Source of the DNA: Myxococcota bacterium | GTDB lineage: Bacteria; Myxococcota_A; UBA9160; PR03 | Direction of reading: 5' to 3' | Length of the DNA: 31,168 nt | NCBI GenBank assembly: GCA_041611735.1 | Contig: JBFIML010000045.1 | Coordinates: 1 to 31,168, forward strand | Part shown: positions 1 through 31,168 of the stretch, piece after piece | Layout: every line of letters begins with the position of its first letter | Position numbering within the stretch: the stretch's first letter is position 1 | Made by a program: the position numbers and the translations under genes | Notes under the pieces: model-generated | Seen by the model: the letters and a program-made list of their open reading frames with translations, nothing else | What the model was told of the DNA's origin: nothing | Databases searched by the model: none

Positions 1-441
1 CCGCACCGGTCCGTTGCCGCCGGTGGCCAGGTCGGTGTTCACCTGGACGGCGGTCACCAGGTTCGGGTTGGTGAGGTCCACGCTCGGATCGAAGGTCCGC
101 GTGGCCAGGATCCAGTTCCCGAAGGTGATGTTCGCGGGCGGCACGTTGACGGTCTTCTGGTCCGCGTCGTTCGCATTGGCGTAGCTCTGGACGGCCGCCG
201 TGGCAGCGCCCAGGGTCACGCTCTGGGTGGTCGGGTCGTACAGGTTGGCGGCGCCGGCCAGGGCCGCCGAGTCGTTGGAGGCCTGCAGCTCCGTGCGAGC
301 GGCCCACACGTGCCCGACGTCGGTGGCGAGCGCGGCCACGGCCAGCATGCCGAGCATGCCCACCACCATCAGCATGAGCACCGTGCCCTGCTGGCGCCTG
401 CTTCGATGCAGCTCCGCTTGTCGTCCGGTTTCCGGCTTCAT
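1..441 (-). CDS. TadG-like Flp pilus assembly protein (N-terminal part; runs off the window edge)
   Basis: Not in the ORF track; manual translation from ATG 441 gives MKPETGRQAELHRSRRQQGTVLMLMVVGMLGMLAVAALATDVGHVWAARTELQASNDSAALAGA..., the Tad N-terminal pattern (G-hydrophobic helix-D-x-G...LQ-x-x-x-D-x-AALAGA), open to position 1; lies downstream of cpaC in the tad operon. Confidence 0.85.
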   Translation of the reverse strand, partial: MKPETGRQAELHRSRRQQGTVLMLMVVGMLGMLAVAALATDVGHVWAARTELQASNDSAALAGAANLYDPTTQSVTLGAATAAVQSYANANDADQKTVNVPPANITFGNWILATRTFDPSVDLTNPNLVTAVQVNTDLATGGNGPVR

Positions 442-479
442 GACGGGACCTTTCGTTTGCCTCGCCCCCCGCTTGGAAC

Positions 480-767
480 CTACTCCTGGCCGATCACGAC
501 CACCGGCCTGGCCTGCTCGGTCTGCCCCTTCTGCTGGCCCTCGTAGTAGCGCCGGGCCACCCGCTCCGCCGAGCCCGGGTCGAGTCCCACGGGGCCCGTG
601 CCCCAGGGCGGCGCATCCGGGTTCGCGATCATGGCCTCCACGTTGGCGCGCTGGGCGCTGCCCCAGTACTCGTCCACCAGGGAGTGGTGCTGCCACGACT
701 GGCAGCCCCCGACCAGGAGCGCACCGGCGCCCAGGAACAACAGCGAGAACAGGGTCGTGCGATTCAC
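480..767 (-). CDS. Small pilus-associated lipoprotein (possible secretin pilotin/accessory)
   Basis: Signal peptide ending in lipobox-like LVGGC; GTG start overlaps the secretin stop (GTGA, 764-767). Confidence 0.7.
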   Translation of the reverse strand: MNRTTLFSLLFLGAGALLVGGCQSWQHHSLVDEYWGSAQRANVEAMIANPDAPPWGTGPVGLDPGSAERVARRYYEGQQKGQTEQARPVVVIGQE

Positions 768-2362
768 GGCGTGCTCCTCTCCACCTCCGCCGGGACGCGG
801 TGCCCGGCGGGGCCGATCAGCCCTCCCGCCGCCCCGGAGCCAGCGGCGCCGGCCAGGCCCCGCTGCGACTCGAGGGCGCCCAGGAGATAGAACTCGAAAT
901 CGTTCGGCTCGATGAAGCTGTCCGTCGGCAGCGGGTGCGGGCCGGGCGGCAGGGGCTTCACGAGCCGCGGCGTCACGATCAGGACCAGCTCCGTCTCGTC
1001 CTTCTGGAACTGGGAGCTGCGGAACAGCGCCCCGAGGATCGGGATGTCGCCCAGCAGCGGGTACTTCTTGATCGACTCGCGCACCCGCTCGTCGAGCAGA
1101 CCCGCGATGGCGAAGCTCTGCCCGTCGCCGAGCTCCACGGCCGTGGAGGCCCGGCGGGTGATGAAGCCCGGTGTCGTCTGCCCGCCGACGGAGATGCCGA
1201 GGGTGAAGTCCGGCTCGCTCACCTCCGGCGCCACCTGCAGGTGGATGCGGTCCGGGCCGAGCACCGTGGGGGTGAACTGGACCCCCACGCCGAACTGCTT
1301 GAACTCGATGGTGATGGAGCCGAAGGCGCCGCCCTGGGACACGGGGATCGGCACCTCGCCGCCGGCCAGGAAGCTGGCCGCCTGGCCGCTGCGCGCCAGG
1401 AGCGTCGGCTGGGCCAGGATCTTGGCCAGGCCGTCCTCGTTGAAGACCTCGAACAGAGCCGTCAGGGCGAAGTCCTCGTCCACGAACTGGCCGATCAGGC
1501 CGACACGGTCCGTCAAGAGCAGCGCTTGCGCGGTGCTCAGGTCCTCGTCCAGCCGGGCCAGGCTGTCGAGGAAGTTGAAGAACTGGAAGGTCTGGTCCCC
1601 GCTCTGGATCGCCGTGGCCAGGTTCGAGGTGAGGCGTCGCGTCGCGTTGCGGGACATCTCGGCGATGATCACCTCGATCATCACCTGCTGGTTGCCGCCC
1701 ACCTCGAGCATGTTCACCACCCGCTTCTCGGCGTCCTTCTCGAAGTAGGCGCTGGCCATGGCCACGGCCCGCTCGGCGGCCACGGGGCTGGGAACCGTGC
1801 CGCGCAGCACCACCGCCGGGCCGGCGCCCTCCACGTGGATCTCCTCCACCCCGAGGGCACGGCGCAGCTGACGCTCCATCTTGGCGTGGGAGGTGCCCAC
1901 GTGGACGTCGATGGCGGCCTGGGGCTCGCCCTGGGCGTCCCAGATCACGATGTTGGTGTCGCCGACCTGGGTGGGCACCAGCTGGAGCTCGCGGGGGCTC
2001 AGCACCACCACCTCGAGCACCTTGGGATCGCCCACCGAGACCCGCTTCACGGCGTAGCTCGTCCGCACCCGCACCGACTTGCCGCGCTCCAGCTCGAGCG
2101 TGCGCAGCACGTCCTCGTCCTGCGAGACCGGGACGAGCTCGATGGTGGCGCGCCCGGGCGAGGGCACGAGCTCGCGGACGGGCGATCGCGCCGCCACCAC
2201 GAGCGGAGCCTGCTCCGCCAGGGCCTGGGCCCGGGCTTCGGTCCCGGGCAGGTTTCCGAGGGCCACAAGGCCCAGGAGTACGACCGCCGCGGCCCCCCGC
2301 AGCGCCGGTCGCGTCCCCGTTGCGATTCGATTCACCGGCAGATGGTGCATGCCTCTCTCCAT
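764..2362 (-). CDS. cpaC: Tad pilus secretin CpaC/RcpA
   Basis: N-terminal pilus-formation domain (RVSVGDPKV...GDTNIVIWD), BON-like segment, secretin core QQVMIEVIIAEM, FLAGGEVPIP, EFKQFGV, LGDIPILGALFRS...ETELVLIVTP. Start could be 2350. Confidence 0.93.
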   Translation of the reverse strand: MERGMHHLPVNRIATGTRPALRGAAAVVLLGLVALGNLPGTEARAQALAEQAPLVVAARSPVRELVPSPGRATIELVPVSQDEDVLRTLELERGKSVRVRTSYAVKRVSVGDPKVLEVVVLSPRELQLVPTQVGDTNIVIWDAQGEPQAAIDVHVGTSHAKMERQLRRALGVEEIHVEGAGPAVVLRGTVPSPVAAERAVAMASAYFEKDAEKRVVNMLEVGGNQQVMIEVIIAEMSRNATRRLTSNLATAIQSGDQTFQFFNFLDSLARLDEDLSTAQALLLTDRVGLIGQFVDEDFALTALFEVFNEDGLAKILAQPTLLARSGQAASFLAGGEVPIPVSQGGAFGSITIEFKQFGVGVQFTPTVLGPDRIHLQVAPEVSEPDFTLGISVGGQTTPGFITRRASTAVELGDGQSFAIAGLLDERVRESIKKYPLLGDIPILGALFRSSQFQKDETELVLIVTPRLVKPLPPGPHPLPTDSFIEPNDFEFYLLGALESQRGLAGAAGSGAAGGLIGPAGHRVPAEVERSTP

Positions 2363-2396
2363 GTTCGCATCAGCCAGAAGACGTTTCTGCTGCTGC

Positions 2397-3203
2397 TTAG
2401 AAGGACTTGACCTGGACGTCCGACCCCTTGATCACCTGCACGTCCACGGTGGCCCGGGCCACGCGGCTCTGGGGCGCCGGGCGCTTGCGGTGGCCGAGCA
2501 GGTCCACCACGCCCACCGCCAGGGTCTCCACGGTCTCCGTGTCGGCCGGGTTGCGCAGCGCCAGCTGCAGGTTCCCTTCGTGGGCGGCGTAGGTGAGCTT
2601 CTCCGCCTGCTCCGGATCGACCTCGAGCGTCACCACGTTGACGAGCTCCGGCTCGCCTTCGCGGGCGCGCTCGAGCTTCTGGTCCACCGCGAGGACGCGC
2701 ACGTCCTGGAGGATGGCCTTCGTGTAGGGCAGGGCCTTCTCCTGATCGACCCGGCGCAGGGTGGCGAGCACGTCGACCCGCGCGCCCGGCTTCACGAAGC
2801 CGGCCACCCCGATCACCGCGTCCACCTTGACGGAGAGGGCGCGGTGGTTGGGGGAGATCACGGCCGGCAGGCCGCCCTGGGCGCCTTGCTCGAGGAGCGC
2901 GGTCTCCAGCACCGGCTCCCCGGCCTGGAGCGGCCGCTTGAGCACGCGTCCCTCCGCCTGCTCGAGGCTGCGGTAGGCACCGCCCGGTACGAAGGCCGCC
3001 GGCCAGGCGACGGTGTCGAGCTGGCGGCTGTTCAGCTGCGCGGCGATGGGCAGGTCCACCCGCGCCACCACCACCTGGGCCATCTCGACGGAACCGGGTG
3101 CCTCGGGGGTCTGGCTGGACAGCCAGCGCTCCGCCCCGAGGGCCGCCACGACGCCGAGCAGGATGGCCAGCCCGAGGAAGAGCAGTCCACGTCGGTTCTG
3201 CAT
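2397..3203 (-). CDS. cpaB: Flp pilus assembly protein CpaB/RcpC
   Basis: N-terminal TM, SAF-like domain (VVVARVDLP...GEPV), GVAGFVKPGARVDVL, ILQDVRVLAVDQ, VTLEVDPEQAEKL, LQLALRNP. Confidence 0.93.
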   Translation of the reverse strand: MQNRRGLLFLGLAILLGVVAALGAERWLSSQTPEAPGSVEMAQVVVARVDLPIAAQLNSRQLDTVAWPAAFVPGGAYRSLEQAEGRVLKRPLQAGEPVLETALLEQGAQGGLPAVISPNHRALSVKVDAVIGVAGFVKPGARVDVLATLRRVDQEKALPYTKAILQDVRVLAVDQKLERAREGEPELVNVVTLEVDPEQAEKLTYAAHEGNLQLALRNPADTETVETLAVGVVDLLGHRKRPAPQSRVARATVDVQVIKGSDVQVKSF

Positions 3204-3245
3204 GATTCGCTTCTCCCCTCCGGATCCGTTGGGTTGGGATCCGGC

Positions 3246-3689
3246 CTACTCGTTGCGCATGGTCGAGGTCCCCACGAGCGTGATGCTCGAGGAGATCCCG
3301 GCGAGGCCCGGCAGGGCCTGGAACTGATACGGGGCGGTGGCCTGCACCTGCAGACCCTGCCCGCGCACGCACTCCAAGTTGTTGGTGGTGACGCTCACTG
3401 TAGCGGAGACCACCGAGGATGCGTAGCTCTGCACCGTGTTCGTGATGGCGGTCCGGACGTTGGCCGCGTTGCAGGGCGCGCGGAAGACGACGCCCACGCG
3501 CGCTCCCTCGCGAGCCGCATTGGAGAGCGTCTGCCACTGGGCGAACGCAATCCCGAACTCGGCGATCCCGAACAAGAGCAGCAGCAGGATCGGGGCCACG
3601 ATGGCCATCTCGACCATGGACGTTCCCCGTTCGCTGCGGCGTCGCCGCGCGCTGCGGCGGCAGGCCGTATCGGTGCTGTTCAAGCCCAT
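3246..3689 (-). CDS. tadE: TadE/TadG-family pseudopilin
   Basis: ERG|TSMVEMAIVAPILLLLLFGIAEFG...LSNAAREGAR signature; ATG 3689 overlaps the end of the peptidase gene. Confidence 0.88.
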   Translation of the reverse strand: MGLNSTDTACRRSARRRRSERGTSMVEMAIVAPILLLLLFGIAEFGIAFAQWQTLSNAAREGARVGVVFRAPCNAANVRTAITNTVQSYASSVVSATVSVTTNNLECVRGQGLQVQATAPYQFQALPGLAGISSSITLVGTSTMRNE

Positions 3690-4363
3690 GGGCTCCCCCA
3701 CAGTTGGTAGGTGCCGATCGCCAGCCCCAGGGTGACGGCGAAGGGGATGCCCCCGGCGGCCACGGACCCGGGCACCGGAGGCAGCCGGGTGAGGCGCCGG
3801 TTGGCGAGGGTCAGGACCAGGCTCCCCCACCAGCGCGCCAGGAGGTCCGGGAGGCCGCCGCGGACCGCCAGCCAGGCGAGGGCCACCACGCCCCCCCACA
3901 GCATCGCCCAGGTGAGCACCGGAACCAGGACCCCCGGGCCCCAGAGCGCCCCGAGGACCATGACGGCCTTCACGTCGCCGGCGCCGAACCAGCCCCTGGA
4001 GTAGGGAAGAACCAGGATCGCCAGGGCGCAGACCGCCCCGAGCAGCGCCGTGGCGAGGCCCGCCGCCCCGCCCCCGAGGGCCCCGTGCACGAGGGCCAGG
4101 CCGAAGGCCGGAAATGTGAGCCAGTTGGGAATGCGCCGCTCGCGCACGTCGCGCTCTACGGCGAGAAAGACGAAGGCCGCTGCCCACCCGAAGGCGGGCA
4201 GCGGCGCTTGACCTGCCGTGGCGATGACGCCTGCGCCCACCAGCGCGGCCGTACCGAGCGCGGCCGCCTGGCTGCGTACGTGCCCCGTGCTCAGCCTCCC
4301 CGGCTTCTGGCTCCGGGGCGCTGTTGCGCGGGGCTCGGACGGACTGAGCGCAAGCGTCTGCAT
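3680..4363 (-). CDS. cpaA: Prepilin peptidase CpaA/TadV (peptidase A24)
   Basis: Hydrophobic protein with D-x-R-x-R-R-I-P-N (ERDVRERRIPNWLT), GAGDVK and a C-terminal IPFAV motif; ATG 4363 follows the flp stop. Confidence 0.88.
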   Translation of the reverse strand: MQTLALSPSEPRATAPRSQKPGRLSTGHVRSQAAALGTAALVGAGVIATAGQAPLPAFGWAAAFVFLAVERDVRERRIPNWLTFPAFGLALVHGALGGGAAGLATALLGAVCALAILVLPYSRGWFGAGDVKAVMVLGALWGPGVLVPVLTWAMLWGGVVALAWLAVRGGLPDLLARWWGSLVLTLANRRLTRLPPVPGSVAAGGIPFAVTLGLAIGTYQLWGSPWA

Positions 4364-4373
4364 CCTTCTCTTC

Positions 4374-4559
4374 TTAGGAGCCGCCGCCGCCGCCGGCCGG
4401 GATCTGGGTCGCGATGCTCTGCATCGCCGCGCTGGTGTTCTGCCCGAGGAGCTGGAAGGCGGCAATCGCCGCAATCACCACTGCGGTGCCCACGACGGCC
4501 CACTCGACCGTCTCGAGGCCCTGCTCCTCACGCACGAACTGCTTGATTCCGTTCCACAT
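4374..4559 (-). CDS. flp: Flp family type IVb/IVc pilin
   Basis: 61 aa; leader ...FVREEQG|LETVEW followed by a hydrophobic helix; strong SD (GGAGG/GAGG) upstream; first gene of the tad operon. Confidence 0.9.
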   Translation of the reverse strand: MWNGIKQFVREEQGLETVEWAVVGTAVVIAAIAAFQLLGQNTSAAMQSIATQIPAGGGGGS

Positions 4560-4756
4560 GTTCCTCTTCCTCCAGACCTTTGCGCGAGGGGGCGCAAGCC
4601 TGGGTCGCTTGCCTCTGCAAACGACGTCTCACGCCCCATTCTACACTCCTCGAACGTGCCCCTGTGGCACATCGAGGTGACGCCCCAGCCCGCCCGCATG
4701 TTGGGAATCGACCGCGATCCCCTTCGATGGGGGGGGGCTGGGGTATCGCAGCAGCG

Positions 4757-4785
4757 ATCTTCTTAAGAATCGAGCCTTGTGTCAA
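4757..4785 (-). promoter_or_regulatory. Putative sigma70-type promoter of the flp/tad operon
   Basis: TTGACA (4785-4780), 17-nt spacer, GAAGAT (4762-4757) in an AT-rich patch; the -10 match is weak. Confidence 0.4.
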
Positions 4786-5077
4786 GTTAGTATGCAAAGA
4801 TGTCAAGAATTAATTACCTCGGCAGGCCAGTCGGTTCCTGCGGGGCGTCCCTCCCGCGGTCTGCTAGGCCCGGGACGGACGGGGAGAAGCCCTGATCGAA
4901 TCGACGGATCCAGAGTCGCTTGCCGGTTCTCCGCGGGGCCAGCCGAGACGTCGGACTGGGGGGAGGTTCCCGCGAAGTGGGCGCTCTGGCCCGTAACGGA
5001 GGCCGGCCGGGGTGCCACGTCTATACTGAGCCTTGGCGCCAGGGGGCGCGGCCGAGCCCACCGGGAGAGCGAACGGC

Positions 5078-5989
5078 GTGCGACAGCTCCTAGGCAGCCT
5101 CGAGGCCTTCCTCGTCGCATCCCAGAACCCGGACGGGGGCTGGGGAGGCCGGCGCGGGCAGACGAGCAACGCGGAGGCCACCGCCCTCGCCCTGGTCGCC
5201 CTCCGGCAGCTTCCTGCCCCGGACCAGGCGCAGCGTCTGGCCCGGGGCGTCGACTGGCTCGAGCGCCGCCAGCGGCCGGACGGGGCCTGGTCCTTCGCGG
5301 AGGGGCTGGACGAAGGCACCTGGGCCACGCCCCTCGTCTGCCTGGCCCTGCTGGACCTGGAGCGGAGCCCGGAGCGCATCCGCCGCGGCGCCCGCTGGCT
5401 GCTGGCCCTCGAGGGGCACCGCATGTCCTGGTGGCAGCGGCTGCTGCTGCGGCTCCTGCCCGAGGAACGCAAGGTTCAGGTGAGTCACGAGCTGGTGGGC
5501 TGGCCCTGGCGCCGGGGAAGCTTCAGCTGGGTGGAGCCGACGGCCTTCGCCGTCCTCCTGCTCAAGAAGCTGTCGGGCACGCTCGATGCAGGCGACGCCA
5601 CCGCGCGCATCCGCCAGGGAGAGCTCCTGCTCGCCGATCGCATGTGCGAGGGCGGCGGCTGGAACTACGGCAACCGGCGCGTGCTCGGCGAGATCCTGCA
5701 GCCGTATCCCGAGGTGACCGCGGTGGCGCTGCTGGCGCTCCAGGACCGCGCCGCCGACCCCGACGTGGCGCGCAGCCTCGAGCGGCTCCAGGCCATGCTG
5801 GCCGAGAGCGCGTCGGGTCTGAGCCTGGGCTGGTCGATGCTGTGTCTGTCCCTCCACGGGCGCGAGGCGGCGCGCTGGCGCGAGCTGCTGAGCGCGCGCT
5901 GGGAGCAGACCGGCTTCCTGGGCGAGACGCGCAGCGTCGCCCTGGCCGCCCTCGCCTGGACCGACGCCACTGCATGGCTGCGGGTGTGA
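5078..5989 (+). CDS. Prenyltransferase/squalene-cyclase (QW) repeat-containing protein
   Basis: Repeats QNPDGGW, QRPDGAW and MCEGGGWNYGN separated by amphipathic helices (alpha/alpha barrel); no DxDD cyclase motif. GTG 5078 has an upstream GGGAGAG; TTG 5033 is an alternative start. Confidence 0.8.
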   Translation: MRQLLGSLEAFLVASQNPDGGWGGRRGQTSNAEATALALVALRQLPAPDQAQRLARGVDWLERRQRPDGAWSFAEGLDEGTWATPLVCLALLDLERSPERIRRGARWLLALEGHRMSWWQRLLLRLLPEERKVQVSHELVGWPWRRGSFSWVEPTAFAVLLLKKLSGTLDAGDATARIRQGELLLADRMCEGGGWNYGNRRVLGEILQPYPEVTAVALLALQDRAADPDVARSLERLQAMLAESASGLSLGWSMLCLSLHGREAARWRELLSARWEQTGFLGETRSVALAALAWTDATAWLRV

Positions 5990-5995
5990 GACGCG

Positions 5996-6982
5996 ATGCT
6001 GGACCGCCGCCAGTTCCTGAGACTCGGCGCAGGAGCGGGGCTGCTTCCGCTCGCCGGCTCCTGCGGGCGCGAGCCCTCCTGGCAGGCGGCCGCGTGGCGC
6101 AAGCAAGCCCGCTCGCGCGTGGCGGTGCTGGAGGCGCCGAGCTACGAGGTGGCGCTCTCGGAGCGGCTCCGCCACGGGCTGCGCCTGTTCGGCCTCGACC
6201 TGCAGGGACGCCGGGTCGTGCTCAAGCCGAACCTGGTGGAGTTCGATCCCAACAGCGTCATCAACACCCATCCGGCGGTGATCGCCGCGGCCGTGGAGGC
6301 CTTCCTGGGGCTGGGCGCCCGGGAGGTGGTGGTCGCCGAGGGGCCCGGCCACCGGCGCGACAACGAGTACATCCTCTCCAGATCGGGCCTGCTCCCGGTG
6401 CTGCGCGAGCGCCGCGTGCGCTACGTCGATCTGAACTACGACGACGTGCTTCCCCTGGCCCTGCGCAGCGACTTCACGGAGCTCGGCCGCCTCTACTTCC
6501 CGAAGACCGTGCTGGAGGCGGACCTGCTCGTCTCGATGCCGAAGCTCAAGACCCACCACTGGGCGGGCGTCACCCTCTCCATGAAGAACCTGTTCGGCGT
6601 GATCCCGGGCTCGGTCTACGGCTGGCCCAAGAACGCGCTGCACTGGGCGGGCATCGACGGGAGCATCGTGGACATCGCCAGCACGCTCCCCACGCCCCGC
6701 TTCGCCATCGTGGACGGCATCCTCGGCATGGAGGGCAACGGCCCGATCCAGGGCGATCCCCGGCGGTTGGGAGCGCTGATCCTGGGCGACGACTTCGCGG
6801 CGGTGGACGCCACCTGCGCGCGGCTGATGCGGATCGATCCGGTCCGGGTCCGCTACCTGGCGTGGGCCGGGCGCTTCCTCGGCAACGTGGAGGCGGAGCG
6901 CATCGAGCAGATCGGCGAGCGGGCCGAGGACTACCAGCAGGATTTCCGGGTCCTGCCCCAGTTCCAGGGCTTGAAGGTCTGA
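5996..6982 (+). CDS. DUF362 domain protein with Tat/lipoprotein signal
   Basis: MLDRRQFL...LAGSC signal; DUF362 motifs VVLKPNLV, THP, AEG, PKLKTH, TLSMKNLFG, DGILGMEGNGP, AVDAT. Confidence 0.85.
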   Translation: MLDRRQFLRLGAGAGLLPLAGSCGREPSWQAAAWRKQARSRVAVLEAPSYEVALSERLRHGLRLFGLDLQGRRVVLKPNLVEFDPNSVINTHPAVIAAAVEAFLGLGAREVVVAEGPGHRRDNEYILSRSGLLPVLRERRVRYVDLNYDDVLPLALRSDFTELGRLYFPKTVLEADLLVSMPKLKTHHWAGVTLSMKNLFGVIPGSVYGWPKNALHWAGIDGSIVDIASTLPTPRFAIVDGILGMEGNGPIQGDPRRLGALILGDDFAAVDATCARLMRIDPVRVRYLAWAGRFLGNVEAERIEQIGERAEDYQQDFRVLPQFQGLKV

Positions 6983-7001
6983 CCCCGATGCGGGCGCTGC
7001 C

Positions 7002-8306
7002 ATGGCCTCCGGCCGCCTGTCCCGCCTCACGGCGCCCCCCGTGCTGCGGATCTTCGCAGCCAGCCTGCTGCTGCTGAGCGTCCTCGGTCTCGCCTTCCAG
7101 TATGCGACTCACCGGGAGCGCGTCTGGCACGACGACGTGGTGGCGGGGCGCGACTTCCTGGCCTTCTACGGCGCCGGCCGCATCGTGCTGGAGGGCGAGG
7201 GAGCGCGTCTCTACGACTTCGCGCTCCAGAAGCGGGTGCAGGACGAGATCCTGGCGCCGCAGGCGTTCGACGGGCTGCTCCCCTTCGTGAACCCGGCCTC
7301 CCTGGCACCGCTCTATGCGGCTCTGGCGACGCTGCCCTACGAGGCGGCCTTCGCGCTGCACGCGGCCGGCATGGCGCTCCTGTTCCTGCTGGGCGTGCGC
7401 GTTCTGCTTGGGCAGCTTCCAGCCCTGGGGCCCCACGCAGGCACCGTGGCGCTGCTCGGCCTGGCCTGGCTTCCCATGCTGCTGGCCGTGGCCAGCGGGC
7501 AGAACGGGGCGGCCAGCTTCGCGCTCCTGGCTGTGGCCTACGCCGCGCTGCGCTCTGGCCGCGAGGCTGCGGCCGGCGTCGCCCTGGGCCTGCTGCTCTT
7601 CAAGCCGCAGTACGCGCTCCCCTTCGCCGGCCTCCTGCTCCTGCGCCGGCGCTGGCGGGCGGTGGGCGGATTCGGTGCCGTGGCCGGCCTCTCGTACCTG
7701 GCGGGAGCGCTGGCCTGCGGCTGGAGCTGGCCCCTGCGCATGTTCGAGGCCTTGCAGGGGCCGTTCCGGAGCGGCGAGCGCGTGGCCAACGGCGCCCGGC
7801 ACATCGCCCTGCCCGAGGTCCTGGACTACGGGCTCGTGCTGCGCTTCGAGGGCCATCCGGCGTCCGCGTGGCTGGCGCCCCTGGCCACCGGGTTGGCGGT
7901 TGCCGCCGTCGTGGCGGGAATCGCCCTGCTGATCTTTGCGTGGCGGCGCGCCCGGCCGGAACGGGACGACTTCGCCCTGCAATGGGCCCTGGTGGTGCCG
8001 GTGATGCTCCTGATCGGCCCCCACGCCCAGTTCTACGAGATTGCGCTCCTGCTGCTGCCGGTCCTGCTGCTGGTGGACCACCGCCTGGCCCGGGGCCGGC
8101 CCCTCGGTGGCGTGGAGCGCCTGGCCCTGGTGGCGGGGTACTTCGTCCTGCCCCTGCACCAGACCGCACCGGCCCTGGGTTTCCAGCCCCTGGTGCTGGT
8201 GCCGGCGGCCCTGGCAGCCTGGATCGGGTGGGAGCTGCGGGACCCCGCTCGGCTCCGACCGCGGCCCGATCGCCTGGACCGGGCCGCCTTGCGGGCCGGG
8301 GCCTGA
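7002..8306 (+). CDS. GT87/DUF2029-like polytopic membrane glycosyltransferase (GT-C fold)
   Basis: GRDFLAFYGAG, LYD, PFVNP, GQN, LLFKPQ and H-x-Q-F-Y-E motifs with many TM segments. Confidence 0.8.
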   Translation: MASGRLSRLTAPPVLRIFAASLLLLSVLGLAFQYATHRERVWHDDVVAGRDFLAFYGAGRIVLEGEGARLYDFALQKRVQDEILAPQAFDGLLPFVNPASLAPLYAALATLPYEAAFALHAAGMALLFLLGVRVLLGQLPALGPHAGTVALLGLAWLPMLLAVASGQNGAASFALLAVAYAALRSGREAAAGVALGLLLFKPQYALPFAGLLLLRRRWRAVGGFGAVAGLSYLAGALACGWSWPLRMFEALQGPFRSGERVANGARHIALPEVLDYGLVLRFEGHPASAWLAPLATGLAVAAVVAGIALLIFAWRRARPERDDFALQWALVVPVMLLIGPHAQFYEIALLLLPVLLLVDHRLARGRPLGGVERLALVAGYFVLPLHQTAPALGFQPLVLVPAALAAWIGWELRDPARLRPRPDRLDRAALRAGA

Positions 8307-8314
8307 GGCGCGCC

Positions 8315-10273
8315 GTGGCGGGCCGCCGAGCGCTCACGCCGCCGCTCCTCGCCGTCCTCGTGGCGGCGGGGGTGTCGGTCCTCCTGGAGGCCCTCTACTA
8401 CCCGATCCTCGTGACGGAGCGCTCGCCCGGCTACCTGGTGCTGTGCGCCGCGTTCACCCTGGCGGCGGCGCTCCTGCTGGTTGCCGTGGCGGTCCTCGCC
8501 CCGCTACGCGCCCGGCTCGCCCTGGCCCTGTGGGCCGCCCTGCACGGCTTCCTGGTGCTCCACTTCGCGGCCGGCCTCAGCTTCGGGCTGACCAGCTACG
8601 CGCTGCTCTCCCTCGGCCCGGATCCCGACCGCCGCGCGCTCGCTCGGGCGCTTCCCGTGGTCGGGGCCCTGTGGATCGCGCTGGTCTTCTGGCCGTGGAC
8701 GGCGGCTGTGCTCCCGCCTCCGTCCGCGTCCCTGCTGCGGGACGTGCTCCTGCCGACCCTCGTGTACGGCGCCAGCCTGGGCGTCCTGCTCGCCCTGGCT
8801 CCCCTGCGCCGCTCGCTGCGCTTCGTCCCACCTCCAGGCCTGGCGACGCTCGGGATCCTGGCCGCGCTCTTCGCCTGCGTCTTCGCATCCATGCGCGCGC
8901 ACCCGGACCGCAACGTCCCGGTCTATGCCCGGGCGGCGCCGGCGGGGGAGCACGCCTCGATCCTCGTGCTGATCCTCGACACGGTCGGGGCGCAGCACAC
9001 CTCGCTCTACGGCTATGCACGCGAGACCACGCCGCGGCTGCGGGCGTTCCTCGAGCGCAGCGAGGGCGCCGTGCTCTACTCCTTCGCCCACTCGCCGGCC
9101 ACCTGGACCTATCCCGCCCACGCCTCGCTGTTCGCCGGCACGCTGCCTTCCAGCCACGGGGTCCACGAGGGCACCATGTTCGCCGGGGGAAGCCTGCGCA
9201 TGCAGGCGCTGCGGGCGGATCAAACCCTCGCCGAACGGCTCCGCGAGCACGGCTACCGGACCGCCCTGATCCTGGCCAACGGCGCCCTCGCGGAGATGCC
9301 GGGGGTCGGCCGCGGCTTCGACTGGAACAACCCGCCGCTGGCCTCGCGCGGCGTCCTGCTGGTGGGAGAGCAGCTGCGGCGCCGCATCACGCCGGAGTGG
9401 TACCTGAAGCAGGCCCACTGGATTCCGCAGGCGCGCACCATCAACGACCGCATCCTGCGCTTCCTCGACGCCTGCGAGCCGGCTCCCTGCTTCGTGGTGG
9501 CGAACTACATGGAGGCCCACGCCCCCTATCGCGCCGAGGCTCCCCACGCCGGGGTGTTCGCGCGCAACCGCGTCGACGAGCTCGGCCCGGCGAAGCTGGG
9601 CCAGTCCCGGGCCACACTGGAGGGGCTCGTGGACCGCTACGACGAGGAGATCCTCGCCCTGGACGCGGCCCTGGGCGAGCTCCTCGAGGCCCTGGAGCGG
9701 CGCGGCACGCTGGATCGCTCCTGGCTCGTGATCACGTCCGACCACGGCGAGGCCTTCGGCGAGCACGGGGTGACGGAGCACGGCACCACCGTCTACGGCG
9801 AGGTGACCCACGTGCCGCTCCTGATCCGTCCGCCGCGGGGGGAGCGCCTGCCCCCGGAGTCCGGAGCCGTGAGCCTGCTCGACGTGACGGCCACGGTGGC
9901 GGCGGTGGCCACGGGCAGTCCCTTCGGCGTGGGGCGCGACCTGCGCCAGCCGGAGGACGGCCCGGCGCCGGTCCAGATCGAGTTCTTCGGGCAGCCGCGC
10001 AAGGTGGAGGAGTTCGGCGCCCTGGCCGGGGAGCCGGCGCGCGCCGTGGTGCACGGCAGCGTCAAGCTGATCGAGCACGCCGGCCGCCTCGAGCTGTATC
10101 GCCTGGACCAGGATGCCGCCGAGCGGAACGACCGCTTCGGCGTCGAGCCGGGGTTGGCAGAGCCGCTCCGTGCGCAGCTTCCCACGCTGGCGGCACCGGG
10201 CGGCTTCGAGGACGCCGCCCCGCTCACACCCCAGGCGGAGCAGGCGCTGCGCGCGCTCGGCTACGTCCAGTGA
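8315..10273 (+). CDS. Membrane-anchored sulfatase-like (alkaline phosphatase superfamily) protein, Thr nucleophile
   Basis: Several N-terminal TM helices, then ILVLILDT, SPATWTYPAHASLFAG, NYMEAHAPY, ITSDHGE and C-terminal LRALGY. GTG 8315 chosen because the longer ORF overlaps the GT87 gene. Confidence 0.82.
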   Translation: MAGRRALTPPLLAVLVAAGVSVLLEALYYPILVTERSPGYLVLCAAFTLAAALLLVAVAVLAPLRARLALALWAALHGFLVLHFAAGLSFGLTSYALLSLGPDPDRRALARALPVVGALWIALVFWPWTAAVLPPPSASLLRDVLLPTLVYGASLGVLLALAPLRRSLRFVPPPGLATLGILAALFACVFASMRAHPDRNVPVYARAAPAGEHASILVLILDTVGAQHTSLYGYARETTPRLRAFLERSEGAVLYSFAHSPATWTYPAHASLFAGTLPSSHGVHEGTMFAGGSLRMQALRADQTLAERLREHGYRTALILANGALAEMPGVGRGFDWNNPPLASRGVLLVGEQLRRRITPEWYLKQAHWIPQARTINDRILRFLDACEPAPCFVVANYMEAHAPYRAEAPHAGVFARNRVDELGPAKLGQSRATLEGLVDRYDEEILALDAALGELLEALERRGTLDRSWLVITSDHGEAFGEHGVTEHGTTVYGEVTHVPLLIRPPRGERLPPESGAVSLLDVTATVAAVATGSPFGVGRDLRQPEDGPAPVQIEFFGQPRKVEEFGALAGEPARAVVHGSVKLIEHAGRLELYRLDQDAAERNDRFGVEPGLAEPLRAQLPTLAAPGGFEDAAPLTPQAEQALRALGYVQ

Positions 10274-10286
10274 GAGTCGCGGATCC

Positions 10287-12134
10287 CTACTCCACGTAGC
10301 CGAGCGAGCGGAGCTGCTCGATCTCCTCGGGCGTGAAGGCGCCCTCGTCGACCGGCGCTCCCCCGTTCCCCATGGCATCGCCCCAGGCCTGGAGCGCCTG
10401 TTCCAGCCGCTGGCGCGGCTCCGGGTGGCTGGCGGCCAGGTTCACGCGCTCGCCCGGGTCCTGGTCGAGGCGGTAGAGCTCGACCCGGCCCGAGTCCAGG
10501 TCCCGGATCAGCTTCCAGGCGTCTTCGTAGACGGCGCGCAGGTTCGCCCAACGCCGGGTCTCCGCCACCACCAGGCGCGAGGCGGCGCGCTCGGGATCGA
10601 GCGCTACGCCATCCAGCGCGTAGCCTCCCGGGAAGGCGAGGCCGAGCAGGGCCAGCACCGTCGGCGCCACGTCGACGAGACTCACCCGCGCGTCCACCCG
10701 CGTGCCGGCGCCCCGGCCTCCGGGCAGCTTCAGGATCAGCGGCACCCGGAGCTGCTCCTCGTAGAGCGTGCGGGTGTGCCCGATCCAGTGGTCGCCGCGC
10801 TCCAGGAACTCCTCGCCGTGGTCGGCCAGGAATACGATCAGCGCATCCTCGTAGAGGCCGAGCTCGCGCAAGCGCTCGAACACCGCCCCCAGGTGGCGGT
10901 CCGTGAAGCGGATCTCGGAGTCGTAGAGCGCCCGCAGGTAGCGCGCATCGCCCTCGCCGAGCTGCGGCGCCTGGGCGCGCAGCTCGACGATCGGCATCCC
11001 GTCGTGGAGCCGCCCCGCATAGTCCGGGTAGTCGTCGGGTGGGTGCAGCCGGTAGGCATAGTGGGGATCGAAGTAGTGCAGGAAGAGGAAGAACGGCTGC
11101 CGGGCGTGCCCGTCCAGGAAGGCGAGCGCCTTGGCGGTGACCGAGGCGGAGGACACGTGCAGGTGGCCCTGGGCGTTGTCCTCGTCGAAGCCGTCGAAGC
11201 CCTGCTCGAAGCCGACCGCACTCGAGGCGAACAGGTTCGACACGATCGCATGGGTCCGGTAGTTGCGGGCACGCAGCAGCTCCGTCAGCAGGACCATATC
11301 GGGCGGCAGGCGCAGCGGCCGGTCCACGAAGCCCAGACGGGTCGGGTGCCGTCCGCTCAGCACGGAGGCGAGGGACGGGGTGGTCCAGGGCGCCGGGCTC
11401 TGGGCATTGCGGAACACGACGCCGTCCGCCGCCAGGGCGTCGATGTGGGGCGAGACGTCGCGGGAGTAGCCGTAGACGCCCAGGTGGTCGGCCCGCAGGG
11501 TGTCGACGACGATCAGGACGAGGTTCGGGCCCGCCGGGGGAGCGAGGTGGCGGTCCAGGGCGACGCCGGCGGTCAGGGCGAGCGTCGCGAGGCCCGCGGC
11601 CAGGGCCGGCCCCGGCGCCCCCAGCCGGGCGAGGCCCCGCCGCGCCCGCGCCGGGAGCGTCGGGGTGCGGGGACGCCAGCGGGAGACCAGCGCCCGGAGA
11701 CCTACCGCGGCCACCACCAGCAGCGCCGCCCAGGTGGTTTCCAGGCGAGCCGCCCCGGACAGGGTGCGCCAGAGGGGCTGCTCCTCGCTGGCCAGGTACA
11801 GATCGTCCAGGACCGGCCCGGCCAGCCGGGAGCAGAGGGGCAGCAGCAGCGCCACCCCGAGCGCCAGCAGCCCGAGCCGCCGCCAGGCGGGCCCGGCGTC
11901 CCGCTGCGCCGCCACGAAGCGCGCCACCAGGGCCACTCCCAGCAGGAGGAGGGCGCAGCCGAGCATGGCTGCGCCGAGGCTGCGGGGCAGGGCGACCACG
12001 GCGAGCCGCCCGAGGCCGTGCTCCAGGTGCCCCTGCCGGGCCACCTCGGCCAGCCCGCGGCCCAGCCCGAGAAGGAACCCGAGGTTGACGGCAGCCAGGG
12101 CGAGCGCTCGAAGGGGCGTCGCGGGTCGCGTCAT
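10287..12134 (-). CDS. Membrane-anchored sulfatase-like protein, Thr nucleophile
   Basis: N-terminal TM region; PNLVLIVVDTLRADHLG, SPAPWTTPSLASVLSG, LHYFDPH, LADHGEEF and C-terminal LRSLGY. ATG 12134 is the likely start. Confidence 0.85.
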   Translation of the reverse strand: MTRPATPLRALALAAVNLGFLLGLGRGLAEVARQGHLEHGLGRLAVVALPRSLGAAMLGCALLLLGVALVARFVAAQRDAGPAWRRLGLLALGVALLLPLCSRLAGPVLDDLYLASEEQPLWRTLSGAARLETTWAALLVVAAVGLRALVSRWRPRTPTLPARARRGLARLGAPGPALAAGLATLALTAGVALDRHLAPPAGPNLVLIVVDTLRADHLGVYGYSRDVSPHIDALAADGVVFRNAQSPAPWTTPSLASVLSGRHPTRLGFVDRPLRLPPDMVLLTELLRARNYRTHAIVSNLFASSAVGFEQGFDGFDEDNAQGHLHVSSASVTAKALAFLDGHARQPFFLFLHYFDPHYAYRLHPPDDYPDYAGRLHDGMPIVELRAQAPQLGEGDARYLRALYDSEIRFTDRHLGAVFERLRELGLYEDALIVFLADHGEEFLERGDHWIGHTRTLYEEQLRVPLILKLPGGRGAGTRVDARVSLVDVAPTVLALLGLAFPGGYALDGVALDPERAASRLVVAETRRWANLRAVYEDAWKLIRDLDSGRVELYRLDQDPGERVNLAASHPEPRQRLEQALQAWGDAMGNGGAPVDEGAFTPEEIEQLRSLGYVE

Positions 12135-12268
12135 GGGGAGTCGAGCGGGCCAGCCAGCATGCCCAGCCGGAGAGAACGGGCACCTGCTTGCTGCCCGCGG
12201 GGATCCGCGCTGAGGTATGCTCTCGCCGTGGCGCACCCCTCCACCTGCGCCGGAGCCGTGGGGAATCC

Positions 12269-12969
12269 ATGCAGCCGATCCTGATCATCGAGGATGATCA
12301 GCCGCTCTGCCAGATGCTCTCTAAGTACCTGGAGGGCCGCGGCTTCGAAGTCACCGCGGCCGCCAGCGCCGGGGAGGGGCTGGCCGCGCTCGAGCGGCGC
12401 GTCTTCGACGCAGTGATCCTCGACCTGATGCTGCCGGACCTGGACGGCTTCGAGGTGTGCCGGCGCATCCGCGCCTCGTCGCAGGTCCCCATCGTGATCC
12501 TGACGGCACGCGGCGACGAGGAGGACCGCATCGTCGGCCTGGAGCTCGGGGCGGACGACTACCTGCCGAAGCCCTTCAACCCGCGTGAGCTGCTGGCGCG
12601 CATCCGCGCCGTGCTGCGCCGCGGAACAGCCTCTCCCGAGCAGCGGCGACCGGTGCTGCGCTTCGGCCGGCTCGAGATCGATCCGGACGCCCGCCAGGCT
12701 CGCCTCGATGGCCGGCCCTGCGCGCTCACCAGCTATCAGTTCGAGCTGCTCCGCGTGCTCGCCGACAACGCGGGGCGTCCCCTGTCCCGCGAGGAGCTCA
12801 TGTCCCTGGCCCGAGCGGACGGCTCCCCGGCGGTGGAGCGCAGCATCGACGTCCACATGTCGCGGATCCGCGCCAGCATCGAGGACGATCCCCGCGACCC
12901 GCGCCGCATCCTGACGGTGCGGGGCGTCGGGTACGTCCTGACGCGTGCACCGGAGGACGGGGGCGCGGG

Positions 12970-12973
<4 letters not shown>
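12269..12973 (+). CDS. OmpR/PhoB-family response regulator
   Basis: IIEDD, ILDLMLP (phospho-Asp), LTA, GADDYLPKPF; winged-helix RSIDVHMSRIR...TVRGVGY. Confidence 0.93.
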
Positions 12974-14331
<1,358 letters not shown>

Positions 14332-15575
14332 CGGGATCAGCAGCGGACCGCCGTCCTGGGGCCAGTCGAGGGGGGGGGTCTGGAGCCGGCCCGGCGCGCA
14401 CACCCGGGAGGCCCCGAGCTCGATGAGCCGGCGCGCCACGGCGCCGGTCCGGTCGCCCCAGCCGGCCAGGGCCACGCCCGCCAGGTGGGCCGCCAGCGGG
14501 GCGAGCGCCCGGTCCAGCTCGCCGGCGTCCGCCAGCGGGTGGACGCGCAGGAAGCGTTCCAGCGGCGCCGGGCGCCAGGCGGCGTCGGCCTCGCGCACCA
14601 CCGTCCAGCCCGGGGCGGCGTGCACCGACACGCTCCGCCCCGCCGCCGCCCGCATCTCCGCCTCAGCCCGCTCGCGCGCACCGGCCGCGGCGACGGTCAC
14701 CTCCACGCGCCCGCGTGGCCAACGCGCCTCGGCCCGGGCGAGGGCTCCCGCCAGGGCCTCGGCCACCCGGTCCGGGGCCTGGTCGCCCCCGGCCACGTAC
14801 ACCGCCAGGGGCGAGAGGCAGCCGAGCTGATCCCAGAGCGCCACGTCCAGGGCCAGCCCCTCCGCGGCCCGGGCCAGGGCGCTCCCGGTGCTCGCCTCGG
14901 GGCCGAGCACCGCCACCGAGAGGCGGTGCCCGTGCGCCACGAGTCGCCGGGGCGGCCGCACCCGCGCCGCCACCTCGGCCACGGTGGCGTCGGCGCCCGT
15001 GGCCACCACGCAGTCGGCGGCGAGGACGGCGTCCATGCCGGCCCGGTCGTCGCCGGCCACGTCCACGACCGTCAGGCAGGCGCCGAGCTCCGGGTCCGCC
15101 TCGGCCAGGGATCGCGCCACGGCGCGCGCCGTCAGCCGATCGTGGCGGGAGGTCTTGGCGAGGACGGGCGAGCGCAGCACGAGGGGCAGCAGGAGGGTCG
15201 GGAAGACCGGCGTCGGGAGCGCGCCGGCCAGCACCACGGCGGTGGTCTCGTACCCAGCCAGCACGCGCGGGCCGCTGGCATCCAGGAGCTCGATCCCGCC
15301 GAGCTCGCGGTCCACCAGGCGTCGCAGGGAGTCGCCGGAATAGGGCGCCAGGCCCCGAGCCAGCCCCTCCCGCACGGTCGCCTGGGCAAAGCCGCTGGCT
15401 GCAGGCAGCTCCCGGGCCAGGGCGTCGCGCAGCGGCGAGCTGGGCGCACTCCAGGCGTCGAGCACCCGCGCCAGGACGTCGAGGGTCTCCCGGGCCGGGC
15501 GCCGGCGCAGGCGCCGCCCCGCCGCGCGCAGGCGCGTGAGCGCCGCGGCGATCCCGTCCGCTGCCGCCTCGCCGC

Positions 15576-16679
15576 TCAGGGCTCCGTCTCGCCGAGCATG
15601 GCGTCCGCCGCCATCGAGCAGCCGCGCGCCTCGGCCCCGGGTGCGCGGCCCAGCACCTCGAAGCCGTCCTCCACCCGACGTCCCAGGTCGGCAGTCTGGA
15701 GCGCGAGCACGCTCCCGGTGTTGGCGAGGTCCACGACGACGACGATCCCCACCTCTCCGGGACGGGCGTCCTCGCCGCTCTGCGGGTCCACGATGCGCAC
15801 CCGGGTCCAGGGCGGGCCGAGCTTGCGGCGCGGCGCGCCGGGCTCGCACAGCGAAGAGTCGTAGAACTGGCTGCCGAGCTCCGTCATGCCGTACTGGTTC
15901 ACGACGTGGGTGGGCGGCACGCCAAGGCGCTCGCCGAGTGCGGCGCGGAGCGCCTCGCGCCCGAGCTCGCGCGAGCGGCCCTTGAAGCCCCCGGTCTCCA
16001 TCACCCGGGAGCCGGCGGGGAGCCTCCAGACCAGCCGCTGCTCCTGCAGGGCATCGAGCAGGTGCACGAAGCCGAAGGCCGTGCCGGCCAGCAGCAGCGG
16101 CGTGTCGCGGGCCACCGTCTGCTCGAGGACGTCGAGCAGCGGCTCGACGCGCAGCCGCCCGCCCTTCACGTCGAAGCCGCTGCCCGGGGCCCCGAGCTTG
16201 CGCACCACGCAGCCGAGCATGTGGGAGAGCGAGGAGTCGGGCACCTCTTCGGGCGGGGGCGCCAGCACGCGGATGGGAAGGCGCGCCGCGTCCGGAAGCA
16301 GGAAGCGACGGAAGCTCGGGAGGAGCGAGGCCTCGTAGAGTTCCAGGGTGTCCAGGTGCAGCGCCCCGCGCCGCTCGGTGGCCGTGCCGCTGGTGCGGAA
16401 GGTCTTCAGCGTACGCTCGGCCGGGAAGCAGCGCAGCTCCACCTCCTTGAAGGCGCCGGTCGGAACCGGCGGGAGCTCGCGCCAGCTCGTCACCCGGTCG
16501 GGCGTACGCCCCCGGGCCCGGCAGAAGCGCGCATAGGGCGTGCAGTGCTCGAGCTGCCAGGCGAACAGCGCCCGGGCGAGGGTATCGAAGCGGGCCTCGT
16601 CCCGGTGCCAGGCTGGGTCCCGCATCCAGGCGAGGATGCGCGCCTCCAGGTCGGCCCGCTCCGCGTCGGGCCGGCTCAT
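15576..16679 (-). CDS. LuxE-like acyl-protein synthetase
   Basis: FRTSGT adenylation loop, METGGFKGR, NQYGMTELGSQFY, LQTADLG, GR and C-terminal acyl-acceptor RGCS; ATGA overlap with the upstream gene. Confidence 0.88.
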   Translation of the reverse strand: MSRPDAERADLEARILAWMRDPAWHRDEARFDTLARALFAWQLEHCTPYARFCRARGRTPDRVTSWRELPPVPTGAFKEVELRCFPAERTLKTFRTSGTATERRGALHLDTLELYEASLLPSFRRFLLPDAARLPIRVLAPPPEEVPDSSLSHMLGCVVRKLGAPGSGFDVKGGRLRVEPLLDVLEQTVARDTPLLLAGTAFGFVHLLDALQEQRLVWRLPAGSRVMETGGFKGRSRELGREALRAALGERLGVPPTHVVNQYGMTELGSQFYDSSLCEPGAPRRKLGPPWTRVRIVDPQSGEDARPGEVGIVVVVDLANTGSVLALQTADLGRRVEDGFEVLGRAPGAEARGCSMAADAMLGETEP

Positions 16680-17953
16680 GCCAGCGTCTCCACGAGGCGG
16701 TCGAGACCGAGGCGCAAGGCTTCGCGATCGATCGTGAGGGGCGGTGTGACGCACAGCACGCGCCCGTCGTCCCCCGACGGCAGCAGGATCACGCCGCGCC
16801 GGAGGGCGTCGGCGCAAGCGCGGGCCGCCCGCTCCGGGCCGTCACACTCGATCCCGATCATGAGGCCGAGGCCGCGCACCTCGTGGACGCCCTTCCGGGA
16901 CGCCAGATGCGCCCGCAGGTGGGCGAGGGCGAAGGCACCGAGCTCTGCGGAGCGTTCCACCAGCTTCTCCTCCGCCAGCACCGCGAGGCAGGCCAGGGCC
17001 GCCGCGCAGCTCGGCGGGTGCCCGAGGAAGGTCTGGGTGTGGAGCGCCTCGCCTCGGGAGATCGGCCAGGCGTCCATCGTCTCGGCCCGGCCCAGGCAGG
17101 CGGAGAGCGGCATGCCCGAGGCCAGGCCCTTGCCGACGCAGAGGAGGTCGGGCACCACGCCCGCGTGCTCGCACGCGAACCAGCGCCCCGTGCGTCCGAA
17201 GCCCGTGTAGATCTCGTCGAGGACGAGGAGCCACCCCTCCCGGTCGCAGAGCGCGCGCAACGCGGCCAGGAATCCGTCCGGCGGGATGCGGACTCCTCCC
17301 CGGCCCTGCACCGGCTCGACCAGCACTGCACCCACCGGGAGCGGCGACGCGCCCGCCGCGCGACGCACGTCCTCGGCGTCGCCGTAGCGCGCGAAGACCG
17401 TGGCGCCGGGCAGGCGTGCGGCGAAGGGCTGCCGGAAGTCGCGGCGCCAGGTGGCGTCCAGGGCGCCCAGGGCGAGCCCGTGGTAGGCCCCCTCGAAGGC
17501 CACGACCCCCGGGCGTCCGCTGGCCAAGAGCGCCGTCTTGAGCGCCGCCTCCACCGCGTCCGCCCCGGACGATCCGAGCACGGCACGCGCCGGGCCCCCG
17601 CCCGGGAAGCGTGCCGCGAGGGCCTCGAGGAGCGCCACCTTCGCGGCCGGCGGGTGCACGTCGCCCATGGCGTGCAGCAGCCGCTCGGCCGCCTCCTGCA
17701 CGGCGGCCACCACGCGTGGATGGGCGTGGCCCACGTTCGCCACGCCGAAGGCGCCGCCCAGGTCGAGGAAGCGGTTGCCGTCCACGTCCCACACGTTCGT
17801 CCCGCACGCGCGCTCCCAGAAGACGGGCGGCGTGGGGGCTAGGCACGTCACGTTGCGGCTCTCGACCTGACGCAGGCGCGCGGCCAGGGCGCGCGAGCGC
17901 GGCCCGGGAAGCTCCGTCACGAGCTCGGGAGGCAGGCAGGGGAGGGCCGACAC
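16676..17953 (-). CDS. Class-III (PLP) aminotransferase
   Basis: WDVDGNRFLD, GHAHP, SGADAVEAALK, AYHG, EPVQGRGG, DEIYTGFGRTG, GKGLASG (PLP Lys), TFLGHP; GTG 17953. Confidence 0.9.
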   Translation of the reverse strand: MSALPCLPPELVTELPGPRSRALAARLRQVESRNVTCLAPTPPVFWERACGTNVWDVDGNRFLDLGGAFGVANVGHAHPRVVAAVQEAAERLLHAMGDVHPPAAKVALLEALAARFPGGGPARAVLGSSGADAVEAALKTALLASGRPGVVAFEGAYHGLALGALDATWRRDFRQPFAARLPGATVFARYGDAEDVRRAAGASPLPVGAVLVEPVQGRGGVRIPPDGFLAALRALCDREGWLLVLDEIYTGFGRTGRWFACEHAGVVPDLLCVGKGLASGMPLSACLGRAETMDAWPISRGEALHTQTFLGHPPSCAAALACLAVLAEEKLVERSAELGAFALAHLRAHLASRKGVHEVRGLGLMIGIECDGPERAARACADALRRGVILLPSGDDGRVLCVTPPLTIDREALRLGLDRLVETLA

Positions 17954-18026
17954 GCGACGATTGTAGCCGCGCAACGCCACGTCGCGCGCGGGGCAGGGCG
18001 TTCCGCCGCGCTGTACACTCGCTTTC
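17954..18026. promoter_or_regulatory. Back-to-back putative leaderless promoters
   Basis: TACAAT (minus, 17965-17960) lies 6 nt before GTG 17953 and TACACT (plus, 18014-18019) lies 7 nt before GTG 18027; no SD for either gene. Confidence 0.55.
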
Positions 18027-19070
18027 GTGGCCGCTGGGAGCGCGCTGGACGACCCCCGCGACCGCGCGGCGCGAGCCCGCGCGGGGCTCGTCTCCCTGGT
18101 GGCCGGCACTGCGATCTTCGCCGGCAAGCTCGTGGCCTGGTACATCACCGGATCGAGCGCCGTCCTGTCGGACGCCCTGGAATCGGTGGTGAACGTGGCG
18201 GCGGCGGCGCTCCTGGTCTGGAGCCTGCGGCTCGCTGCCCGTCCGGCGGATCGCAACCACCCCTACGGTCACGGCAAGGTCGAGTTCTTCTCGGCGGGCG
18301 TGGAGGGCACGCTGATCGCCCTGGCCGCCACGCTGATCCTGATCGAGGCGCTGCGCCAGCTGGCGGTGGGACCCGAGCTGCGGCGCCTCGAGGGCGGAAT
18401 CCTGCTGGTCAGCCTGGCGGCCGCCGCCAACGCCGCCCTGGGTCTCTACCTGGTGCGCGTCGGGCGCCGCACCCACTCGCTGGCCCTGGTGGCCGACGGC
18501 CGCCACATCCTGACCGACGTGGCGACCAGCGTCGGCGTGATCCTGGCCCTGGCCGCCGTCTGGCTCACGGGTTGGGTCCTGCTCGATCCGCTGATCGCCA
18601 TTCTCGTGGCGCTCAACATCCTGTACACCGGCTGGCGGCTGGTGCGTCAGGCGGTGGCGGGCCTGATGGACGAGGCGGACGAGGTCCTGCTGGGCCGCGT
18701 GGCCGCGGAGCTCGAGGAGTGCCGGGCGCCCTGGTGGATCGACGTGCACAGCCTGCGGGCCTGGCGCTCGGGGGCCGTCTGGCACGCGGACCTCCATCTG
18801 GTGGTGCCGCGCTACTTCGACGCCGACCGGCTGCACGGCATCCACCACGGCGTGGCCCGGGCCATCCACGGCGCCTCGGGCATGCCCGGCGACACGATCG
18901 TCCACTTCGATCCCTGCCGCCCGCGCCACTGCCCGAGCTGCGCGATGCCCGATTGCCCGGTGCGCTCGGCGCCGGTCGCGCGCCGCCTTCCCATCTCCCT
19001 GGAGCGCGCCACGCGCGGCGACGAGAGCCTGGAAACGGGCATTCCGCTGGCGCCGGAGGCGGCGCGATGA
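18027..19070 (+). CDS. Cation diffusion facilitator (FieF-like) transporter with Cys-rich tail
   Basis: SSAVLSDALESVVN, RPADRNHPYGHGKVEF, ADGRHILTD, LDP and a C-terminal dimerisation domain ending HFDPC... Confidence 0.9.
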   Translation: MAAGSALDDPRDRAARARAGLVSLVAGTAIFAGKLVAWYITGSSAVLSDALESVVNVAAAALLVWSLRLAARPADRNHPYGHGKVEFFSAGVEGTLIALAATLILIEALRQLAVGPELRRLEGGILLVSLAAAANAALGLYLVRVGRRTHSLALVADGRHILTDVATSVGVILALAAVWLTGWVLLDPLIAILVALNILYTGWRLVRQAVAGLMDEADEVLLGRVAAELEECRAPWWIDVHSLRAWRSGAVWHADLHLVVPRYFDADRLHGIHHGVARAIHGASGMPGDTIVHFDPCRPRHCPSCAMPDCPVRSAPVARRLPISLERATRGDESLETGIPLAPEAAR

Positions 19071-19618
19071 GCCGCCCGACGGGGCCCCACCCCCGAGGCC
19101 CTGCCGAGGTCTACGTGGGCCTCGGCTCGAACCTGGGCGACCGGGTGGCGCGGCTGCGGGAAGCGCTGCGGGCGCTCGGCGCCCTGCCGAAGACGGAGCT
19201 CGTGGCCGTCTCGCCCCTCTACGAGACGTCGCCGGTGGGCGGGCCGCCCCAGGGCGCCTTCCTCAACGCGGTGGCGCAGCTGCGCACGGAGCTCCCGCCC
19301 CGGCGGCTGCTCCAGGAGCTCCTTGCCCTCGAAGTGCGAGCGGGCCGCGTGCGGGGTGCCGAGCGCAACGCTCCCCGGCCCCTGGATCTGGACCTCCTGC
19401 TCTACGGCGACCTGCGTCTGGAGGAGCCCGGCCTGGTGGTGCCGCACCCGCGCCTCGCCGAGCGGGCCTTCGTGCTCGAGCCGCTCTGCGAGCTCGCGCC
19501 GGAGCTCGTGCACCCGAGCCTCGGCGAACCCATCGCCGGGCTTGCCGCGCGCTGCCGCGATCCGGCGGCGGTGCGGCTCTGGCGCGAAGAGGAGGGCGCA
19601 TGGCGATCGTCGCCGTGA
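19067..19618 (+). CDS. folK: 2-amino-4-hydroxy-6-hydroxymethyldihydropteridine diphosphokinase
   Basis: YVGLGSNLGD, SPLYET, FLNAV, PRPLDLDLLLY, VPHPRLAERAFVLEPL; ATGA overlap with the CDF stop. Confidence 0.95.
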   Translation: MSRPTGPHPRGPAEVYVGLGSNLGDRVARLREALRALGALPKTELVAVSPLYETSPVGGPPQGAFLNAVAQLRTELPPRRLLQELLALEVRAGRVRGAERNAPRPLDLDLLLYGDLRLEEPGLVVPHPRLAERAFVLEPLCELAPELVHPSLGEPIAGLAARCRDPAAVRLWREEEGAWRSSP

Positions 19619-19905
19619 GCATCTCGCCCATCGGCGAGGGCCCCGGGGTGGGCCGCTTCGTGGCCGAGGCGCTGCGCGTCGTGCGGGCCCAGCAGCGGGT
19701 GCGCTATCGGCTGGATCCCATGTTCACGACCCTGGAGGGCGACCTGGACGAGGTGCTCGCCCTGGTTCGGCGCATGCAGGAGGCGGTCTTCGCGGCAGGG
19801 GCGCAGCGGGTGTCCACGGTGATCAAGATCGACGATCGTCGGGATCGCCCCGTCGCCATGGAAGAGAAGCTGCGCTCGGTGGAGGAGCGGCTCGAAGGCT
19901 CCTGA
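19600..19905 (+). CDS. MTH1187/YkoF-like thiamine-binding family protein
   Basis: 101 aa; SISPIG, PMFTTLEG, RVSTVIKIDDRRD...EEKLRSV; SD GGAGG upstream. Confidence 0.88.
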   Translation: MAIVAVSISPIGEGPGVGRFVAEALRVVRAQQRVRYRLDPMFTTLEGDLDEVLALVRRMQEAVFAAGAQRVSTVIKIDDRRDRPVAMEEKLRSVEERLEGS

Positions 19906-19958
19906 TTCCAACACTCAAGAATTGCTTCCCGATTCCGATGGCAGCCGCGGGAATCGGC

Positions 19959-19986
19959 TTGCTCCCGGCCCGGATTCCAGTAGGAT
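19959..19986 (+). promoter_or_regulatory. Putative promoter of cysH (probably leaderless)
   Basis: TTGCTC, 16-nt spacer, TAGGAT (19981-19986), 7 nt before ATG 19994. Confidence 0.4.
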
Positions 19987-19993
19987 GTTCGTC

Positions 19994-20776
19994 ATGGCAG
20001 CCCCCGCCCCCCTGGCATCTGATAGAAAAGCCTATTCAGATCTAATACTTGGGCAGATCCGCTCGGGCCAGCTGGAGTCCCTGAACGCCCAGGAAATCCT
20101 TTCCTGGGGGATCAAGAATTTTCATCCGCGAATCGCCTTGTCGTGCTCCTTCGGGGCGCCCGAGGGGCTCGTGCTGCTCGACATGATGCACCGCCTGGAA
20201 CCCGCCTCGCGGGTCTTCGTGCTGGATACCGGGCGCCTCCCCCAGGCGACCTACGACCTGATCGACCGGGTGCGGGACCGCTATGGGAAGCCGGTGGAGG
20301 TGGTGTTCCCGGACGCCGCGGCCGTGCAGGCCATGGTGCGCCAGCACGGCTTGAACCTCTTCTACGAGTCCGTGGACAAGCGGCAGCTCTGCTGCCGCGT
20401 GCGCAAGGTGGAGCCCATGCGACGCTACCTGGCCGAGGCGGGCCTCGACGCCTGGGTCTCGGGCCTGCGGCGCGACCAGAACGTGACGCGCCAGGACGCC
20501 TCCAAGGTGGCCCTCGACGACCTGCACGGCGGCCTGGTGAAGCTGAATCCCCTGGCCGACTGGCACACGGAGCAGGTGACACAGTACGTCCGCAGCCACG
20601 ACGTCCCCGTCAACCGGCTCCATGCCGAGGGCTACCCTTCGGTGGGCTGCGACCCCTGCTCGCGCGCCATCCGCCCGGGTGAAGAGGCTCGTGCCGGCCG
20701 CTGGTGGTGGGAGCATGCGGATACGAAGGAGTGCGGCATCCATGCGGGCGAGGAGTTCGAGGGCTCGGGCATCTAG
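19994..20776 (+). CDS. cysH: Adenylyl-sulfate (APS) reductase, [4Fe-4S] type
   Basis: SFG, LDTG, CC pair (QLCCRVRKVEP), GLRRDQ, GYPSVGCDPCS (CxxC), RAGRW, ECGIH; CC plus CxxC marks APS rather than PAPS reductases. Start 19985 or 19994. Confidence 0.92.
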   Translation: MAAPAPLASDRKAYSDLILGQIRSGQLESLNAQEILSWGIKNFHPRIALSCSFGAPEGLVLLDMMHRLEPASRVFVLDTGRLPQATYDLIDRVRDRYGKPVEVVFPDAAAVQAMVRQHGLNLFYESVDKRQLCCRVRKVEPMRRYLAEAGLDAWVSGLRRDQNVTRQDASKVALDDLHGGLVKLNPLADWHTEQVTQYVRSHDVPVNRLHAEGYPSVGCDPCSRAIRPGEEARAGRWWWEHADTKECGIHAGEEFEGSGI

Positions 20777-21317
20777 CGCGGCGGCGGCGACGGGCCTCGA
20801 CCGGCGCAGCTTCCTGCTGGGTCTCGGTGCCCTGCTCCTGCTGCCGGGCCGGGCGCGGGGCGAGGCGGCTGCTTCCTGGACGCTTCCCGAGGCCACCGAG
20901 GAGCTCCTCCGTAGCAGTCCCTACGTGTACGTGTCCCCGCTTCGCGCCGATGGCGCCGAGAGCCGCTGCCACGGCGAGGTCTGGTACGGCTGGCTCGACG
21001 GCGCGGTGGTGCTCACCACGAGCACCGGCACCTGGAAGGCGCGGGCCGTGGCCCGCGGTCTCGACCGGGCCCGTCTGTGGGTGGGCGACTATGGGCGTTG
21101 GAAGCGCTTCCTCGGCCGCAACGAAGCCTTCCGGGCCGGACCGAGCTTCGTGGCCCGGGCCGGGTTGGTGGACGACCCGGCGCTCCTCGACCGGCTGCTT
21201 GCGCTCTACCGGGAGAAGTATCCGGCCGAGATCGGGCGCTGGGAGCCGCGCATGCGGAGCGGCCACGCCTCCCGCGACCGGGTCCTGATCCGCTACCAGC
21301 CGCTCGCCGCGCGCTGA
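20742..21317 (+). CDS. Tat-signal protein with probable PNPOx-like split-barrel (flavin/F420-binding) fold
   Basis: LDRRSFLLGLGALLLL...ARG signal; YVSPLRADG...EVWY...TWKAR...ARL...YREKY pattern; AAGGAG 10 nt before ATG 20742. Confidence 0.6.
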   Translation: MRARSSRARASSAAAATGLDRRSFLLGLGALLLLPGRARGEAAASWTLPEATEELLRSSPYVYVSPLRADGAESRCHGEVWYGWLDGAVVLTTSTGTWKARAVARGLDRARLWVGDYGRWKRFLGRNEAFRAGPSFVARAGLVDDPALLDRLLALYREKYPAEIGRWEPRMRSGHASRDRVLIRYQPLAAR

Positions 21318-21329
21318 GCCCCCGGGCCG

Positions 21330-21890
21330 CTACAGCACCAGGCGGTGGATCGCCTTGAACTCGGGCGCGCGGGCGTCCCGGAGCCATTCGAACAGCACGC
21401 TCTCGACACTGCCCGGCACGGCGCCGGAGTCGAGCATCTTGCGCCAGCCCACCTCGTCCTCCAGGGCGAAGCGGGCACTGATCGCGTCGCGCACCACGTG
21501 CACCCCGTGGCCCTCGGCCAGGAGCGCGTGCACGGTCTGGCTCACGCACACGTGGGTCTCGATGCCCGCCACCACCACCTGGTCCCGTCCGAGCTCGGCG
21601 AGCCGTTCGCGCAGCCCCGGGGCACCCAGGGCCGAGAAGCAGGTCTTCTCGAAGCGCACGGTTTGCTCGGGCAGGTGCCCCGCTACCTCCGGGCGGGTCG
21701 CGCCGAGGCCCTTCGGGTACTGCTCGGTGAGCAGCACCGGGAGGTCGAGGACGGCGGCGGCATCGAGCAGCCGGCTCGCGGCCTGCACCACCCGCTCCTC
21801 CTCGTGCAGTTTGCCGCGGTAGGACTCCTGCAAGTCGATCACCAGGAGCACCGACCGCTCCCGCTCCAGGACTCGCGCGTGCGCCTTCAA
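21330..21890 (-). CDS. Isochorismatase-family cysteine hydrolase
   Basis: VIDLQE, TEQYPKGLG, EKTCFSA, GIETHVCV (Asp-Lys-Cys triad); TTG 21890 with GGAGG upstream. Confidence 0.88.
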   Translation of the reverse strand: MKAHARVLERERSVLLVIDLQESYRGKLHEEERVVQAASRLLDAAAVLDLPVLLTEQYPKGLGATRPEVAGHLPEQTVRFEKTCFSALGAPGLRERLAELGRDQVVVAGIETHVCVSQTVHALLAEGHGVHVVRDAISARFALEDEVGWRKMLDSGAVPGSVESVLFEWLRDARAPEFKAIHRLVL

Positions 21891-21969
21891 CGGACCCCCT
21901 CCGACGAGCCTCAAGCCGTCCGGCCGTCCGGCCGATTCATGGCTGCGGAGCGTAACACGGAGAGGACCC

Positions 21970-22320
21970 ATGCCCCGTCGCAGTCCCCTTCGCCTCCTCG
22001 CCCTGGGCTCCGCCCTGGCAGCCCCCTTGCTGCTCACGCCCCATGGCGTGCGCGTGACGCACGCGGCGGAGGGGCATGCGGAGGAGACGGCGACGGACGG
22101 CGGCATCTGCCGGGTCGAGGACCCCGTCGCCTCGGCCGCTCGGCGCGTAGAGCTCCAGGCCCTGCTGCGCAGCCGCCTGGCGGAGGAGGCCAGGCGTGGC
22201 TCGGGATCCGACGTCGTGGTGCTGAACGGGCGTGGCTACAACTACGGCGGCGACCCGTCCATCCCCGACCCGCTGCTGCTCCGCTTCGAGGCCATCGCCC
22301 GCGGCGGCGGATCCGAATAG
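21970..22320 (+). CDS. Small secreted hypothetical protein
   Basis: SD GGAGAGG; basic N-terminus plus hydrophobic signal; fills the gap between neighbouring genes; VVVLNGRGYNY segment. Confidence 0.6.
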   Translation: MPRRSPLRLLALGSALAAPLLLTPHGVRVTHAAEGHAEETATDGGICRVEDPVASAARRVELQALLRSRLAEEARRGSGSDVVVLNGRGYNYGGDPSIPDPLLLRFEAIARGGGSE

Positions 22321-22336
22321 ACGCCCGCCCAGCGTT

Positions 22337-22366
22337 TTGACAGCCGCTCCCGGCGCTCCCTATGGT
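22337..22366 (+). promoter_or_regulatory. Sigma70-type promoter of the PDZ/GAF kinase
   Basis: TTGACA (22337-22342), 18-nt spacer, TATGGT (22361-22366), upstream of ATG 22385. Confidence 0.6.
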
Positions 22367-22384
22367 GTGAGCGAGCCGGAACCC

Positions 22385-24922
22385 ATGACTCCGAACTCGA
22401 CCGCGCGCTTCCGGCAGGCCACGGCGCTGCTGGCCGTGGCCTGGGCGCTGCTCGCCCTCGGCCTCGCGGCGCGTGGTTGGCTGCTCGCCGACGAGGCCCT
22501 GCATCCGCCCTTCCTGCTGGCGGGCTTCGCCGGTGACCCCTGGCGCATCGAGCAGGTGAGTCCCCTGGCGGCGGCCGCGGGCGTTGCGCCCGGGGATCGG
22601 GTGCTGGCGGTGGACGGCGCGTCCGTGGACCTGGCCATGCTGACCTGGGGCCGTCGCTTCCGAGCCGGGCAGGAGAACCACTACCGGATCCGCTCCACGG
22701 CAGGCCGCCAGTTCGAGGTGACGCTTCCGACGGTCCGGCGCACTGAGATCTCTCCTCCGCTGCTCACCTTCGTGGCGCTCACGCTGCCCCTGGTGGGAGC
22801 CGTGTACCTGGCGATCGGCTGCCTGGTCTGGGGGCTGCGCCCGGGCCGCGAGGCGTCCTGGGCGCTGCTGCTGTTCTGCTCGGCGATGGCCGCCGATCTC
22901 TTCGTGGCCCGGCCGCTCGGCGGTCCTGCCTGGGGCATCGCCTGGCTCAGCATCCCGTTGATCGGGGCCACGGTGTTCCATCTCTTCACCACCTACCCGG
23001 TCGAGCCCGAGTGGATGGTGCGTTACCGGGGGCTGCGTCCCCTGGCCTACGGCGTCGCGCTGCTGCTCGGCGGACTGGCCCTGGCCGAGGGTTCGCTGGG
23101 TGCCCCGCCGGGCGTCCTCAAGACCGCGGCCTTCTACTTCACCATCACCATCGCATGCTTCTGCTTCCTGCTGGCGGCCCGGGCGCGCCGCCGCCTCCGG
23201 GAGACCACCCTCGCCGCTCGCGCCGACGTGCTGTTCTTCGGGGCGCTGGTGAGCTTCCTGCCCGTGCTACTGGTGCTCGTGCTCCAGAACCTGTTCCAGA
23301 CCTCGCTGCCCTGGTACCTGGCCTTCCTGTGGTTCGTGTTCTTCCCGGTCGCCGTCGGCTACGGCATCGTGCGGCGGCAGCTCTTCGACGTGCGGGTGGT
23401 GGCGAAGTCCTCCGTCGTCTACGGGGCGGCGACGCTCGCCATCACCGGCCTCTACGCCTTCCTGATCACCTTCGCCAGCACCGTGGTGGCGCGCTTCGAC
23501 GTGAACGCCCAATCGCCCTGGTTCTCGGTGGTCTTCTTGTTCTTCGCGATCCTCGCCTTCAATCCCCTGCGCGACCGGCTGCAGCAGCTCGTGGACCGCG
23601 TCTTCGACCGGGACCGCTCGCTCTACCGCAAGGCGCTGCGCGAGATCTCCGAGGCCATGGTCTCCATGCTCTCCACCAAGGAGATCGTGGACCGCATCCT
23701 GGTGGCGCTCACGGACACCATGGGGGTGGAGCGGGCGCTGGTTCTGCTGCAGGACGAAGAGGGCGAGGCGCTCCAGGTGGTGGCTTCGCGCGGCGAGTGC
23801 GACCCCGAAGCCCTGGTGGCGAGGATCCCTCTGGCCCACCCGCTCTGGGAGCGGCTTCAAAGCGAGCGGCGGGAGCTCGCCCGCATCGATTCCGACGCCG
23901 TGACCGACCCGGAGCGACGCGAGGCGTGCCGCGACGTCTTCGACACCCTCGAGGTCGAGCTCCTGGTGCCGATCCTCTTCGGAGCGGAGCTCCTGGGCGC
24001 CATCGCGGTTTCCCAGAAGATCTCCGGCGAGCGCCTCACCTGGGACGACCGCCAGCTGCTACGCACGCTCGCCAACCAGAGCTCGAGCGCCATCGAGAAC
24101 GCCCGGGCCTTCGATCAGATCGCACGACTGAACGAGACCCTCGAGGGGCGCGTCGAGCGTCGCACCCGCGAGCTCCAGGACGCGCAGACGCAGCTCGTGC
24201 ACAGCGAGAAGATGCGTTCGCTCGGCCAGCTCGTGGCGGGCGTGGCCCACGAGCTCAACAATCCGATCGGATTCGTGCACGCGAATCTGCAGCTGCTCGA
24301 GGACTTCGTGGGGAGGCTGCTCTCCGCCCCGGAACACGGCGAAGAGGCGGTGCGCGCCGAGGAGGCGATCACGCGGCTGCTCGTCCGCAGCCGCGAAGGG
24401 ACGCAGCGGGTCAAGAAGATCGTGCAGGACCTGCGCACCTTTTCGCGCATGGACCGGGCGGATCTCGTCGAGGTGGATCTCAACCGCGAGATCGAGGGCA
24501 CCCTCTCCCTGATGGAGCCACGGCTGCGGTCCGGGATCCGCGTGGAGCGCGACTTCGGCGAGCTCCCGCCGGTGCGTTGCTACGCGGGTCAGATCAACCA
24601 GGTCTTCCTGAATCTGCTCATGAACGCCTGCGACGCCCTGGAGGGGAAGGGCCGCATCCGCATCCGCACCCGCGCCCTCGACGAGGGAGTGCGGCTCGAG
24701 TTCCACGACGACGGCCCGGGCATCCCGCCGGACCTGCAGGACCGCGTGTTCGAGCCCTTCTTCACCACCAAGGAGGTGGGCAAGGGCACCGGCCTCGGGC
24801 TCTCCCTCTCCCACGGCATCGTCGAGCGCCACGGCGGCCGCATGCTGGTGGGGTCGGCGCCCGGGCAAGGCACGACCTTCGTGATCGAGCTGCCCCTCGA
24901 CGCGACGCTCGCGGACGCGTAG
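22385..24922 (+). CDS. Membrane sensor histidine kinase (PDZ-like, multi-TM, GAF, HisKA, HATPase; NtrB-like)
   Basis: AAAAGVAPGDRVLAVDG (PDZ), many TMs, GAF ending LANQSSSAIENARAF, EKMRSLGQLVAGVAHELNNP, NQVFLNLLMNA, DDGPG, PFFTTKEVGKGTGLGL. Confidence 0.92.
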   Translation: MTPNSTARFRQATALLAVAWALLALGLAARGWLLADEALHPPFLLAGFAGDPWRIEQVSPLAAAAGVAPGDRVLAVDGASVDLAMLTWGRRFRAGQENHYRIRSTAGRQFEVTLPTVRRTEISPPLLTFVALTLPLVGAVYLAIGCLVWGLRPGREASWALLLFCSAMAADLFVARPLGGPAWGIAWLSIPLIGATVFHLFTTYPVEPEWMVRYRGLRPLAYGVALLLGGLALAEGSLGAPPGVLKTAAFYFTITIACFCFLLAARARRRLRETTLAARADVLFFGALVSFLPVLLVLVLQNLFQTSLPWYLAFLWFVFFPVAVGYGIVRRQLFDVRVVAKSSVVYGAATLAITGLYAFLITFASTVVARFDVNAQSPWFSVVFLFFAILAFNPLRDRLQQLVDRVFDRDRSLYRKALREISEAMVSMLSTKEIVDRILVALTDTMGVERALVLLQDEEGEALQVVASRGECDPEALVARIPLAHPLWERLQSERRELARIDSDAVTDPERREACRDVFDTLEVELLVPILFGAELLGAIAVSQKISGERLTWDDRQLLRTLANQSSSAIENARAFDQIARLNETLEGRVERRTRELQDAQTQLVHSEKMRSLGQLVAGVAHELNNPIGFVHANLQLLEDFVGRLLSAPEHGEEAVRAEEAITRLLVRSREGTQRVKKIVQDLRTFSRMDRADLVEVDLNREIEGTLSLMEPRLRSGIRVERDFGELPPVRCYAGQINQVFLNLLMNACDALEGKGRIRIRTRALDEGVRLEFHDDGPGIPPDLQDRVFEPFFTTKEVGKGTGLGLSLSHGIVERHGGRMLVGSAPGQGTTFVIELPLDATLADA

Positions 24923-24975
24923 GCTAGACGCCCCCGGCGCGGGAGCGCCTCCCGCCCCAGCCCCAGGAGCCCCCC

Positions 24976-26013
24976 ATGTCCTCGATCCGGCTCGGCCTCA
25001 CCACCGGCTACTCCGGAGCCAAGTACCGGCTCGACCTCGACCTGATCCTCGAGGCGGAGCGCCTCGGCTTCGACTCGGTCTGGACCGCCGAGGCGTACGG
25101 CTCCGACGCGGTCTCCCCGCTCGCCTACATTGCCGCCCGCACCACGCGCATCCGCCTCGGCACGGCCATCATGCAGATGCCGGCCCGCACGCCGGCCATG
25201 ACCGCCATGACGGCCATGACCCTGGATGCGCTGTCGGGAGGGCGCTTCATCCTCGGGCTCGGGCCGTCGGGTCCGCAGGTGGTGGAGGGTTGGCACGGCG
25301 TCCCCTACGGCAAGCCCCTCACGCGCACCCGCGAGTACGTGGCGATCCTGCGCCAGATCTTTGCGCGCGAGGCGCCCCTGGAGCACAAGGGCGTGCACTA
25401 CGAGATCCCGTACCGGGGCGAGGCGGCCAGCGGCCTCGGCAAGCCCCTGAAGAGCATCTTGCACGGCCGCGCCGACATGGAGATCTACACCGCCTCGATC
25501 GGGCCGAAGGGCATCGAGTGCAGCGCCGAGGTGGCGGACGGCTTGATCCCGGTGTGGATGAACCCGGAGCGCTTCGATCTCTTCGAGCCCCACCTCCAGG
25601 CGGGCTTCGCCCGGGCCGGAGGCGGTAAGAACCTCGCGGACTTCGACATCGCGCCCTTCGTCACCTGCATCCTGGGCGACGACGTGGAGAAGTGCCGCAT
25701 GCCGGTGAAGGGCATGCTGGCGCTCTACATCGGCGGCATGGGTGCTCGCGGCAAGAACTTCTACAACGACTATGCCACGCGGTTCGGCTACGAGGCCGAG
25801 GCGCGCAGGATCCAGGACCTCTACCTGGACGGCAAGAAGGCCGAGGCCATGGCGGCGGTGCCGGACCGGCTGGTGGACGAGATCGCGCTGGTGGGGCCGC
25901 CCGAGCGCATCCGGGATCGGCTCGAGGCGTGGAAGGCCTCGCCCGTGCGGACGCTTCTCGTCGGCGCCGGCCAGCCCGAGGCGCTCCGCACCCTGGCCGA
26001 GCTCGCCCTCTAG
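24976..26013 (+). CDS. LLM-class (luciferase-like) oxidoreductase, probably F420-dependent
   Basis: [62 protein letters not shown], resembling the Rv3520c-type subfamily. Confidence 0.88.
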
Positions 26014-26019
26014 CCCCAC

Positions 26020-27336
26020 GTGTCGAACTCCCGGCGGGGGCGCATCGTCGAGCTGGACAAGCGGCGGGTCTGGCATCCCTACACGCCCATGGACGAGTAC
26101 CGCCTCGCGGTCGATCCCCTGGTGATCGAGCGCGCGGCGGGCGCGCGCCTGGTGGACGTGGACGGCCGCGAGTACCTGGACGGGAACGCCTCCTGGTGGG
26201 TCGCGACTCTGGGCCACAACCACCCTCGCCTGGTGGCGGCGCTCAAACGGCAGGCGGACCGCCTCTGCCACACGGCCCTGGCCGGGATCACCCACGCGCC
26301 GGCAGCGGAGCTGGCCGAAGCCCTGTGTGCCGTGGCGCCCGAGGGGTTGGAGCACGTCTTCTTCAGCGACGACGGTTCCACGGCGGTGGAGGTGGCCCTA
26401 AAGCTCGCGCTCCAGTACTGGGCCCAGAACGGCCGCCCGCAGCGGCAGGCCTTCGTGGCGCTGGAGGGGGCCTTTCACGGCGAGACCCTCGGCGTGGCGG
26501 CGCTGGGCGGCGTCGAGGTGTTCCGGCGCCCCTTCGAAGCGATCCTGGCGCCGTGTCTGCATCTGCCGTCGCCGGGAGACCCGGAGGTCGGCCTCGAGCG
26601 GGCCATCGCCGAGCTGGAGCAGTGCCTGGAGCGGGAGGCGCACCGGGTGGCCGCGCTGGTGCTCGAGCCCCTGGTGCAGGGCGCTGCCGGCATGCGCATC
26701 TACGACCCGGCCTACCTGCGCGCGGCGCGCACCCTGTGCGATGCCCACGACGTCTTCCTGGTGGCGGACGAGGTCTTCACGGGCTACGGCCGGACCGGTC
26801 TGCTGTGGGCTTGCCAGCACGCCGGAATCGCCCCGGATCTCCTGTGCACGGCCAAGGGATTCTCGGGCGGAATGCTCCCCATGGCGGCGACCCTGGCCAC
26901 CCGTCGCATCTTCGAGGGCTTCGTGGGCGGGCGGGAGCGCACCTTCTGGTACGGCCACTCCTTCTGCGGCAATCCGCTCGGGGCGGCGGTGGCCGGTGAG
27001 GTGCTGCGCGTGTTCCAGGACGAGCACATCCTGGAGCGTGCGAAGCCCAAGGCGGCGCGCGTGGCGCGCGCCTTCGAGGCCCTGGCGGACCTTCCCGGCG
27101 TCCGCCGCACGCGGTCGCTGGGGATGATCGGCGCCCTCGACCTGGCGGGCGACGAGGGCTACCTGGCCCGGGCGGGCTGGCGCGTCTTCGAGGAGGCGCG
27201 CCGCCGTGGGGCCTACCTGCGCCCGCTCGGCAACGTGGTCTACGTCACCCCGGCATTGACGATCTCCGACGACGACCTGGAGCGGCTGCTCGAGGTGCTC
27301 TCCGCGAGTGTCCGGGCCGTGGTGGGCGGCGCCTAG
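26020..27336 (+). CDS. bioA: Adenosylmethionine-8-amino-7-oxononanoate transaminase
   Basis: VWHPYT, ASWW, DDGSTAVEVALK, EPLVQGAAGM, DEVFTGYGRTG, AKG, GHSF, LRPLGNVVY. Confidence 0.88.
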   Translation: MSNSRRGRIVELDKRRVWHPYTPMDEYRLAVDPLVIERAAGARLVDVDGREYLDGNASWWVATLGHNHPRLVAALKRQADRLCHTALAGITHAPAAELAEALCAVAPEGLEHVFFSDDGSTAVEVALKLALQYWAQNGRPQRQAFVALEGAFHGETLGVAALGGVEVFRRPFEAILAPCLHLPSPGDPEVGLERAIAELEQCLEREAHRVAALVLEPLVQGAAGMRIYDPAYLRAARTLCDAHDVFLVADEVFTGYGRTGLLWACQHAGIAPDLLCTAKGFSGGMLPMAATLATRRIFEGFVGGRERTFWYGHSFCGNPLGAAVAGEVLRVFQDEHILERAKPKAARVARAFEALADLPGVRRTRSLGMIGALDLAGDEGYLARAGWRVFEEARRRGAYLRPLGNVVYVTPALTISDDDLERLLEVLSASVRAVVGGA

Positions 27337-28334
27337 ACCGCCGCGCCCCGCTCGCCGAGGAGATCTGCCGCGCTGCACGATTCCGGCCCGGCCCCGCGCG
27401 CGGCGGCCTCGCGCAGATGGCGGAGCACCCGCTCGTTGACCGGGGTCGCGACGCCATGGGCGGCGCCCAGGGCCGCGATCTGCTCGTGGAAGCGGTCCGA
27501 CTCGAGCGGGCGCCCGTGCCGAAGCGCAGTCCAGACGTGGTTGTAGAGCGGCAGGCGGCGGGCGCTCGCGCCGCGGGCCAGGGCGCTGCGCTGCCAGGCG
27601 ATCTCGTCGTCCAGGGAGCGGTCGCGCCCGTCGCCGGAGCGCGCCTCCACGCGGGCCGCGCGCAGCACGTCCCGCGCTTCCTCCAGGAGCCGGACCTTCA
27701 CCGAGACGAAGGCCGGGGTCGCGTGGTCCTCGCGACGCACCAGCGCGTTGGGTGCGCTCATCAGGTTGATGCACAGCTTGAGCCACTTGTCGGCCTGGAT
27801 GCAGGACGAGACGCCCGCGTCCCAGCCGGCCTCTCGCAAGGTCGCCGCGAGTGCGTCGGCGGCCGGATGATGGCCCGCCGGATGCAGCCCCACCACGATG
27901 CGCCCGCCGGGAAGCGCACGCACCCGATGCGAGCCGATGCGCGTGCAGGTCGGACGGAAGACGGCGCCGAGCACGCTCGGGAAGCGCTCGGCCAGGAGGG
28001 CTTCGTTCTCCACCCCGTTCTGGACCGAGACCGGGAGTGCACCGGGCGCCGCCCGTGCCAGGGCATCCGCCACCTCGCGGGTCTGGGTCGAGCGCACGCA
28101 CAGCAGGACCGGCTCCGGGCCGATCCGGTCCGCCGCGGCCTCGAGCCCTGCCGCGCAGGCCACGGCCTGGGCGCGGACGTCGTGGCTGGCCGGATCCTCC
28201 ACCTGGACGCCCTCGTGGGCGATGCGGTTCGCCTGCTCCGGGGAGCGCGTGACCAGCAGGAGCGGGTGGCCAGCCTCCGCCAGCCGTGCGGCCACCAAGA
28301 GACCCACGGAGCCGCCGCCCACCACGACCTGCAT
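27333..28334 (-). CDS. Ketopantoate reductase (PanE/ApbA)-like oxidoreductase
   Basis: VVVGGGSVG Rossmann motif, QNG, KWLKLCIN (catalytic Lys), GRPLE (catalytic Glu); ATG 28334. Confidence 0.75.
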   Translation of the reverse strand: MQVVVGGGSVGLLVAARLAEAGHPLLLVTRSPEQANRIAHEGVQVEDPASHDVRAQAVACAAGLEAAADRIGPEPVLLCVRSTQTREVADALARAAPGALPVSVQNGVENEALLAERFPSVLGAVFRPTCTRIGSHRVRALPGGRIVVGLHPAGHHPAADALAATLREAGWDAGVSSCIQADKWLKLCINLMSAPNALVRREDHATPAFVSVKVRLLEEARDVLRAARVEARSGDGRDRSLDDEIAWQRSALARGASARRLPLYNHVWTALRHGRPLESDRFHEQIAALGAAHGVATPVNERVLRHLREAAARGAGPESCSAADLLGERGAAV

Positions 28335-28487
28335 GGAGCGCGAGCCTAGCAGCGGACCTTCGCCCGCTGGCTCGCGGCGGGGACGAGTCCTGGGCTCACG
28401 GGTGACGACGCCCGCCGCGGAGCCGGCGTGGGTGTCGCCCCGCGCTGTCCTATGTTCCCGACGTTTCCTGGGCAGGAGGACGCTCCA

Positions 28488-29255
28488 TTGGAGCAGGCCC
28501 TCGGCGCGCTCGCGACCTGCTGGCGTGGCGCTCGCAGCGTGGTGGTGCTCACCGGGGCCGGCCTCTCCACGGCTTCCGGCATCCCCGACTTCCGCTCGCC
28601 GGGCGGACGCTGGGAGCGCTACCAGCCGGTCCCGTTCGCGGACTTCCTGGCCCGGGCCTCGGCCCGGGAGGACTACTGGCGCTACAAAGGGGAAACCTGG
28701 CGGCTGATCCGGGCCGCCCAGCCGAACGCCGCCCATCGCGCCCTGGCGGAGCTCGGCCGCGCCCGACGCGTGCACCTGCTCGTCACCCAGAACGTGGACG
28801 GTCTGCACGAGCGCAGCGGTTTCCTCCCCGAGCACCTCGTCACGATCCACGGGACGGACGCCGCGGTCGTCTGCCTCTCGTGCGGACGCCGCGAGCCCCG
28901 GGAGCTCGCCCAGGAGCAATGGGAGTCCGGCACGGCCGTGCCGCGCTGCACCTGCGGCGGCTTCTGGAAGCCCGCCACCATCTCCTTCGGCCAGCGCCTC
29001 GTGCCCGAAGACCTGGAGCGTGCTCTTCGGGAGGCGTCGGCCTGCGACCTCTTCGTGGCCGCGGGCACTTCGCTGGGGGTCGGTCCGGTGAACGGGATGT
29101 TTGCGGCAGCCGAGCAGGCCGGCGCGACGACGGCCATCCTGACCGCCTCGGAGACTCCCTTCGACGCGGAGGCGAGCTGGAAGCTCGAGGCGCCGGTGGA
29201 GCAACTGCTGCCCGAACTCGCCAGACGCGTGCTCTCGAAGCGGCTGGCCTGCTAG
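28488..29255 (+). CDS. NAD-dependent protein deacylase (Sir2/CobB family)
   Basis: TGAGLSTASGIPDFRS, PNAAH, TQNVDGLH, IHG, CxxC...CxC Zn site, KPATISFG, GTSL; TTG 28488 with AGGAGG 8 nt upstream. Confidence 0.92.
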   Translation: MEQALGALATCWRGARSVVVLTGAGLSTASGIPDFRSPGGRWERYQPVPFADFLARASAREDYWRYKGETWRLIRAAQPNAAHRALAELGRARRVHLLVTQNVDGLHERSGFLPEHLVTIHGTDAAVVCLSCGRREPRELAQEQWESGTAVPRCTCGGFWKPATISFGQRLVPEDLERALREASACDLFVAAGTSLGVGPVNGMFAAAEQAGATTAILTASETPFDAEASWKLEAPVEQLLPELARRVLSKRLAC

Positions 29256-30688
29256 AGCGTCGGCCAGTGGGCGGCCCAGGGCCGCTCCTGCTCGAAGGCC
29301 CAGGCCGCCTGCAGCACCAAGTCGTCCCGGTGGCGCGGGCCGACGATCTGCAGGCCCACCGGAAGACCCGCCTTCGAGAATCCGGCGCGCACCGTCGCCG
29401 CCGGATGCCAGGACAGATTGAAAGGCATGCTGAAGCTGCCCACGTTCGCAGCCGGCTGGCGTCGCCCCTCCACCTCCTCGGTGAGGGGGCCCTTGGCCGG
29501 GGGCGGGTCGTAGGGGACGGTCGGCGTCAGGAGCAGATCGTGGTGCTCGAAGAGGTCCGCGCACCAGCGGTTCAGCTCCTCACGCCGGCGACGGAACTCC
29601 GCGTAGCGCTCCGGCGTCATCCGGGCCCCCTGCTTCACCGCCCACAGGAAGGCGCGCCCGAACTCGGACTCGTGCTCCGGGAGCAGCGGCGACAGGTGGC
29701 CGAGGAGCTGGAAGACGTTGATCAACCCCCAGTCGCGCGCCGGCTCGGGCGGGCCGGCGGCGAGCGGCTCGACCGCGTGGCCGAGCTTCTCGAACACCCG
29801 TACGGCTTCTGCCACCCGCTCCGCCACGTCGGACTGCACCACCGCGTAGCCCAGGTCCGGCGAGAAGGCGATGCGCAGGTGGTCGGGCAGGGCACGCAAC
29901 CGCTCCCGATAGCTCAGCCCGGGATGCGGCAGGGAGTTCGGGTCGAGCGGGTGTGCCCCGACGGTCAGATCGAGGTGCAGGGCCGCATCCTCGACGCTGC
30001 GCGTGAGCGGGCCGACCACCGAGGTGTCGTCCATGGCCCACAGCGCATCGGGGCCGTGGGGGATGCGGCCGTAGCTCGGCTTCAGACCGAAGCAGCCGGT
30101 GAAGGAGGCCGGGATTCGGATCGAACCGCCCCCGTCGCTGGCCGTCACCAGCGGGACCAGGGCCCCGGCGATGGCTGCCGAGGAGCCTCCGCTCGAGCCG
30201 CCGGGCGTGCGCTCCAGATTCCACGGGTTGCGCGTCACGCCGAACAGCAGGTTCTTGGTGATGGCCGTATAGCCGAACTCGGGCGCGTTGGTCTTGCCGA
30301 CGACGATGGCTCCGGCCGCCACCAGCCGCTCCACCTGGACCGAATGACGCGACGCCAGGTTGTCCTTGAACGGCAGCGAACCGTGCGAGGTGACGAGCCC
30401 CGCTACGTCCTCCAGGTCCTTGACCGCCAGGGGCACGCCCTCCAGCGGACGGGCCTCGCCGCGGGCAAAGCGCTCGGCGGCGGCGCGAGCCTCCGCCCGG
30501 AGCGCATCGGCGTCGCGCAGGGTGGTGAGCGCATTGAGCGGCTCGTCCGCGGCGGCGATACGAGCCAGGGTCGCCTCCATCAGGTCGACCGGAGACAGCT
30601 CCCGGCGGGCCAGCAAGGCGACCAGCTCCGTGAGCGGCCTGCGGAGCAGGGCGGCGGCCGCGTCCTCCGGCGTGGGTCTTCGCTGCAT
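29252..30688 (-). CDS. Amidase signature family enzyme
   Basis: GVPLAVKD, GKTNAPEFG, TRNPW, PGGSSGGS, SDGGGSIRIPA (Lys-Ser-Ser triad), GLPVGLQ; ATG 30688 with GGAG upstream. Confidence 0.92.
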   Translation of the reverse strand: MQRRPTPEDAAAALLRRPLTELVALLARRELSPVDLMEATLARIAAADEPLNALTTLRDADALRAEARAAAERFARGEARPLEGVPLAVKDLEDVAGLVTSHGSLPFKDNLASRHSVQVERLVAAGAIVVGKTNAPEFGYTAITKNLLFGVTRNPWNLERTPGGSSGGSSAAIAGALVPLVTASDGGGSIRIPASFTGCFGLKPSYGRIPHGPDALWAMDDTSVVGPLTRSVEDAALHLDLTVGAHPLDPNSLPHPGLSYRERLRALPDHLRIAFSPDLGYAVVQSDVAERVAEAVRVFEKLGHAVEPLAAGPPEPARDWGLINVFQLLGHLSPLLPEHESEFGRAFLWAVKQGARMTPERYAEFRRRREELNRWCADLFEHHDLLLTPTVPYDPPPAKGPLTEEVEGRRQPAANVGSFSMPFNLSWHPAATVRAGFSKAGLPVGLQIVGPRHRDDLVLQAAWAFEQERPWAAHWPTL

Positions 30689-30815
30689 CGGGCTCTCCTC
30701 CCGGCCGGGTCTGCCGCCCGGCCCGCTACCCGCGCACGTCTGGATACCACAGCCGGGCCCAGGGCGGGGCGGCCGCGCGACCCGGTTTTCCCTTTCGCTG
30801 GCGGTCGGGAAGCCG

Positions 30816-30821
30816 TATGAT
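30816..30821 (+). promoter_or_regulatory. Putative -10 element of the histone gene
   Basis: TATGAT about 70 nt upstream of ATG 30892; no convincing -35 element. Confidence 0.35.
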
Positions 30822-30891
30822 GCGCCCTCGCAAGCAAGGCGCAGCGTGCGCCGAGCACCGGTCGCGCCCAAGCGCGACGCAGGGGGGAAGG

Positions 30892-31107
30892 ATGGCAGCG
30901 AGAAGGAAGGCCGCCGCTCGACGAGCGTCGAAGAGCGCGGGCGATCTCATCATCTCGAAGTCCCGCACCAAGGCCGCCGTGCGGAAGTGCAACGTGGGGG
31001 GCGACTTCTACGGAGCGCTCGACAAGCACGTGCGCAACCTGCTCGGCCAGGCCGAGCAGCGCGCCCTGGGCAACAAGCGCAAGACCCTGAAGCCGGTCGA
31101 CCTCTAG
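30892..31107 (+). CDS. Bacterial histone-fold protein (alpha3-truncated, face-to-face-like) with basic N-terminal tail
   Basis: 71 aa MAARRKAAARRASKSAGDLIISKSRTKAAVRKCNVGGDFYGALDKHVRNLLGQAEQRALGNKRKTLKPVDL: alpha1, L1 (NV), long alpha2, hallmark R-K-T-x-x-x-x-D-L ending; purine-rich SD (GGGGAAGG) before ATG. Confidence 0.85.
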   Translation: MAARRKAAARRASKSAGDLIISKSRTKAAVRKCNVGGDFYGALDKHVRNLLGQAEQRALGNKRKTLKPVDL

Positions 31108-31168
31108 GTCGGCTCGGCCGATGGTCCGCCGCCCGTGCGGCGGGCCTGGGGGCCCGCGTGCCGCTTGC

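Follow-up and report, generated by a model that had tools for sequence, protein, structure and literature searches.

What does a short, very basic open reading frame at the end of a contig from an uncultured marine Myxococcota lineage encode, and if its product is a histone, what would the charged tail at its N-terminus be for? The ORF lies in contig JBFIML010000045.1, positions 1 to 31,168, a stretch of DNA of 31,168 nucleotides that we refer to as the window. It runs on the forward strand from an ATG at position 30,892 to a TAG stop at 31,105–31,107 (gene 30,892..31,107; 71 codons plus stop), is single copy and has 1153 homologues. The product is a 71-amino-acid protein, MAARRKAAARRASKSAGDLIISKSRTKAAVRKCNVGGDFYGALDKHVRNLLGQAEQRALGNKRKTLKPVDL, with a computed pI of ~11.3 for the whole chain and 10.2 for residues 18–71. 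A preliminary description made from the DNA letters had proposed a 71-aa basic ORF at this place that encodes a bacterial histone with a eukaryote-like tail, and the sequence is exactly as claimed there. We conclude that the ORF very likely encodes a face-to-face (FtF) member of the α3-truncated prokaryotic histones, which would assemble into a closed tetramer, bind and wrap DNA non-specifically, and add electrostatic affinity through four basic tails.

Is the frame real at all? The G+C content is 71–73% over the histone gene and its neighbours, and at this composition long ORFs open in all six frames; 15 overlapping ORFs are found in the region, which speaks for a spurious frame. Against it stand the 1153 homologues with the same length, start and stop, and protein cores that are 64–84% identical across records labelled as several phyla. 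Conservation of this kind effectively refutes a chance ORF, to which we assign a probability close to nil. The uniform G+C content also means that there is no compositional sign of recent transfer.

The choice of start codon decides whether the tail is part of the protein. An alternative in-frame ATG at 30,817 would yield a 96-aa form. We aligned 42 homologues, chosen by eye among the 120 listed of the 1153; M1, A2 and another 26 columns show no variation, A3 and K6 almost none. MAA are the first residues in 114 of 119 parsed homologues (119 of the 120 listed could be parsed), with arginine or lysine at position 4 in all of them. An in-frame stop lies 0–8 codons 5′ of the aligned start in 20 of 72 distinct homologous ORFs, so that long N-terminal extensions are excluded in those. 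Downstream of 30,892 the first in-frame ATG, GTG or TTG is the GTG of V30, within helix α1; the tail would therefore be translated whenever the fold is, since skipping it would destroy the fold. Taken together, the comparison of homologues supports the 71-aa start. The preliminary description had named a true start downstream of the tail as the outcome that would undo its reading, and the conserved MAA, the upstream stops and the position of the next start codon all speak against that. It had also expected annotation pipelines to miss the gene or extend it to 96 aa: the database entry has the 71-aa form, which does not bear this out for the gene itself, and an upstream extension does occur in 7 of the 119 parsed relatives.

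The signals around the gene are sparse. A Shine-Dalgarno-like purine-rich (G-rich) stretch, AGGGGGGAAGG, lies immediately 5′ of the ATG (30,881..30,891, forward strand), and GGAGG or GGGGGG-like stretches were seen by eye 5′ of the start in most homologous loci. No σ70-like promoter was found upstream of the histone gene. The intergenic region between the histone gene and a divergent amidase gene (30,689..30,880) contains one terminator-like hairpin, which is followed by a T-rich run (30,771–30,787, forward strand) and lies ~100 bases 5′ of the histone start; no forward-strand gene ends there. A terminator scan returned two weak terminator-like sites, neither of them 3′ of the histone gene. 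A 10-bp G+C stem-loop at 31,123..31,146 (forward strand) is a possible terminator, with no T-run after it and a z of −1.1 versus shuffled sequences, which is not significant. The window, and with it the contig, ends 61 bases past the histone stop.

What family does the protein belong to? A database search at E ≤ 0.01 returned the 1153 proteins mentioned above, almost all of them 65–73 aa long; among the 120 listed, 14 carry the JGI name 'histone H3/H4'. After clustering at 50%, the wider family comprises 465 representatives at E ≤ 0.001, with 10 at E ≤ 1e-30. No family matched in Pfam, searched with the 71-aa and 96-aa forms, or in NCBIfam, searched with the 71-aa form, even at E ≤ 10. PF09123 (DUF1931), the label given to the Leptospira perolatii histone HLp by its PDB depositors, matches neither our protein nor anything else in the genome. 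Searched against the PDB, the single sequence finds the Thermococcus kodakarensis histone HTkC at E = 0.083 and HLp at E = 0.034. The profile of the 42-sequence alignment matches HTkC (9F2C) at E = 1.4e-6 and HLp (9QT0) at E = 1e-3 over residues 13–70, and the next match is at E = 0.7. A profile search, which the preliminary description had advised, thus leads to solved histones in the PDB and to nothing in Pfam or NCBIfam.

The position within the histones follows from a small set of residues. According to Schwab et al. 2024, the FtF class is defined by a histone fold with a shortened α2 and a truncated α3 of 3–4 residues, an RxTxxxxD clamp and the dimer–dimer residues R48 and N52 of the class logo, and the family by a predicted tetramer that is closed, each dimer making contacts through both of its sides (PMC11390915); in HLp the tetramer residues are R49, N53 and R55 (PMC12701072). 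All 42 sequences of our alignment share R57, N61, R63, T65 and D70. Their spacing is that of R48, N52, R54, T56 and D61 in the FtF logo (PMC11390915) and also that of R49, N53, R55 and D62 in HLp (PMC12701072), and the stretch RKTLKPVD supplies the clamp pair R63…D70. The nucleosomal type is set apart from our protein by the absence of any Pfam match at E ≤ 10, the histone models CBFD_NFYB_HMF and Histone included, and by the length of α3, 3 residues versus ~10 in a full-length helix. The bacterial dimer type, represented by HBb/Bd0055, is set apart by the presence and invariance of R57 and N61 and by a tetramer that is predicted with confidence.

The preliminary description had read a histone fold, an R…D salt-bridge motif and the truncated face-to-face class out of the letters. 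All three hold up: the fold in the matches to HTkC and HLp and in the fold of a doublet relative (see below), the motif in the invariance of R63, T65 and D70 in all 42 sequences, and the class in the invariant R57 and N61, the matches to solved FtF histones and a tetramer prediction that passes its controls. Its further claim of a distant kinship with Bdellovibrio Bd0055 fared less well, as the 8 PDB sequences at E ≤ 10 include no such entry; that link rests on the published classification of the α3 family (PMC11390915).

A natural relative brings further structural detail. A genome of the same order (G212) encodes a doublet: a single ORF of 125 aa holds two FtF-like folds, nearly identical to each other and connected by a 10-residue linker (L096:423–797, reverse strand, which is G212:C50). 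Each half is 68% identical to the 71-aa histone, and the N-terminus is short and weakly basic, without the usual tail. This doublet may be an assembly artefact from a tandem repeat. Among the 50% representatives there are 14 further doublets of ~117–130 aa. Modelled with these 14 as the alignment, the doublet reaches a pLDDT of 92.8 and a pTM of 0.85, and its PDB fold search gives 12 matches at E ≤ 0.001, every one a histone doublet or a pair of histones in a single chain, led by the Methanopyrus kandleri histone 1f1e (E = 1.3e-4). The model supports a canonical histone pseudo-dimer for the family.

For the 71-aa protein itself, AF2 draws helices at residues 23–33, 37–60 and 68–70. Helix α1 (residues 23–33) is encoded by 30,958..30,990, and the long helix α2 (residues 37–60), which carries the putative tetramerisation residue R57 at its C-terminal end according to AF2, the alignment and the tetramer prediction, by 31,000..31,071. 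The last segment (31,072..31,104; residues 61–71, NKRKTLKPVDL) holds N61, loop L2 with the R63…D70 clamp and T65, and an α3 of residues 68–70; the truncation of this helix to 3 residues agrees with the preliminary description. A fold search with the monomer model returned no significant match. When four copies were predicted together with the alignment supplied, ipSAE was 0.87 in each of three runs versus 0.00 for the best of three controls. The score mark used here, reached by 20 of 30 proteins solved as one-chain pairs and by 1 of 23 solved as single chains, was calibrated with two copies, not four. Between the runs at least 94% of contacts agree, and partner pLDDT is at least 82. The predicted contacts comprise a handshake dimer over residues 17–71 and a second, smaller interface at residues 56–57, 60–61, 63, 67 and 69–70, which is the FtF dimer–dimer interface described for HLp (PMC12701072). 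The preliminary description had foreseen a face-to-face tetramer from such a check, and this is what the prediction gives; since solved FtF tetramers (HTkC, HLp) exist, the pass indicates likeness and may be memory of those structures.

The DNA-contacting residues reported for HLp (PMC12701072) can be carried over by an HMMER alignment, a mapping that we infer and that assumes PDB chain numbering to be the paper's numbering plus 2. HLp A13, S14 and K15 would correspond to K23, S24 and R25 here, K17 to K27, K21 to R31, T27 and G29 of loop L1 to V35 and G37, and T56 and T57 of loop L2 to K64 and T65. R25 and K27 are invariant in the 42-sequence alignment.

On these grounds the following mechanism can be proposed. 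Two chains would pair in a histone handshake (α1 23–33, α2 37–60, α3 68–70), and two such dimers would close into a ring-like homotetramer through the end of α2, L2 and the C-terminus (R57, G60, N61, R63 and V69–L71), with the R63–D70 clamp maintaining the shape of L2. If it behaves as HLp does, the tetramer would bind DNA of any sequence and wrap ~60 bp of it (PMC12701072). The path of the DNA would follow a basic rim made of the N-terminus of α1 (K23, S24, R25), K27, R31 and loops L1 and L2. From the DNA-facing end of α1, four flexible tails per tetramer would emanate, each with a charge of +6 and no acidic residue; their most likely contribution is to neutralise charge and to raise the affinity by non-specific electrostatics. 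The histone would act as a nucleoid-associated protein beside two HU/IHF homologues. Our data show the gene and its start, its family, the conserved interface residues, a predicted tetramer and a near-universal single copy in the class; that the Myxococcota histone binds and wraps DNA as a tetramer, is abundant and uses a disordered tail in this way is what we infer.

How constant is the tail? It spans residues 1–17, MAARRKAAARRASKSAG (30,892..30,942, forward strand), and has a net charge of +6 and no acidic residue. Its basic residues are R4, R5, K6, R10, R11 and K14; AARR occurs twice, and there are serines at positions 13 and 15. The claim of an N-terminal, basic, low-complexity tail is thus borne out, six of the 17 residues being K or R. 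If tails are taken to end one residue ahead of the LII motif, those of the 119 parsed relatives are 12–22 residues long (median 17) and are made up mainly of A (32%), K (25%), R (14%), G (12%) and S (6%); K+R per tail ranges from 3 to 11 (median 6), and D or E precedes the boundary residue in none of the 119. The opening is MAA[RK][RK]K in 114 of 119, the first six residues being MAARKK in 70 and, as here, MAARRK in 26. A survey of tail conservation, suggested by the preliminary description, thus finds a conserved opening and tails free of acidic residues. Records labelled as other phyla also have basic tails, of different sequence and length, for example MAKKK… in Eisenbacteria-labelled and an 8-residue (V/M)AKKGK… in Methylomirabilota/NC10-labelled records. 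In the AF2 model the tail has a pLDDT of 52–58, with residues 2–16 drawn as a low-confidence helix, and the contacts predicted with confidence in the tetramer do not involve it.

As a novelty the tail was overstated in the preliminary description: according to Schwab et al. 2024, most bacterial FtF histones have basic 'H3-like positively charged tails', and FtF histones of Myxococcota are in print in the same paper (PMC11390915). The near-invariant MAA[RK][RK]K opening may be new, and it may also already be contained in the supplementary figures of that paper (Supplementary Fig. 13).

The host genome is a 4.09-Mb assembly in 118 contigs, 95% complete, with the histone gene in a single copy. 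It also has two genes of the HU/IHF family (G000:C7:27358–27627, reverse strand, and G000:C17:55694–55963, forward strand), so that the histone coexists with classical nucleoid proteins. By profile the histone was found in 39 of 41 relatives' genomes. At E ≤ 1e-10, 141 of the 151 genomes sampled from the class have it; among the 104 of high quality (at least 90% complete, at most 5% contamination) the count is 102. One genome of the same order (G024, 99% complete) has no histone match; it carries 11,484 masked bases, and the gene may be masked, and its ortholog of the Sir2 gene discussed below lies at C118:17486–18235. In the phylum sample 63 of 301 genomes have the histone, nearly all of them in the same order or in one further family (f13) of the same class; six matches in that sample fall outside the class and are much weaker (E 5e-11 to 8e-4).

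When species genomes were scanned with a pattern, 273 stretches encoding a relative came up. The best 80 of these 273 have cores 64–84% identical and carry the labels Myxococcota/Deltaproteobacteria, Eisenbacteria, Krumholzibacteriia, Latescibacterota, Planctomycetota and Methylomirabilota; we have doubts about some of the labels, for instance 'uncultured Spirochaetales'. Few bacterial proteins would be expected to keep a core identity of 64–84% across phylum labels (L024, L036, L038, L050, L073, L089–L092). Either transfer from phylum to phylum or strong constraint could account for it. The sequencing runs listed as containing the stretch are all of DNA, mainly marine metagenomes, with no RNA run among them.

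The gene neighbourhood contains one candidate partner. A Sir2-family NAD-dependent protein deacylase, SIR2-B, is encoded at 28,428..29,255 on the forward strand, 1.6 kb upstream of the histone (Pfam SIR2, E = 5.3e-36); its best NCBIfam matches are CobB-type deacylases, all under their cut-offs, and it is the second Sir2 paralogue of the genome, the other gene lying on contig C71. Between SIR2-B and the histone lies the amidase gene (29,252..30,688, reverse strand; Pfam Amidase, E = 3.4e-100), divergent from the histone gene. The amidase is the most constant neighbour of the histone and has no obvious functional link to it. In loci labelled Myxococcota or Deltaproteobacteria, a convergent DUF6178 gene lies 3′ of the histone in 7 of 9 examined (~3220–5480, reverse strand, in L017, L018, L020, L031, L034 and L059; 4880–6013, reverse strand, in L015), often with a NUDIX gene next to it; in the source genome DUF6178 is on another contig (C1:3006–4037), where it may still be a neighbour of the histone, given that the window stops 61 bases past the histone gene. 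A ZZ-domain reader has been suggested by Schwab et al. 2024 (PMC11390915), and a search for PF00569 found no match in the 95%-complete genome.

The main alternatives concern the assembly of the protein and its role in the cell. A histone of the HBb/Bd0055 type would remain a dimer that bends DNA, as HU/IHF does, and would form no DNA-wrapping tetramer; it would share the α3-truncated fold class and the RKT…D motif with our protein (PMC11390915), and the tetramer prediction may, as noted, be a memory of solved FtF structures. We nevertheless hold a dimer-only protein to be quite unlikely: bacterial dimer histones are described as lacking R48 and N52 (PMC11390915), the equivalents of which, R57 and N61, are invariant here and lie in the predicted interface, and the profile matches HTkC and HLp, with no HBb entry among the 8 PDB rows at E ≤ 10. 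Less probable still would be a small basic protein that keeps the histone fold and works outside chromatin, as a specific transcription factor or in association with RNA or ribosomes. Histone folds do serve elsewhere, and SOS and TAF-like domains are among the fold matches of the doublet; against such a role stand the lack of extra domains, the basic residues conserved at the HLp DNA-contact positions, the near-universal single-copy presence of the gene in the class, and the non-specific DNA binding of HLp and HTkC (PMC12701072, PMC11390915). We prefer a tetrameric FtF histone that would bind DNA.

On top of this main explanation, the tail could be a platform for regulated modification, with lysine acetylation weakening DNA binding and SIR2-B removing the marks. 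A precedent exists in Streptomyces, where HupS, an HU homologue, is reported to bind DNA more strongly through the action of the sirtuin CobB1 (PMC11229371). In addition to its position in the window, 1.6 kb upstream and on the same strand, SIR2-B has orthologues (at least 61% identity, E ≤ 1e-100) in 24 of 151 class genomes, 23 of which also show the histone; in 14 of these 23, from four taxonomic families, the gene lies 0.17–2.9 kb upstream of the histone on the same strand, and the gap shrinks to ~0.2 kb in G027, G261, G350, G389 and L018, with the two genes adjacent in L018. Several observations weigh on the other side. Of the 141 class genomes with the histone, at least 117 show no SIR2-B orthologue at that level, and 9 of the 23 genomes with both genes have them on different contigs. 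Synteny extends over the whole neighbourhood, and of 80 related loci 31 have a homologue of the unrelated amidase (at least 65% identity) upstream of the histone, versus 10 with SIR2-B. No Sir2 gene was found within 3 kb of the histone in 5 loci examined from other phyla, and the relatives are non-independent samples. In the window the opposite-strand amidase separates the two genes, so SIR2-B and the histone are not co-transcribed here. The tail itself offers only two lysines, K6 and K14, and is dominated by arginine. Among the papers listed by our search of the literature on bacterial FtF histones and acetylation, none connects such a histone to a sirtuin; the idea may still have been published. 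We regard a modification platform as unlikely, and the linkage of SIR2-B and histone as conserved synteny and a weak functional lead for tail regulation, because most histone-bearing genomes show no SIR2-B, the amidase is the commoner neighbour, the 5 loci from other phyla have no Sir2 gene nearby, and the relatives are not independent of one another.

How does the tetrameric FtF histone proposed here compare with known systems? HLp (PDB 9QT0–9QT2) is, like our protein, a short bacterial singlet with a truncated α3, an RD clamp and an N-terminal extension, and its R49, N53 and R55 correspond to R57, N61 and R63 here, with basic residues at the aligned DNA-contact positions (PMC12701072). The two are close at the motif level only: the first seven residues of HLp are unresolved in the crystal (PMC12701072), whereas the tail here has 17 residues and is strongly basic. 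HLp has also been characterised as a protein, whereas the histone of this Myxococcota lineage is known from its gene and from predictions. HTkC is the best solved match and shares the motifs FY.aL, RA and RKTL; it forms the torus-shaped tetramer that is predicted here, but is archaeal, 59 aa long and tail-less (PMC11390915), whereas our protein is bacterial and tailed. In the account of the same paper, archaeal FtF histones are generally without tails (PMC11390915).

HBb/Bd0055 of Bdellovibrio bacteriovorus belongs to the same α3-truncated superfamily, has the RKT…D motif and is a bacterial nucleoid protein, but is described as a DNA-bending dimer without R48 and N52 of the FtF logo (PMC11390915). 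HupS and our protein are both nucleoid proteins with a low-complexity basic extension, lysine/alanine-rich and C-terminal in HupS, the core of which is HU and unrelated to histones. With the tails of eukaryotic core histones the tail shares its N-terminal position on a histone fold, its basic character and its richness in K, R, A, G and S; it is much shorter, and the likeness carries no sign of common descent. We know of no writers or readers for the bacterial-type tail found here.

FtF histones in Myxococcota were published in 2024 (Schwab et al., PMC11390915), and DNA wrapping of ~60 bp by a bacterial FtF tetramer, that of HLp, in 2025 (Nat Commun, PMC12701072). With the bacterial FtF histone, its H3-like tail, its presence in Myxococcota and DNA wrapping all in print since 2024–2025, the find is genuine but largely expected and of modest interest, and a specialist would find the histone unsurprising.

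A bolder reading is that in part of the class the tailed FtF histone and a dedicated SIR2-B form a conserved pair that sets tail acetylation, and hence nucleoid compaction. We think this improbable; if true, bacteria would have their own version of the control that sirtuins exert over histone tails, and the core identity of 64–84% across phylum labels would then reflect histone-like constraint. The histone itself is very probably a major chromatin protein throughout an uncultured class of Myxococcota found mostly in the sea or in sediment. The annotation is useful, as the protein is missed by both Pfam and NCBIfam. The clade also provides a natural series for testing the role of basic tails in bacterial histones, with tail lengths from 8 to ~27 residues, natural doublets that are poor in tail, and both genomes in which a sirtuin gene adjoins the histone and genomes in which none does.
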